Sequence record: SRR2962707_5052
Direction: 5' to 3' (one strand)
DNA: 54,391 bases
Below are positions 1 through 54,391 of the stretch, one piece after another. Position numbers and translations under genes: made by a program. Each line of letters starts with the position of its first letter. The stretch's first letter is position 1. The notes under the pieces are model-generated. The model searched no databases. It worked only from the letters and a program-made list of their open reading frames with translations, and had not been told where the DNA came from.

Positions 1-245
1 TGTATTTTTACTCGGACATTAATGATAAAATAATATTGCGAATTAAACCCTCTATGAGTTTAGGTAATCCTTATCTAGCTTGCATCCGTATATATTTTTA
101 AAAGATTAAACTTTTATTAAAGTGTAACCATTTATAAAAAATTTACTCCATTTTTGTAATGAACTCATCTTGACTTTTATGTTTAAGCAAAAAATAGTTA
201 AGATGAATTCAATAAAACAAAATCAAGAAAAAGATAATTGTACAT

Positions 246-2978
246 ATGAAAAAAATACTTAAAATTATAGGAATAGTAATAGCGCTGTTGGTAGTTTTTT
301 TAATAGCTGCTCCTTTTTTGTTTGAAGGAAAGATTATTGAAATGGTTAAAAACACAGTGAATAAAAACATCAATGCAAAATTTGATTTTGCAGATGCCGA
401 CGTTAGTTTAATTCGCAATTTCCCGAATGCTTCTGTTACGGTTGAAGATATGAGTTTAATAAATAATGCTCCCTTTGAAGGCGATACTTTGGTCTTTGCA
501 AAAAAAGCCAACATTAGTGTGCCGTTTATGCAAATATTTAATAAAGAAGGCGAGCCTTACTCTATAAATTCTTTTACTATAGATGGAGCTGTTGTAAATG
601 TTTTGGTTGATAAAGATGGGAATGCAAATTATGATATTGCAAAAGAAACGGCTGCGTCTACTTCTTCTAATACAGCAACTAAATCAGACTCTACTCCAGA
701 TGAATCTGCTCCAGAAGCTTCAAATAATAATGTTTCTTTTTCGGTTCAGAAGTATGAAATTACCAATTCTCGAATTAAGTATTTTGATGAAAAAGGAAAG
801 ATGTATTTTGAATTAGATAGTTTGAACCATTCTGGAAATGGAGACCTTTCAGCTGTAAAATCTGAATTGGATACCGAAACAAGCGCATTAATATCTTTTG
901 ATATGGATAGTGTAAATTATTTCAATAGAAATGCTATTAACTTAGATGCTAAATTGGGAATTGATTTAGCCGAAAATAAATATACTTTTTTAGAAAATAA
1001 AGCAATAATTAATCAATTAGAGCTAGTTTTTGATGGTTTTGTTAAGTTAAATGATGAAAATCAAGAGGTAGATATTTCTTTTAAAACACCTTCATCAGAC
1101 TTTAAAAACTTCTTGGCTGTAATTCCAAAAGAATACTCAAAAGATATTGCTAATGTACAAACAACGGGAGATTTTGTAGTTGAAGGAAAATTAAATGGAG
1201 TGGTAGACGAAACACATATTCCTGCTTTTAATATAGCAATTACTTCCAATAATGCATCGTTTAAATATCCTGATTTATCACAAGCGGTTACCAATATTAC
1301 TATTGATACCAAAATAGCAAATGAAACAGGATTACTTGAAAATACGTATGTAGACATTAATAAGCTTACTTTTAAAATTGCGCAAGATGTGTTTAGTGCC
1401 AATGCCAATATTAAAAATATTATGGGGAATCCATTAGTGAATGCAAACTTAAAAGGACGTATTAATCTTGCGAATCTTTCTAATGCATATCCTATGCCTG
1501 AAGATTTAAATTTAAGCGGGATTTTAGATGCAAATCTAAGTACAGCTTTTGATATGCAGTCTATTGAAAACGAACGATATGAAAACACCAAAAATAGTGG
1601 GTCTTTAGGACTGAAAGATTTTGAATTTACATCTGAAGAGATGAAAAATCCAGTCCAAATTTCTAATGCTGCAATTACTTTTAATACGCAAAATGTTTCT
1701 TTAAATTCTTTTGAAGCCAAAACTGGAAAGACTGATTTATCTGCAAAAGGTTCTATTGAGAATTTATTAGGCTATATGTTTAATAAGGAAACATTGAAAG
1801 GGAATTTTACACTAAATTCCAATACGTTTGCAGTTAACGATTTTATGATGGAAAGTACAGAAGCTACTCCCTCTGAAAAACCAAAAAGTGAGCAAGGTTC
1901 TTCTGATAAAAAACAAACAGAACAACCAAAAAATACAGCTACAACGGGGAAAGAAGAAATAAAAATACCATCGTTTCTAGATGCTACTATTGCTGCGAAA
2001 GCAAATACAGTAATTTATGACAATCTTACGCTTAAGGATGTGTCGGGGACATTAATTGTTCGGGATGAAACGGTGACTTTAAAAGACTTAAATTCTAGTT
2101 TATTTGGCGGGAAAATAGCTGTTAATGGCTCTGTTTCAACCAAAAATGAAACGCCTACTTTTAATATGGATTTAGGAATGAAAAGTTTTAATATAGCGGA
2201 GTCTTTCCAAGGATTAGAAATGTTACAAGCTATTACTCCAATTGCAAATGCTTTGCAGGGGGTGTTAAATTCTAACTTCTCTATAAAAGGAAATTTAAAT
2301 AACGATTTTACTCCAAATTTGAATTCGGTTTCTGGAAATGCCTTAGCTGAAGCTATTGTAAGTGGTTTCGATCCAGAAAAAGGAAAGATGTTGAGCGCTT
2401 TAGGGAATCGTTTAGAATTCTTAAACTTTGAAGAAGGAGAGACAAAAGATATTAAAACAACCCTTACTTTTGAAGATGGAAAGGTGAATGTAAAACCTTT
2501 CAATTTAAAATATAAAGATATTGATATCCAAGTAGCCGGGAGTCATGGATTTGATAAATCTATAAATTATGATGCCACTTTTGAAGTCCCTGCAAAATAT
2601 TTAGGGAAAGATGTAAATAATTTGATTGCAAAATTAAATGATGCAGATGCTCAAAATATTACGGTTCCAGTAAAAGCAACAATTGGAGGTACATATAACA
2701 GTCCAACTGTAAACACCAATTTAAGTGCAACAGCTACTGAGCTTACTAAGAAGTTAGTGGATATGCAAAAGGACAAGTTGCTAAACCAAGGAAGTGATAA
2801 AGTTAAAGATGCAATTAACGACTTTCTAGGGGGAAGTAAACCAGCGGATACAACAGCTGTAGGAAAGGAAGCTGCTCAAAAGCAGGATTCTGTTAAGAAA
2901 GATAAAATTAAAAATGCCGCCGACGATTTAATAAAAGGATTGTTTGGTAAAAAGAAGGACACCACAAAAACAAATTAG
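246..2978 (+). CDS. AsmA-family (AsmA-like) envelope protein
   Basis: 910 aa; single N-terminal TM anchor (MKKILKIIGIVIALLVVFLIAAPFLF) followed by long beta-rich repeats; typical Bacteroidota AsmA-like architecture. Confidence 0.85.
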   Translation: MKKILKIIGIVIALLVVFLIAAPFLFEGKIIEMVKNTVNKNINAKFDFADADVSLIRNFPNASVTVEDMSLINNAPFEGDTLVFAKKANISVPFMQIFNKEGEPYSINSFTIDGAVVNVLVDKDGNANYDIAKETAASTSSNTATKSDSTPDESAPEASNNNVSFSVQKYEITNSRIKYFDEKGKMYFELDSLNHSGNGDLSAVKSELDTETSALISFDMDSVNYFNRNAINLDAKLGIDLAENKYTFLENKAIINQLELVFDGFVKLNDENQEVDISFKTPSSDFKNFLAVIPKEYSKDIANVQTTGDFVVEGKLNGVVDETHIPAFNIAITSNNASFKYPDLSQAVTNITIDTKIANETGLLENTYVDINKLTFKIAQDVFSANANIKNIMGNPLVNANLKGRINLANLSNAYPMPEDLNLSGILDANLSTAFDMQSIENERYENTKNSGSLGLKDFEFTSEEMKNPVQISNAAITFNTQNVSLNSFEAKTGKTDLSAKGSIENLLGYMFNKETLKGNFTLNSNTFAVNDFMMESTEATPSEKPKSEQGSSDKKQTEQPKNTATTGKEEIKIPSFLDATIAAKANTVIYDNLTLKDVSGTLIVRDETVTLKDLNSSLFGGKIAVNGSVSTKNETPTFNMDLGMKSFNIAESFQGLEMLQAITPIANALQGVLNSNFSIKGNLNNDFTPNLNSVSGNALAEAIVSGFDPEKGKMLSALGNRLEFLNFEEGETKDIKTTLTFEDGKVNVKPFNLKYKDIDIQVAGSHGFDKSINYDATFEVPAKYLGKDVNNLIAKLNDADAQNITVPVKATIGGTYNSPTVNTNLSATATELTKKLVDMQKDKLLNQGSDKVKDAINDFLGGSKPADTTAVGKEAAQKQDSVKKDKIKNAADDLIKGLFGKKKDTTKTN

Positions 2979-3083
2979 AGATACTGAAAGTCGACAATTT
3001 TACGGTGTATGGCAATAAAAAAATGTTGTTGGTCTAATTGATTTTATAATATAAATATAAAATTGAAATTTTAGGATAGTAAT

Positions 3084-3108
3084 AAAAGGACACTAAGGTG
3101 TCCTTTTT
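3084..3108 (+). terminator. Rho-independent terminator-like hairpin
   Basis: AAAAGGACAC-TAAG-GTGTCCTTTTT perfect stem with T-tail; contains the ORF track's GTG start at 3098, so that start is unlikely. Confidence 0.75.
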
Positions 3109-3130
3109 AGTTTTCATTAATATACAGAAT

Positions 3131-4213
3131 ATGTATTTTTCTTTTAAAAAGAGTCTTGTCGGATTTTTAGTTTTTTTACTGTTAAGTGGCGTGTCTGCTC
3201 AACAGAAAATGGTTGTGCCGAAATCTTATATCGCTCATAAAACTTCAGAAAGTATAAGCATTGATGGAAAAGGAGAGGAAGCTTCTTGGGGAAGTGCAAA
3301 ATGGACCTCAGACTTTATAGATATTGAAGGGGCAAAAAAACCACGTTATCAAACGCGTGTTAAAATGCTTTGGGATGAAAAATATTTATATTTCTATGCT
3401 GAATTAGAAGAGCCACATGTTTGGGCAACATTAAAACAGCGCGATACCATTATATTTTATAATAATGATTTCGAAATTTTTATAGACCCCGATGGCGATA
3501 CATACAATTATATGGAATTTGAGATGAATGCCTTAAATACTTTATGGGATTTATATCTAACAAAACCTTATAGAGAAGGAGGGAAAGTAATAGATAACTG
3601 GGGTATAAAGGGTATTAAAACTGCGGTTCATATTAATGGAACCATAAATAATGCTTCAGATATTGATAAAGGCTGGAGTGTTGAAATTGCAATGCCTTGG
3701 ACTTCTTTAATAGAAGCTGGGGATAATAAAATTCCAGTAGACAATTATTGGAGAATAAACTTCTCAAGAGTTAATTGGGATTATCAACTAAATCAAGACA
3801 CATATCAACGAAAACAAGGAGCTAACGGAAAATATCTTCCAGAATATAATTGGGTTTGGTCTCCGCAATGGGTTGTAAATATGCATGAGCCAGAGTGGTG
3901 GGGATATGTATATTTTTCTTCAGAAGAAAGAGAAAATTCTAAAGATGAATTTATAGTTCCTTCAGATGAAAAAATAAAGTTAGAACTCTACAATTTATAT
4001 AGAAAGCAAAAAGAATATCAACGTAAAAACGGGGCTTGGATAGAATCTTCTCAAAAATTAATTACAAACCCTATTGTTATTGAAGGGAAAGAAATTGAAG
4101 TGATGCTAGAAGCTCATAGTCAAGGATGGAATCTTATCGTTGATAGTCCGTTTACAGATAAACAATTAATTCTCAGTGAAGACGGCGTATTTAAAACCAA
4201 AACTAATAACTAA
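3131..4213 (+). CDS. Carbohydrate-binding family 9-like (CBM9/DOMON-like) protein
   Basis: Signal peptide from ATG 3131; motifs IDGK..E..W, TRVKMLWDEKYLY, NNDFEIFIDPDGD, WSVEIAMPW, WRINFSRV. Confidence 0.8.
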   Translation: MYFSFKKSLVGFLVFLLLSGVSAQQKMVVPKSYIAHKTSESISIDGKGEEASWGSAKWTSDFIDIEGAKKPRYQTRVKMLWDEKYLYFYAELEEPHVWATLKQRDTIIFYNNDFEIFIDPDGDTYNYMEFEMNALNTLWDLYLTKPYREGGKVIDNWGIKGIKTAVHINGTINNASDIDKGWSVEIAMPWTSLIEAGDNKIPVDNYWRINFSRVNWDYQLNQDTYQRKQGANGKYLPEYNWVWSPQWVVNMHEPEWWGYVYFSSEERENSKDEFIVPSDEKIKLELYNLYRKQKEYQRKNGAWIESSQKLITNPIVIEGKEIEVMLEAHSQGWNLIVDSPFTDKQLILSEDGVFKTKTNN

Positions 4214-4224
4214 ACCACCATACT

Positions 4225-5334
4225 ATGAAATTATTAAAATTAGCTATCCTTACAATGCTCTTTGTGTTTGTTTCTTGTAGCGAAAAGAAAGAGGTTAAAA
4301 GAGATAAGGAGATTAAACAAGTTGAGACTTCTAAAGAAGAAAAGGATTTTAAATATTGGACATGGACAACTGCAAATGCTCAGCGTGCAGACACCTCCTA
4401 CCAGAGAGAGTTTGCTAAGTATAAATCTAACGGAATTGATGCGGTTTTAATTAATACAAATACAGATCCGAAGCTTTTAGAACGTTTAACACCAATAGCA
4501 ACCAAAGAAGGCTTAGAGGTACACGCATGGATTATGGCGATGAATCGTCCTGGAGATTCTGTAGCATTACAACATCCAGATTGGTATGCTGTAAGTAGAG
4601 AAGGGAAATCGTGTTTTGATACCCGCCCTTATGTAGATTACTATCAATGGATGTGTCCAACCCGAAAAGAATCTCGTGGCCATGTACTAGATTTAGTTGA
4701 AGGTTTGGCAAAAGTAGAGGGGGTTGCAAGTGTGCATTTGGATTACATACGGTATTCTGATATTTTTCTACCAATAGGATTATTACCAAAATATAATTTA
4801 AAACAAGAAGTTGAATTGCCAGAATTTGATTTTTGTTATTGTGATGTTTGTGTTGCTGAATTTGAGAAAATTCATCACAAAAACCCAAGAGATTTTGAAA
4901 ATCCAGCTATTGATATGGAATGGAAGCAGTTTCGATTAAACAAAGTTAAAGCTGTGGTAGACGATGCCTATAAAATTGCTCATAAATACAACAAAAAGCT
5001 TACTGCAGCAGTATTTCCCTATCCTGAAATGGCAGATCATATGGTTCGTCAGCGTTGGGATAAATGGGATATTGATATGGTATTACCTATGATTTATAAT
5101 AATTTCTATAATGAAGAAATAGATTGGATAGGATTTGCAACTGGGCAGGGAGTTAAAGACCTTGAAGGAATGAATACAGAGCTACACACAGGAGTTTTTG
5201 TTCCTACGATGTCTGCAGAAGATGTTTCCACAGCTATTAAATTAGCAAAAGATAATGGTGCAAAGGGAATTTCTTTCTTTGATGGAAATGCCATAACAGA
5301 AGCACAATTTAAAGCAATTAAGGCTTCAAAATAG
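4225..5334 (+). CDS. GHL10/DUF187-like putative glycoside hydrolase, lipoprotein
   Basis: Lipobox FVSC; TIM-barrel motifs GLEVHAW, HPDWYAVSREG, VHLDYIRY, VRQRWDKW..D..LPMIY. Confidence 0.75.
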   Translation: MKLLKLAILTMLFVFVSCSEKKEVKRDKEIKQVETSKEEKDFKYWTWTTANAQRADTSYQREFAKYKSNGIDAVLINTNTDPKLLERLTPIATKEGLEVHAWIMAMNRPGDSVALQHPDWYAVSREGKSCFDTRPYVDYYQWMCPTRKESRGHVLDLVEGLAKVEGVASVHLDYIRYSDIFLPIGLLPKYNLKQEVELPEFDFCYCDVCVAEFEKIHHKNPRDFENPAIDMEWKQFRLNKVKAVVDDAYKIAHKYNKKLTAAVFPYPEMADHMVRQRWDKWDIDMVLPMIYNNFYNEEIDWIGFATGQGVKDLEGMNTELHTGVFVPTMSAEDVSTAIKLAKDNGAKGISFFDGNAITEAQFKAIKASK

Positions 5335-5367
5335 ATTAATAAGTTTTACACATAAAATAGTAATAGT

Positions 5368-5400
5368 AAAAGACTCTTGAATTTTTTCAAGGGTCTTTTT
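5368..5400 (+). terminator. Rho-independent terminator
   Basis: AAAAGACTCTTGAA-TTTT-TTCAAGGGTCTTTTT after the GHL10-like gene. Confidence 0.8.
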
Positions 5401-5536
5401 ATTTTTCAATAATAGTAAATCCTCAAAATATACCCTTTCTTATTTTATCAATTTCATTCATAATAAATTTTTTTGAGAATTGGTTAATTTTTTATTTTTT
5501 CAATATTTTTTTATGTTAATTTATTATTAAATCTTA

Positions 5537-5544
5537 TACATTTG
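5537..5544 (+). promoter_or_regulatory. Bacteroidota primary-sigma -7 element upstream of susC
   Basis: TACATTTG matches TAnnTTTG. Confidence 0.45.
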
Positions 5545-5652
5545 ATAGGGACTAGTTGTTGAACTAAAGCTCAATTATTTGATAAGCAATTAATTATAAA
5601 AGTGTTTATTACTTATATAAACATATGAGTATAAACTGAAAGTCTCGTTTTT

Positions 5653-5685
5653 AATGTTGTTTGTTGCTTATTGAATGTTGTTTGT
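5653..5685 (+). promoter_or_regulatory. 12-bp direct repeat, 21-bp period; candidate regulator site
   Basis: AATGTTGTTTGT at 5653-5664 and 5674-5685. Confidence 0.45.
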
Positions 5686-5792
5686 CGAAATATTTTCATC
5701 TTAATTAAGCTTTTTTTAACATTTAGTAAACTTATTGTTAATTCACTTGTGTTTTAACAATTTTTCAATCAACAAACTTAAAAATATAATTT

Positions 5793-8700
5793 ATGCGTAA
5801 AAAACTATTACCTATTTTGGTGTTTGCGTTTCTTTTATTCAGTAATGTATTACTGGCGCAAGAAAAAACTGTATCAGGTACAGTCACAGATGGTGATGAC
5901 GGAATGCCATTGCCAGGTGTAACCGTAGTTGTGAAAGGTACAAGTAATGGAACCTCTACAGATTTTGATGGGAATTTCACTCTAGATGGTGTAGCACAAG
6001 ATGCAACATTAGTAATTACAATGATAGGATATTCCTCTCAAGAATTAAATACAACTGGAAAAACCAATTTTACCATTTCCATGAGTGTAGATGCTCAGCA
6101 ATTAGATGAGGTAGTTGTAACATCTTTAGGTTTAACTAGAGATAAAAAATCCTTAGGATATTCTGTTACCGAATTAGACGGAGAGAGTGTTTCTTTAGTA
6201 AAAGAGTCTAACGTAGCTAGTTCTTTAGCAGGTAAAGTAGCTGGGGTTGTAGTTACCAAATCTACTTCTGGAGTAGGAGGTGGAACTAGAGTTGTTATTC
6301 GTGGAAATAATTCTATTACAGGGAACAATCAACCTTTATATGTTGTTGATGGGGTGCCAATAGATAACACTTCTTTAGCAACTTCTAATGGAGCTGAATA
6401 TTCTGTTCCAGATTTAGGAAATGGAATCTCGGATATAAATCCAGACGATATAGAAAGTATGTCGATATTAAAAGGGCCAAATGCAGCAGCACTTTATGGG
6501 TCTAGAGCTAGTAATGGGGTTATTATTATAACAACCAAAAGTGGAAGAAGAACAAAAGGACTTGGAGTTTCTTATACCTCTAGTGCTACTTTTGATACTC
6601 CTTTAGTATTACCAGAATACCAAAATCAATTCGGAAGAGGTAATAATGGGAATTTTCCTCAGGTAGATTCTACAGCAGATTTGGCAACACAAGTAAATTC
6701 AGTAACTAGCAATGGTGGATCATGGGGTCCAAGATTTGATGGTTCTCAACGTCTTGAATTTGATGGAACAATGAAGCCATATTCTGCACAGCCAAATAAT
6801 GTAAAAGATTTTTTTGAAACCGGATCAAGTATGGTTAATACTTTGGCTTTAACAGCTGGTTCAGAAAAAGCAACAGTACGTTTTTCTTATACAAATTCTG
6901 ACTTAGAATCAATCTTACCAAACTCTAATGTAAAACGTAATAATTTTAATTTAAGAGGTACAGCAAATCTTTCTGATAAATTATCTTTAGATGCTAAAAT
7001 CACTTATTTTTTACAGGATGCTAAAAATAGACCAACTCAAGGAACAGAAGGAGTTGTTGCTTATGTGTATCCTTTAGCAAGAAATATTGATGTTAATGAT
7101 TTAAAGAATTATCAAGATTTAGAAAATCCAATAGATCCTACCAATCCATATAGAGTTATTGCTCCAACATCTTCAGGTGGAAACCCATATTGGATGTTAG
7201 AAAACGATTATAATGGAGATACAAGAACCCGTGTTACTGGATTTGCAAAATTAGAATATAAATTTACAGATTGGTTATCTGCTTTTGCTAGAGTTGGTAC
7301 AGATGCAGTTCAACAAGATACTGAGGCATATGAAGCAACTGGACATCACTTTTTTCCTGATGGAAGAATCCGTTTTAGTAAAAATGATAGAACAGAAACA
7401 AATTACGATTTCTTATTAATGTTTAATAAAGATGTAGGAGGGAACTTTAATATTTCTGCAAATGCAGGAGGGAACATGAGACATTCTACATTTATTTCTT
7501 CTTCTACAAATGGATATGATTTTAAGATTCCAGGAAAGTATTTTTTAGATAATACAGATGGTTCTCAACTTACAGCAACACAGTCAGATTTAATAGAAAA
7601 AAGGGTTAACTCGGTTTATGGATCTACATCATTTTCTTATAAGGATATGGTGTATTTAGATCTTACTGCTAGAAATGATTGGTCTTCTGCATTGGCAGCA
7701 GAAAACAGATCGTATTTTTATAGTTCTGCTAGTGTGAGTGTACTTTTAAATGAAATATTTAATCTTCAAGAGTCTAATATTAACTTATTGAAGCTTAAAG
7801 CAAGTACAGCTAGTGTTGGTAACGACACTGGGGCTCAGCAAATAGTAAATTTATTTTCAGTAGCATCAAATGGATATTTAGGAAACACACAAATTAATAG
7901 ACCTAATATTAGATTTAGTGAAAGCCTTCAGCCAGAAGATGTAAAATCAAATGAATTTGGTTTAGAGTTCAAAGCTTTCAATAATAGATTATATGCAGAC
8001 TTTGCTTATTACGATATTAGTAGTAAAAACTTAATCTTTGATGTTCCTGTAGATCCAGGTACTGGATACGATTTCTTTAGAGAAAATGTAGGGGAGATTA
8101 CTAACAAAGGTTTTGAGATATTAGTGGGAGGAACTCCAGTAAGCAATCAGAACTTTGGTTGGGATGTCTCTGTAAATATGGCTAAGAATAAAAACGAATT
8201 AGTAAGTTTAATTGATGGGCAAGAAAACTTTACTTTTAGTTCTAGTAATGGAGGGATTGTAGATGTAAGAGCTCAAGTAGGAGAAGGATATGGAGATATC
8301 TATGCTACCGATTGGTTGCGTAACGATAATGGAGACCTTGTTTTAACTGCTGAAGGTCGCCCACAAGCAACTTCAGAGCGTGTGAAAGTAGGAAATTATC
8401 AGCCAGATTTTTCAGGAGGTTTTACAAATACTTTTAGAATTAAAGATTTTACATTAAACGCTTTAGTTGATTTTAGAGTTGGTGGAGAAGTATTTTCTTA
8501 TACAGATGCACAACTTGATGCAACAGGAGTTTCTAAAAAATCTTTACAATACAGAGATGGTGGTGTTGTAGTAGATGGTGTTATTGATGACGGTAATGGT
8601 AATTACACCCAAAATACAGAGAATATTACTGCTCAAGAATATTGGGGGGCTGTAAGTGGGATAGGTTCAGAATATGTGTTTTCTCAAACAAATGTACGTT

Positions 8701-8930
8701 TAAGAGAATTGAGTTTAACTTATAACTTACCTTCTAAATTTTTGGATCGCTCCTTCTTAACAGGTTTGTCTTTAAGTGCAGTAGGTAGAAACTTATTCTT
8801 TATTTACAAAGAAGCTGATAATTTTGATCCAGAATCTAGTTACTCAACTTCTAACTTGGGGCAAGGAGTGTTATTTTATGCGCTTCCAACAACAAGAAGC
8901 ATCGGACTTAGTTTGAACGTTAAATTTTAA
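5793..8930 (+). CDS. susC: SusC/RagA TonB-dependent transporter
   Basis: N-terminal CarboxypepD-like domain (PLPGVTVVVKGT..GTSTDFDG), plug motifs QPLYVVDGVP and DINPDDIESMSILKGPNAAALYGSRASNGVIIITTK, C-terminal F. Confidence 0.95.
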   Translation: MRKKLLPILVFAFLLFSNVLLAQEKTVSGTVTDGDDGMPLPGVTVVVKGTSNGTSTDFDGNFTLDGVAQDATLVITMIGYSSQELNTTGKTNFTISMSVDAQQLDEVVVTSLGLTRDKKSLGYSVTELDGESVSLVKESNVASSLAGKVAGVVVTKSTSGVGGGTRVVIRGNNSITGNNQPLYVVDGVPIDNTSLATSNGAEYSVPDLGNGISDINPDDIESMSILKGPNAAALYGSRASNGVIIITTKSGRRTKGLGVSYTSSATFDTPLVLPEYQNQFGRGNNGNFPQVDSTADLATQVNSVTSNGGSWGPRFDGSQRLEFDGTMKPYSAQPNNVKDFFETGSSMVNTLALTAGSEKATVRFSYTNSDLESILPNSNVKRNNFNLRGTANLSDKLSLDAKITYFLQDAKNRPTQGTEGVVAYVYPLARNIDVNDLKNYQDLENPIDPTNPYRVIAPTSSGGNPYWMLENDYNGDTRTRVTGFAKLEYKFTDWLSAFARVGTDAVQQDTEAYEATGHHFFPDGRIRFSKNDRTETNYDFLLMFNKDVGGNFNISANAGGNMRHSTFISSSTNGYDFKIPGKYFLDNTDGSQLTATQSDLIEKRVNSVYGSTSFSYKDMVYLDLTARNDWSSALAAENRSYFYSSASVSVLLNEIFNLQESNINLLKLKASTASVGNDTGAQQIVNLFSVASNGYLGNTQINRPNIRFSESLQPEDVKSNEFGLEFKAFNNRLYADFAYYDISSKNLIFDVPVDPGTGYDFFRENVGEITNKGFEILVGGTPVSNQNFGWDVSVNMAKNKNELVSLIDGQENFTFSSSNGGIVDVRAQVGEGYGDIYATDWLRNDNGDLVLTAEGRPQATSERVKVGNYQPDFSGGFTNTFRIKDFTLNALVDFRVGGEVFSYTDAQLDATGVSKKSLQYRDGGVVVDGVIDDGNGNYTQNTENITAQEYWGAVSGIGSEYVFSQTNVRLRELSLTYNLPSKFLDRSFLTGLSLSAVGRNLFFIYKEADNFDPESSYSTSNLGQGVLFYALPTTRSIGLSLNVKF

Positions 8931-8941
8931 AAATGTACGCC

Positions 8942-10612
8942 ATGAAAAAATTCAAATATATAACAGGTCTTTTGTGCCTCCTAGTAGGAATATCTTGTAC
9001 AAAAGATTTTGACGAAATAAATACAAATAATCAAGGCTTTACCTCAGATGAGGTGAGTGCAAAATATTTCTTAACTAGTGCTCAGGTTGGTCTATATGCT
9101 CCTGGTCGTTTCGAATATTGGAGAGCCCATTTAATTCATACCGATAGATTTGCGGGGCATTTTACTTTTGGAATGAACCAAAGTTGGTGGGCAGATGGAC
9201 TTTCTTACACTTATGATCCTGGATATACAGATGCGGCATACGACTGGCTCGCAGGATATTTTGGAAATATTAAATCGTTTGGAGATTTAACAGCTGAAGG
9301 AGGAGAGTTTGAAAATCAGTTTATGTATGCAATGTCCTTAATTATGAAAGGACTTTATTACCAAATGTATACAGATACTTTTGGTATGGTTCCATTTAGT
9401 GAAGCTGGAGTAGAGGGGGTTTTGACTCCTAAATATGATACTCAAATGGAAATTTATGAAGGCATTATAGCTGATCTTGATACTGCTATGAATATTATTG
9501 GAGATGAAGAAAGAACAGGTTTAGGAATTGATGATGCAGGAGCTAATGATGTTTACTGTGGAGGTGATTTACAGTTGTGGAAAAAATTAGCAAATACTTT
9601 AAAGTTAAGATTAGGAACTCGTGCTTTAGGAGCTCCTGGTGAGAATTTTGCAACTCAAACTATAACAGAAGCAATGTCGCAGCCTCTTTTAGATGCTGGA
9701 AGCGGTAGTGTAACAATGAAAAAAGACTTTGTTATTAGTGAGTGGACATCTTCTTCTTATGGAGATGTATGGAATGATTTTGGAGCAGGATCAGACTGGA
9801 CTGTTAGTCAGCCTCTTATTAATTTACTTCAAGATAATAACGATCCTAGGTTAGCTATCTATGCAAAACCAGCTAAAGGAGGGACTTTTAATTTTGAAAA
9901 TGATGGAGATGATGATTTTATGGAGAGAGTAGATTTTATGGAAGCTGCTTTAATAGCTGCTGGTGCTACTTATACAAGAACAGATAATGGAAACACTGTG
10001 GTGTTAGAAGTACCATCAGGGCAATATATTGGTCAGCCAGTTAGAATGAATGGTTTAACTATGCCATACGTTCGTTATGACCTGTTTAGTACTCCTTCGG
10101 ATGCTATTATCCAGCCAAGAGGTAAAGAAGCAGAAGGATATCCAGAAATAATAATTAGTAGTGCAGACTCTTATTTTTTACAAGCGGAAGCTGCTGTTAA
10201 AGGTATTGGTTCTGGAGATGCGCAAGCTTTATTCACTTCTGGTATAAAAGAGGCTATGAAGCTATGGAATATAGGAGAAGGAGATGCAGATACTTATATT
10301 GCATCAAGTGCTATTGCTGATATTTCTGTAGGAACAACAGAAGAGAAATTAGAAAAAATAGCATTACAGCGTTGGTTGGCAAGCTATACAGATGGTTTTG
10401 AAGCTTGGGCAGTTGTAAGAAAAACTGGTTACCCTCAAGAGTTAGCTGCTGGAGTTAACAACCAAACTATTTTTGAATTAGGAACTTTAAATGGAGCATA
10501 CCCACAAAGGCTTCGTTATGGAACTGGAGCACAGGCAAATCCTAATTTTAATGCTGCAATTAGTACGCAAGGACCAGATGCGCAAGGAACAAAATTGTGG
10601 TGGGCAAAATAA
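8942..10612 (+). CDS. susD: SusD/RagB lipoprotein
   Basis: Lipobox GISC from ATG 8942; FGMVPFSEA, PKYDTQ, WKKLANTLKLR, DPRL, RKTGYP, KLWW; directly follows susC. Confidence 0.92.
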   Translation: MKKFKYITGLLCLLVGISCTKDFDEINTNNQGFTSDEVSAKYFLTSAQVGLYAPGRFEYWRAHLIHTDRFAGHFTFGMNQSWWADGLSYTYDPGYTDAAYDWLAGYFGNIKSFGDLTAEGGEFENQFMYAMSLIMKGLYYQMYTDTFGMVPFSEAGVEGVLTPKYDTQMEIYEGIIADLDTAMNIIGDEERTGLGIDDAGANDVYCGGDLQLWKKLANTLKLRLGTRALGAPGENFATQTITEAMSQPLLDAGSGSVTMKKDFVISEWTSSSYGDVWNDFGAGSDWTVSQPLINLLQDNNDPRLAIYAKPAKGGTFNFENDGDDDFMERVDFMEAALIAAGATYTRTDNGNTVVLEVPSGQYIGQPVRMNGLTMPYVRYDLFSTPSDAIIQPRGKEAEGYPEIIISSADSYFLQAEAAVKGIGSGDAQALFTSGIKEAMKLWNIGEGDADTYIASSAIADISVGTTEEKLEKIALQRWLASYTDGFEAWAVVRKTGYPQELAAGVNNQTIFELGTLNGAYPQRLRYGTGAQANPNFNAAISTQGPDAQGTKLWWAK

Positions 10613-10643
10613 AATACTGTTAGTTAATTAATATTCCCTCATT

Positions 10644-10675
10644 GGTCGTCTAAATTTATTAGGCGACCTTTTTTT
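10644..10675 (+). terminator. Rho-independent terminator after susD
   Basis: GGTCGTCTAA-ATTTA-TTAGGCGACC-TTTTTTT. Confidence 0.8.
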
Positions 10676-10702
10676 ATATAATATATTTATGGGGATAACT
10701 AA

Positions 10703-10746
10703 CTGATAATTATCATTTTTTGCAGAGGCTTATAGTAGTATTTTTG
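10703..10746 (+). promoter_or_regulatory. FNR-like box plus -7 promoter element of hemN
   Basis: CTGATAATTATCAT (10703-10716), 22 nt, then TATTTTTG (10739-10746). Confidence 0.7.
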
Positions 10747-10765
10747 TGTGGCAAATTGTGAGATT

Positions 10766-12124
10766 ATGAGTAATTCTTTAATTCAAAAATACAATGTTCC
10801 TGGGCCTAGATATACAAGTTATCCTACAGTGCCATTTTGGGACTCAAGTACTTTCTCTTCAGAAAAATGGAAAACTTCAATTAAACAATCGTTCTCAGAA
10901 AATAATGGAGAGTTAAGTCTTTATATTCATTTACCATATTGCGAAAGCTTGTGTACTTTTTGTGGGTGTCATAAGCGAATTACAAAACGACATGAATTAG
11001 AATCGCCGTATATAAAAACTCTTTTAGAAGAGTGGAAACTATATTTATTTTTATTTGAAACTACTCCTAAAGTTAAAGAAATTCATCTAGGAGGTGGGAC
11101 TCCAACTTTTTTTTCAGCAGAAAACCTCAAGCAATTAATCGATGGGATTTTTAAATATGCTGAAAAAGCAGATGATTATGAATTCAGTTTTGAAGGACAT
11201 CCAAATAATACAACAAAGGAACATTTACAAACACTATATAATTTAGGGTTTAGAAGGGTTAGTTATGGGGTTCAAGATTATAATCTGGAGATACAGCAAG
11301 CAATACACAGAATACAACCTTTTGAAAATGTAAAAAAAGCGACCGATTTGGCTAGGGAGATTGGTTACACATCTATAAGTCATGATTTAATTTTTGGTTT
11401 GCCATTTCAGAAAATGGAACATGTGGTAGACACTATCAATAAAACCTTGTTATTAATGCCAGAACGAATAGCTTTTTATAGTTATGCTCATGTGCCATGG
11501 GTAAAGGGAAACGGGCAAAGAGGGTTTGATGAAAATGATATTCCGAAGGGAGATGAGAAACGTACTTTGTATGAAACTGGTAAAAAATTATTGGAAGAGT
11601 TGGGGTATATTGAAATCGGAATGGATCATTTTGCGCTAAAAAGAGACAGCCTAACCATGGCGATGAATGAGAAAGAATTACATCGTAATTTTATGGGATA
11701 TACTACCCAAAAAACAAATATGATGATTGGGCTTGGAGCATCTAGTATAAGCGATAGTTGGTATGCATTTGCTCAAAATGTAAAAAATATAGAGGAGTAC
11801 TCGCAGTTGGTGGAAGAAGGAATTATACCCGTTTTTCGAGGACATGTTTTAGATAAAGAAGATTTGATAATTAGGAAGCATATTTTAAATTTAATGTGTA
11901 ACCTTCAGACTTCATGGGAAAGTTCTGATAGCATTTTTGAAGACTTACCTAATGTAGTGACTGCTCTATCTGAATTTGAAAACGATGGACTAATTTCAAT
12001 TTGTAGAGGTCGGCTTATTGTAAATGAAAAGGGGAGACCATTTGTAAGAAATATTTGCATGGCTTTTGATATGTACTTAAAGAAATCAAAACCTGAAAAT
12101 AAGTTATTCTCAATGACTGTTTAG
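10766..12124 (+). CDS. hemN: Oxygen-independent coproporphyrinogen III oxidase
   Basis: PGPRYTSYPT, radical SAM CESLCTFCGC, HLGGGTPT, IGMDHFAL, LHRNFMGY; ATG 10766 preferred over GTG 10748, which abuts the -7 element. Confidence 0.95.
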   Translation: MSNSLIQKYNVPGPRYTSYPTVPFWDSSTFSSEKWKTSIKQSFSENNGELSLYIHLPYCESLCTFCGCHKRITKRHELESPYIKTLLEEWKLYLFLFETTPKVKEIHLGGGTPTFFSAENLKQLIDGIFKYAEKADDYEFSFEGHPNNTTKEHLQTLYNLGFRRVSYGVQDYNLEIQQAIHRIQPFENVKKATDLAREIGYTSISHDLIFGLPFQKMEHVVDTINKTLLLMPERIAFYSYAHVPWVKGNGQRGFDENDIPKGDEKRTLYETGKKLLEELGYIEIGMDHFALKRDSLTMAMNEKELHRNFMGYTTQKTNMMIGLGASSISDSWYAFAQNVKNIEEYSQLVEEGIIPVFRGHVLDKEDLIIRKHILNLMCNLQTSWESSDSIFEDLPNVVTALSEFENDGLISICRGRLIVNEKGRPFVRNICMAFDMYLKKSKPENKLFSMTV

Positions 12125-12166
12125 TAGCTTTTTAGAGTTTAGAGAGGGGTGCTCAAAAAAATATTT

Positions 12167-12874
12167 TTAAGGAACAATACAATCGGGATTGGCTTTTACC
12201 ATTAATTGAATGTCCGATGGCGACAGGTATGGGATTCCCAAACCTAAGCCGCGTACAATAAATAATATACCTATACAGATAACGAAAACAGGAATTGCTT
12301 TCGTTATTTTTTTTCGTACAGAAACCGATAAGAAATTGCCTAAATAAACAGCACTTGTCATTAACGGAATGGTTCCTAATCCGAAGAAAACCATATAGAT
12401 GGAGCTTTGGTAGGGATTGCCTAATGCTATGGCAGTAAATAACGCCATATAAACTAATCCGCATGGGAGGAACCCATTTAAAAAGCCAATTGAAAAGAGT
12501 GCTGAAGTTTTTTTCTTTTTAAGCTGTTTTCCTAATGCCGATTGTACTCTGGAAATCCAAAGCATCATCTTTTTTGTAATGAGATTACTTTTAGTTTTTT
12601 TTAAAGGAATTAATGCAATTAAAATAATAATAATGCCTATAATTATTGATAAGCGTTGTTGTAGTCCGCTTACAAAAAGCCCTTTTCCTAGCCATCCAAA
12701 AATAAAACCAATAAGGGCATAAGTCAAAATTCTTCCTGAATGATAAATTACTATTTGAAATGCTTTTTTTGTTTTGTTTTTATGATCTAATGGTAATAAA
12801 AAGGCAATAGGGCCGCACATTCCAATACAATGGAAGCTTCCTAACATTCCTAATATTACTGCAGATAAAAGCAT
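12167..12874 (-). CDS. DsbD_2/TauE-like membrane protein of cbb3 assembly cluster
   Basis: GSFHCIGMCGP, YHSGRILTY, NGFLPCGLVY, FGLGTIP; last gene of cco cluster. Confidence 0.85.
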   Translation of the reverse strand: MLLSAVILGMLGSFHCIGMCGPIAFLLPLDHKNKTKKAFQIVIYHSGRILTYALIGFIFGWLGKGLFVSGLQQRLSIIIGIIIILIALIPLKKTKSNLITKKMMLWISRVQSALGKQLKKKKTSALFSIGFLNGFLPCGLVYMALFTAIALGNPYQSSIYMVFFGLGTIPLMTSAVYLGNFLSVSVRKKITKAIPVFVICIGILFIVRGLGLGIPYLSPSDIQLMVKANPDCIVP

Positions 12875-12878
12875 AGTT

Positions 12879-13325
12879 TTATAAACTTAATTCTTTTTTA
12901 TAGTAAAACCCTTCATTGTGGTAACTCCAATCTACCTCTATATTCCAACGTCCGCTAGGAAGTTTTTCTTCAGGAATCAAAAAAGTAGAATTAGTAAGTT
13001 TCAAAATAGTATTAAAGTCTAATTTTTTATTGGAAGGACGATAGAGAAATACCTCGCCTGTAACTTCCTCCACATTAATTTCAGAAGGGAAAGTAATAAG
13101 CAATCCTTCGGCAATGTTTTCAACATTTAATTGAAATCCTTTTTCCTTAGCTTTTTGAGCTTTATTAATTTTACTTTGGTATTCGAGTTCCTTTTTATAG
13201 TAATCTTTGGTAACTAAATCGTGGTCGTATATTTTGTTAGTATTCATCTTGATAACAAAGTACATGATGAAACTAATAAATAGTACAAAGGCAATAATAA
13301 TTCCTGTTCCCCAGTTAAATTTCAT
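12879..13325 (-). CDS. ccoH: FixH/CcoH cbb3 assembly protein
   Basis: MKFNWGTGI + TM, DLVTKDYYKKELEYQ, LYRPSNKKLD; position after ccoG. Confidence 0.85.
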   Translation of the reverse strand: MKFNWGTGIIIAFVLFISFIMYFVIKMNTNKIYDHDLVTKDYYKKELEYQSKINKAQKAKEKGFQLNVENIAEGLLITFPSEINVEEVTGEVFLYRPSNKKLDFNTILKLTNSTFLIPEEKLPSGRWNIEVDWSYHNEGFYYKKELSL

Positions 13326-13332
13326 AGCTTTT

Positions 13333-14754
13333 TTATTTTCTGTAACTTCTTGGACCTAAAAATGTAGTCGAAGTTGTTTCGATTAATGTATTGTTGCTAA
13401 AGACACCAATTTTTAATGTCGTTTTATCTTTTTGTAAAAAGGCTTTATCAATTTCAATAAATAAAGTTCCTTCGTGTAATCCTTCTTTAGGAATGTCAAA
13501 ATTTTCCTTAGAAACTAATTTAACTTCTCCTTTGGGGCTTAATAATTCAAAATGAATATTATCAATTTCTTTTACTGTTTTATTGATAATTTTAAAGGTA
13601 TAGACATTGCTAATAATATGCTCCCCTTTGTGTTCATAGAGTTGTCCAGGAAGTCTAAGAATACTTGCTTCTACATCGTTTCTTAAAAATAACATTCCTA
13701 TAAGGAGACCTATTAAAATTAATAAAACAGCAGCATAGCCTTTTAGTCTAGGAGTAAGTTTAAAAGAAGCCTTTTTTTCAATATTCTCTTCACTTGCATA
13801 GCGAATTAACCCTTTTGGTAAATTCACCTTTTCCATAATTGTATTACACTCATCAATACAAGCAGTACAATTAACACATTCTAGTTGTGTTCCATTTCTA
13901 ATATCAATTCCAGTGGGGCAAACATTTACACATTGTTTGCAGTCTATACAATCTCCAACCCCAAGCGCATCTCTATCTTCTCCTTTTTTGAATTTTTTTC
14001 TTCCATTTTCAGCCTCTCCACGTTTATGATCGTAGGCCACAATGATAGATTTAGTGTCGAGGAGTACGCCTTGTAATCTTCCGTAGGGACAAGCAATAAT
14101 ACAAACCTGTTCTCTAAACCACGCAAAAACAAAATAGAAAACTGCTGTAAATATGAGTAATGAAATAAGGGTTGAAATATGGTCAAATGGGTTCTCGGTT
14201 ATATAGCGTAAAAGTTGATCGCTCCCAATGAGGTAAGCAAGAAAAACATTAGCTATAATAAATGAAATACAAAAAAAGATAAACCATTTTAAAGTTCTTT
14301 TTCTAATTTTTTCTGCGTTCCATTCTTGCTTTTCTAAACGCATTTGCGCACCACGGTCGCCATCAATCCAATATTCAATACGTCTAAAAACCATTTCCAT
14401 AAAAATGGTTTGTGGGCAAATCCATCCACAAAATATTCTTCCAAAAGCTACAGTAAATAAAGTAATAAAAACTACTCCAATAATCATGCAGATTACAAAT
14501 AGATAGAAGTCTTGTGGCCAAAACGGGAAACCAAAAATATTAAACCTTCGTTCTAAAACATTAAAAAGCAAAAACTGATTCCCGTTAATTTTAATGAAAG
14601 GCGCTAAAATTAAAAAGGCAAGCAGGAAATAGCTCACATATTTACGATATGTATAGAATTTTCCATTTGGTTTTTTTGGAAATACCCATGCTCTTTTCCC
14701 TTCTTCATTAACAGTACCGATAGAATCTCTAAAATTTTCTTCGGACGTTTCCAT
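13333..14754 (-). CDS. ccoG: Cytochrome c oxidase accessory protein CcoG/FixG
   Basis: GRIFCGWICPQT, REQVCIIACPYGRLQ, CIDCKQCVNVCPTGIDIR, ECVNCTACIDEC. Confidence 0.95.
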   Translation of the reverse strand: METSEENFRDSIGTVNEEGKRAWVFPKKPNGKFYTYRKYVSYFLLAFLILAPFIKINGNQFLLFNVLERRFNIFGFPFWPQDFYLFVICMIIGVVFITLFTVAFGRIFCGWICPQTIFMEMVFRRIEYWIDGDRGAQMRLEKQEWNAEKIRKRTLKWFIFFCISFIIANVFLAYLIGSDQLLRYITENPFDHISTLISLLIFTAVFYFVFAWFREQVCIIACPYGRLQGVLLDTKSIIVAYDHKRGEAENGRKKFKKGEDRDALGVGDCIDCKQCVNVCPTGIDIRNGTQLECVNCTACIDECNTIMEKVNLPKGLIRYASEENIEKKASFKLTPRLKGYAAVLLILIGLLIGMLFLRNDVEASILRLPGQLYEHKGEHIISNVYTFKIINKTVKEIDNIHFELLSPKGEVKLVSKENFDIPKEGLHEGTLFIEIDKAFLQKDKTTLKIGVFSNNTLIETTSTTFLGPRSYRK

Positions 14755-14771
14755 ATGCTGTTTTTATAGGT

Positions 14772-14866
14772 TTAAATCCCTTATAGAGGGTTTAATTCTC
14801 TTACGCTTTACGTAAAAAGAATTATTTGTTTTGTTAGATTCCCTCGGGGTTCATTCCGAGGGAGTT
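14772..14866. repeat. Three consecutive hairpins, including a GC-rich REP-like palindrome, between ccoP and ccoG
   Basis: TTAAATCCCTT/GAGGGTTTAA; AATTCTCTTACG/CGTAAAAAGAATT; TCCCTCGG-GGTTCATT-CCGAGGGA (14840-14863). Confidence 0.55.
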
Positions 14867-14951
14867 GATTCTATATAAAAAAGTGGTTTATCTTTTTTAA
14901 GATTGAATAGTATAACACAATAACCTTATAGTTTTTGGTTGCTGTATATTA

Positions 14952-15815
14952 TTATTCAGTTACTTCAGCTTCTTTCCAAATATCTCCTTCTGGTTCTTTT
15001 GGGTCTGTAGGATTTGTTCCGTGTAAGGTTAAAATATAACTAGCAACCAATTGTATTTCAGAAGGTTTGAGAGATTGTTTCCAAGCAATCATTCCTTTTC
15101 CACTTCGTCCACCTTCGGTTATTGTATGGAATATGTTTTTTATTCCTCCCCCTAAAATCCAGTAATCATCGGTTAGATTAGGGCCAATAGCGCCTCCTCC
15201 ATCTGCACGGTGACAAGCAACACAATTTATTTTAAATATTTCAGCTCCCTTTTTAATATCCCCATCTTCTGTTAAGGCTACTACAGTTTTAGCATCTACT
15301 AAATCTACCGCAGTTTTTTTGTATTCTTCAATAGCAATTTTTGCAGCAGCAACTTCTTTTTCATATTCTACTTTTTGAGAATCGCCATTTAAAACTTCAT
15401 ATTTAATTAAATAAATGGCTGCAAAAAGTATACTTGCATAGAATCCATATAACCACCATGGCGGCAATGAATTATCTAGTTCTTTAATTCCGTCGTAATT
15501 ATGATCTAAAATAATTTCCCCTTCTTCTTCAATAGGTTTTGTTTTGGTTAGTTTTTTAAGAAGGTTTTTATACCATGAATTTTCTTCAGCTTCTTTAAGT
15601 TGTTCTTCAGACAACAGCGCTTTTGTAAGGCTATTCATGGAAGCTACAACTATTTCAACAGCAACAAGTAGTAGTGTAAATAACACTAGAAATATAGCTA
15701 CTTGTGGATATTCTATAAAAGCTGGTTTACTTCCAGAATCTATAAAATATTCAGCAGCACAAAAAACAATAAAAACTATTAGTAGAACTCGTAAATATGA
15801 TGTAAAATTTCTCAT
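14952..15815 (-). CDS. ccoP: cbb3-type cytochrome c oxidase subunit III
   Basis: DHNYDGIKELDNSLPPWW, single CVACH, GPNLTDDYW, GMIAW. Confidence 0.93.
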   Translation of the reverse strand: MRNFTSYLRVLLIVFIVFCAAEYFIDSGSKPAFIEYPQVAIFLVLFTLLLVAVEIVVASMNSLTKALLSEEQLKEAEENSWYKNLLKKLTKTKPIEEEGEIILDHNYDGIKELDNSLPPWWLYGFYASILFAAIYLIKYEVLNGDSQKVEYEKEVAAAKIAIEEYKKTAVDLVDAKTVVALTEDGDIKKGAEIFKINCVACHRADGGGAIGPNLTDDYWILGGGIKNIFHTITEGGRSGKGMIAWKQSLKPSEIQLVASYILTLHGTNPTDPKEPEGDIWKEAEVTE

Positions 15816-16003
15816 GATGTTAGGTCGGTTTTATCGTTATTGTCTAATGGAAACTGACTCAATTTATTGATATAATCTTTTTTAGCAGTAAAAACCCACC
15901 AAAATAGAATTACAAAAAAGACGAAAAATATAAGTAGGGAAAAGATGGGGTAGATTGCAACCCCGTCTATCGATTCCATGTAATTTTTAACAAACTTCAT
16001 CAT
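15812..16003 (-). CDS. ccoQ: cbb3-type oxidase subunit CcoQ
   Basis: 63 aa single-TM protein between ccoNO and ccoP, with PL motif near the C-terminus. Confidence 0.85.
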   Translation of the reverse strand: MMKFVKNYMESIDGVAIYPIFSLLIFFVFFVILFWWVFTAKKDYINKLSQFPLDNNDKTDLTS

Positions 16004-16005
16004 AA

Positions 16006-18210
16006 CTATTTGGTTTTACTAGTTGATTCTTCTTGATTGAAATCTATTTTTATATCAGTTCCTAATCGTTGTAAATAAGCAATTAACGCTACAATTTCAC
16101 GATTCTTCATTTCTACAAAATCTTCATTATTAAGTTCAGCTGCACGCTTATCTTCTTCATAAGTTTCTTTAAAATCAGGATCTTGATATAAGTTTTGTTC
16201 TATAGTATGCGCTTGTTTGTCCATGTCTTGTTGCGCATTAGCTATTTCTTCTTCCGTATATGGAACTCCAAGTTTTACCATAGCTTTCATTTTAGCTTCT
16301 ATGTCAGATCGGTCGAGTTCGTCCATAATTAACCAACGGTAAGAAGGCATAATACTTCCTGCGGATGTACTCTGTGGATCGTACATATGGTTAAAGTGCC
16401 AGTTGTCGTTATATTTTCCTCCAATACGATGTAAATCTGGTCCAGTACGTTTACTTCCCCATAAAAATGGATGATCGTAAACATATTCCCCTGCTTTGGA
16501 ATATTCTCCGTAGCGCTCTACTTCACTTCTAAAAGGACGAATCATTTGTGAATGACAAGAAACGCATCCTTCTCTAATATAGATATCCCTTCCTTCTAAT
16601 TCTAATGGGGTGTAAGGCGTAACACTTGAGATGGTTGGGATATTAGATTTAACCAATAATGTGGGCACAATTTGAACGATTCCTCCAATTAGAATAGCTA
16701 TAGTTGCTAGAATTGTTAATTGTACGGGTTTTCTTTCTAACCAACTGTGGAAATTTTCTCCTGAAAGTCTCTTTTTAGAAACTCTTGTTAAAGGAGCAGC
16801 TTCCGCTAATTCATCCTTAACATCTACCCCTAGCTTAATAGTTCTTACGGCATTGTAAACCCCTATGGCAGCACCAATTAAATACATGGTTCCTCCTGCG
16901 GCTCTCATAGCGTACATTGGAATGATTTGCTGTACTGTTTCTAAGAAATTTCCGTAGAGCAACGTTCCGTCTGGATTAAATTGATTCCACATGGAAGCTT
17001 GTGTAAATCCAGCTACATACATTGGAAGTGCATAAAGTATAATTCCTAACGTTCCAATCCAGAAGTGGAAGTTGGCTAATTTTAATGAATATAACTTTGT
17101 TTTGAACATTTTTGGAACTAGGTAATAAATCATTCCAAATGTTAAGAAACCATTCCATGCTAATGCCCCTACGTGTACGTGTGCAATAATCCAATCGGTA
17201 AAATGCCCAATAGCATTTACAGATTTTAAAGAAAGCAAAGGACCTTCAAATGTTGCCATTCCGTAACCTGTAATAGCTACCACAAAGAATTTTAAAACAG
17301 GATCCACACGAACTTTATCCCAAGCTCCTCGTAAAGTTAAGAGTCCGTTTATCATACCTCCCCAAGAAGGCATTAATAACATTACCGAAAATGCAACCCC
17401 TAGATTTTGAGCCCATTCTGGTAAGGCAGTATATAATAAATGATGAGGTCCAGCCCATATATAAATAAATATTAGCGACCAAAAATGTACAATTGATAGT
17501 CTATATGAATAAATAGGTCTGTTGGCAGCTTTTGGAACAAAGTAATACATAAGTCCTAAAAATGGAGTTGTAAGGAAAAACGCTACTGCATTATGTCCGT
17601 ACCACCATTGTACTAAAGCATCTTGCACCCCTGCATATACAGAATAGCTTTTCATGGCGCTAACTGGAAGTTCGATATTATTGAATATATGTAATACTGC
17701 AACGGTTACAAAAGTTCCTAAATAAAACCAAATAGCAACATATAAATGGCGTTGTCTTCTTTTAAGAATAGTACCAATCATATTAATTCCAAAGGCAACC
17801 CATATTACTGCAATAGCAATATCTATTGGCCATTCTAATTCTGCATATTCTTTAGAAGAAGTATATCCTAAAGGGAGCGAAATTGCTGCGGCAACAATAA
17901 TAAGTTGCCATCCCCAGAAATTTAAACCACTTAAAAAGTCGCTATACATTCTAGCTTTTAAAAGTCTTTGTAATGAGTAATAAACTCCAGCAAAAATTGC
18001 ATTTCCTACAAAAGCGAAAATAACTGCATTTGTGTGTAAAGGTCTTAATCTACCAAAGCTTAACCACGAGACACCGTCGGTTAGGTGTGGGAATATAAAT
18101 AAAAATGCGAGCAGTAGACCTACTAGCATTCCAACTAATCCCCAGAACATAGTAGCATAAAGAAACTTCTTTACAATTTTGTTGTCGTAGTAAAATTGTT
18201 CCATTTCCAT
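16006..18210 (-). CDS. ccoN: Fused cbb3-type oxidase subunits I/II (CcoN-CcoO)
   Basis: GRLRPLHTN, QWWYGHNAV, WAGPHHL, AHVH, then CcoO motifs EGCVSCHSQMIRP and WGSKRTGPDL. Confidence 0.97.
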   Translation of the reverse strand: MEMEQFYYDNKIVKKFLYATMFWGLVGMLVGLLLAFLFIFPHLTDGVSWLSFGRLRPLHTNAVIFAFVGNAIFAGVYYSLQRLLKARMYSDFLSGLNFWGWQLIIVAAAISLPLGYTSSKEYAELEWPIDIAIAVIWVAFGINMIGTILKRRQRHLYVAIWFYLGTFVTVAVLHIFNNIELPVSAMKSYSVYAGVQDALVQWWYGHNAVAFFLTTPFLGLMYYFVPKAANRPIYSYRLSIVHFWSLIFIYIWAGPHHLLYTALPEWAQNLGVAFSVMLLMPSWGGMINGLLTLRGAWDKVRVDPVLKFFVVAITGYGMATFEGPLLSLKSVNAIGHFTDWIIAHVHVGALAWNGFLTFGMIYYLVPKMFKTKLYSLKLANFHFWIGTLGIILYALPMYVAGFTQASMWNQFNPDGTLLYGNFLETVQQIIPMYAMRAAGGTMYLIGAAIGVYNAVRTIKLGVDVKDELAEAAPLTRVSKKRLSGENFHSWLERKPVQLTILATIAILIGGIVQIVPTLLVKSNIPTISSVTPYTPLELEGRDIYIREGCVSCHSQMIRPFRSEVERYGEYSKAGEYVYDHPFLWGSKRTGPDLHRIGGKYNDNWHFNHMYDPQSTSAGSIMPSYRWLIMDELDRSDIEAKMKAMVKLGVPYTEEEIANAQQDMDKQAHTIEQNLYQDPDFKETYEEDKRAAELNNEDFVEMKNREIVALIAYLQRLGTDIKIDFNQEESTSKTK

Positions 18211-18213
18211 AGT

Positions 18214-18411
18214 TTATGATTGTTGTTTATTTTTGGTTTTACAAGTTTCAGTTTTACAAGAATCTTTTTTTATTTCATCTTCAAATAACATACGTACAGA
18301 GGGAGTGTAACTATCGTCATATTGCCCAGATTTTACAGCGCTTATAAAGGCAATAAAAAAGATTAAGGCAATTAAAATACTTATTGATAATAGTATATAT
18401 ATAACACTCAT
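18214..18411 (-). CDS. ccoS: cbb3 maturation protein CcoS
   Basis: MSVIYILLSISI...SGQYDDSYTPSVRMLFED; ATG 18411 lies just downstream of the promoter at 18429-18472. Confidence 0.9.
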   Translation of the reverse strand: MSVIYILLSISILIALIFFIAFISAVKSGQYDDSYTPSVRMLFEDEIKKDSCKTETCKTKNKQQS

Positions 18412-18428
18412 GATTGTATATTGTATTG

Positions 18429-18472
18429 CAAAATTATGGGCAACTATTATCAAAAAGAATGACAATTATCAT
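18429..18472 (-). promoter_or_regulatory. FNR-like box plus -7 promoter element of ccoS-NO-Q-P
   Basis: ATGACAATTATCAT (18459-18472), 22 nt, then minus-strand TAATTTTG (18436-18429). Confidence 0.72.
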
Positions 18473-18481
18473 GTTGCCTTA

Positions 18482-20854
18482 TCAAATTAATTTTCTACTT
18501 ACAAAATTTGTACACAACGTTGTAAAAACAACAATACTAATAGAGCTTAGCGGCATTAAGATTGCTGCAATAACGGGAGATAAATGCCCGGTAACAGCAA
18601 ATAATAACCCTATAATATTATAGATAAAAGACAGTATAAAACTTGCTTTGATAATGTTAATGCCTTTTTTGCAAGTGTTTAAATACTTGTTTAATTCAGT
18701 AATATTTCTAGCGTCTAATATTGCGTCGCAGGCAGGGGAGAATATATTTACATTTTCTGAAATAGCTATCCCAACATCGCTTTGCTTTAGAGCACCAGCG
18801 TCATTGAGACCGTCGCCAATCATTACTATTTTAGCACCTTCTTCTTGATGATGCTTTATGTAAATCAATTTATCATAAGGTTGCTGGTTAAAAAGCAACT
18901 TTGTATTTATAGGAAGTAATTTACATAAATTTTCTTTTTCACTTGCATTATCTCCAGATAAAATTACAAGTTCATATTTTTTATTGAGTTTATTAAATAG
19001 TTTAGAGATGCCTTTTCTGTATTGGTTATAAAAAACATACCTTCCTTTATATTTATTATTTGTACTAATATGAACACTCGTTTTTAGCGCTTCTTTTGCA
19101 GCATTTTTATTAACAAAACTTGCAGAGCCTACTTTGATATTTTGATTGTTTACACGGGCTTCCAGTCCTTTTCCTGTAGTTTCTTTAAATTCATCTAAAG
19201 GAATAATATTGTTTGCTTTTAAAAGTTGATAAAGCTGTCTGCTTAATGGATGGTTGGAGCCTCGGAGGGTGTTTTTTAACAAAATCTCTTCATCTGCATT
19301 CAGGACTTCGCCCTCGTAGGTAATTGTGTTTTTATTGGAAGCTGTAATAGTTCCAGTTTTGTCAAAAATTATGGTATCTATTTTTGCTAATTTTTCAATT
19401 ACATACCCATCTTTTAAATAAAAGCCTTTTTTGCCAAAAATCCGTAATAAATTCCCTAATGTAAAAGGTGCAGAGAGTGCTAAGGCACATGGGCAGGCTA
19501 TAATTAAAATAGCTGTAAAAACATACATTGCTTGAGAAGCATCTTTCCATAACCAATAAAAGAGAGATGAAAATGCTATGATTAAAATTGCAATGGTAAA
19601 ATATTTACTTATTTGGTTGGTAATACTTTTAAAATGAGTTGTATTTTCTTTCTTAAAGGCATCGTTACTCCAAAGTTGCGTTAAATAACTTTGAGAAACA
19701 GTTTTTAAAGCTTCTACCTCGATACTATTTCTTGTTTGTTTCCCACCAGCAAATATTTTATCTCCCGAAGTTTTAGTAACAATATCCGACTCGCCAGTAA
19801 CAAAGCTATAATCAATTTTTGCCTCTCCTTTTATAAGAATACAGTCAACAGGGATAATTTCTTCACTTCTAATTAAAATTCGGTTCCCTTTTTTTACGTC
19901 TTGAACTTGAATGTTTTCTTCTTGATTGTTATTTTTAATCACTGTAACTCCTATGGGGAAGTAGCTTTTATAGCTTCTTTCAAAAGACAAAAAGTTGTAT
20001 GTTTTCTGCTGAAAAAATTTTCCAATTAGCAGGAAGAATACAAGCCCAGACAGACTGTCGAAAAAGCCTTGGCCAGTACCGCTTATAATTTCGTAGGTAC
20101 TTCTTATAAAAAGAACAGCAATTCCTAAGGCAATAGGGATGTCTATATTTAATATTTTAGATTTTATGCCTTTATATGCCGAGATAAAATAATCGGAAGA
20201 AGCATAGAAAACTACGGGCAGTGAAAAGGCAAACATAATCCACCTAAAGAAAGGTTTGTAATGGTCAAGCCAATATTCATTTACTTCAAAATATTCAGGA
20301 AACGATAAAAACATGATGTTTCCGAAGGCAAAACCAGCAATTCCGAGTTTGTATATTAGACTTCTGTTAATAGAAGTGTTTTCTGTATTCTTATTTTCTA
20401 GATTTATTTTAGGTTCATAACCAATAGTAGCCAATAAAAGCACAAGACTTTTGAGGTTATAACTTTCGGTTTTATATGTTACTCGAATTGTTTTTTTGGG
20501 GAAATTAACCTGAGCATCTTTTACATTTGAATTTATTTTATGGAGATTTTCCAAAACCCATATACAAGAGCTGCAATGAATTGTTGGGATGTAAAGATTT
20601 ACAATTTGGAGGTTATCATCATTAAATTCAAGAAGACTTTCAACGATTTTTTGATTTTCTAAGATATCATATTTTCCACGAATTTCTTTTGGAGTAATCC
20701 CTGGATTTTTATCTAAATCGTAATAAGACGTTAGGTTGTTATCTGAAAATATTTGATAAACAGTTTTACAACCATTACAGCAAAAAATCTTATCATCAAA
20801 AAATAAGGAGTCTTGCTCACAATCTAGACCACAATGAAAACATGAATTGCTCAA
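18482..20854 (-). CDS. ccoI: CcoI/FixI P1B-type Cu-translocating ATPase
   Basis: CFHCG..FCCNGC, IHCSSC, VTGES, IIACPCALAL, FDKTGT, GDGLNDAGAL; TTG start. Confidence 0.93.
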   Translation of the reverse strand: MSNSCFHCGLDCEQDSLFFDDKIFCCNGCKTVYQIFSDNNLTSYYDLDKNPGITPKEIRGKYDILENQKIVESLLEFNDDNLQIVNLYIPTIHCSSCIWVLENLHKINSNVKDAQVNFPKKTIRVTYKTESYNLKSLVLLLATIGYEPKINLENKNTENTSINRSLIYKLGIAGFAFGNIMFLSFPEYFEVNEYWLDHYKPFFRWIMFAFSLPVVFYASSDYFISAYKGIKSKILNIDIPIALGIAVLFIRSTYEIISGTGQGFFDSLSGLVFFLLIGKFFQQKTYNFLSFERSYKSYFPIGVTVIKNNNQEENIQVQDVKKGNRILIRSEEIIPVDCILIKGEAKIDYSFVTGESDIVTKTSGDKIFAGGKQTRNSIEVEALKTVSQSYLTQLWSNDAFKKENTTHFKSITNQISKYFTIAILIIAFSSLFYWLWKDASQAMYVFTAILIIACPCALALSAPFTLGNLLRIFGKKGFYLKDGYVIEKLAKIDTIIFDKTGTITASNKNTITYEGEVLNADEEILLKNTLRGSNHPLSRQLYQLLKANNIIPLDEFKETTGKGLEARVNNQNIKVGSASFVNKNAAKEALKTSVHISTNNKYKGRYVFYNQYRKGISKLFNKLNKKYELVILSGDNASEKENLCKLLPINTKLLFNQQPYDKLIYIKHHQEEGAKIVMIGDGLNDAGALKQSDVGIAISENVNIFSPACDAILDARNITELNKYLNTCKKGINIIKASFILSFIYNIIGLLFAVTGHLSPVIAAILMPLSSISIVVFTTLCTNFVSRKLI

Positions 20855-20873
20855 TTTCTTAGTTTTAAAAGGT

Positions 20874-20917
20874 CAAATCTCTATAAATATATAAATAAAA
20901 AGTATGATATTTGTCAT
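20874..20917 (-). promoter_or_regulatory. FNR-like box plus -7-like element of ccoI (in the divergent ccoI/fnr spacer)
   Basis: ATGATATTTGTCAT (20904-20917), 22 nt, then minus-strand GAGATTTG (20881-20874). Confidence 0.65.
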
Positions 20918-20956
20918 TGTAAAATGATTTAATGAATAATGCAAAGCGCTACAGAG

Positions 20957-21643
20957 ATGAGTAAATGTGAACAATGTATAGTGCGAAAATTTAGTTCCTT
21001 AAAAAGCTTAGACAAATCAGAATTAATAAGTATTTCTGAATGTAAAACTTCTCAACAAATAGAAAAAGGCTCTTTTCTTTTTGAAGAAGGAGATCATTTA
21101 AATGGAGTTTATTGTATTAAGTCTGGGATTTGTAAGCTTACAAAATTGGCTTCTAATGGAAAGAGTCATATTGTAAAATTCATCAAAAAAGGAGATTTAT
21201 TAGGGCAACGAAGCATTGTTAGTGATGATGCCGTTGGATTATCGGCAACAGCTATAGAAACAATGGATGTTTGTTTTATTCCGAAATCGGAAATACTTTC
21301 TGTATTTAAAAACAATGCTAATTTTTCTGCGAATATAATAAATGACATCTGCTATGATTTAAAATTGGCAAATGAGCATATAGTGCAAATGGCACAAAAA
21401 CCGGTTAAATCTAGGTTTGCTTCTTCATTGCTAAGCTTATATGAAGAATTTGGAGTTGATAAAGAAGGCTTTTTAAAAATATCCCTTTCCAGAGAAGAAT
21501 TTGCCAACATTGTAGGAACAGCTACAGAATCTATGATTAGAATGATTTCCGATTTCTCAAAAAAGGAATTGATTGAGACCGAAGGGAAAAAAATAAAATT
21601 ACTAAATAACGTTAAGTTAGGACTTTTGGCAGAAGACCTCTAG
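20957..21643 (+). CDS. Crp/Fnr-family regulator (FNR-like)
   Basis: N-terminal MSKCEQC, cNMP-binding fold, HTH LSREEFANIVGTATESMIRMISDF; divergent from ccoI (alternative start 20939). Confidence 0.9.
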   Translation: MSKCEQCIVRKFSSLKSLDKSELISISECKTSQQIEKGSFLFEEGDHLNGVYCIKSGICKLTKLASNGKSHIVKFIKKGDLLGQRSIVSDDAVGLSATAIETMDVCFIPKSEILSVFKNNANFSANIINDICYDLKLANEHIVQMAQKPVKSRFASSLLSLYEEFGVDKEGFLKISLSREEFANIVGTATESMIRMISDFSKKELIETEGKKIKLLNNVKLGLLAEDL

Positions 21644-22107
21644 CTTAAGATAGCTATAATTTCATTATGTTTTTGCATTTTTGCATGGTCTAACGCTGTT
21701 AGTCCATTTGCATCTTTAATGGCTTTGTCAGCATCATTTTTAAGTAACAGCTTAATAATTTCTGGTCTCCCAAAAGTAGCAGCAAAAATTAATGCAGTAC
21801 TCCCGTTACCATTTGATAAATTTACACTTGCATTATGAGCAAGGAGTAATTCTGCAATGGTAATATATCCTTTAAAACAAACGCCCATTAAAGCGGTATT
21901 TCCTGAAGCATCTTTTGCATCTATTTCTGGATTGAACTTTAAAATGGTTCTTGCCACCTCATTGTTTCCATAATAAGTTGCCAATAATAAAGGAGTAGAA
22001 CCACGTTGATCTCTCTGGTTTACCAATTCAGAATTTTTGGTAAGCAGTTCTTCTACTTTGTTTAAATCTTCAGATCGGATGGCATTAAATAATTCTTCTG
22101 TTTTCAT
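21640..22107 (-). CDS. Ankyrin-repeat protein
   Basis: GSTPLLLA, GNTALMGV, GSTALIFA, GLTALDHA repeats. Confidence 0.9.
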   Translation of the reverse strand: MKTEELFNAIRSEDLNKVEELLTKNSELVNQRDQRGSTPLLLATYYGNNEVARTILKFNPEIDAKDASGNTALMGVCFKGYITIAELLLAHNASVNLSNGNGSTALIFAATFGRPEIIKLLLKNDADKAIKDANGLTALDHAKMQKHNEIIAILS

Positions 22108-22553
22108 GTGTAATTTTAAGAATAAGTACGCTATTAAAGCACTTCTCTCAAAAGTACAATTTTAGGCTGATAATTGGTGTTGATTTAGATTAGAATTAAT
22201 AATGTAACTATTTATTTTTTTTGAAGTTAATAATGTTTTTCTTTGGAAAAAGGAGCTAAGTAAGATTGAGCAGAGTTGTAAAATACTGATAATCAATAAA
22301 AATATAGAAATAAACTAGAAATAAATAGATTAATCCGAAATAAAGACGTTTCTTTGCACTCAATAGCAATGAAGCACATACAAAATTTGGTATTTTTTAT
22401 CCTTCCGAGAATTTATTATCCCACTTTTTTTTAGACTTTTTGCCACAGATACATAATTTCTTGTAATTGTGTTCTTGTCAATTTTTATAATTGATGTGCA
22501 CAGCCTACATGATTTTATTGTATCGACTTATAAAAATTTAAAATTATTATACA

Positions 22554-22748
22554 ATGAAAGAAGGGACAGTAAAGTTCTTTAACAGAACCAAAGGATTTGG
22601 ATTTATCACTGAAGATGGTAGTAATGAAGATATCTTTGTACACGAAAGTGGTTTAATTGATAACATCAATGAAAACGACAAAGTAAGATTTGAAACCGAA
22701 AGAGGTAGAAAAGGAATGAATGCAGTAAACGTAGAAATCGTTGACTAA
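22554..22748 (+). CDS. Cold-shock protein
   Basis: GTVKFFN..KGFGFI (RNP1), DIFVHESG (RNP2), GRKGMNAVNV. Confidence 0.95.
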   Translation: MKEGTVKFFNRTKGFGFITEDGSNEDIFVHESGLIDNINENDKVRFETERGRKGMNAVNVEIVD

Positions 22749-22762
22749 GCATTTATAAAAAT

Positions 22763-22795
22763 AAAACCATCCTTATTTTGAGGGTGGTTTTTTTT
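22763..22795 (+). terminator. Terminator after csp
   Basis: AAAACCATCCTTA-TTT-TGAGGGTGGTTTTTTTT. Confidence 0.8.
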
Positions 22796-22868
22796 AATTC
22801 CATTTACTGGGGTTTATCTGGCGCTTTTGCGCTCTTGTAATTAAAATGATTTTCGTTTAGCTACTTTG

Positions 22869-22876
22869 TAGATTTG
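22869..22876 (+). promoter_or_regulatory. -7 promoter element of rpsU
   Basis: TAGATTTG, 41 nt before the ATG. Confidence 0.55.
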
Positions 22877-22917
22877 CTCTGAAGTAGTTTTTATTAACTA
22901 TAAATAATATACGCACT

Positions 22918-23112
22918 ATGCTTATAATTCCGATTAAAGAAGGTGAGAACATTGATAGAGCCTTAAAAAGATACAAACAAAAGTATAGAAAAACACAACA
23001 ATTAAAGAAGCTACGTAGCAACCAACACTTCACAAAACCTTCACAACAAAGAAGAGAAGAAGTTGCAAAAGCTATGTACAAGCAAGAATATCAAAGAAAG
23101 TTAGAGGATTAA
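22918..23112 (+). CDS. rpsU: 30S ribosomal protein bS21 (probable paralogous copy)
   Basis: MLIIPIKEGENIDRALKRYK...FTKPS..RR....KA.Y; Bacteroidota-type bS21. Confidence 0.93.
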   Translation: MLIIPIKEGENIDRALKRYKQKYRKTQQLKKLRSNQHFTKPSQQRREEVAKAMYKQEYQRKLED

Positions 23113-23142
23113 CCTCTAACTTTTTTCTTTTTACTCTTATTT

Positions 23143-23940
23143 TTAAGAAGGCATACTATTTATATTCACTACTAAGCCTTCATTTGCTCTGATATTAAAA
23201 ACAGTTTGGTCTTCAAAGATTAAATACTGACCTTTTATTCCTTTTAAAACCCCAGTGTATTCGGGAGTTTTAGATAAATTGAGACTTTTTGGTTTTACAG
23301 GGTATGCTTCCACTGGAAATTCAATGGTTGTTTCTTCATTTTGATTAATAAAATAAGGCAACGCTTCCTCAGGGATGTATTGTTTTAACTGGTCTCTATA
23401 GGCAGCTAAATTTTCGTCTGTAATATCATTTTGGAGCATTTTGCGCCAATTTGTTTTGTCAGAAACGTGGTCTTTTAAGGCAACTTCCATAATTCCCGCT
23501 AAATATCTATTAGGAAGTTCTGCTATTTCAATAGCTTCATGTGCTCCTTGGTCTATCCATCTAGTTGGAATTTGACTCTTTCTAGTAACACCAACTTTTA
23601 TACTGCTAGAATTTGCTAAATAAACAATATGCGGCTGTAATTGGGCTTCTTTTTCGTAAGCCAAATCTCTATCTTCAATATCCAAATGTGCTTTACTTAA
23701 TTCGGGCTTTAAAATCCAATCGGCAGCTTTTGGAGTTTCAAAAAAACAGCTTTTGCAAAATCCTTGTCGGTATATAGGTTTGTCTAAATGACAAGAAAGA
23801 CATTCGAATTTTATAAACTTAATTTGAATCTTTTTATTGAGAAGCTGATTGAAATTTAGGTAGTTGTTTTCAAAGACTAAGTAGTAATTTATTGGTTTTG
23901 TGTATTCAGTTTGCATTTTAGTGAGAACACCTTCGAACAT
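23143..23940 (-). CDS. DUF2797-family protein
   Basis: GVLTKM, CLSC/CKSC, HIVYLANSSSIKVGVTRKSQIPTRWIDQGA, LKGIKGQYLIF. Confidence 0.8.
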   Translation of the reverse strand: MFEGVLTKMQTEYTKPINYYLVFENNYLNFNQLLNKKIQIKFIKFECLSCHLDKPIYRQGFCKSCFFETPKAADWILKPELSKAHLDIEDRDLAYEKEAQLQPHIVYLANSSSIKVGVTRKSQIPTRWIDQGAHEAIEIAELPNRYLAGIMEVALKDHVSDKTNWRKMLQNDITDENLAAYRDQLKQYIPEEALPYFINQNEETTIEFPVEAYPVKPKSLNLSKTPEYTGVLKGIKGQYLIFEDQTVFNIRANEGLVVNINSMPS

Positions 23941-23983
23941 GATAAAAGTTTTTTCCTATTTTTATCAAATATAATTTAAATAA

Positions 23984-25504
23984 ATGTCAATTCCATTATT
24001 CAACTCGATTGCTTCATGGCTTTTAAAAAAGCGTTTTCATCAGATGGAACTTTTTTTAAAATATCCAGGAGAAGTACAAACAGAGGTGCTTATTCAATTA
24101 ATGTCTGTAGCTAAAGATACCGAAATGGGGAAGAAGTATGTTTTCTCCGAAATTGAGTCGTATGCTACCTTTGCCGATCGTGTTCCAATTGTTCGCTATG
24201 AAGATATTGAACCAATGATTGAAAGAGCTCGCAAGGGAGAAAGTAATATTTTTTGGCCTTCAAATATAAAATGGTTTGCAAAAAGTAGTGGAACTACCAA
24301 TGCTAAAAGTAAGTTTATTCCTGTAAGTACAGAGTCGTTAGAAGATTGTCATTTTAAAGCAGGGAAGGATATGCTTTCTCTTTATTTTAATAATAATGAA
24401 GACTCTAAGCTTTTTACTGGAAAAAGTTTAAGACTTGGAGGGAGCAAGGAGCTGTATCAAGATAATAACACTTTTTTTGGAGACCTTTCAGCAATAATTA
24501 TTGATAATATGCCTTTTTGGGCAGAAATGAGTAGTACGCCTAGCAATAAGGTGTCTTTAATGAGTGAGTGGGAAAGTAAGTTGGCAGCTATTGTAGAAGA
24601 AACAGTTAGGGAAGATGTTACAAGTCTTGCCGGAGTACCATCTTGGATGCTTGTTTTGTTGAATGAAGTTTTAGAAAAGACAGGAAAAAATCATCTGTTC
24701 GAAATATGGGAGAATTTAGAAGTATACTTTCATGGAGGAGTAAGCTTTAACCCATATAGAGAACAATATCAAAAAATATTACCACGAAAGAATTTTAGGT
24801 ATTACGAAATTTATAATGCTTCTGAAGGCTTTTTTGCTATTCAGGACCGTAATAACTCGGACGAATTATTATTGATGCTTGACTATGGTATTTTTTATGA
24901 ATTTATCCCGATGGATGTTTATGGAACCCCAAATGAAAAAGTAATTCCACTTTGGGAAACAGAAATAAATAAAAATTACGCTATTGTAATTACCACAAAT
25001 GCGGGTTTATGGCGCTATTTAATTGGAGATACCGTGCGTTTTACGTCAACGTCTCCTTACAGGATCAAAGTAACAGGGAGAACAAAACACCATATTAATG
25101 TTTTTGGAGAAGAGCTAATTATAGAGAATGCTGAGGAAGCCTTACAAAGAGCCTGTAAAGAAACAGGGGCTGAAATAATAGATTATACTGCAGGGCCTAT
25201 TTTTATGCAAGGAAAAGAAAAAGGAGCGCATGAATGGTTGATAGAATTTAGAAAATTACCAGAAGATATTAATGTTTTTGCTGGGGTAATGGACAATGCG
25301 CTTAAAACTCTTAATTCTGATTACGAAGCTAAGCGTTATAATAATATTACACTTAACATGCCAACCATACATATTGCAAGAAAAAATCTTTTTTATGATT
25401 GGTTAAAGAAATACGATAAGTTAGGAGGACAGCACAAAATCCCTAGACTCTCTAGCAATAGGCATTATCTAGAAGAGTTACTGGAAATGAGTAAAGGAAA
25501 CTAA
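23984..25504 (+). CDS. GH3 auxin-responsive-like (acyl-adenylate-forming) family protein
   Basis: FAKSSGTT..KSKFIP, YNASEGFF, GLWRYLIGDTV, GGQHKIPRL. Confidence 0.88.
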   Translation: MSIPLFNSIASWLLKKRFHQMELFLKYPGEVQTEVLIQLMSVAKDTEMGKKYVFSEIESYATFADRVPIVRYEDIEPMIERARKGESNIFWPSNIKWFAKSSGTTNAKSKFIPVSTESLEDCHFKAGKDMLSLYFNNNEDSKLFTGKSLRLGGSKELYQDNNTFFGDLSAIIIDNMPFWAEMSSTPSNKVSLMSEWESKLAAIVEETVREDVTSLAGVPSWMLVLLNEVLEKTGKNHLFEIWENLEVYFHGGVSFNPYREQYQKILPRKNFRYYEIYNASEGFFAIQDRNNSDELLLMLDYGIFYEFIPMDVYGTPNEKVIPLWETEINKNYAIVITTNAGLWRYLIGDTVRFTSTSPYRIKVTGRTKHHINVFGEELIIENAEEALQRACKETGAEIIDYTAGPIFMQGKEKGAHEWLIEFRKLPEDINVFAGVMDNALKTLNSDYEAKRYNNITLNMPTIHIARKNLFYDWLKKYDKLGGQHKIPRLSSNRHYLEELLEMSKGN

Positions 25505-25654
25505 TTTTTCTTTGGAAAAATTAGCTAGATATTGAAAGATAAATGTAGAAGTGTTTTTGTAGAGGTATTAGCTATAAGTTGAACAGACCAACAAAAATTA
25601 TTAATAAATTTAAATAATCAAACTCTAATATGAATCCATAACTGAAGTTGAAAA

Positions 25655-26089
25655 ATGAAATTCCTGATTAACAAACCATATCTGATTTTTTGGACATCTA
25701 TTCCGATAATAATCTTGTTCGGAATTTTGACTAAAGCAGACTCTTTCGGATTTAATATTTACGACACTTATTTTATAATTGCAACTAATGATTTAATAAT
25801 CCTGTTTTCATTCCTTTTTGGAATAATCGGGCTTGGATATTGGACTATGCTGAAAGCAAATAGAAAACTATCCAAATGGCTGAATTTCACTCATATTGTG
25901 CTGACTTTTGGCGGAATTTTGATAATTTGGATTTTATCTCAGCTTTACAGAGAATCGATAGAGGAATTTGATTTTAATGATAATCTGACTTTTGCAATCT
26001 ATTCAATCGCTTTGATTACTGTTTTCGGACAAATAATATATCCGATTAATATTGTAAGCGGATTAATAAAAAGTAAACCCAGTGGCTAA
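25655..26089 (+). CDS. 4-TM membrane protein resembling the C-terminal helices of heme-copper oxidase subunit I, lacking heme ligands
   Basis: FNIYDTYFIIATNDL (cf. HDTYFVVAHFH), KLSKWLNFTHIVLT (cf. LGxIHFWxT), GQIIYPINI. Confidence 0.6.
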   Translation: MKFLINKPYLIFWTSIPIIILFGILTKADSFGFNIYDTYFIIATNDLIILFSFLFGIIGLGYWTMLKANRKLSKWLNFTHIVLTFGGILIIWILSQLYRESIEEFDFNDNLTFAIYSIALITVFGQIIYPINIVSGLIKSKPSG

Positions 26090-26149
26090 CATGTGTATCA
26101 GGTACACCTTATAAAATAATTACTATTTTTTTATAAACACGTTGGCAAC
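26082..26149 (+). repeat. attC-like imperfect inverted repeat
   Basis: GTGGCTAACATGTGTATCA (26082-26100) vs reverse complement of 26131-26149 (GTTGCCAACGTGTTTATAA): 14/19 identical, AAC/GTT core. Confidence 0.55.
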
Positions 26150-26161
26150 AACTTGAAACAA

Positions 26162-26396
26162 TTAAATGTGAATTAATTCAAATGCATAATTATAATCTAT
26201 TAAGCTTTTGCTTTTTTCATTTTCTAGCCAAGCTTTTTCCTCATGGCTTTTCTCCATTATTTGGGTAGCATTATACCCTCTAAATGTACTCACAATAATA
26301 ACTTTTGTGATTATATTCGAATTTTTATTTTCGAAATTCTAAAGTGTTTTTTTTAATTTGTAAGGTCATTTTCTTACCTGTGATTGGACTTTTCGT
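26162..26396 (-). pseudogene. Internally deleted antitoxin pseudogene (MqsA-like N-terminus, SocA/DUF4065-like C-terminus)
   Basis: Reads (ACG)KSPITGKKMTLQIKKNTLEFRK*KFEYNHKSYYCE, then in another frame TFRGYNATQIMEKSHEEKAWLENEKSKSLIDYNYAFELIHI*; start mutated, in-frame stop, middle missing. Confidence 0.75.
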
Positions 26397-26414
26397 AATT
26401 AACTTGTTTTTAGT

Positions 26415-26763
26415 TTAATCCTTAAACGGGAATTCCATAAAGAATTCAGCTTTATGGAAAGAAATGCAAATTGCTTGGTCTGTGATTTGAGAGATAGTCA
26501 GCTTAATATAAATTTGTTGCCCTTTAATTATTTCACCAAAAATCCACATTTCAGTACCTCCTTGTTGAGCTTCCTCTAAAGGACCTTTACTGTAATCCTC
26601 AATTTCTAGATTGAGAATTATTTCTTCACGCATTTTAGCAGTGATATTTATATCTGCAAGATTTTGAATACTATTTTTAGGACGATTGGAGAAGATAATG
26701 CCCCATACTTTAATAATCCTTCAGTTTTTGCAAGAAAGATTTTACAATTGATTTATCTGCCAT
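26415..26763 (-). pseudogene. Frameshifted MqsR-like toxin
   Basis: ATG 26763 MADKSIVKSFLQKLK, frameshift near 26718, then IIKVWGIIFSNRPKN...DYSKGP...MWIFGEIIKGQQIYIKL...ICISFHKAE. Confidence 0.75.
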
Positions 26764-26811
26764 TTTTACGCGTCAAATTCAATCTAAATATAAATGTATT
26801 TTAAATATAAA

Positions 26812-26867
26812 ACACTATAAAGTTGATTTTAAATATATTATATAGTGTAATTTCAACTTTAAAGTGT
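26812..26867. promoter_or_regulatory. Paired quasi-palindromic operators upstream of the TA operon
   Basis: ACACTATAAAGTTGA (26812-26826) and TCAACTTTAAAGTGT (26853-26867) are inverted copies, 14/15. Confidence 0.55.
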
Positions 26868-27083
26868 AGATTAAATTAGCTTATGTCATTCCCTATTAAA
26901 ACACCAACCCATTATAAAATTTCTACTTTAGTTTGTTGCTAAAAGTATCCTATACAGTTGCCCTAATTTTCTTATGAAAGACCAGTAGAAGATTTGTGTA
27001 TCTCTATTTTCTAGTAAAAAATTGGTTGTAATAATTTGATTTATAGTGATTTTACTTCAAAGGTGTTTGCTTGAAAAACCTTT

Positions 27084-28439
27084 TTAGATAAGGTTTAAAA
27101 GTAACCTGATAATTTCACTTTTTTCAGTTTCATTATTCATGATATAAAATTCTTTTAATTTAGAAAGGTCATTTTTATCCCATATTAAATGCTTGTTGTT
27201 CTCAAACCAAGATTTTATATTTTCTGTGGAGAGATTGCAAATTTCTTTTTCTAATACATCATCACCTTTTAATGAGGGTACATTTAATGTTTTGCCTTCG
27301 GTTACATATTTGTCCACCTCTTCTCGAATAGGAACCATATAAGGACTATGAGTGTTGTTTAAAATTATAATAACACTTTTGGTATTTATAAAGCGTTTGA
27401 TATACGATTTATTTCCTGCCCAACTTCCTGTATGATATATAGTTTTGTTTTTTGCTGTTGTATCTGTAATATGCCATCCATAACCATAGTCTGAAGGATC
27501 TTTGCTAGGAGGATGAGGAGTGAAGGCTAAAGCTTTACTTTTTTCATTTAAAAAATTGGGAGTGTGAAGAATGCTATCCCATTTCAATAAATCATTAACA
27601 GATGTTGAAAGTCTTCCCGAGCCATACCTGCCACTTAAAAAGGTGTAATATTTTTTTCCTTTTAATAATTCAGGTTTATCAAAAGAGCAAGTTTTTGGGT
27701 TTAACATGTAGCCAGGAGCATAATTTTTTGCTGTCCAAATATTATCTCGTTCCCAAAAACTACTGTTATTCATTTGGGCAAGTTGGAAAAGATATTCCTC
27801 TAAAAAAATATCAAGTGTTTTACCGCTTACTTTTTTTACTATAACCGCCAAAAGCACAAAACCAGAGTTGGAGTAGTGGTATTTTTCTCCAGGAGTACTC
27901 TCTAAAGGAGGCTTGCTTTCTGTAAAATAATTAAGGATATCTTGGTTATAAGCTATGGTTGTTGTATCCCATTCTTTTTTAAAATATGCTTCATAATCTT
28001 TTAAACCAGAAGTATGCGTTAGTAAATGCTGTATTGTAATTTGATGATACGGAAAGTTATTGCCTAGATATTTATAAGCATATTCATTTATATCTAACTT
28101 ATTTTGTTGAGCTAATATTTGAATAGCAGCAGCAGTAAATTGTTTGGATACCGAAGCAACTTCCATAGCTGTAGAAGGGGTAAAAGGAGTTTTTAATTGA
28201 AAATTAGCAACACCATATCCTTTTTTAAAAATAAGTTTTCCGTCTTTTTTTATAGCAACAGCACCATTAAACATTCCTTTGTTGGTAAGGTCATTAAAAA
28301 AGGAATTTAGGAGACTATCATTTTTGAAAGTATTTTCCGTCTGCACTACTTTATTAATCTCCTTTTTGCAAGCTGTAGAGAAAAGAATAAAAAAACTAGT
28401 ACATAGGTAGAAGAAAATGTTTTTTATATTGTATTTCAT
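27084..28439 (-). CDS. SxxK serine hydrolase (AmpC/AmpH/D-peptidase-like), lipoprotein
   Basis: Lipobox STAC; ASVSKQFT, LLTHTSGL, YHYSNSGF, YHTGSWAG. Confidence 0.87.
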   Translation of the reverse strand: MKYNIKNIFFYLCTSFFILFSTACKKEINKVVQTENTFKNDSLLNSFFNDLTNKGMFNGAVAIKKDGKLIFKKGYGVANFQLKTPFTPSTAMEVASVSKQFTAAAIQILAQQNKLDINEYAYKYLGNNFPYHQITIQHLLTHTSGLKDYEAYFKKEWDTTTIAYNQDILNYFTESKPPLESTPGEKYHYSNSGFVLLAVIVKKVSGKTLDIFLEEYLFQLAQMNNSSFWERDNIWTAKNYAPGYMLNPKTCSFDKPELLKGKKYYTFLSGRYGSGRLSTSVNDLLKWDSILHTPNFLNEKSKALAFTPHPPSKDPSDYGYGWHITDTTAKNKTIYHTGSWAGNKSYIKRFINTKSVIIILNNTHSPYMVPIREEVDKYVTEGKTLNVPSLKGDDVLEKEICNLSTENIKSWFENNKHLIWDKNDLSKLKEFYIMNNETEKSEIIRLLLNLI

Positions 28440-28499
28440 TTCTTGATGTATTATATCATACTGCTAAAAGAATTATCCTTGTTAGCATTAGGGGTATGG

Positions 28500-29558
28500 T
28501 TACAAATTATGATTAGGTATTTTATAGGTAGAAATTTCTTTCCAGTCGACATTTGCAAGTCCGATGCCAGGATTTTTATTAACATGAATAACCCCTTGGT
28601 TAACTTGATGAGCTGTAAAAGGATCGTTTTTTATACCAAGATTGCCATCTAAATCAACCCAATCTGCTAGTGCGCCTAATTGTGCCGCGGCTCCAATAGC
28701 ACATGAAGTTTCCGACATACAGCCTAGCATTACTTTTAGATTCATCATTTTTGCTGTTTGTGCCATTTTGTATGCTTCTCTTAACCCTGTAGATTTCATC
28801 AATTTTATATTAATGCCATGATAGAAATTAGAAGCATTTTTTACATCGGAGAAGCGTTGGATTCCTTCATCGCCAATTATGGGGAGAGGAGAATGTGCTG
28901 CAAGCCATGTAAGGTCATCATAAGAGGTTTTTGGGAGCGGTTGTTCAATAAAAACAGCACCTAACTCTTTTAACCAAAAAGTTTTTTCTAAAGCTTCTTC
29001 TTTAGAATTCCACCCTTGGTTGGCATCAATAAAAAGAGGCTGATTTGTAGCTTTTTTAATGGTGTCAACAATTTCTTTATCATTTTTTCCTCCCAGTTTT
29101 ACTTTTAGAAATTTAAATTTTTTTGCTTCTATTACTCGCTCTTCAATAATTTTAGCAGTATCAATGCCAATTGTTTTACTGGTATAGAGTTCTTTATTTT
29201 TCAATCCAAAATAGGAGTGTAGAGGGATTTTTAAAAGTTGACCAATTAAGTCGTGCAGCGCTATATCAATAGCTGCTTTTATTGCAGGATTGTTTGGAGA
29301 TATAGCATCTATATAATTTAAAATATCTTCTGTATTGAAAGGATTTTTAAAAGTTGATAAATCAATTTTTTTCAAAAAATTTATGGCTGTTTGAAAGCTT
29401 TCTCCATACAGTGGAGGCATAGAAGCTTCACCATAACCTGTATAATTATCAAACTTCAGCTGAATTAAAATTGCAGGGGTGCTAGTTCTAGCACCGCCTG
29501 CAATTCTAAATACATGCTTTTTCTCCAAATTATATGGTTTATATGATAATGAGAACAT
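28500..29558 (-). CDS. Dipeptide (L-Ala-D/L-Glu-type) epimerase, enolase superfamily
   Basis: GYGEA, AAIDIALHD, KVKLG, IDANQGW, IEQP, GDE, NIKLMK, GCMSET, DLDG; ATG overlaps the susD stop (TAATG). Confidence 0.88.
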   Translation of the reverse strand: MFSLSYKPYNLEKKHVFRIAGGARTSTPAILIQLKFDNYTGYGEASMPPLYGESFQTAINFLKKIDLSTFKNPFNTEDILNYIDAISPNNPAIKAAIDIALHDLIGQLLKIPLHSYFGLKNKELYTSKTIGIDTAKIIEERVIEAKKFKFLKVKLGGKNDKEIVDTIKKATNQPLFIDANQGWNSKEEALEKTFWLKELGAVFIEQPLPKTSYDDLTWLAAHSPLPIIGDEGIQRFSDVKNASNFYHGINIKLMKSTGLREAYKMAQTAKMMNLKVMLGCMSETSCAIGAAAQLGALADWVDLDGNLGIKNDPFTAHQVNQGVIHVNKNPGIGLANVDWKEISTYKIPNHNL

Positions 29559-30973
29559 TAATAACCTGGATTTTGAGGTTTAATATTTGGATTAGCATTG
29601 AGTTCATCCAATGGAATTGGAAGAATGAATTTGTCGTTAGGGTAGGTTGCTTCAATACTATTTTCACCTTGAATAATACTTACATCCATTTTATTTCTGT
29701 TGAGGTCGAATAATCGGTTTCCTTCAAAGGCCAATTCTTTTCTTCTTTCTTCAATTATTTTATCGATTAAAGCTTGTCCAGTTTCAGTTACATCTTCTGT
29801 AGTTGGATTTGCTCGTTTCATAATGGTTTCTAGATCAGCTTGTGCTTTATCAAACTCATTATTTTTTGCATAAGCTTCTGCTCGAATAAGGTATTGTTCT
29901 GAAAGACGTAAAATCCTAATATTGTCGGTGTATTGGGTTCCTTCTGGAAATTTAAACACAAATAGGGCGTTGTCTTCAGCTCCTTGCTTTGATCCTTCTG
30001 TAACAGTGGTTTTTCTAATGTCGTTGGCATCATAACTGTTGTATAAATCTGGTGTTACTAATGCATCAGCATAACCACTTGGGTCAAAATAATGTCCTAA
30101 ACTATTAGTTCCTTCATTATCTGCAATGGTATTTATGATTTCAAATATAGACTCACTATTAAATTCACTTGCCCAGATATCACTATAGTTTTCATTTGAA
30201 ACTAAAGAATAACCTCCTTTTTCAATAACTTCAGAGCTGTACTTTATAGCGTTACTATAGTTATCCTGATAGATAGCTACCCTTGCAGCTAATGCTTTTG
30301 CTGCATAATTTGTAAATCTCCCGTCATTATTTGTAGATGTTAAATTAGAAATAGCCATATTTAAATCGCTGTTTATTTGAGCATAGACTTCACTTACTGT
30401 GTTTCTAGATGGAGAGATATTCTCATCTGTTGAGGTATTAACAAGCGGGATTCCTAAATGGTCGGCTGCTGCTGTGAAGTTATACGGCTGTGCAAATAAG
30501 CGTGCTAAATCAAAATGAGCAAGTGCTCTAATGGCATATACTTCTCCAATTAATTGATTAATTTCATTTTGTTGTTCAGTAGTTGTTGCTTCTAGCTTTT
30601 CACCTCCATCTATTACTTTAGTGGCATTTGCAACTACTTCATATATAGCATTCCAAGTATCTTCTACGTAAGTATTTTCTTCATTTACTATAAAATTATC
30701 AAAGTCAAGATACCTTCCTGTATTTCTAGAGCTTAAGTATAAATTATCGGCCATTAGTTCAGGAATTACATACATGCTTCTTCCATAATAAGCATCACTT
30801 TGAAGTTTACTATACACGCCATTAACTGCTGTTTGGAGTGTTTTAATGTCTACAACGGCATTTTCTGAAGGAACATTTTGTTCTGGGTCTATATCTAGAA
30901 AATCGCTGCTACATGCCGAAAGTGCAATAATTGCACAGAAGCAACTAATTATATGTTTAATATTGAATGTCAT
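29558..30973 (-). CDS. susD: SusD/RagB lipoprotein
   Basis: Lipobox LSAC; GEVYAIRALAHFDLAR, AAKALAARV, LRLSEQYLIRAEA, ERRKELAFEGNRLFDL, QNPGY. Confidence 0.93.
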   Translation of the reverse strand: MTFNIKHIISCFCAIIALSACSSDFLDIDPEQNVPSENAVVDIKTLQTAVNGVYSKLQSDAYYGRSMYVIPELMADNLYLSSRNTGRYLDFDNFIVNEENTYVEDTWNAIYEVVANATKVIDGGEKLEATTTEQQNEINQLIGEVYAIRALAHFDLARLFAQPYNFTAAADHLGIPLVNTSTDENISPSRNTVSEVYAQINSDLNMAISNLTSTNNDGRFTNYAAKALAARVAIYQDNYSNAIKYSSEVIEKGGYSLVSNENYSDIWASEFNSESIFEIINTIADNEGTNSLGHYFDPSGYADALVTPDLYNSYDANDIRKTTVTEGSKQGAEDNALFVFKFPEGTQYTDNIRILRLSEQYLIRAEAYAKNNEFDKAQADLETIMKRANPTTEDVTETGQALIDKIIEERRKELAFEGNRLFDLNRNKMDVSIIQGENSIEATYPNDKFILPIPLDELNANPNIKPQNPGY

Positions 30974-30984
30974 GTTTTTTATTT

Positions 30985-33900
30985 TTAGAATGAAAAGTCT
31001 ATACCGAATAAGAATTGTTTTGAAATTGGGATTCTCAAATCAGATTTACCATTTACACCAACCTCAGGATCCATTTCTATTTTTTTATCTTTTACCCATG
31101 TAAGCGTATTCGTTCCTTTGATGTAAAATCTAAGGTTACTAATGTTTAATTTATTAGAAATATCTTCTGGTAATGAATATGAAAAAGTTACATCACGAAG
31201 CCTTAAGTAAGTACCGTCGTATAAAAATCTGGAAGAATGTTGACTAGAACTTCCAGATTGATCATTACTCCACACAACTTTAGGAACATCTGTAATGTCT
31301 CCTGGTTCTTGCCATCTGTTTTCGTAGATGTTTCGGGTCATGTTTCCTCTATCATTAAGTCCTGCGCTACCATCGCTATTAGTATATCTCCCCCAATAGT
31401 CGTAAACTTTATTTCCATAATTAAGGTAAAACATAAACGACAAGCTAAAATCTTTATAGCTTAAAGTATTGGTAAGACCTGCATAAAAGTCTGGAAGTGC
31501 ACTTCCTTGCTCATAAGGATTTGCTTGGCTATACTCATTTGTAGTTTGAGCTTCTGTGCCGTCTGTATACCATAAAGCATCTCCGTTGTTTGGGTCAACT
31601 CCAGCATAACCAGGCATGTAAAAGGAGTAAAAATCTCCTCCTACTTCTCTAATATATTCATCTCCAATAATAGGTTCATCAGAATCTAATTTGGTTATTT
31701 CATTGTTGTTTGAAGTATAATTAATGTTAGTAGACCAGCTAAAACCATTTGGGTTGTCAATATTGATAGTGTTAAGAGCCAATTCCCAACCTGAATTTTT
31801 CATTTCTCCAATGTTTGCTAAATAATCTGTAATTCCATTGGTAGCAGAAATAGGTACTTCAAACAGTAAATCGGAAGTGGTTCTTGTGTAATATTCTACC
31901 GTTCCGCTTATTCTATTTATTAAATTGAAATCCATTCCTACGTTAAATGGTTTATTTTTCTCCCAAGTAAGTTGCGGATTGGATTGTTGACTATATGCAT
32001 AACCAGGGTCTCCATTGTAATCCTCACCCGTTTCATAAAGCCCACGTGAAGCAAAATTTGCAATTTCTTGGTTTCCATTTACCCCATAACTACTTCTCAA
32101 CTTTAATTGTTTTATAAAGCTTTGGTTTTTCATAAATTTTTCTGAGCTTAAATTCCAAGCTACCCCTATAGAGCCAAAGTTAGCATAGCGTACATCCGAA
32201 CCGAACCTTGAAGAACCATCTCTTCTAGCAGTTAAATTTAAAATATACCTATTCATTAATGTATAGTTGGTGTTGAAGAAGTATGAAATTATAGAGGAAG
32301 CACTTTTACTACTAGAAGCACTTTCATATACAGAGGCATTTTCAAGAGTTGTTAACCCTGGAGCTCCATAATTACTTGCATTTGCATAAACATCGCTCTG
32401 ATCTATTTTTTGAGCTTCTTGACCTAAAAGAAAGTTGAGACGATGGTTGTTATTTAGTTCCCAATTGTATTTCAATAAGTTGGTAATGTTGTAATTTAAA
32501 ATATTATTATCATACGCAGTTCCTTCTCCACCTTTGTTTCGAGCAACACCAAAATCTGGATTGTTATATTCAAACTCATTTGCTAAGTTAAAATCTACAT
32601 TCCCTTTAGTTTCAAAGCTTAAATTATCTGTAAATTGGTAGGTAAGTCCTAAATTTCCTTGAATTCCATAAAGTTTTGTTTCTCTAATATCTTCATTAAC
32701 CAATCCTACTGGGTTGTATGTTAGTAAAATGTCTGTATTATAAGATCCATCTTCGTTATATACAGGTTCCCATGGAACTGTTCTATAAATAGCTCTAACT
32801 GGGTTTGCGGCATTACCACCATCTTCATTTGTGTTTATTTTCTGATTACTCACAGAAACACCCATGTTAATTTTTAATTTTTCAGTGGCTTGGTGCGTAA
32901 CATTTAATTTTGCGTTTAACTTTTTATAATCAATTCCTATTATAACTGCTTTTTGATCAAAATAACCTAAAGAAGCATAGAAACTTGTTTTTTCACTTCC
33001 ACCGCTGGCACTAATATTATATTGATTGTATTCCCCATCTCTAGAAATAACATCAAGCCAATTTGTGTTAACAGTTCTATCAATTCTACTATAAATATAG
33101 TCTTCGGCTTCTTGTTGAGTGTCACCAATATTTACTCGTCCTTCTACCAATAATTCTGAGAGTTCATTAGTGTTTAGTGGCTTGTTGTAATCTCTTACAA
33201 TCATACTGCTCACCCCATATTGTGTGCTTACATCAAATTTTGTTTTTCCAGATTTACCTTTTTTAGTGGTTATTAAAATAACACCGTTGGCACCTCTAGA
33301 TCCATAAATAGACGTAGCAGATGCATCTTTTAAAACCGTAATTGAAGCAATATCTTTTGGGTTAATTCCGGCAATAGTATTTGAGCTAGTGGCAATTCTA
33401 GAAATATTACCAGAAACAACAGGAATTCCATCTACTACATATAGCGGGTCTGAATTAGCATTAATAGATCCAATTCCTCTAATTCTAATGTCTGGAGCAG
33501 CACCTGGCTGACCACTTTGAGTTGAAATTTGAACCCCAGCTACATTTCCTTGAAGCGCTTCTTGGAAGGATGGAAGTGGTGAATTCTCCACTTTATCTAA
33601 AGCAACATCTACAGCAGCACCAGTATATGACGATTTACTTTGAGTATTGTATGCCACAACAATAACTTCACTAAGTTCATTAGCATCAGATTTAAGGGTG
33701 ACATTTATTTTATTTGTGGAGCCGTCTATTGCAACTTCTTTAGTTTGTAAGCCAATGTAGCTAAAAACTAACGTACTATTTTTATCAGTCGAAATAGAGA
33801 AATTACCATCAAAATCGGTTTGTGTTCCAGTTGCAGAGCCTTTAACAAGTATATTTACGCCAGGTAAAGGTACGCTAGATTCATCTTTAACTGTTCCAGT

Positions 33901-34368
33901 AATTACAATTTTATCTTGTAGTAAACTATTAATAGAAATATTAGAATGAGGATTTTTAGCATAAGAATCGTTGCTGGATAGGGTAGTGCCCTCAAAATCT
34001 TTAGCAAGTACTATGTTGTTGTTAATTAACTTATATTTAAAATCGGTTCCTTTTAATACATTTTCTAGCACTTCATCAATATTGGTACTTGTTATGCTTG
34101 TATTAATTCTAACCTGTTCGTTTATAATTGCATTATTGTAGAAAAACACGTAATCGGTTTGTTTTTCTATGGTTAGTAAAACTTCTTTTAGCTCAGTATT
34201 TTTATAGTTTAAGCTAATAGTTTGTCCATATAGATCGCTCCCCGAAGCTGAAATTTTTACAATAGTAAGGCAAAGAATTAATGCATAGATTTTCATGATG
34301 AGGAATAGTTTTCTAGAGGAACAATGTGTGCATAAAATATGCCTAGCATTGTTTTGCTTTTTTTTCAT
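30985..34368 (-). CDS. susC: SusC TonB-dependent transducer with N-terminal STN signalling domain
   Basis: STN (ISLNYKNTELKEVLLTIEKQTDYVFFYN), PLPGVNILVKG, PLYVVDGIP, INPKDIASITVLKDASATSIYGSRGANGVILITTK. Confidence 0.95.
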   Translation of the reverse strand: MKKKQNNARHILCTHCSSRKLFLIMKIYALILCLTIVKISASGSDLYGQTISLNYKNTELKEVLLTIEKQTDYVFFYNNAIINEQVRINTSITSTNIDEVLENVLKGTDFKYKLINNNIVLAKDFEGTTLSSNDSYAKNPHSNISINSLLQDKIVITGTVKDESSVPLPGVNILVKGSATGTQTDFDGNFSISTDKNSTLVFSYIGLQTKEVAIDGSTNKINVTLKSDANELSEVIVVAYNTQSKSSYTGAAVDVALDKVENSPLPSFQEALQGNVAGVQISTQSGQPGAAPDIRIRGIGSINANSDPLYVVDGIPVVSGNISRIATSSNTIAGINPKDIASITVLKDASATSIYGSRGANGVILITTKKGKSGKTKFDVSTQYGVSSMIVRDYNKPLNTNELSELLVEGRVNIGDTQQEAEDYIYSRIDRTVNTNWLDVISRDGEYNQYNISASGGSEKTSFYASLGYFDQKAVIIGIDYKKLNAKLNVTHQATEKLKINMGVSVSNQKINTNEDGGNAANPVRAIYRTVPWEPVYNEDGSYNTDILLTYNPVGLVNEDIRETKLYGIQGNLGLTYQFTDNLSFETKGNVDFNLANEFEYNNPDFGVARNKGGEGTAYDNNILNYNITNLLKYNWELNNNHRLNFLLGQEAQKIDQSDVYANASNYGAPGLTTLENASVYESASSSKSASSIISYFFNTNYTLMNRYILNLTARRDGSSRFGSDVRYANFGSIGVAWNLSSEKFMKNQSFIKQLKLRSSYGVNGNQEIANFASRGLYETGEDYNGDPGYAYSQQSNPQLTWEKNKPFNVGMDFNLINRISGTVEYYTRTTSDLLFEVPISATNGITDYLANIGEMKNSGWELALNTINIDNPNGFSWSTNINYTSNNNEITKLDSDEPIIGDEYIREVGGDFYSFYMPGYAGVDPNNGDALWYTDGTEAQTTNEYSQANPYEQGSALPDFYAGLTNTLSYKDFSLSFMFYLNYGNKVYDYWGRYTNSDGSAGLNDRGNMTRNIYENRWQEPGDITDVPKVVWSNDQSGSSSQHSSRFLYDGTYLRLRDVTFSYSLPEDISNKLNISNLRFYIKGTNTLTWVKDKKIEMDPEVGVNGKSDLRIPISKQFLFGIDFSF

Positions 34369-34375
34369 AATTTTA

Positions 34376-34506
34376 AACGGTTTTTAATGTTAGATTAATT
34401 CTGACAGATTTTACTAAAAGGGGGTGTTCCAGCACCTCCTTTTTCCTGTCTTTTACTCGATATTTGAGACTTGTCTATTCCGCGCATTTGCGTCGGAATG
34501 TTTTTT
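34376..34506 (+). ncRNA. Candidate cis-antisense sRNA in the fecR-susC spacer
   Basis: Plus-strand -7-like TAATTTTA (34368-34375) overlapping the susC ATG; hairpins 34416-34444 and 34477-34499, each followed by T-runs on +. Confidence 0.35.
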
Positions 34507-34516
34507 AATTTTCTTT

Positions 34517-35503
34517 CTATTCCCTCGAAGATTCGCTTTGAGGTAGTTTGCTGAAAATAATTTTTTGCTTTTCTATGTCATAATTATATTGAATAGGGGA
34601 TGAGGTTTTTATAATTTCTAATACTTCATGAACATTATTATCTCTCATGAATTTTCCAGAGAAAGAATAGTTTTCTATGGAAGAATCTTTTATTATGATT
34701 GTAACATTGTACCACCTTTCTAAATTTTTAATTACTTCCCCAAAAGATGTATTGTCAAACGTTAAGATTCCATCTCTCCATGATGTTGACTGCTGTATAG
34801 AGGCATTTTTAATAAGATTTATGGTTTTTTCCGACTTATTAAAAACAACAGTTTGCTTTGGTTTTAAAGTAATTTCTGGAGCAGATTTATGTGGCTTGTA
34901 AATTTCTACCTTTCCGCTTACTAAGGTTGTTTGTGCCGTAAGATCATTGTCGTATGCTTTTACGTTAAACTTTGTGCCCAGCACTTTTACTAAAAAGCCT
35001 TGTTCTGTTTCCACTATAAAAGGTTTTTCTTTATTTCTGGTAACTTCAAAAAAAGCTTCTCCAAAAAGTTTAACAGTTCTGTTTGAGTCATTAAAATCTG
35101 AAGTTACAATCAATTTACTTTCAGAATTAAGCTGTACTTTGCTACCGTCTTTTAAAATAAATTCTTTTTGTTTTCCAATACCCGTAGCATAATATTCTCC
35201 TTTTGCGAATAAACTCTTTGAGTTATTACTGAAAAATAAAGCAGAACCTGCTAAAATTAAAACAGTTACAGTAGCAGCAATACTATAGGTGTATTTCCTA
35301 ATACTGATTCTCTTTTTGAATTTTTTATGCTGATTTGAAATATCTATAACACTTTCATTGCCAAACTTCGAAACATATTTGGCTTTGACTGTATTAAAGT
35401 GTTTTCTGTTTTCTTCTGATGATTTAATCCAATCAATAACCTCTTCTTTAAAAGTAAGATCCCCTTGATTTTGGATAAATTTTATTAAGCTTCTCTCGTC
35501 CAT
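34517..35503 (-). CDS. FecR-family anti-sigma factor
   Basis: N-terminal WIKSSEEN, one TM, LKDGSKVQLNSES, GEAFFEV, VLGTKFNV, LERWYNV. Confidence 0.93.
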   Translation of the reverse strand: MDERSLIKFIQNQGDLTFKEEVIDWIKSSEENRKHFNTVKAKYVSKFGNESVIDISNQHKKFKKRISIRKYTYSIAATVTVLILAGSALFFSNNSKSLFAKGEYYATGIGKQKEFILKDGSKVQLNSESKLIVTSDFNDSNRTVKLFGEAFFEVTRNKEKPFIVETEQGFLVKVLGTKFNVKAYDNDLTAQTTLVSGKVEIYKPHKSAPEITLKPKQTVVFNKSEKTINLIKNASIQQSTSWRDGILTFDNTSFGEVIKNLERWYNVTIIIKDSSIENYSFSGKFMRDNNVHEVLEIIKTSSPIQYNYDIEKQKIIFSKLPQSESSRE

Positions 35504-35514
35504 ATAATAATAAA

Positions 35515-35540
35515 ACGATTCAACTCAAAAATACCCTTAC
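35515..35540 (-). promoter_or_regulatory. Candidate ECF-sigma promoter of fecR-susC
   Basis: Minus strand GTAAGGGTA-N13-TCGT just upstream of fecR ATG; resembles motifs I recall before Bacteroidota fecR genes. Confidence 0.35.
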
Positions 35541-35643
35541 GTGAAATTGTTAAAATTCTACTTTTTATTTAAGTATTTATATAGAAGGTTGTTATTAAGG
35601 AGGTGTTTTTATTGATTTGGTTAGAAAAATTAAAACCTGTGTC

Positions 35644-36222
35644 TTATAGAAAAAGACCCATGTACTCTTGAAGCTCGTGTCTTAAAAATTTTAATGCTTT
35701 TGTAATTTGAGCTTCTACAGTTTTTTGGGAGATACTTAATTCTTCGGCAATTTCTCGGTGCTTAAGACCGTTAAACCTACTTTTTATGAAGATGTCTTTG
35801 CAGGCAGGTGGAAGTTGGTCAATCAAATTGTTAACCTTATTATGTAATTCTTTTTCAATAAGTAATAAGCTGGGGTTATTTTGGAGAGATTCTTGATTGA
35901 TTAGATTTATATCTTTTTCAATTTGATTTTTATATTGTTTTTTTACTTTTTGATGTTTTAAGTAATCAAGGCATTCATTCTTTACCATTGAGAACAGATA
36001 AGCATTAATATTAATGTCTGTAGCTAGCTTGCTTCTTTTTTTCCAAAGTTTGTAAAAAGCATTTTGAACTATTTCTTTGGCATCTTCATCATTGTTAATG
36101 TAATGTTTGGAAAAATAATGAAGTTTATCAAAATAAAGGTTGAATAAAGTTTCATAAGCCGACTCTTTACCTTTTTTTAATTGATGAAGAAAAAAAGAAT
36201 TATTTATACTTATTGGTTTCAA
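35644..36222 (-). CDS. ECF RNA polymerase sigma-70 factor (Bacteroidota PUL type)
   Basis: AKEIVQNAFYKLW, YLFSMVKNECLDYL, LPPACKDIFIKSR..GLKHREIAEELSISQKTVEAQITKAL; TTG start. Confidence 0.93.
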   Translation of the reverse strand: MKPISINNSFFLHQLKKGKESAYETLFNLYFDKLHYFSKHYINNDEDAKEIVQNAFYKLWKKRSKLATDININAYLFSMVKNECLDYLKHQKVKKQYKNQIEKDINLINQESLQNNPSLLLIEKELHNKVNNLIDQLPPACKDIFIKSRFNGLKHREIAEELSISQKTVEAQITKALKFLRHELQEYMGLFL

Positions 36223-36273
36223 ATTTAAGGGGAGTTATGGCACAATATATATTTTTTAATTTAATAAAACAAC

Positions 36274-36296
36274 AAAGCCCCCTAAAAGGAGGCTTT
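36274..36296 (-). terminator. Terminator after clpX
   Basis: Minus strand AAAGCCTCC-TTTTA-GGGGGCTTT-GTTGTTTT. Confidence 0.65.
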
Positions 36297-36320
36297 ATTG
36301 ATAAGGCTGTATAAAAAATA

Positions 36321-37550
36321 TTAAGAAACTGCTTTTAATTTATTTACAGTTATCTTATTTAGTTTTTCTTCAACATATTCTTTGTTTACTTCAAGTTTGT
36401 TTTCTTTTGAACTTGGTAAATCAAACATAGCATCTGTTAAAATGGTTTCGCATAAGGATCTTAATCCACGTGCTCCCAATTCGTATTCTATTGCTTTTTC
36501 AACAATAAAATTTAATGCTTCATCATTTATTTTAAATTCAATATCGTCCATTTCAAACAGTTTTGCGTACTGTTTAATAATAGCATTTTTAGGTTCTGTT
36601 AGGATGGAACGTAGTGTTTCTGCATCCAACGGATCCATATAAGTAAGCACTGGTAATCTCCCTATAATCTCTGGAATCAAACCAAAATCTTTTAAATCTT
36701 TTGGAATAACATATTGTAATAGGTTCTCACGGTCTACTAAATCTTTTTTAGAAACACTGTAACCTACTGCTTGCATGTTTAGCCTTTTGGAAATATGTCT
36801 ATTAATTCCATCAAAGGCACCACCAGCAACAAATAATATATTTTCAGTATTTACTTCAATAAATTTTTGATCTGGATGTTTTCTTCCTCCTTTTGGCGGA
36901 ACATTTACCACAGTTCCTTCTAGAAGTTTTAGCAATGCTTGTTGAACTCCTTCTCCAGATACGTCTCTGGTAATAGAAGGATTATCGCTTTTACGAGCAA
37001 TTTTATCAATTTCATCTATAAAAACAATCCCTCTTTCTGCTTTTTCAAGATTGTAATCTGCTGCCTGTAAGAGACGAGTTAAAATACTTTCTACATCTTC
37101 TCCAACATATCCAGCTTCTGTTAAAACAGTAGCATCTACAATTGCTAAAGGAACATTTAGCATCTTGGCAATAGTTTTTGCCATAAGGGTTTTACCAGTA
37201 CCGGTTTGCCCAACCATGATGATGTTACTTTTTTGGATCTCGATATCGTCTTTACTGGCTGGCTGTAATAATCTTTTATAGTGATTATAAACAGCAACAG
37301 ACATCACTTTTTTAGTAGCATCTTGACCAATGATAAATTGATCTAGATATTCCTTAATCTCAGCTGGTTTTTTTAAAATCAGCTCTGAGGATAATTCACT
37401 ATTCTTAGATTGTTGCGATTCTTCTAATACAATTCCATGTGCTTGTTCAATACAGCGGTCGCAAATATGTGCATCCAGACCCGCTATAAGCAAGCTAGTT
37501 TCTGGCTTTTTTCGACCACAAAATGAACACTCTAATTCTTCTTTCGCCAT
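36321..37550 (-). CDS. clpX: ATP-dependent Clp protease ATP-binding subunit
   Basis: CSFCG/CDRC Zn finger, [44 protein letters not shown]. Confidence 0.98.
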
Positions 37551-37593
37551 TTTTTTACATTTGTGAAAACGTAATACTACGTTTTCTATTTAA

Positions 37594-38271
37594 TTAGACG
37601 GTTCTTTTTAAAACTTCGTCTATCATTCCGTATGCTTGTGCTTCTTCAGCTTTCATCCAGTAGTCTCGATCGCTATCTTCGGTTACTTTTTCCATAGATT
37701 GCCCTGAATGATTAGCTATGATTTCGTATAATTCTTCTTTTAATTTAAGAATTTCACGTGCTGTTATTTCTATATCACTTGCTTGCCCTTGAGCGCCGCC
37801 TAGTGGTTGGTGTATCATAACACGACTGTGTGGCAAAGCAGAACGTTTTCCTTTTTCTCCAGCACATAATAAAACAGCTCCCATAGATGCCGCCATTCCT
37901 GTACAGATAGTAGCTACGTCTGGTTTAATGTATTGCATAGTGTCATAAATTCCTAAACCAGCATATACACTTCCTCCAGGGGAGTTAATATATATTTGGA
38001 TGTCTTTAGAAGCGTCTGCACTTTCTAAAAACAATAATTGTGCTTGAATAATATTAGCAACTTGATCGTTGATTCCGGTTCCCATAAAAATGATTCTGTC
38101 CATCATCAATCTAGAAAATACATCCATAGCAACAGCATTTAACTGACGCTCTTCGATAATGTTTGGGGTAAGTCCCACGGGAGTCATAGCGCTTACAATT
38201 TTGTCGTAATACATGCTATTAATTCCTCTATCTTTTGTGGCAAAAGCCTTAAATTCTTTTTCGAAATTCAT
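37594..38271 (-). CDS. clpP: Clp protease proteolytic subunit
   Basis: [35 protein letters not shown]. Confidence 0.98.
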
Positions 38272-38300
38272 AAATTATATTTACTGTTTTTTTAGTACGT

Positions 38301-38333
38301 AAAAAGGCGTTAAAACTTACAGTTTAACGCCTT
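38301..38333 (-). terminator. Terminator-like hairpin between tig and clpP
   Basis: Minus strand AAGGCGTTAAA-CTGTAAGT-TTTAACGCCTTTTT. Confidence 0.7.
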
Positions 38334-38361
38334 AAAGATACTTAATTTATTTTATAAGGAT

Positions 38362-39684
38362 TTACCCATAAACTTCTTTAACAAAGTTTTCGTAAGTAAT
38401 CTCTTTTGTCTTTAAGTTTGCTTTTTCCTTGTATAAATTCACAAGTTTTTCGCTCATTATTTGTTCAGACAATCTTTTAGCTTCTTCTTGATTAGATAAA
38501 ACACGTGAAGAAATGTTTTCTAGAACTTCTTCCTCTGGATCTGTTTGTCCAAATTGTGCCATTTGCATACGTACGTATTTTTTAGCAAATTCTTTAAGCT
38601 CATCATAACTAACTTGAAGGTCATTGTTGTTAATAATTTTTCCTTCGATAAGTTGATATCTTAATCCTTTTTCAGATTTAGCATATTCTTCGCTAGCTTC
38701 TTCTTCAGAAAGATTGTTCTCTCCAGTAGCTTGAATCCATTTGGTAAGGAATTCAGCAGGAAGGTCAAATTTAGTATTTTCAACTAAATATTCAGTAATG
38801 TCATTTAAAAGTCTTTGGTCTGCTTGTTGAGCAAATTGCTTTTCAGCATCTTCTTTGATTTTAGCTCTCATTTCTTCTTCTGAAGTAACAACACCTTCAC
38901 CAAAAAGCTTATCAAATAACTCTTGGTTTAATTCGGTAGCTTCTCTTTTGTTAGCTTCATCTATTGTAAATGTAACTTCAATATCTAAATCGTGAGCCTC
39001 ATCATGTTCTACTTTTAAGAAGTTAATCAAATCATGATCGTCTTCAAAAAGTCCTTTAGTTTTAAGTTCTAAAGTATCTCCTACTTTAGCACCAACAAAT
39101 TTATTTAGGTTTCTTTTACCTTTAAGTTTGTCTAAAGTAAGTGTTGTTCTGTTCTCAAGTCCTTTTTCTTCATTTTTAAAAACTCCAGTAACTTCACTTT
39201 CTTCTGTAACTTCGTCTTGAGCGATTAATTTACCGTATTGTTTTGCAATTCTATCAACTTGCTCATCAATCATTTTATCGTCTGCAATGATTTGGTATTG
39301 AGTAATTGCTTTTTTAGTTTTTAAATCAACATCAAAAGCAGGAGCAAGACCTAATTCAAATTCAAAAGAAAAATTTTCAGCATCCCAATCTAAATCATCT
39401 TGTGCTTTAGGAAGTGGATTTCCAAGTACGTCTAATTTTTCTTCAGTAAGATATTTGTTTAGTGAATCTTGTAAAAGCTTATTTACTTCATCAACTAAAA
39501 CAGCTTTTCCATATTGCTTTTTAACCAATCCCATTGGAACATGTCCTTTTCTAAAACCTGGGATGTTTGCAGTTTTTCGGTAGTCGGTTAAAATACTATC
39601 TACTTTATCGCTGTAATCTTCTTTTGTAATAGCAACTTTTACTATTGCATTTAAATCGTCAATTTGCTCTTTCGTAATGTTCAT
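38362..39684 (-). CDS. tig: Trigger factor
   Basis: IPGFRKGHVP signature; start MNITKEQ at 39684, with -7 TACTTTTG at 39728-39721 inside the longer ORF call. Confidence 0.95.
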   Translation of the reverse strand: MNITKEQIDDLNAIVKVAITKEDYSDKVDSILTDYRKTANIPGFRKGHVPMGLVKKQYGKAVLVDEVNKLLQDSLNKYLTEEKLDVLGNPLPKAQDDLDWDAENFSFEFELGLAPAFDVDLKTKKAITQYQIIADDKMIDEQVDRIAKQYGKLIAQDEVTEESEVTGVFKNEEKGLENRTTLTLDKLKGKRNLNKFVGAKVGDTLELKTKGLFEDDHDLINFLKVEHDEAHDLDIEVTFTIDEANKREATELNQELFDKLFGEGVVTSEEEMRAKIKEDAEKQFAQQADQRLLNDITEYLVENTKFDLPAEFLTKWIQATGENNLSEEEASEEYAKSEKGLRYQLIEGKIINNNDLQVSYDELKEFAKKYVRMQMAQFGQTDPEEEVLENISSRVLSNQEEAKRLSEQIMSEKLVNLYKEKANLKTKEITYENFVKEVYG

Positions 39685-39944
39685 TCTCAAAAAATATTTA
39701 ATAGCCCGTAAATGGGCATGCAAAAGTAAAACATTTTCAAAAGTTAACCAAGTTTTTAAAAGGCTGAAAAACAAATTCTTAATTTTTATTTTCCAGTTTT
39801 CATTTAGAAGTCCTAAATAAGGGCATTAAATGGTAATTGGTTAACTTTTATGATGTCTTATTTTATTAAAATTTTAAGATTTTTAAACTGAAATAAATGC
39901 TCTTTTTTAAGAAGATTTAATCACTTTTTGTTAATAATCGAGAT

Positions 39945-40286
39945 TTATTCTGCGCCTACTAAAGATTCAAAAATAGACTGTAGAATAGATAGTAGTAAAC
40001 TGAATAATAATGCCCACCATATGTTTACAACGGAAAATCCACCTACAAAATAATCTGCAAGTAAAATTATACAGGCATTAATAATTAGTAAGAATAACCC
40101 TAATGTAATAATGGTAACTGGAAGGGTAAGGATTACTAAAATTGGTTTTACTATAAAATTTAATAGCGCCAAAACTATGGCAACTATTATTGCAGTTCCG
40201 TAACTTTCTACGCCTACGCCAGGAAGTATTTTTGCTAAAATAACTACGGAGATAGCTGTTAAAAGTATTTTGATTATAAATTTCAT
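39945..40286 (-). CDS. YvlD/'phage holin family 4' 4-TM membrane protein
   Basis: LLNFIVKPILVILTLPVTIITLGLFLLIINA. Confidence 0.85.
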   Translation of the reverse strand: MKFIIKILLTAISVVILAKILPGVGVESYGTAIIVAIVLALLNFIVKPILVILTLPVTIITLGLFLLIINACIILLADYFVGGFSVVNIWWALLFSLLLSILQSIFESLVGAE

Positions 40287-40321
40287 TATGATTGGTTTAA
40301 ATTGTTATGTATTAAAGATAT

Positions 40322-40353
40322 AAAAAAAGCGCCTGTTTTACACAGGCGCTTTT
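40322..40353 (-). terminator. Terminator after lipase
   Basis: AAAAAAAGCGCCTGT-TTTTAC-ACAGGCGCTTTT. Confidence 0.8.
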
Positions 40354-40375
40354 GAAAACTTAGTAAGATATAATG

Positions 40376-41857
40376 TTATTTCACAAAAATAGTTGGATAT
40401 GCTCCAGGGTTTAAAGCTGGAATAGTAGCATTGTATTTTTCGTTAATAGCATTTATAATTTGATTTGCAATTACTGCATAACCTCTTTGTGTTGGGTGCA
40501 CACCATCAAGAGAGAAAGCGCCACCAGTAGCAAAGGTGTTAGTAATGTTTCCACCATCAAATGAAATTCCACCATTTGCCAATTGATTCATCAATGCTTC
40601 TACATCTACAAAAGCTAAATCGTATTGAGTAGCTAGCGCTTCAATAGTTGTATTGTAGGCTGTTTGTGCATTTGTTACCATTTCAATTTCTGTAGCAGTT
40701 AAAGCTTGACCGTCGGTTAGAGGGACAGCAACGCCAATAATTGATTGAGGATTATTTGGGTCTGCCAATGTGCCTAAAATAGAGGAGGTTGTTAGCGGAA
40801 GTAAATCTTCAGCCGTAGCTTGTCTCATATTTGTAAGTCCTGGGTTTATGCCTGTTAAATCTGTTAAATCTTCATCTAATATTACAACTGCATTTTGTCC
40901 AGCGCTAAACTGTATTGTACGTTGCGCTACTTCTTCGGCAGTTATTAAACCGAAAGATTGCGCTTGTAGTAATCCGCCATTATATTGCGCATATGCTTGG
41001 TTTACAACACCTGCAGTTTGTGCGTCTAATGGAATTGCATTGTAAGGTACCGTAGTAAAATATGGTATAGTTGTAACATTTGGAATGTTTGCTACCACCC
41101 CTTTAGCGCCTCCGTTTGTAAGGGCTGTAAGTAAATCGTTATATACTTTAGCAAATACATTTGGGTCTGTAATATCATTCTCTCCATAGGTAGTAGGATC
41201 TAAATTTCCAGATTGGTCTACTCCAATTCCACCGCTTGTTGCATAACTTAATATGTCGTTATTTCCTATCCAAAGTGAAAAGAAAGTTGGATTTTGAGAA
41301 GCAGCATCTTCTATAATAGAAGCATCTGTAGTGCTTGCCATTCTTACAAAATATGGATTTGCTGCGCCTAGTTCAAGATTAGCAATATTTCCGTAACCGT
41401 TGGCAACTAAATGAAAAATTTTAGAACCAGGAACTCCCATATTGTTAAAAGGACCTTCTAGTACATTTGAAATATCTGTAGTTGGGGTTCCGTCTAAGAT
41501 TTCTGGTGTCTGACTTCCGTCTGTTCCAAGTACTATAACACGACGGTTATCCGTTATTTGATTTCCATTTGCTAATAATCCTCCAAAGTTATCGTTTACT
41601 AATGGTTGTGTAAAATCTCCTCCACCAACATGCTTAAATTGTATAGCTAGCATGCTTGGAAAAGAGTTTTGTTGTCCGTTTAGATACAATGCACCATCTG
41701 CATACCCGGCAGTAAGAGAGTTTCCAACAGCAACAAAGTTTGAAAAGTCGGCATCACCGCTTGAGTAAAAACCTTGTTCGTCTACTGGATCGTTAAATTC
41801 AGGCTGACAAGAAGTCAATGCAATAGCTGCAATTGATATATATAGTAGTTTTTTCAT
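40376..41857 (-). CDS. SGNH/GDSL-like lipolytic lipoprotein
   Basis: Lipobox LTSC from ATG 41857; VAVGNSLTAG, NNMGVPG, WIGNND, FSLDGVHP. Confidence 0.85.
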   Translation of the reverse strand: MKKLLYISIAAIALTSCQPEFNDPVDEQGFYSSGDADFSNFVAVGNSLTAGYADGALYLNGQQNSFPSMLAIQFKHVGGGDFTQPLVNDNFGGLLANGNQITDNRRVIVLGTDGSQTPEILDGTPTTDISNVLEGPFNNMGVPGSKIFHLVANGYGNIANLELGAANPYFVRMASTTDASIIEDAASQNPTFFSLWIGNNDILSYATSGGIGVDQSGNLDPTTYGENDITDPNVFAKVYNDLLTALTNGGAKGVVANIPNVTTIPYFTTVPYNAIPLDAQTAGVVNQAYAQYNGGLLQAQSFGLITAEEVAQRTIQFSAGQNAVVILDEDLTDLTGINPGLTNMRQATAEDLLPLTTSSILGTLADPNNPQSIIGVAVPLTDGQALTATEIEMVTNAQTAYNTTIEALATQYDLAFVDVEALMNQLANGGISFDGGNITNTFATGGAFSLDGVHPTQRGYAVIANQIINAINEKYNATIPALNPGAYPTIFVK

Positions 41858-41878
41858 TTTCTTAATAATTAGCATTTG

Positions 41879-43123
41879 TTAAAATCCGTAAGTGATTCCT
41901 AAGCCTGGAACAAAAGCATTGTTCTTATAAGTCCCTCCAAATGGCACATTTTGACCATTTTCTTGATAATAATCGTAAGACTCGTCCACTTCATCAAAGT
42001 GGATGTATAAAAAGGATGCATCCAAAGCAAAACGATTGCTTAATTGGAAAGTGAATCCTCCAGTAAAGTTATTAGAATCGTTTCTTGGTGTTTCTGGAGC
42101 AAAATATCCAGACTGCACAGGAGATTCATCAAAATAATATCCACCTCTTAAAGTAAAACGATTGGTGGCTTTGTATTGCAGTCCAAATCTATAAGTGGAT
42201 GCGTTTTTATAATTACGAGGATTTAAAGATTCTTGTCCATTACTAAAAATAACATCTAATGCTTCGTAAGCACTCCAGTAAGCTCGGTTGTAATCAAAAG
42301 CAACCAACCATTTGTCGTTAATAGCATAAGAAGCTCCAACGGTTAATTCTGCAGGTAAAGGTAAGGAGGCGTTAAAAGTTACCCCTTCATATAATGGAGC
42401 TACTCCAGATGGGACGTTTTGGAAATCTGCTTCACCATTTTTAGCATCCATTTGTATTTCGGAGCGGTAATTAATACCTAAAGTAAATTCTTCGGTAGGT
42501 CTAACCATTAAACCAAGGTTATATCCCCAAGCACCAATTCCGCTTTTGTCAATAGTAACATTGGCTCTTTCTCCTTCTGTATTTGTGGTGGTACGGTCAA
42601 TATTTCTATTGAAGTTAACAGCTCCAGTAGCATAAATAGGTCCCCCTCCTATACTAATTTTATCATTTATTTTAATAGAAAGTGTAGGCTGAATAAAAAT
42701 AGCTTGTAAGCTAATGTCGTTTATTAAATGAGAGCCTTCCCAGTTGGTAGGGTATTCAACACCACTACCATATGGAGTGTAGATTCCTAATCCTACACTA
42801 GCCCAATCGTTAATTTTATAAGCGGCATATACATTAAATGGAGTAGAAACAGGGTTGTTTGCTTCAGTATACCATCCATATTGTTCGTTTTGAAAACTGA
42901 TATTTGCGAAAACGGCATTTGCGCCTCCACTCACAGTAAATTTTTCGTTTAAGAAAGTAAGACCAGCTGGGTTGAAGAAGACAAGTTCCGAAGAGTTGAT
43001 AACAGCTACTCCAGTATGCCCCATGGCAAGTTGCTTTTGTCCTTGCAAAGAAATTCGATATCCTCCAGCATAAGTCAAGGCACTAGTAAGCAATACCATC
43101 GCCAAAAGCGTAAGTTTTTTCAT
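41879..43123 (-). CDS. OmpP1/FadL outer-membrane transporter
   Basis: AMGHTGVA, FFNPAG, YTPYGS, LRGGYYFDESP; beta-barrel ending in F. Confidence 0.88.
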   Translation of the reverse strand: MKKLTLLAMVLLTSALTYAGGYRISLQGQKQLAMGHTGVAVINSSELVFFNPAGLTFLNEKFTVSGGANAVFANISFQNEQYGWYTEANNPVSTPFNVYAAYKINDWASVGLGIYTPYGSGVEYPTNWEGSHLINDISLQAIFIQPTLSIKINDKISIGGGPIYATGAVNFNRNIDRTTTNTEGERANVTIDKSGIGAWGYNLGLMVRPTEEFTLGINYRSEIQMDAKNGEADFQNVPSGVAPLYEGVTFNASLPLPAELTVGASYAINDKWLVAFDYNRAYWSAYEALDVIFSNGQESLNPRNYKNASTYRFGLQYKATNRFTLRGGYYFDESPVQSGYFAPETPRNDSNNFTGGFTFQLSNRFALDASFLYIHFDEVDESYDYYQENGQNVPFGGTYKNNAFVPGLGITYGF

Positions 43124-43232
43124 GAATTTGTTAATTTAGAATTTTGAATATTAGCTATTCAAAATTAATATAAAATTATTCATCTGCAATTTTGAGGCAG
43201 CTGATATTTAAAAATCATTAAAAAATTAACAT

Positions 43233-44003
43233 TTATGAGTTAAGGAATGTTAGTGATTTTTCAAAAAATTGTTTTGGATTTTCTGCATGAAGCCAATGAC
43301 CTGCATTGTCAATAATTTCTACAGAAGCTGTAGGAAAATGAGATTTTATAAGCTCTGTATCGTTTGGAGATATGTACTCAGATTTTGATCCTCTTAAAAA
43401 AAGTGTTTTTCCTTGAAACGTTTTTTGAGAAGGAAGGGCTTCTCCAATTTCTTCTTGAGATTCCGCTAAAACATCCAAATTAAATCTATATCCTAAAGTT
43501 TCTTTTGTTTTCCAATATAAATTCTTTAATAAAAATTGGCGCGTACCCCAGTCGGTAATATAACTGGATAGTTCTTCGTCGGCTTCGGTGCGGGAAGAAA
43601 TTTTGGTAAAATCTAAAGCTTTTAATCCTTTAATAATATCTTGATGATGTGGTGGATAATATTTTGGAGCTATATCTGCAATTAATAATCTTTTTATAGC
43701 CTCAGGATTTGTAACCGCAAGGAGCATGGCTACTTTGCCTCCCATGGAATGACCAATTATGTTAATGTGTTCTAAATCATTTAAATCAAGATAATTTAAA
43801 ACATCTTCTACCATGATTTCATAGGAGAAATCTTCAGAATGAAAACTTTTTCCATGGTTTCTGAGGTCTAGTAAATGTGCTTCAAATCCTTCATCTGCAT
43901 ATTTAGTGCCAAGGGTTTTCCAGTTGTCGGACATTCCTAAGAAACCATGTAAGATGATTAATGGTTTACCCTTTCCTATAACTTTAGATTTAAGAATTTG
44001 CAT
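43233..44003 (-). CDS. Alpha/beta-hydrolase (YbfF/ABHD11-like esterase)
   Basis: LHGFLGMSDNW, DLRNHG, GHSMGGK, AGHWLHAENP. Confidence 0.9.
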   Translation of the reverse strand: MQILKSKVIGKGKPLIILHGFLGMSDNWKTLGTKYADEGFEAHLLDLRNHGKSFHSEDFSYEIMVEDVLNYLDLNDLEHINIIGHSMGGKVAMLLAVTNPEAIKRLLIADIAPKYYPPHHQDIIKGLKALDFTKISSRTEADEELSSYITDWGTRQFLLKNLYWKTKETLGYRFNLDVLAESQEEIGEALPSQKTFQGKTLFLRGSKSEYISPNDTELIKSHFPTASVEIIDNAGHWLHAENPKQFFEKSLTFLNS

Positions 44004-44086
44004 GATTTAAAGAAGTTTTAAAAATTATTGGATTCAAAGATTAATAAGTGTCATTTTTTCAATGAGACATTTAGCTGTCTAAAAAA

Positions 44087-44800
44087 TTATTTTAGTTTTT
44101 GCAAATACATTTGTACTACATTTTCGAGGCCTAAATAAAGAGATTCTGCAATAAGCGCATGTCCAATAGAAACTTCTAATAAATTTGGTATGTTTTGCTT
44201 AAAATAAGCAGTGTTCTCAAGGTTTAAATCATGACCAGCATTGATGCCTAAGTCAACTTTATTGGCAACCAAAGCAGCTTCAATGTATGGTTTGATGCCG
44301 TCTTTGTTTCCTTTTTCAAATTCACTAGCGTAGGCTTCCGTATAAAGCTCAATTCTGTCGGTTCCTGTTTCAGCAGCACCTTCAATCATTTTAGAAATAG
44401 GGTCTACAAAAATAGAGGTTCTAATGTTGTTCGCTTTAAATTCAGCAATAACATCAACTAAAAAATCTTTGTGTTTAATAGTGTCCCAACCAGCATTAGA
44501 AGTAATAGCATCCTCTGCATCTGGAACCAAAGTTACTTGCGTAGGTTTTACTTTTAATACTAAATCCATAAAACTTTTTATAGGATTTCCCTCTATATTA
44601 TATTCGGTATGTACTACACTTGGTAAGTCCCTTGCGTCTTGATAGCGAATGTGTCGCTCATCTGGTCTTGGGTGAATAGTAATACCTTCTGCACCAAAAT
44701 CTTGAATGTCTTTAGCAACTTGTAAAAGATTGGGAACATTGCCGCCTCTAGAATTTCTAAGGGTTGCAATTTTATTTATGTTAACGCTTAACTTTGTCAT
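44087..44800 (-). CDS. pdxJ: Pyridoxine 5'-phosphate synthase
   Basis: LSVNINKIATLRNSRG, GITIHPRPDERHI, IELYT, NAGHDL, EVSIGHALI. Confidence 0.97.
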   Translation of the reverse strand: MTKLSVNINKIATLRNSRGGNVPNLLQVAKDIQDFGAEGITIHPRPDERHIRYQDARDLPSVVHTEYNIEGNPIKSFMDLVLKVKPTQVTLVPDAEDAITSNAGWDTIKHKDFLVDVIAEFKANNIRTSIFVDPISKMIEGAAETGTDRIELYTEAYASEFEKGNKDGIKPYIEAALVANKVDLGINAGHDLNLENTAYFKQNIPNLLEVSIGHALIAESLYLGLENVVQMYLQKLK

Positions 44801-44990
44801 GAAAATAAAATCATATTAATTGACTACAAAAATACAAAGTAGACCCCCGCATACCAAGCTCAAAAAGCATTAAAATTAATGAATCCTGTAATATTGATAG
44901 CAGGATAGTGTTATTTCATTTTTACTTAGTAGTTAAAGCCTGCCTTTTTGTGGTAGAAATTGATTAATTTGCCAAAGAAATAATTGTGTT

Positions 44991-45647
44991 ATGAACATAC
45001 ATTCTTATATAAATAATGATATCCTTCCATTATTGCCTAACTATCCGGTAAAAATGGTTAGAGGAATGTTTTCTGATTGTACCAATACACATATTTCCGT
45101 AGTTGAAGATAATAGGCTGCTCGGAAATATTTCTGAAGACGATGTTCAGGGTTTTGATCCTGAAAAAAAAGTGAGCGATTATCTGTATGCTTTAGACTTA
45201 TTTTATGTGCAAAAGCATACCAATTGGTTGGATGTGTTGGAGGCATTTGCAAAATATAACGCTAATGTATTGCCTGTTTTAGATGAAAACAATATTTACA
45301 TTGGTTATTATGAGCTTATTGATATTATGAATTTGTTTAAAGAAACTCCTTTTTTAAATGAACCTGGAGGAATTCTTATTATTGAAAAAGGAAATATAGA
45401 TTATTCTTTTAGTGAAATTTCTCAGATTGTAGAAAGCAACGATGGAAAATTACTTGGTGCTTTTATTTCTGATGAAGAAGGAGATGTAACGCAGATAACT
45501 TTAAAGCTCGGAACTTCTGGTCTAAATAATATTATTCAGGCTTTTAGAAGGTATAGTTATAATATTATAGCTGGGAATGAAGAAGATTCTTATATTGAAG
45601 CCCTAAAAGATAGATCTAATTACTTAGATAAATTTCTAAAAATATAA
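44991..45647 (+). CDS. CBS-domain (AcuB-like) protein
   Basis: Paired CBS-like segments (LGNISEDD, VLPVLDENNIYIG) plus ACT-like C-terminus; usual position upstream of nadK. Confidence 0.75.
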   Translation: MNIHSYINNDILPLLPNYPVKMVRGMFSDCTNTHISVVEDNRLLGNISEDDVQGFDPEKKVSDYLYALDLFYVQKHTNWLDVLEAFAKYNANVLPVLDENNIYIGYYELIDIMNLFKETPFLNEPGGILIIEKGNIDYSFSEISQIVESNDGKLLGAFISDEEGDVTQITLKLGTSGLNNIIQAFRRYSYNIIAGNEEDSYIEALKDRSNYLDKFLKI

Positions 45648-45726
45648 CTTTGACGCCGACTTAAAATGTGCGCGAGTTCTATAAGTCGATAAAGAATTAT
45701 TATATTTCAGCAATAAAAAATAGCTA

Positions 45727-46611
45727 ATGAAAGTAGGTATTTACGGTCAGTATTACAAAGAAGATTCTGAAGAATACATTCTTAAACTTTTAGAAGTATT
45801 ACAACGCAATAAAGCCGAGGTGTATTTGGAAAGTGAGTATTTAATGCAAATAAAAGAACCACTTGGTATTACCGAAGCCTACAAAACGTTTTCTTCTTTT
45901 AACGATTTAGATAATTCCTTCGATATTTTTTTAAGTGTTGGTGGAGATGGAACCATGCTCCGTACGGTTCTTTTTGTACGGGATCTTGATATTCCAATTT
46001 TAGGAATTAATACAGGGAGATTAGGTTTTTTGGCAACCGTGCAAAAAGAAAATATAGAAGCAGCAATAGAGGAGGTGCTTAAAAATAGATTTGAGGTTAA
46101 AAAAAGAGCTTTACTTCAAGTAAGTGCAGAAACTCCAATGGAAGATCAAACAGAAGTAAATTTTGCGCTAAACGAAATTACCGTCAGCAGAAAAAATACA
46201 ACTTCTATGATTACTATTGCAACTTGGTTGGATGGAGAATATTTAACTTCTTATTGGGCAGACGGACTCATAGTGGCAACGCCAACAGGGTCAACTGGTT
46301 ATTCTTTGAGTTGTAACGGTCCTGTAATTGCGCCAAGTACCGATGCGCTAGCTTTAACGCCTATTGCGCCGCATAATTTAAACGCACGCCCATTGGTAAT
46401 TCCTGATAAAACAAAAATCCGCTTGAAAGTTTCTGGACGAGAAGATACCTTCTTAGTTTCTTTAGATTCTAGAATAGCAACATTAAATAACGAAACAGAA
46501 ATTTTTATTGAAAGAGCCCCTTTTACTATAAAATTGGTAGACCTTAAAGAAGAGAGTTTTCTTAAAACCCTCCGAAATAAGCTTTTATGGGGAGAAGATA
46601 GACGTAATTAA
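45727..46611 (+). CDS. nadK: NAD kinase
   Basis: GGDGT, GINTGRLGFL, ALNE, DGLIVATPTGSTGYSLS, PIAPH. Confidence 0.97.
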   Translation: MKVGIYGQYYKEDSEEYILKLLEVLQRNKAEVYLESEYLMQIKEPLGITEAYKTFSSFNDLDNSFDIFLSVGGDGTMLRTVLFVRDLDIPILGINTGRLGFLATVQKENIEAAIEEVLKNRFEVKKRALLQVSAETPMEDQTEVNFALNEITVSRKNTTSMITIATWLDGEYLTSYWADGLIVATPTGSTGYSLSCNGPVIAPSTDALALTPIAPHNLNARPLVIPDKTKIRLKVSGREDTFLVSLDSRIATLNNETEIFIERAPFTIKLVDLKEESFLKTLRNKLLWGEDRRN

Positions 46612-46721
46612 TCCCAATGAAGGCAATAATTTTTCACAAATTTTGTTTTACAAGCACATTCATTTAAATGATATTACTCATAAAATATCATAATGTATAT
46701 ATTTGCAAACTTTGAAAAGGT

Positions 46722-47414
46722 ATGAATTTTAGAATCTTAGCTATTGCGCTTATGTTAACCACAACAATATCTTATGCTCAGATGTTTGAGGCTGGGGTAT
46801 TTGCAGGTGGAAGTAATTACATTGGAGATGTAGGGTCTTCTTGGTACATAAAACCTAATAGCTTTGCAGCTGGAGGCGTGTTTAAGTGGAATATAAGCAA
46901 GCGCTACGCATATAGAGCTTCTTTTACATTTTCTACACTGCATGCTGCAGATAGAGATTCTGATAATTCTGCTAGAAAAGAACGCGATTATAGTTTTTCT
47001 AATGGAATTGTAGAAGGTTCACTAGGGATGGAATTTAATTTTTTAGAATTCGATCAAAGTGATTTCGAAAGACCCATTACTCCTTATTTATATGGAGGAG
47101 TTTCAGTTTTTTTGCATGATGAGTTATATTATACAACCAATAATGCTCAAGTATCTGGAAATAAAACTACATTTGCAATCCCTATGGCAATAGGAGTTAA
47201 GGGTAAAATAAGCTCGCGTTTCATTCTCGCAGCAGAGATTGGAGCACGTTATACTTTTACCGATAATTTAGATGGAAGTAATCCTAACACACTTCTGCCT
47301 AATAATAACAATTTGAAGTTTGGAAATATCTTTAGCGATGACTGGTATGTTTTCTCTGGGTTAACATTAACCTATACATTTGGAGAACGACCGTGTTATA
47401 GCTGTTTTGATTGA
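46722..47414 (+). CDS. porG: PorG/DUF6089-like outer-membrane beta-barrel
   Basis: Signal peptide; GGSNYIGD, EIGARYTFTDNLDG, DDWYVFSG, C-terminal PCYSC; located between nadK and uppS; -7 TATATTTG at 46698-46705. Confidence 0.7.
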   Translation: MNFRILAIALMLTTTISYAQMFEAGVFAGGSNYIGDVGSSWYIKPNSFAAGGVFKWNISKRYAYRASFTFSTLHAADRDSDNSARKERDYSFSNGIVEGSLGMEFNFLEFDQSDFERPITPYLYGGVSVFLHDELYYTTNNAQVSGNKTTFAIPMAIGVKGKISSRFILAAEIGARYTFTDNLDGSNPNTLLPNNNNLKFGNIFSDDWYVFSGLTLTYTFGERPCYSCFD

Positions 47415-47420
47415 TGAGTA

Positions 47421-48158
47421 ATGAATGAAGAGTTAATTAATAAGGAAAATCTACCTAAGCACATAGCTATTATCATGGATGGTAATGGACGTTGGGCTAA
47501 ACAGAAAGGAAAACTTAGAGTTTTTGGTCATGAAAATGGAGCCAAAGCTGTAAAAGAAGTGGTAGAAGGTTGTGCGCGTTTAGGTGTTCAAAACTTAACG
47601 TTGTACGCTTTTTCTACGGAAAATTGGAACCGTCCAAAGTTGGAGGTAGATACCCTTATGAAACTTTTAGTCTCTTCTCTTAAAAAAGAACTTCAAACGC
47701 TTCACGAAAAAAATATCAAGCTTAAAGCTATCGGAACCATAGAAACACTTCCTCAAAAAGTACGCGAAGAACTTTTGGAAGTAATGGAGAGAACCAAAGA
47801 TAATACACATATGACACTTACTTTGGCATTGAGTTATGGGGCTCGAGAAGAATTAAAAAATGCTGTAGTACAGCTATGTACGAAAGTTAAAAATAATATA
47901 ATTTCTATAGATTCTATTGACGAATCAATAATTAATAATCATCTTTACACGCAAGATTTGCCCGATGTAGACCTACTTATAAGAACAAGTGGAGAACATA
48001 GAATAAGTAATTTCTTACTTTGGCAGATTGCATATGCTGAGTTGTATTTTACGAAAACACTTTGGCCAGATTTTACCAAAGAGCACTTGTGGGAAGCAAT
48101 AATAAATTATCAAAACAGAGAACGTAGATTTGGAAAGACAAGCGAACAACTTAACTAA
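47421..48158 (+). CDS. uppS: Isoprenyl transferase (undecaprenyl diphosphate synthase)
   Basis: HIAIIMDGNGRWA, YAFSTENWNRP, IRTSGEHRISNFLLWQ, RERRFG. Confidence 0.97.
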   Translation: MNEELINKENLPKHIAIIMDGNGRWAKQKGKLRVFGHENGAKAVKEVVEGCARLGVQNLTLYAFSTENWNRPKLEVDTLMKLLVSSLKKELQTLHEKNIKLKAIGTIETLPQKVREELLEVMERTKDNTHMTLTLALSYGAREELKNAVVQLCTKVKNNIISIDSIDESIINNHLYTQDLPDVDLLIRTSGEHRISNFLLWQIAYAELYFTKTLWPDFTKEHLWEAIINYQNRERRFGKTSEQLN

Positions 48159-50706
48159 AAATATCATGTCTAAACGATATTTGGGTGTATTTATTTTACT
48201 ATTACTATCCTTCACTAATTATTTAAATGCGCAAGAAACTTCTTTCGATAAAGGTAAGAAATATATTCTTGGTGGTATTGAGGTAACTGGTGTAAAAGGT
48301 TATAATGAGCAAACAGTTATAACATATACCGGTTTGAGAACTGGTCAAGAAATTACCGTTCCTGGAGAACAAATAAGTGAAGTTATTAGTAAACTATGGG
48401 GTTTAAACCTTTTTAGTGATATTAATGTTTACAAAACTAAAATTGAAGGAAATAAAATTTTCCTCGAACTTAATGTAACCGAACTTCCAACACTTTCTGA
48501 TGTTAAAATAACAGGAATAAAAAAGAAAAAAATTGACGACATTGAAAAGGATGCCGATCTTAAAAAAGGGAAAAAGGTTACTGAGAGTTATATTTCAAAT
48601 ACAAGAAACTACCTAGTAAATAAATATAAAAAAGAAGGATATTTAAATACAAAAGTAAATATCAACACTATTCCAGATACCTCTGAGGTGAATGCTGTTA
48701 AAATGGTAGTAGGAATAGATAAAGGTGAAAAAGTTAAGATTAAAGACATTTCCTTTAATGGAAATGAAAAACTAAGCGAAAAGAAACTTAGATCTGCAAT
48801 GAAAAACACCAAAGAAAAAATGGTGTTGCGTTTTTGGAAGAAATCAAAGTTTATTCCAGAAGATTTTGATGCAGATTTAGTGTCTATTGTAGATGCCTAT
48901 AAAGAGAAAGGGTATAGAGATGCACGTATCACTAGAGATTCTATTCTTTATAATGATGATAGTACTATTGATATCCAGATTGATTTAGAAGAAGGAGATA
49001 AGTACTACTTTGGAGAAATTGATTTTGTTGGAAATGCTGCTTATACCGACGAGCAATTAAGTCGTGTTTTAGGATTAAAAAAGGGAGATGTATATAATGG
49101 AGTCTTATTTGATAAGCGTATTGCAGACCAAACAAAACCAGATGGACAAGATATTACCAACTTATATCAAAATAATGGATATTTATTTTCGCAGATAAAT
49201 CCTGTTGAGGTTTCTGCCAAAAATGATACCATAGATTTTGAAGTAAGAATTATTGAAGGGAAATTAGCTTATTTTGAAAATGTAACGGTTACTGGGAACG
49301 ATAAAACAAACGACCACGTAATTTATAGAGAGCTAAGAACTAAACCTGGTCAGTTATATTCTAAAGATAATGTGGTAAGAACTATTAGAGAGCTAGGGCA
49401 ACTTGGTTATTTTGATCCTGAAAGTATAGCTCCAGAAATTTTAGACCCAAATCCACAAAACGGAACAGTAGGAATTAATTATGCGGTAGCAGAAAAAGGA
49501 TCTAGTCAAATTGAACTCCAAGGTGGTTACGGTGGAGGAGGTTTTATAGGAACTTTAGGGCTTTCTTTTAATAACTTTTCCATAAGAAATATCTTTAATA
49601 AAGAAGCGTATAAGCCAGTTCCAATGGGAGACGGACAAAGACTGTCGTTGCGTTTGCAAGCAAGTAGATTTTTCCAAACATATAGCTTCTCTTTTGTGGA
49701 GCCATGGATGGGAGGAAAAAAACCTGTACAGTTTTCTACTTCTATAAACCGTACGCTACAGTTTAGATACAATCCTAGAACAGGAGATGCCGATAAAGAT
49801 CAGCGTTTTGTAATTACAGGAGCAACGGTAGGTTTGGCAAAACGTTTAAATTGGCCAGATAACTACTTCCAGTTATCTCATGCTTTGAGTTTTCAGCATT
49901 ACGATCTTCAAAATTATCAAACTTCGTTGTTTAATTTCCCTAACGGATATTCTAATAACTTAGCCTATACCATAGCATTGTCTAGAAACAATACTTCGGT
50001 AAACCCAATTTTCCCAATGGCAGGTTCTGAGTTTAGTATCAGTTTAAAATTAACAGCACCATATTCATTATTTAATAATATAGATTATGCAAACCTAGGA
50101 GATGATCCAGATTATCAAACTGTAGGGCCTAACAACGAAATTATTCCTGATGCAGAAAAAATAGATCAAGAAAAATATAAATGGTTAGAGTTCTATAAAG
50201 TAAAATTCAGCGGAAACTGGTATACTAATTTATTTGCTAAATTGGTAATGAAAACAGGAATGGAGTTTGGATTCTTAGGAGCTTATAATCAAGATAGAGG
50301 GGTAATTCCATTTGAGCGTTTCTTCCTTGGGGGAGACGGATTAGGAAATTATACTTTAGATGGTAGAGAGAATATACAATTAAGAGGGTATCCAAACCAG
50401 TCGCTTTCTGGAAATGATGGATCTACGGTTTATAATAAATTCTCATTAGAAATGCGTTATCCTATTACATTGAAACCAACTGCTTCGATATATGCATTAT
50501 CATTTTTAGAAGGAGGAGCGTCTTATGACAACTTAGAAAGTTATAATCCATTCGACCTAAAACGTTCTGCAGGACTTGGAGTACGTATATTTATGCCTGC
50601 TTTTGGATTGTTAGGAATTGACTTTGGGTATGGATTTGATCCTATCCCTGGGCAGATTGAACCTAGCGGATGGCAAACACATTTTATTATTGGACAACAA
50701 TTTTAA
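48130..50706 (+). CDS. bamA: Outer membrane protein assembly factor BamA
   Basis: POTRA repeats, barrel with LRGY, GLLGIDFGYGFD, HFIIGQQF; start TTG 48130 or ATG 48166. Confidence 0.95.
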   Translation: MERQANNLTKNIMSKRYLGVFILLLLSFTNYLNAQETSFDKGKKYILGGIEVTGVKGYNEQTVITYTGLRTGQEITVPGEQISEVISKLWGLNLFSDINVYKTKIEGNKIFLELNVTELPTLSDVKITGIKKKKIDDIEKDADLKKGKKVTESYISNTRNYLVNKYKKEGYLNTKVNINTIPDTSEVNAVKMVVGIDKGEKVKIKDISFNGNEKLSEKKLRSAMKNTKEKMVLRFWKKSKFIPEDFDADLVSIVDAYKEKGYRDARITRDSILYNDDSTIDIQIDLEEGDKYYFGEIDFVGNAAYTDEQLSRVLGLKKGDVYNGVLFDKRIADQTKPDGQDITNLYQNNGYLFSQINPVEVSAKNDTIDFEVRIIEGKLAYFENVTVTGNDKTNDHVIYRELRTKPGQLYSKDNVVRTIRELGQLGYFDPESIAPEILDPNPQNGTVGINYAVAEKGSSQIELQGGYGGGGFIGTLGLSFNNFSIRNIFNKEAYKPVPMGDGQRLSLRLQASRFFQTYSFSFVEPWMGGKKPVQFSTSINRTLQFRYNPRTGDADKDQRFVITGATVGLAKRLNWPDNYFQLSHALSFQHYDLQNYQTSLFNFPNGYSNNLAYTIALSRNNTSVNPIFPMAGSEFSISLKLTAPYSLFNNIDYANLGDDPDYQTVGPNNEIIPDAEKIDQEKYKWLEFYKVKFSGNWYTNLFAKLVMKTGMEFGFLGAYNQDRGVIPFERFFLGGDGLGNYTLDGRENIQLRGYPNQSLSGNDGSTVYNKFSLEMRYPITLKPTASIYALSFLEGGASYDNLESYNPFDLKRSAGLGVRIFMPAFGLLGIDFGYGFDPIPGQIEPSGWQTHFIIGQQF

Positions 50707-50710
50707 TTTG

Positions 50711-50726
50711 TGGCACGATATTTTCT
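50711..50726 (+). promoter_or_regulatory. Sigma54-like -24/-12 element upstream of skp genes
   Basis: TGGCACG-ATAT-TTTCT vs consensus TGGCACG-N4-TTGCW (one mismatch, at -13). Confidence 0.4.
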
Positions 50727-50823
50727 ATATAATTTATGTTTTTATAAATATCTATTACTTAGAAAGATTGATAAGTAAGAAATTTTTGTTTTCTTCGTAT
50801 TCAGAAATTAAAAATTTAGAAGG

Positions 50824-51648
50824 ATGAAAACTTATGTTCTTTTTATATTGATAGCTTTTAGTACGTTTTCTGGTATTGCACAGAGAGGAGTAAGAATTGG
50901 CTATGTTGATATGGATTACATTTTACAAAATGTAGAAGAATATCAAATGGCAAATAAACAATTGGCTTCTAAAGTGCAAAAATGGAAAGGTGAAGCGGAA
51001 GATCAAGAACAGACTATTCAAAAGATGTGGGCTGATCTAAATGCTGAGAAAATTCTTCTAACAAAAGAACTTATTCAAGAGCGTGAAGAGGAAATCAACG
51101 CTTTGGAAAGACAGATGAAAGATTACCAGCAAGATAGATTTGGGCCTCAAGGCGATCTAGTTAGACAACGAAGTCAGTTAGTGAAACCTATTCAAGATCA
51201 GGTTTTTAATGCTGTTCAAGAAATTGCTGCTAATAAAAAATACGATTTTGTTTTTGATAAATCAGCAGATGTTGTTATGTTGTACTCCGATAAGCGCCAC
51301 GACATAAGTGAGCAGATTTTAAGAAGCATTAATGTAACCCGAAAGCAAGAAGATAGGAAAGCGCCTAATAGTGCCTTGGATGAATTTCAGGAAGAAGAGA
51401 AAGATCCAGAGCTAAAAGCTAGAGAAGAAGCTTACGAGGAGAAAAAGGAAACAATGGCGAATGATGTAGAAGCGAGAAGAGAAGCTAAGTTGAAAGAAAT
51501 TGAAGCAAGAAAAAAAGCATACGAAGAGCGGAGACAAAAAATGTTAGAAGAAAGGGAGGCCAGAAGAAAAGCTAAACTTGAAGAAAGAGAAAGATTAAAA
51601 GAAGAAAATAAAAGTTCAAACACGACGGAAAACGAAGAGGGAGAATAA
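50824..51648 (+). CDS. OmpH/Skp chaperone with charged C-terminal extension
   Basis: RIGYVDMDYIL, LVKPIQDQVFNAV, YDFVFDKS. Confidence 0.9.
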   Translation: MKTYVLFILIAFSTFSGIAQRGVRIGYVDMDYILQNVEEYQMANKQLASKVQKWKGEAEDQEQTIQKMWADLNAEKILLTKELIQEREEEINALERQMKDYQQDRFGPQGDLVRQRSQLVKPIQDQVFNAVQEIAANKKYDFVFDKSADVVMLYSDKRHDISEQILRSINVTRKQEDRKAPNSALDEFQEEEKDPELKAREEAYEEKKETMANDVEARREAKLKEIEARKKAYEERRQKMLEEREARRKAKLEERERLKEENKSSNTTENEEGE

Positions 51649-51791
51649 ATATGGAGCCTAAAATAATATCAATTAAAGATAAAAAAAAGGCTGCAACATA
51701 AAGGATTCAACACAGTAGTTGAAAAATTTAAACCTCACTTTTAGTGAGTAATTAATTAACAAGTAAATATTTTTAGAAATTTTAGAAAACC

Positions 51792-52301
51792 ATGAAACAC
51801 TTTAAAACATTAGTAATTGCAGTTGTATTAGCAGTAGGATCGATAAGTTTTGCATCTGCTCAGAGTAAAGTAGCTCACATTGATGTTCAGCAATTAATGA
51901 AAGACATGCCAGCAATGAAAACTGCACAGGCTGAATTGCAAAAATTAAGCGAGAATTATCAAAACGATATTAAAACAAGTTACCAAGAACTTCAAACTAA
52001 AATGTCGCTTTACCAAAATGAGGCTGCTACAAAATCTCAAGATGAAAATCAAAAGAGAGCTGCAGAAGTAGACGGAATGCAAAAAACAATCATGCAAGCG
52101 CAGCAACAAGCACAAAAAGAACTTCAAGAAAAAGAACTTGAATTGCTTCAGCCTATTATGCAGAAAGCAAATGATGCTATTCAGAAAGTAGGGAAAGAAA
52201 AAGGTTTCCAGTATGTATTAGATGCTTCTCCAGGATCTGGAGTTATTTTAGCAGAAGGTACTGATATCATGGCAGACGTAAAAAAAGAATTAGGTTTCTA
52301 A
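51792..52301 (+). CDS. OmpH/Skp chaperone
   Basis: KVAHID, LLQPIMQKA, YVLD, DIMADVKKELG. Confidence 0.92.
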   Translation: MKHFKTLVIAVVLAVGSISFASAQSKVAHIDVQQLMKDMPAMKTAQAELQKLSENYQNDIKTSYQELQTKMSLYQNEAATKSQDENQKRAAEVDGMQKTIMQAQQQAQKELQEKELELLQPIMQKANDAIQKVGKEKGFQYVLDASPGSGVILAEGTDIMADVKKELGF

Positions 52302-52332
52302 GAAACAAATTAATTTTTTATTAAAATATTCG

Positions 52333-52364
52333 AAACTGTCTACAGAAATGTAGGCAGTTTTTTT
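52333..52364 (+). terminator. Terminator after skp
   Basis: AAACTGTCTACA-GAAA-TGTAGGCAGTTTTTTT. Confidence 0.8.
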
Positions 52365-52376
52365 ATTTTTACTATT

Positions 52377-53165
52377 ATGAACACACAACCTATAGGTATT
52401 TTTGATTCTGGTGTTGGAGGAACTTCCATTTGGAAAGAGATCTATCAATTACTGCCTTCAGAGTCTACTATTTATTTGGCAGATAGTAAATATGCGCCCT
52501 ATGGAGAGAAAACACAAAAAGAAATACTCCAATTAAGTATTAAAAATACAGAGTACCTCTTGTCTAGAGGATGTAAAATTATTGTAGTGGCGTGTAATAC
52601 TGCAACAACAAACGCTATAGATTATTTAAGAGAAAATTATAAAGTTCCTTTTATTGGAATTGAGCCAGCTATTAAACCAGCAGTTTTGAATTCTCAAACA
52701 GGGGTAGTTGGAGTGTTAGCAACTAGAGGAACCTTGGCAAGTAGTTTATTTACAAAAACAACTGCTTTGTATGCTAAAAACAGAAAGGTTATTGAGCAAT
52801 TTGGAGACGGATTAGTTCCTTTAATAGAAGCTGGTCAAATTGAAAGTAAAGAAATTGAGGCTTTGTTGCAAAAATACCTCACGCCAATGGTGAAAGAAAA
52901 TATTGATTATTTAGTACTTGGCTGTACACATTACCCATATCTTATCCCGCAGTTAAAAAAAATACTGCCAAATACAGTAACTATTATAGATTCTGGTAGT
53001 GCTGTTGCAAAACAAACGGAAAAGGTACTACAGGAGAATCTACTTCTAAATAATAGTAATAACAAGGCAGTCATTGAATTTTACACCAATAAAGAAGTCG
53101 AAGTTTTAAAGTCTTTATTAGGAGAATATGCTGTAGAAAGTAAAGTCTCTTATTTGGAATTTTAA
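52377..53165 (+). CDS. murI: Glutamate racemase
   Basis: IGIFDSGVGG, PYG, VACNTA, VLGCTHYP, IIDSG. Confidence 0.97.
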   Translation: MNTQPIGIFDSGVGGTSIWKEIYQLLPSESTIYLADSKYAPYGEKTQKEILQLSIKNTEYLLSRGCKIIVVACNTATTNAIDYLRENYKVPFIGIEPAIKPAVLNSQTGVVGVLATRGTLASSLFTKTTALYAKNRKVIEQFGDGLVPLIEAGQIESKEIEALLQKYLTPMVKENIDYLVLGCTHYPYLIPQLKKILPNTVTIIDSGSAVAKQTEKVLQENLLLNNSNNKAVIEFYTNKEVEVLKSLLGEYAVESKVSYLEF

Positions 53166-53220
53166 TCCCTGTTTATTAGGAAGGGGCATTATGTTTGAAA
53201 CAGTTTTTCAGCAGCCTATT

Positions 53221-53258
53221 AAAAAAGGGTCAGAATCTAAATTTAGAATCCAACCCTT
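53221..53258 (-). terminator. Terminator after folA
   Basis: Minus strand AAGGGTTGGATTCTA-AATT-TAGATTCTGACCCTTTTTT. Confidence 0.65.
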
Positions 53259-53308
53259 AATATTATTTATCCATTTTCTTTGGGTAGTGTTTGTAAAATT
53301 AATCTGAA

Positions 53309-53797
53309 TTATTCCTTTCTAATATAAGTCAAATAAGTAAAGCTATAATTGTGTTTTTCATCTTTCTCATGGTGTTCTTCAGATACTAATTCCCAATCCT
53401 TAGTATTAATTTCTGGAAAATAAGCATCCGCTTCAAAAGTTCCATGTACGCGTGTCAGTTCAATTTTATCAGAAAATGGGAGAGCAAGTTTATATATTTC
53501 GCCACCACCAATAATAAAAGGTTGCTCATCATCTGTAGCTTCCTTAATAGCGGCCTCTACATTATTGACAACAATACAACCATCTGCGGGCTTGTAATCT
53601 TTCTGTCTAGTAATTATTATATGTTTTCTGTCGGGCAGCGGACTAGGGAAACTCTCATATGTTTTGCGACCCATAATTATAGCATGTCCTGTTGTTAACT
53701 TTTTAAATCTTTTAAAGTCGTCTGGCAAATGCCAAACCAAATCATTGTCTTTTCCAAGAGCATTGTTTTCTGCAGCTGCAGCAATCATTGTAATCAT
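53309..53797 (-). CDS. folA: Dihydrofolate reductase
   Basis: LVWHLPDDFKRFK, IIMGRKTYES, PLPDR, IIGGGEIY, ADAYFP. Confidence 0.97.
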   Translation of the reverse strand: MITMIAAAAENNALGKDNDLVWHLPDDFKRFKKLTTGHAIIMGRKTYESFPSPLPDRKHIIITRQKDYKPADGCIVVNNVEAAIKEATDDEQPFIIGGGEIYKLALPFSDKIELTRVHGTFEADAYFPEINTKDWELVSEEHHEKDEKHNYSFTYLTYIRKE

Positions 53798-53800
53798 TAA

Positions 53801-54193
53801 TTATAAAGTATTTTCAGTGTTATTTTCCAATGGAAATTCCTTTTCAACTTTCACTTGCAATTTAGCAATTCTGTCTTTCTGTTTAGTAACTAATTTTTCA
53901 CGCTGATTCCTTTCCCATTCTTTCCCCAAAAATCTATCTGTTACATATACATTAATAATATGCATTAAAAATAAGAATCCCCAAGCAGAAATTCCCCATA
54001 TAAACCAATTGTATGATTCGCCATATTTTAAAAACTTATTCATTACAATCATTATTACACATCCTATCAAAAAGATTACAAAGTGGTAATACAATCTCTT
54101 TTTTTGTCGAATCCTCGCCTGTGCTTTTTCAATTAATTCATGTTGGTCAAGCTCTATTTCGTGTTTCGGTTGTATTTTGTTTTTTGAAAACAT
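53801..54193 (-). CDS. 2TM-domain membrane protein
   Basis: AQARIRQKKRLYYHFVIF, W...WG..L..H, LGKEWE. Confidence 0.8.
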   Translation of the reverse strand: MFSKNKIQPKHEIELDQHELIEKAQARIRQKKRLYYHFVIFLIGCVIMIVMNKFLKYGESYNWFIWGISAWGFLFLMHIINVYVTDRFLGKEWERNQREKLVTKQKDRIAKLQVKVEKEFPLENNTENTL

Positions 54194-54284
54194 AGTTTAT
54201 CTTTTTTATAAATTTACAAAATCTGTATATATATAGAATAAAAGTTAGGCTAATTATTTTTCTATCTACTGCTTTTTTTATCAG

Positions 54285-54376
54285 TCTTTATTCTTGTTTG
54301 AAAGAAGTCCGAAGACCGAAGTCAGGAGTCGGAAGTAAAAGGAGAGGCAAGAATAAAGAGTAAAGAGTATAGATTG
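54285..54376. repeat. Heptamer-periodic repeats inside a 12-bp inverted repeat
   Basis: AAGTCCG AAGACCG AAGTCAG GAGTCGG AAGTAAA (54305-54339); AAGAATA AAGAGTA AAGAGTA (54349-54369); TCTTTATTCTTG (54285-54296)/CAAGAATAAAGA (54348-54359). Confidence 0.65.
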
Positions 54377-54391
54377 TTTCTAACTTTTTTC

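Follow-up and report, generated by a model that had tools for sequence, protein, structure and literature searches.

The attC site of integrons is an imperfect inverted repeat with a left box RYYYAAC and a right box GTTRRRY, and the extra domain of the integrase IntI is regarded as enabling a tyrosine recombinase to handle such sites in their folded form. For class 1 integron cassettes, insertions at secondary sites are also known. Integrons are regarded as nearly absent from the Bacteroidota; in the available portion of the IntegronFinder 2.0 article an earlier survey is said to have found only In0 in Bacteroidetes, plus one complete integron in Salinibacter ruber, and in that text Bacteroidetes are mentioned three times and the string 'Flavobact' occurs 0 times (PMC9024848). 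The closest described system to the one considered here, judged from the accessible text of the preprint and having the same layout, is rAID-1, the recombinase-associated acquired interbacterial defence clusters of gut Bacteroidales (Ross et al., 10.1101/471110). In the same text these are recognized by a 5′ XerD-like recombinase that is >44% identical to B. fragilis BF9343_RS08045, followed by at least two co-directional genes of low GC content, and there is no mention of a G|TT footprint, of a folded-site model or of Flavobacteriaceae ('flavobacter' occurs 0 times). A cluster of attC sites without an integrase (CALIN) is reported, in the part of the article available, in Polaribacter phage P12002L, a phage of a Flavobacteriaceae host, together with recombination of attC with attI1 by IntI1 for one of two predicted sites (PMC9892861).

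The DNA analysed is a stretch of 54,391 nt (termed the window), and the features around the locus of interest are collected in Table 1. The segment from 25568 to 26141 is likely to be one gene cassette belonging to an integron-like system by which Flavobacteriaceae capture genes, a system that appears to be widespread in marine members of the family. The cassette lies outside any array and is very probably no longer mobile. It is taken as fixed because it has no partner on the left and its site is rearranged, and the window copy is probably a fossil cassette, rearranged and dead. An earlier note on this DNA had put it forward as its best candidate for an undescribed system. This applies in part: in the accessible texts of the literature (outside subscription journals and supplements) no description of chromosomal arrays in Flavobacteriaceae was found, and a system with the same layout is described in rAID-1 of the Bacteroidales (10.1101/471110).

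Table 1. Features of the window at and around the putative cassette; positions are those of the window
Feature	Position	Strand	Remarks
GH3-family gene	23984-25504	+	upstream of the cassette ORF
Left flank with 30-nt imperfect direct repeat (25507-25536 / 25554-25583, 70%)	25507..25583	+	repeat family D1; doubles the motif TTAGCTA...TTGAA of the cassette 5′ end
Putative gene cassette; first bases TT at the left junction (A|TT), last base the G of the right GTT box	25568..26141	+	homology to L059; right end like the L150 sites
ORF, 144 aa, small membrane protein	25655..26089	+	member of a family in Flavobacteriaceae with a relationship to haem-copper oxidase subunit I (helix-X region)
Degenerate attC-like site	26081..26147	+	best R2 match in the whole window, 26080-26151
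Left box AGTGGCT+AAC	26081-26090	+	part of the attC-like site
Inner hairpin GTGTA/TACAC, 5-nt loop	26093-26097 / 26103-26107	+	from computed folds
AT-rich filler, 27 nt	between inner hairpin and spacer	+	
Spacer AAACAC	26135-26140	+	
Right box GTTGGCA	26141-26147	+	
MqsA/Panacea-type antitoxin gene remnant	26162..26380	-	convergent with the cassette ORF; nonsense codon and 773-bp deletion
72-aa ORF, weakly MqsR-toxin-like	26415..26633	-	upstream partner of the antitoxin; PF15723 match at 16.7 bits (E 0.01), under the 26.2-bit cut-off
Doubtful second site	26864..26962	+	weak R2 match 26864-26956 (13.1 bits, E 0.61) plus AGTTGCC 26956-26962; not significant alone
Beta-lactamase-family gene	ends at 27084		convergent with the GH3 gene (as in G004 and G007)

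The protein encoded by the cassette belongs to a family of ~144-146-aa Flavobacteriaceae proteins; of 193 candidates, 91 were homologous at E ≤ 0.001. Precomputed PF00115 hits are attached to many of these, and homologs align with profile positions 314-410 of 436 at 33-52 bits (cut-off 34.8 bits). The window protein itself gave no match at E ≤ 0.1 in Pfam, and so is not placed in PF00115 on its own score. It has YDTYFIIATNDL at the place where the homolog in genome G012 has HDTYFVIAHFHL; in haem-copper oxidase subunit I, helix X provides histidine ligands. The closest relatives are found in Mangrovimonas (L058, 75% identity), Polaribacter (L059, 69%), a Winogradskyella MAG (L061, 58%) and at L063 (54%), with two Flavobacteriaceae MAGs among them. 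They sit amid small co-oriented ORFs, with a structured repeat of ~125-140 nt between the ORFs. Sites matching the covariance model R2 at E ≤ 0.01 begin at the stop codon of the ORF in six of the 36 homolog loci (L058, L059, L061, L063, L066 and L090), and the homologs at L062 and L069 have an array setting too. Counting against the cassette reading, more distant homologs are in ordinary operons that lack such sites; at L023 the stop codon overlaps the next gene, and at L024 there are 12 nt to rsmE. The suggestion that the window holds a stray member of a Bacteroidota cassette system is thus supported by the occurrence of cassettes with the same ORF in attC-like arrays of other genera.

The repeat of these arrays is built to a common plan. 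Starting at the 5′ side there are ~7 variable nt, followed by AAC, a 3-nt spacer, a 6-bp inner box (for example GTATAT, GGCTAT, GTGCAT or GTGTAA), further stem and a variable centre; the strand then continues with the complementary inner box, a 6-nt spacer that is typically AAACAC, GTT, and finally ~7 variable nt. Shorter sites of 75-105 nt also exist in arrays (L079 353-427 and L061 2265-2369), with 31-38 bits. RNAalifold analysis of the 33 seed sites gave 16 pairs, 11 of which have compensatory changes, and AAC and GTT are invariant in 33/33. In an alignment of 39 sites that were gathered with R2 from five loci, ten of them sites of the nearest genome (G001) outside the seed, AAC is conserved in 39/39 and GTT in 38/39 (with one gap). 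This alignment was fitted to the R2 model and is therefore biased toward the structure; 94.2% of its cells pair, compared with 74.3% in shuffles and 23-36% in slid controls, and the covariation score of 0.472, against 0.113 in shuffles, was reached by none of 500.

The decisive pattern is that consecutive sites are related through their outer boxes. The heptamer that follows GTT in one site is the reverse complement of the heptamer preceding AAC in its successor, with a mean of 6.24 matches out of 7 and at least six in 33 of 38 consecutive pairs. When a site is compared with its own right box the mean falls to 3.07 (at least six in 6/44), while all 1,892 other pairings have a mean of 2.86, with 7% reaching at least six. 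Both pairs of locus L167 are among the five misses; one of these was mis-parsed by the script, and the sites of L167 are 3.5-4 kb apart. Such complementarity between neighbouring boxes would follow from an exchange of units through cleavage between G and TT, as happens with integron cassettes, and on these sequences the footprint of the arrays is read as the G|TT signature of integron cassettes.

R2 sites were found at E ≤ 0.01 in all ten genomes of the genus of the window (1-74 per genome, with 22 in G001), at E ≤ 1e-5 in 105 of 121 sampled Flavobacteriaceae genomes (where at most 26 sites per genome were counted), and at E ≤ 1e-8 in 21 of 141 genomes drawn from the phylum as a whole. The window is 99% identical to G001 at the cassette locus, and by extension from G001 its own genome would be expected to contain arrays. 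In G001 two arrays come after recombinase genes. At L166 ten sites follow a recombinase ORF of 368 aa, the first cassette ORF beginning 20 nt past its stop codon, and at L167, elsewhere on the chromosome, three sites follow a recombinase twin with identical ends. The two platforms are identical through ...CAAGTG and diverge after TT, which has the form of an attI-like G|TT junction. The window contains neither such a recombinase gene nor such a junction. The mobilizing tyrosine recombinase had been predicted to be encoded elsewhere, and both of these G001 arrays are directly downstream of recombinase genes, far from the cassette locus. Tandem arrays beside a tyrosine recombinase, for which a search had been advised, were present at five of the six recombinase loci examined, where the array lies behind the recombinase gene and is co-directional with it. 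The same layout occurs in Polaribacter, Mangrovimonas and a Gilvibacter MAG; at L149, in a Winogradskyella MAG, the recombinase has no sites.

The recombinase comprises the domains PF13495 and PF00589 together with an N-terminal extension of ~90-105 aa. The integron integrase model TIGR02249, with a cut-off of 265 bits, had 36 matches in G001, the highest at 120.6 bits. In five other array-bearing genomes the best single stretch scored 107 bits. Model positions ~180-240 are unmatched. The alignment of the recombinase with VchIntIA (2a3v) falls into two pieces, 25 residues standing in place of chain residues 180-247, and its alignment with the archaeal XerA-type structure 4a8e is continuous. 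From these comparisons the array-linked recombinase is classed as an Xer-like enzyme that lacks the IntI-specific segment, and not as an integron integrase. A relative with 65% identity to the G001 recombinase (P0208) is labelled as coming from a Bacteroidales MAG.

Turning to the site in the window, direct reading confirms that the stop codon of the ORF (TAA, 26087-26089) lies within GGCTAAC (26084-26090). The 68-nt imperfect palindrome of the earlier note was recovered as well, its best ungapped register placing 26082-26100 against 26131-26149 with 14 of 19 positions complementary, and with CACGTTGGCAAC at 26138-26149. Likewise ATTAGCTATAAGTTGAA is present at 25567, 88 nt before the ATG at 25655, where 12 of 17 positions are equal to GTTGGCAACAACTTGAA by eye. 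Compared by direct reading with RYYYAAC and GTTRRRY, GGCTAAC agrees at 6/7 positions and GTTGGCA at 5/7. As a bare palindrome this is no more than chance: the 54,391-nt window holds 291 arm pairs with at least 14/19 complementary positions and a span of 50-130, or 5.3 per kb. The lowest-energy DNA fold consists of three small local hairpins and leaves the long-range pairing unused. On the + strand the fold has a z-score of -1.66 and is equalled by 19 of 200 shuffles; on the - strand the z-score is -2.48 and none of 200 is as good.

Two means of finding further copies that had been put forward at the outset proved unsuitable. The regular expression GCYAAC-N40-120-CGTTRGC has 11 matches in G001 and 10 in the reversed control, and is therefore uninformative; one of the 11 (L011) falls in a true array (3,886,200-3,886,339), and the expression is at once insufficiently selective and overly strict. 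A covariance model of the window site alone (R1) found no further copy in the window (next best E 0.84) or in the 36 homolog loci, and no other copy in 41 related genomes, where there were four matches at E 0.03-0.93 (per genome). R1 is too specific for detecting the site family. The significance of the site lies in its homology to the repeat family that was reached via the relatives of the ORF, and only in that. With R2 it scores 18.1 bits (E 0.059), which is not significant alone, compared with 26-127 bits for the array sites; only the two ends align, and the window has 41 nt where the model has 110. The inner stem is off the canonical spacing, and the site is regarded as rearranged because the inner hairpin and then 27 AT-rich nt precede the AAACAC spacer.

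The boundaries of the cassette are best seen by comparison with the copies in arrays. The window becomes homologous to the Polaribacter cassette (L059) precisely at the TT of 25568 (TTAGC). From there to the ATG 70 of 87 window nt are identical, compared with 25 of 48 to the left of the junction, where the preceding site ends in Polaribacter and the DNA of the window is unrelated to it. A preceding recombination junction had been postulated here, and the 5′ boundary of homology indeed coincides with 25567/25568. At the other end of the cassette AAACACGTTGGCAACAA agrees with a site in the L150 array, 18 of 19 positions being equal by eye. The left box and the preceding codons, ACCAGTGGCTAAC, are common to L058 and L059 and near-identical in L061, L063 and L066; in L066 this context is placed after an earlier stop codon. 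When the flanks of the ORF homologs were compared, as had been advised, L058 and L059 were found to have the same ORF as the window with the same leader start (TTAGCC...) and the left box AGTGGCTAAC, and the cargo and leader of the window are thus homologous to a cassette that lies between two array sites. The window cassette departs from these copies in some respects. Its first bases, TT+AGCTATA, match its own left box at 4/7 positions, compared with 6/7 for TT+AGCCACA in Polaribacter and Mangrovimonas, and its left junction is A|TT instead of G|TT. A search of the window with R2 found no partner site to the left of the cassette. An array is taken as at least two co-oriented sites, and the window has one credible site, its second candidate having E 0.61.

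In two congeners (G004 and G007) the GH3 gene is followed by ~43 nt containing a clean hairpin and then by the convergent beta-lactamase-family gene, and neither genome has a counterpart of window positions 25497-27080. In other congeners the genes after GH3 are quite different, and the 144-aa ORF was found in only one of the ten genomes of the genus. For these reasons the segment is regarded as an insertion at a variable spot. It is larger than the cassette, including ~63 nt on the left and, on the right, the toxin-antitoxin part and 450 nt of non-coding DNA, all of which are absent from G004 and G007; the locus is therefore no demonstration of a clean single-cassette insertion. ATTAGCT occurs in the left flank at positions 25520 and 25567, and R2 finds no attC-like site between 25507 and 25583. 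Tested for repeated DNA, the flanks 25505-25654 and 26634-27083 are single-copy in G001, and they have no meaningful match among the array or recombinase loci. In the nine other genomes of the genus, the DNA following the GH3 gene yielded no R2 site. A comparison of 25300-27200 with Rfam gave nothing except a chance CRISPR-DR25 match (E 0.97), and 7.1 kb of the G001 array gave no match. Contigs from four public runs of four studies (X10, X12, X13 and X15) have no joints at the locus, contigs being blind to rare excision products, and in two of these runs a single colinear contig spans 25000-27500.

The antitoxin gene beyond the cassette is represented in G001 by an intact copy encoding 335 aa (L001 2362-3369), with Pfam matches to PF13274 (67 bits) and PF15731 (25.6 bits). 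The deletion in the window, at 26290-26300, lies between 11-nt direct repeats. The 72-aa ORF that precedes it is 97% identical to the G001 copy. These neighbours bear upon an account in which the cassette and the toxin-antitoxin pair together form the remnant of a two-cassette array, a decayed CALIN-like cluster that arrived by homologous or illegitimate recombination and not through site-specific insertion of one cassette; its second site would have been cut off directly behind the first half of the left box. We regard this as possible but rather unlikely. The right box and what follows it (GTT+GGCAACA) predict that AGTTGCC should precede the AAC of the next left box, and AGTTGCC is present at 26956. 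It is one of three occurrences on the + strand of the window, ~0.025 being expected in the 450-nt region; the weak R2 match is located just before it, and the whole of 25497-27080 is missing from G004 and G007. However, AGTTGCC is followed by CTA instead of AAC, and the R2 match is not significant, its candidate left box agreeing at 3/7 positions with the chain rule (by eye). Moreover, around the sole other homolog of the antitoxin found in 121 genomes of the family (L165, 48% identity), a distance of 1.5 kb contains no R2 site.

The remaining alternatives concern the nature of the site itself. It is improbable that the cassette is still mobile, the short site being a functional minimal variant that is excised or moved by the recombinase of the arrays. 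Both outer boxes and the AAACAC spacer are intact, the inner 5-bp hairpin is present, and short sites exist in the arrays of L079 and L061, but these score 31-38 bits compared with 18 in the window, there is no partner site on the left, the locus is the same in G001, and the contigs of the four runs have no joints. It is very improbable that the gene is an ordinary accessory one with a palindrome arisen by chance, or a weak bidirectional terminator between convergent genes, behind it, and that its likeness to cassettes is a coincidence. Such a reading would accommodate the frequency of equal palindromes, the position of the site in a 72-nt gap between convergent genes and the three small hairpins of the minimum-energy fold. 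Against this, a scan of 25300-26700 for terminators (a G+C-rich stem followed by a run of T) found none, the 5′ boundary of homology falls exactly at the crossover point, the right end resembles the L150 site, and the left-box context is common to the array copies. The AAC...GTT core, the stop codon in the left box and the G|TT footprint are also what a classical integron cassette moved by an IntI integrase would possess. This is extremely unlikely, given the scores below the TIGR02249 cut-off in G001 and in five other array genomes, the two-piece alignment with 2a3v, and the co-directional orientation of recombinase and array. The likely reading is a single cassette of the Flavobacteriaceae system, fixed in the chromosome.

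For that cassette a sequence of events can be envisaged. In the arrays, small genes would each be followed by a site of ~125-140 nt able to fold as a hairpin, with an outer AAC/GTT box, asymmetric spacers of 3 and 6 nt and a covarying inner stem, and genes and sites would be stacked co-directionally behind an Xer-like tyrosine recombinase of ~370-400 aa. Exchange would take place between G and TT of the right-hand box, and therefore each cassette should start with TT and ~7 nt able to pair with the left box that closes the same cassette on its 3′ side. The patterns in the sequences suggest that the Xer-like enzyme cuts a folded strand at G|TT. The window ORF, ending inside the left box and having the 5′ leader and left box of the Polaribacter and Mangrovimonas array copies, would have entered the DNA behind the GH3-family gene, by insertion into a secondary A/G|TT site or else within an array fragment that also brought the toxin-antitoxin pair. 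Later decay may account for its present state, with no left partner, with the centre of the site lost or rearranged, and with two transitions between the 5′ end and the left box.

A broader reading is offered tentatively, with slightly more doubt than belief. Most Flavobacteriaceae would carry an integron-like machine, in which an Xer-like recombinase performs the G|TT chemistry on folded hairpins that is thought to need the IntI domain, and single cassettes would also be dropped at secondary intergenic sites and become fixed as new chromosomal genes. Cassette logic, including the G|TT footprint, appears in the sample without the IntI-specific domain, in 104 of 120 sampled Flavobacteriaceae genera. 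With a second, independent system it would become possible to test how integron-type recombination arose and what it minimally requires. The window would present a case of a cassette that has left its array and is now an ordinary fixed chromosomal gene, which is one possible route for new genes into core genomes.

The window is like CALINs in having an attC-type site without an adjacent integrase; unlike these, it has one credible site where each CALIN has at least two, and the phage sites were predicted with classical attC models, on the text available of that article (PMC9892861). To rAID-1 the arrays are likened by layout, from the accessible part of the preprint: an XerD-like recombinase at the 5′ end, genes running in one direction and intergenic repeats of an integron-like kind, in the same phylum (10.1101/471110). 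The cargo differs, being immunity genes in rAID-1 as there described and an oxidase-subunit-I-like membrane protein in the window. The likeness to integrons applies especially to sedentary chromosomal integrons, whose attC sites are homogeneous, and to cassettes inserted at secondary sites. Behind every promoter-poor single ORF comes an imperfect inverted repeat whose core is AAC...GTT; the stop codon may fall in the left box, and the sites are homogeneous within a lineage; exchange appears to occur between G and TT, with the first bases of a cassette pairing with its own 3′ box; and a putative attI-like junction is located behind the recombinase gene in the G001 platforms. Unlike integrons, the Flavobacteriaceae recombinase lacks the IntI-specific segment, fails TIGR02249 and has an N-terminal extension of ~90-105 aa; it is co-directional with the array and, in G001, only ~20 nt before the first cassette ORF; and the boxes are of the type TGCCAAC/GTTGGCA compared with RYYYAAC/GTTRRRY, with asymmetric spacers of 3 and 6 nt. 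Since the arrays fail the defining IntI test they are not filed as integrons, despite their integron-like working. The lone cassette of the window, without its left partner, resembles the secondary-site insertions of class 1 cassettes.

The site downstream of the GH3-family gene (window 25505-27083; loci L043-L052) differs among species of the genus. Depending on the species, the GH3-family gene is followed by a beta-lactamase-family gene, by clpX, by katG or by some other gene, and in the nearest genome, G001, only an 84-aa remnant of the beta-lactamase-family gene is left, adjoining clpX. At the left flank of the cassette in the window the 30-nt direct repeat gives a second copy of the motif at the 5′ end of the cassette, placed 47 nt before the true junction on its upstream side. 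The heptamer ATTAGCT occurs nine times on the + strand of the window, and three of these lie inside the 1.6-kb segment with the cassette.

Coordinates of the repeat, the neighbouring gene pair and the recombinase-associated junction
Feature	Window	G001	Strand	Remarks
Imperfect direct repeat	25507-25536 / 25554-25583			30 nt, 70%
Decaying toxin-antitoxin pair	26162-26633	L001 2362-3606	(-) in window	
Putative attI-like junction		L166 2950-3000; L167 2650-2710		comparison of two recombinase platforms

The cassette ORF (25655-26089) encodes a membrane protein of four helices, whose relationship to oxidase subunit I lies in the helix-X region of that subunit; its homologs cover positions 314-410 of PF00115. 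The homolog in another genome (G012) retains HDTYFVIAHFH, some or all of the histidines of which are gone from the cassette-borne copies.

The toxin-antitoxin pair beside the cassette is in decay. Its antitoxin is of the MqsA/Panacea type, 335 aa long in the G001 version, and the window gene carries a nonsense codon together with an out-of-frame deletion of 773 bp flanked by 11-nt direct repeats (at 26290-26300). The deletion form is spanned by single contigs in two public sequencing runs (X12 and X13), with no gap at the breakpoint. The reading frame of the 72-aa ORF upstream of the antitoxin is still open. The toxin-like ORF is preceded, about 180-230 nt 5′ of its start codon, by a near-perfect 14-nt inverted repeat (CACTATAAAGTTGA / TCAACTTTAAAGTG, about 26813-26866), which is possibly an operator of the pair.

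Sites matching R2, the covariance model of the attC-like array sites, are present outside the family to which the window belongs (genomes G177-G289). They were found in 12 of the 21 sampled genomes of family f39, which belongs to the same phylum, and in one genome each of four further families; none was found in the 28 sampled from f32 or the nine from f18. A Winogradskyella MAG has a recombinase of the array-linked family at the start of a contig (L149; G044 C8:1-12000), with no R2 site within 10 kb downstream. Either the recombinase is an orphan or the assembly is broken.

The two recombinase platforms of G001 have in common the inverted repeat TATAACTACAAT/ATTGTAGTTATA. Their identity runs to CAAGTG, with divergence beginning past TT, and TATAACGAG|TT is located at the equivalent position in three other genera. 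Judged by sequence, the G001 junction appears to be attI-like.
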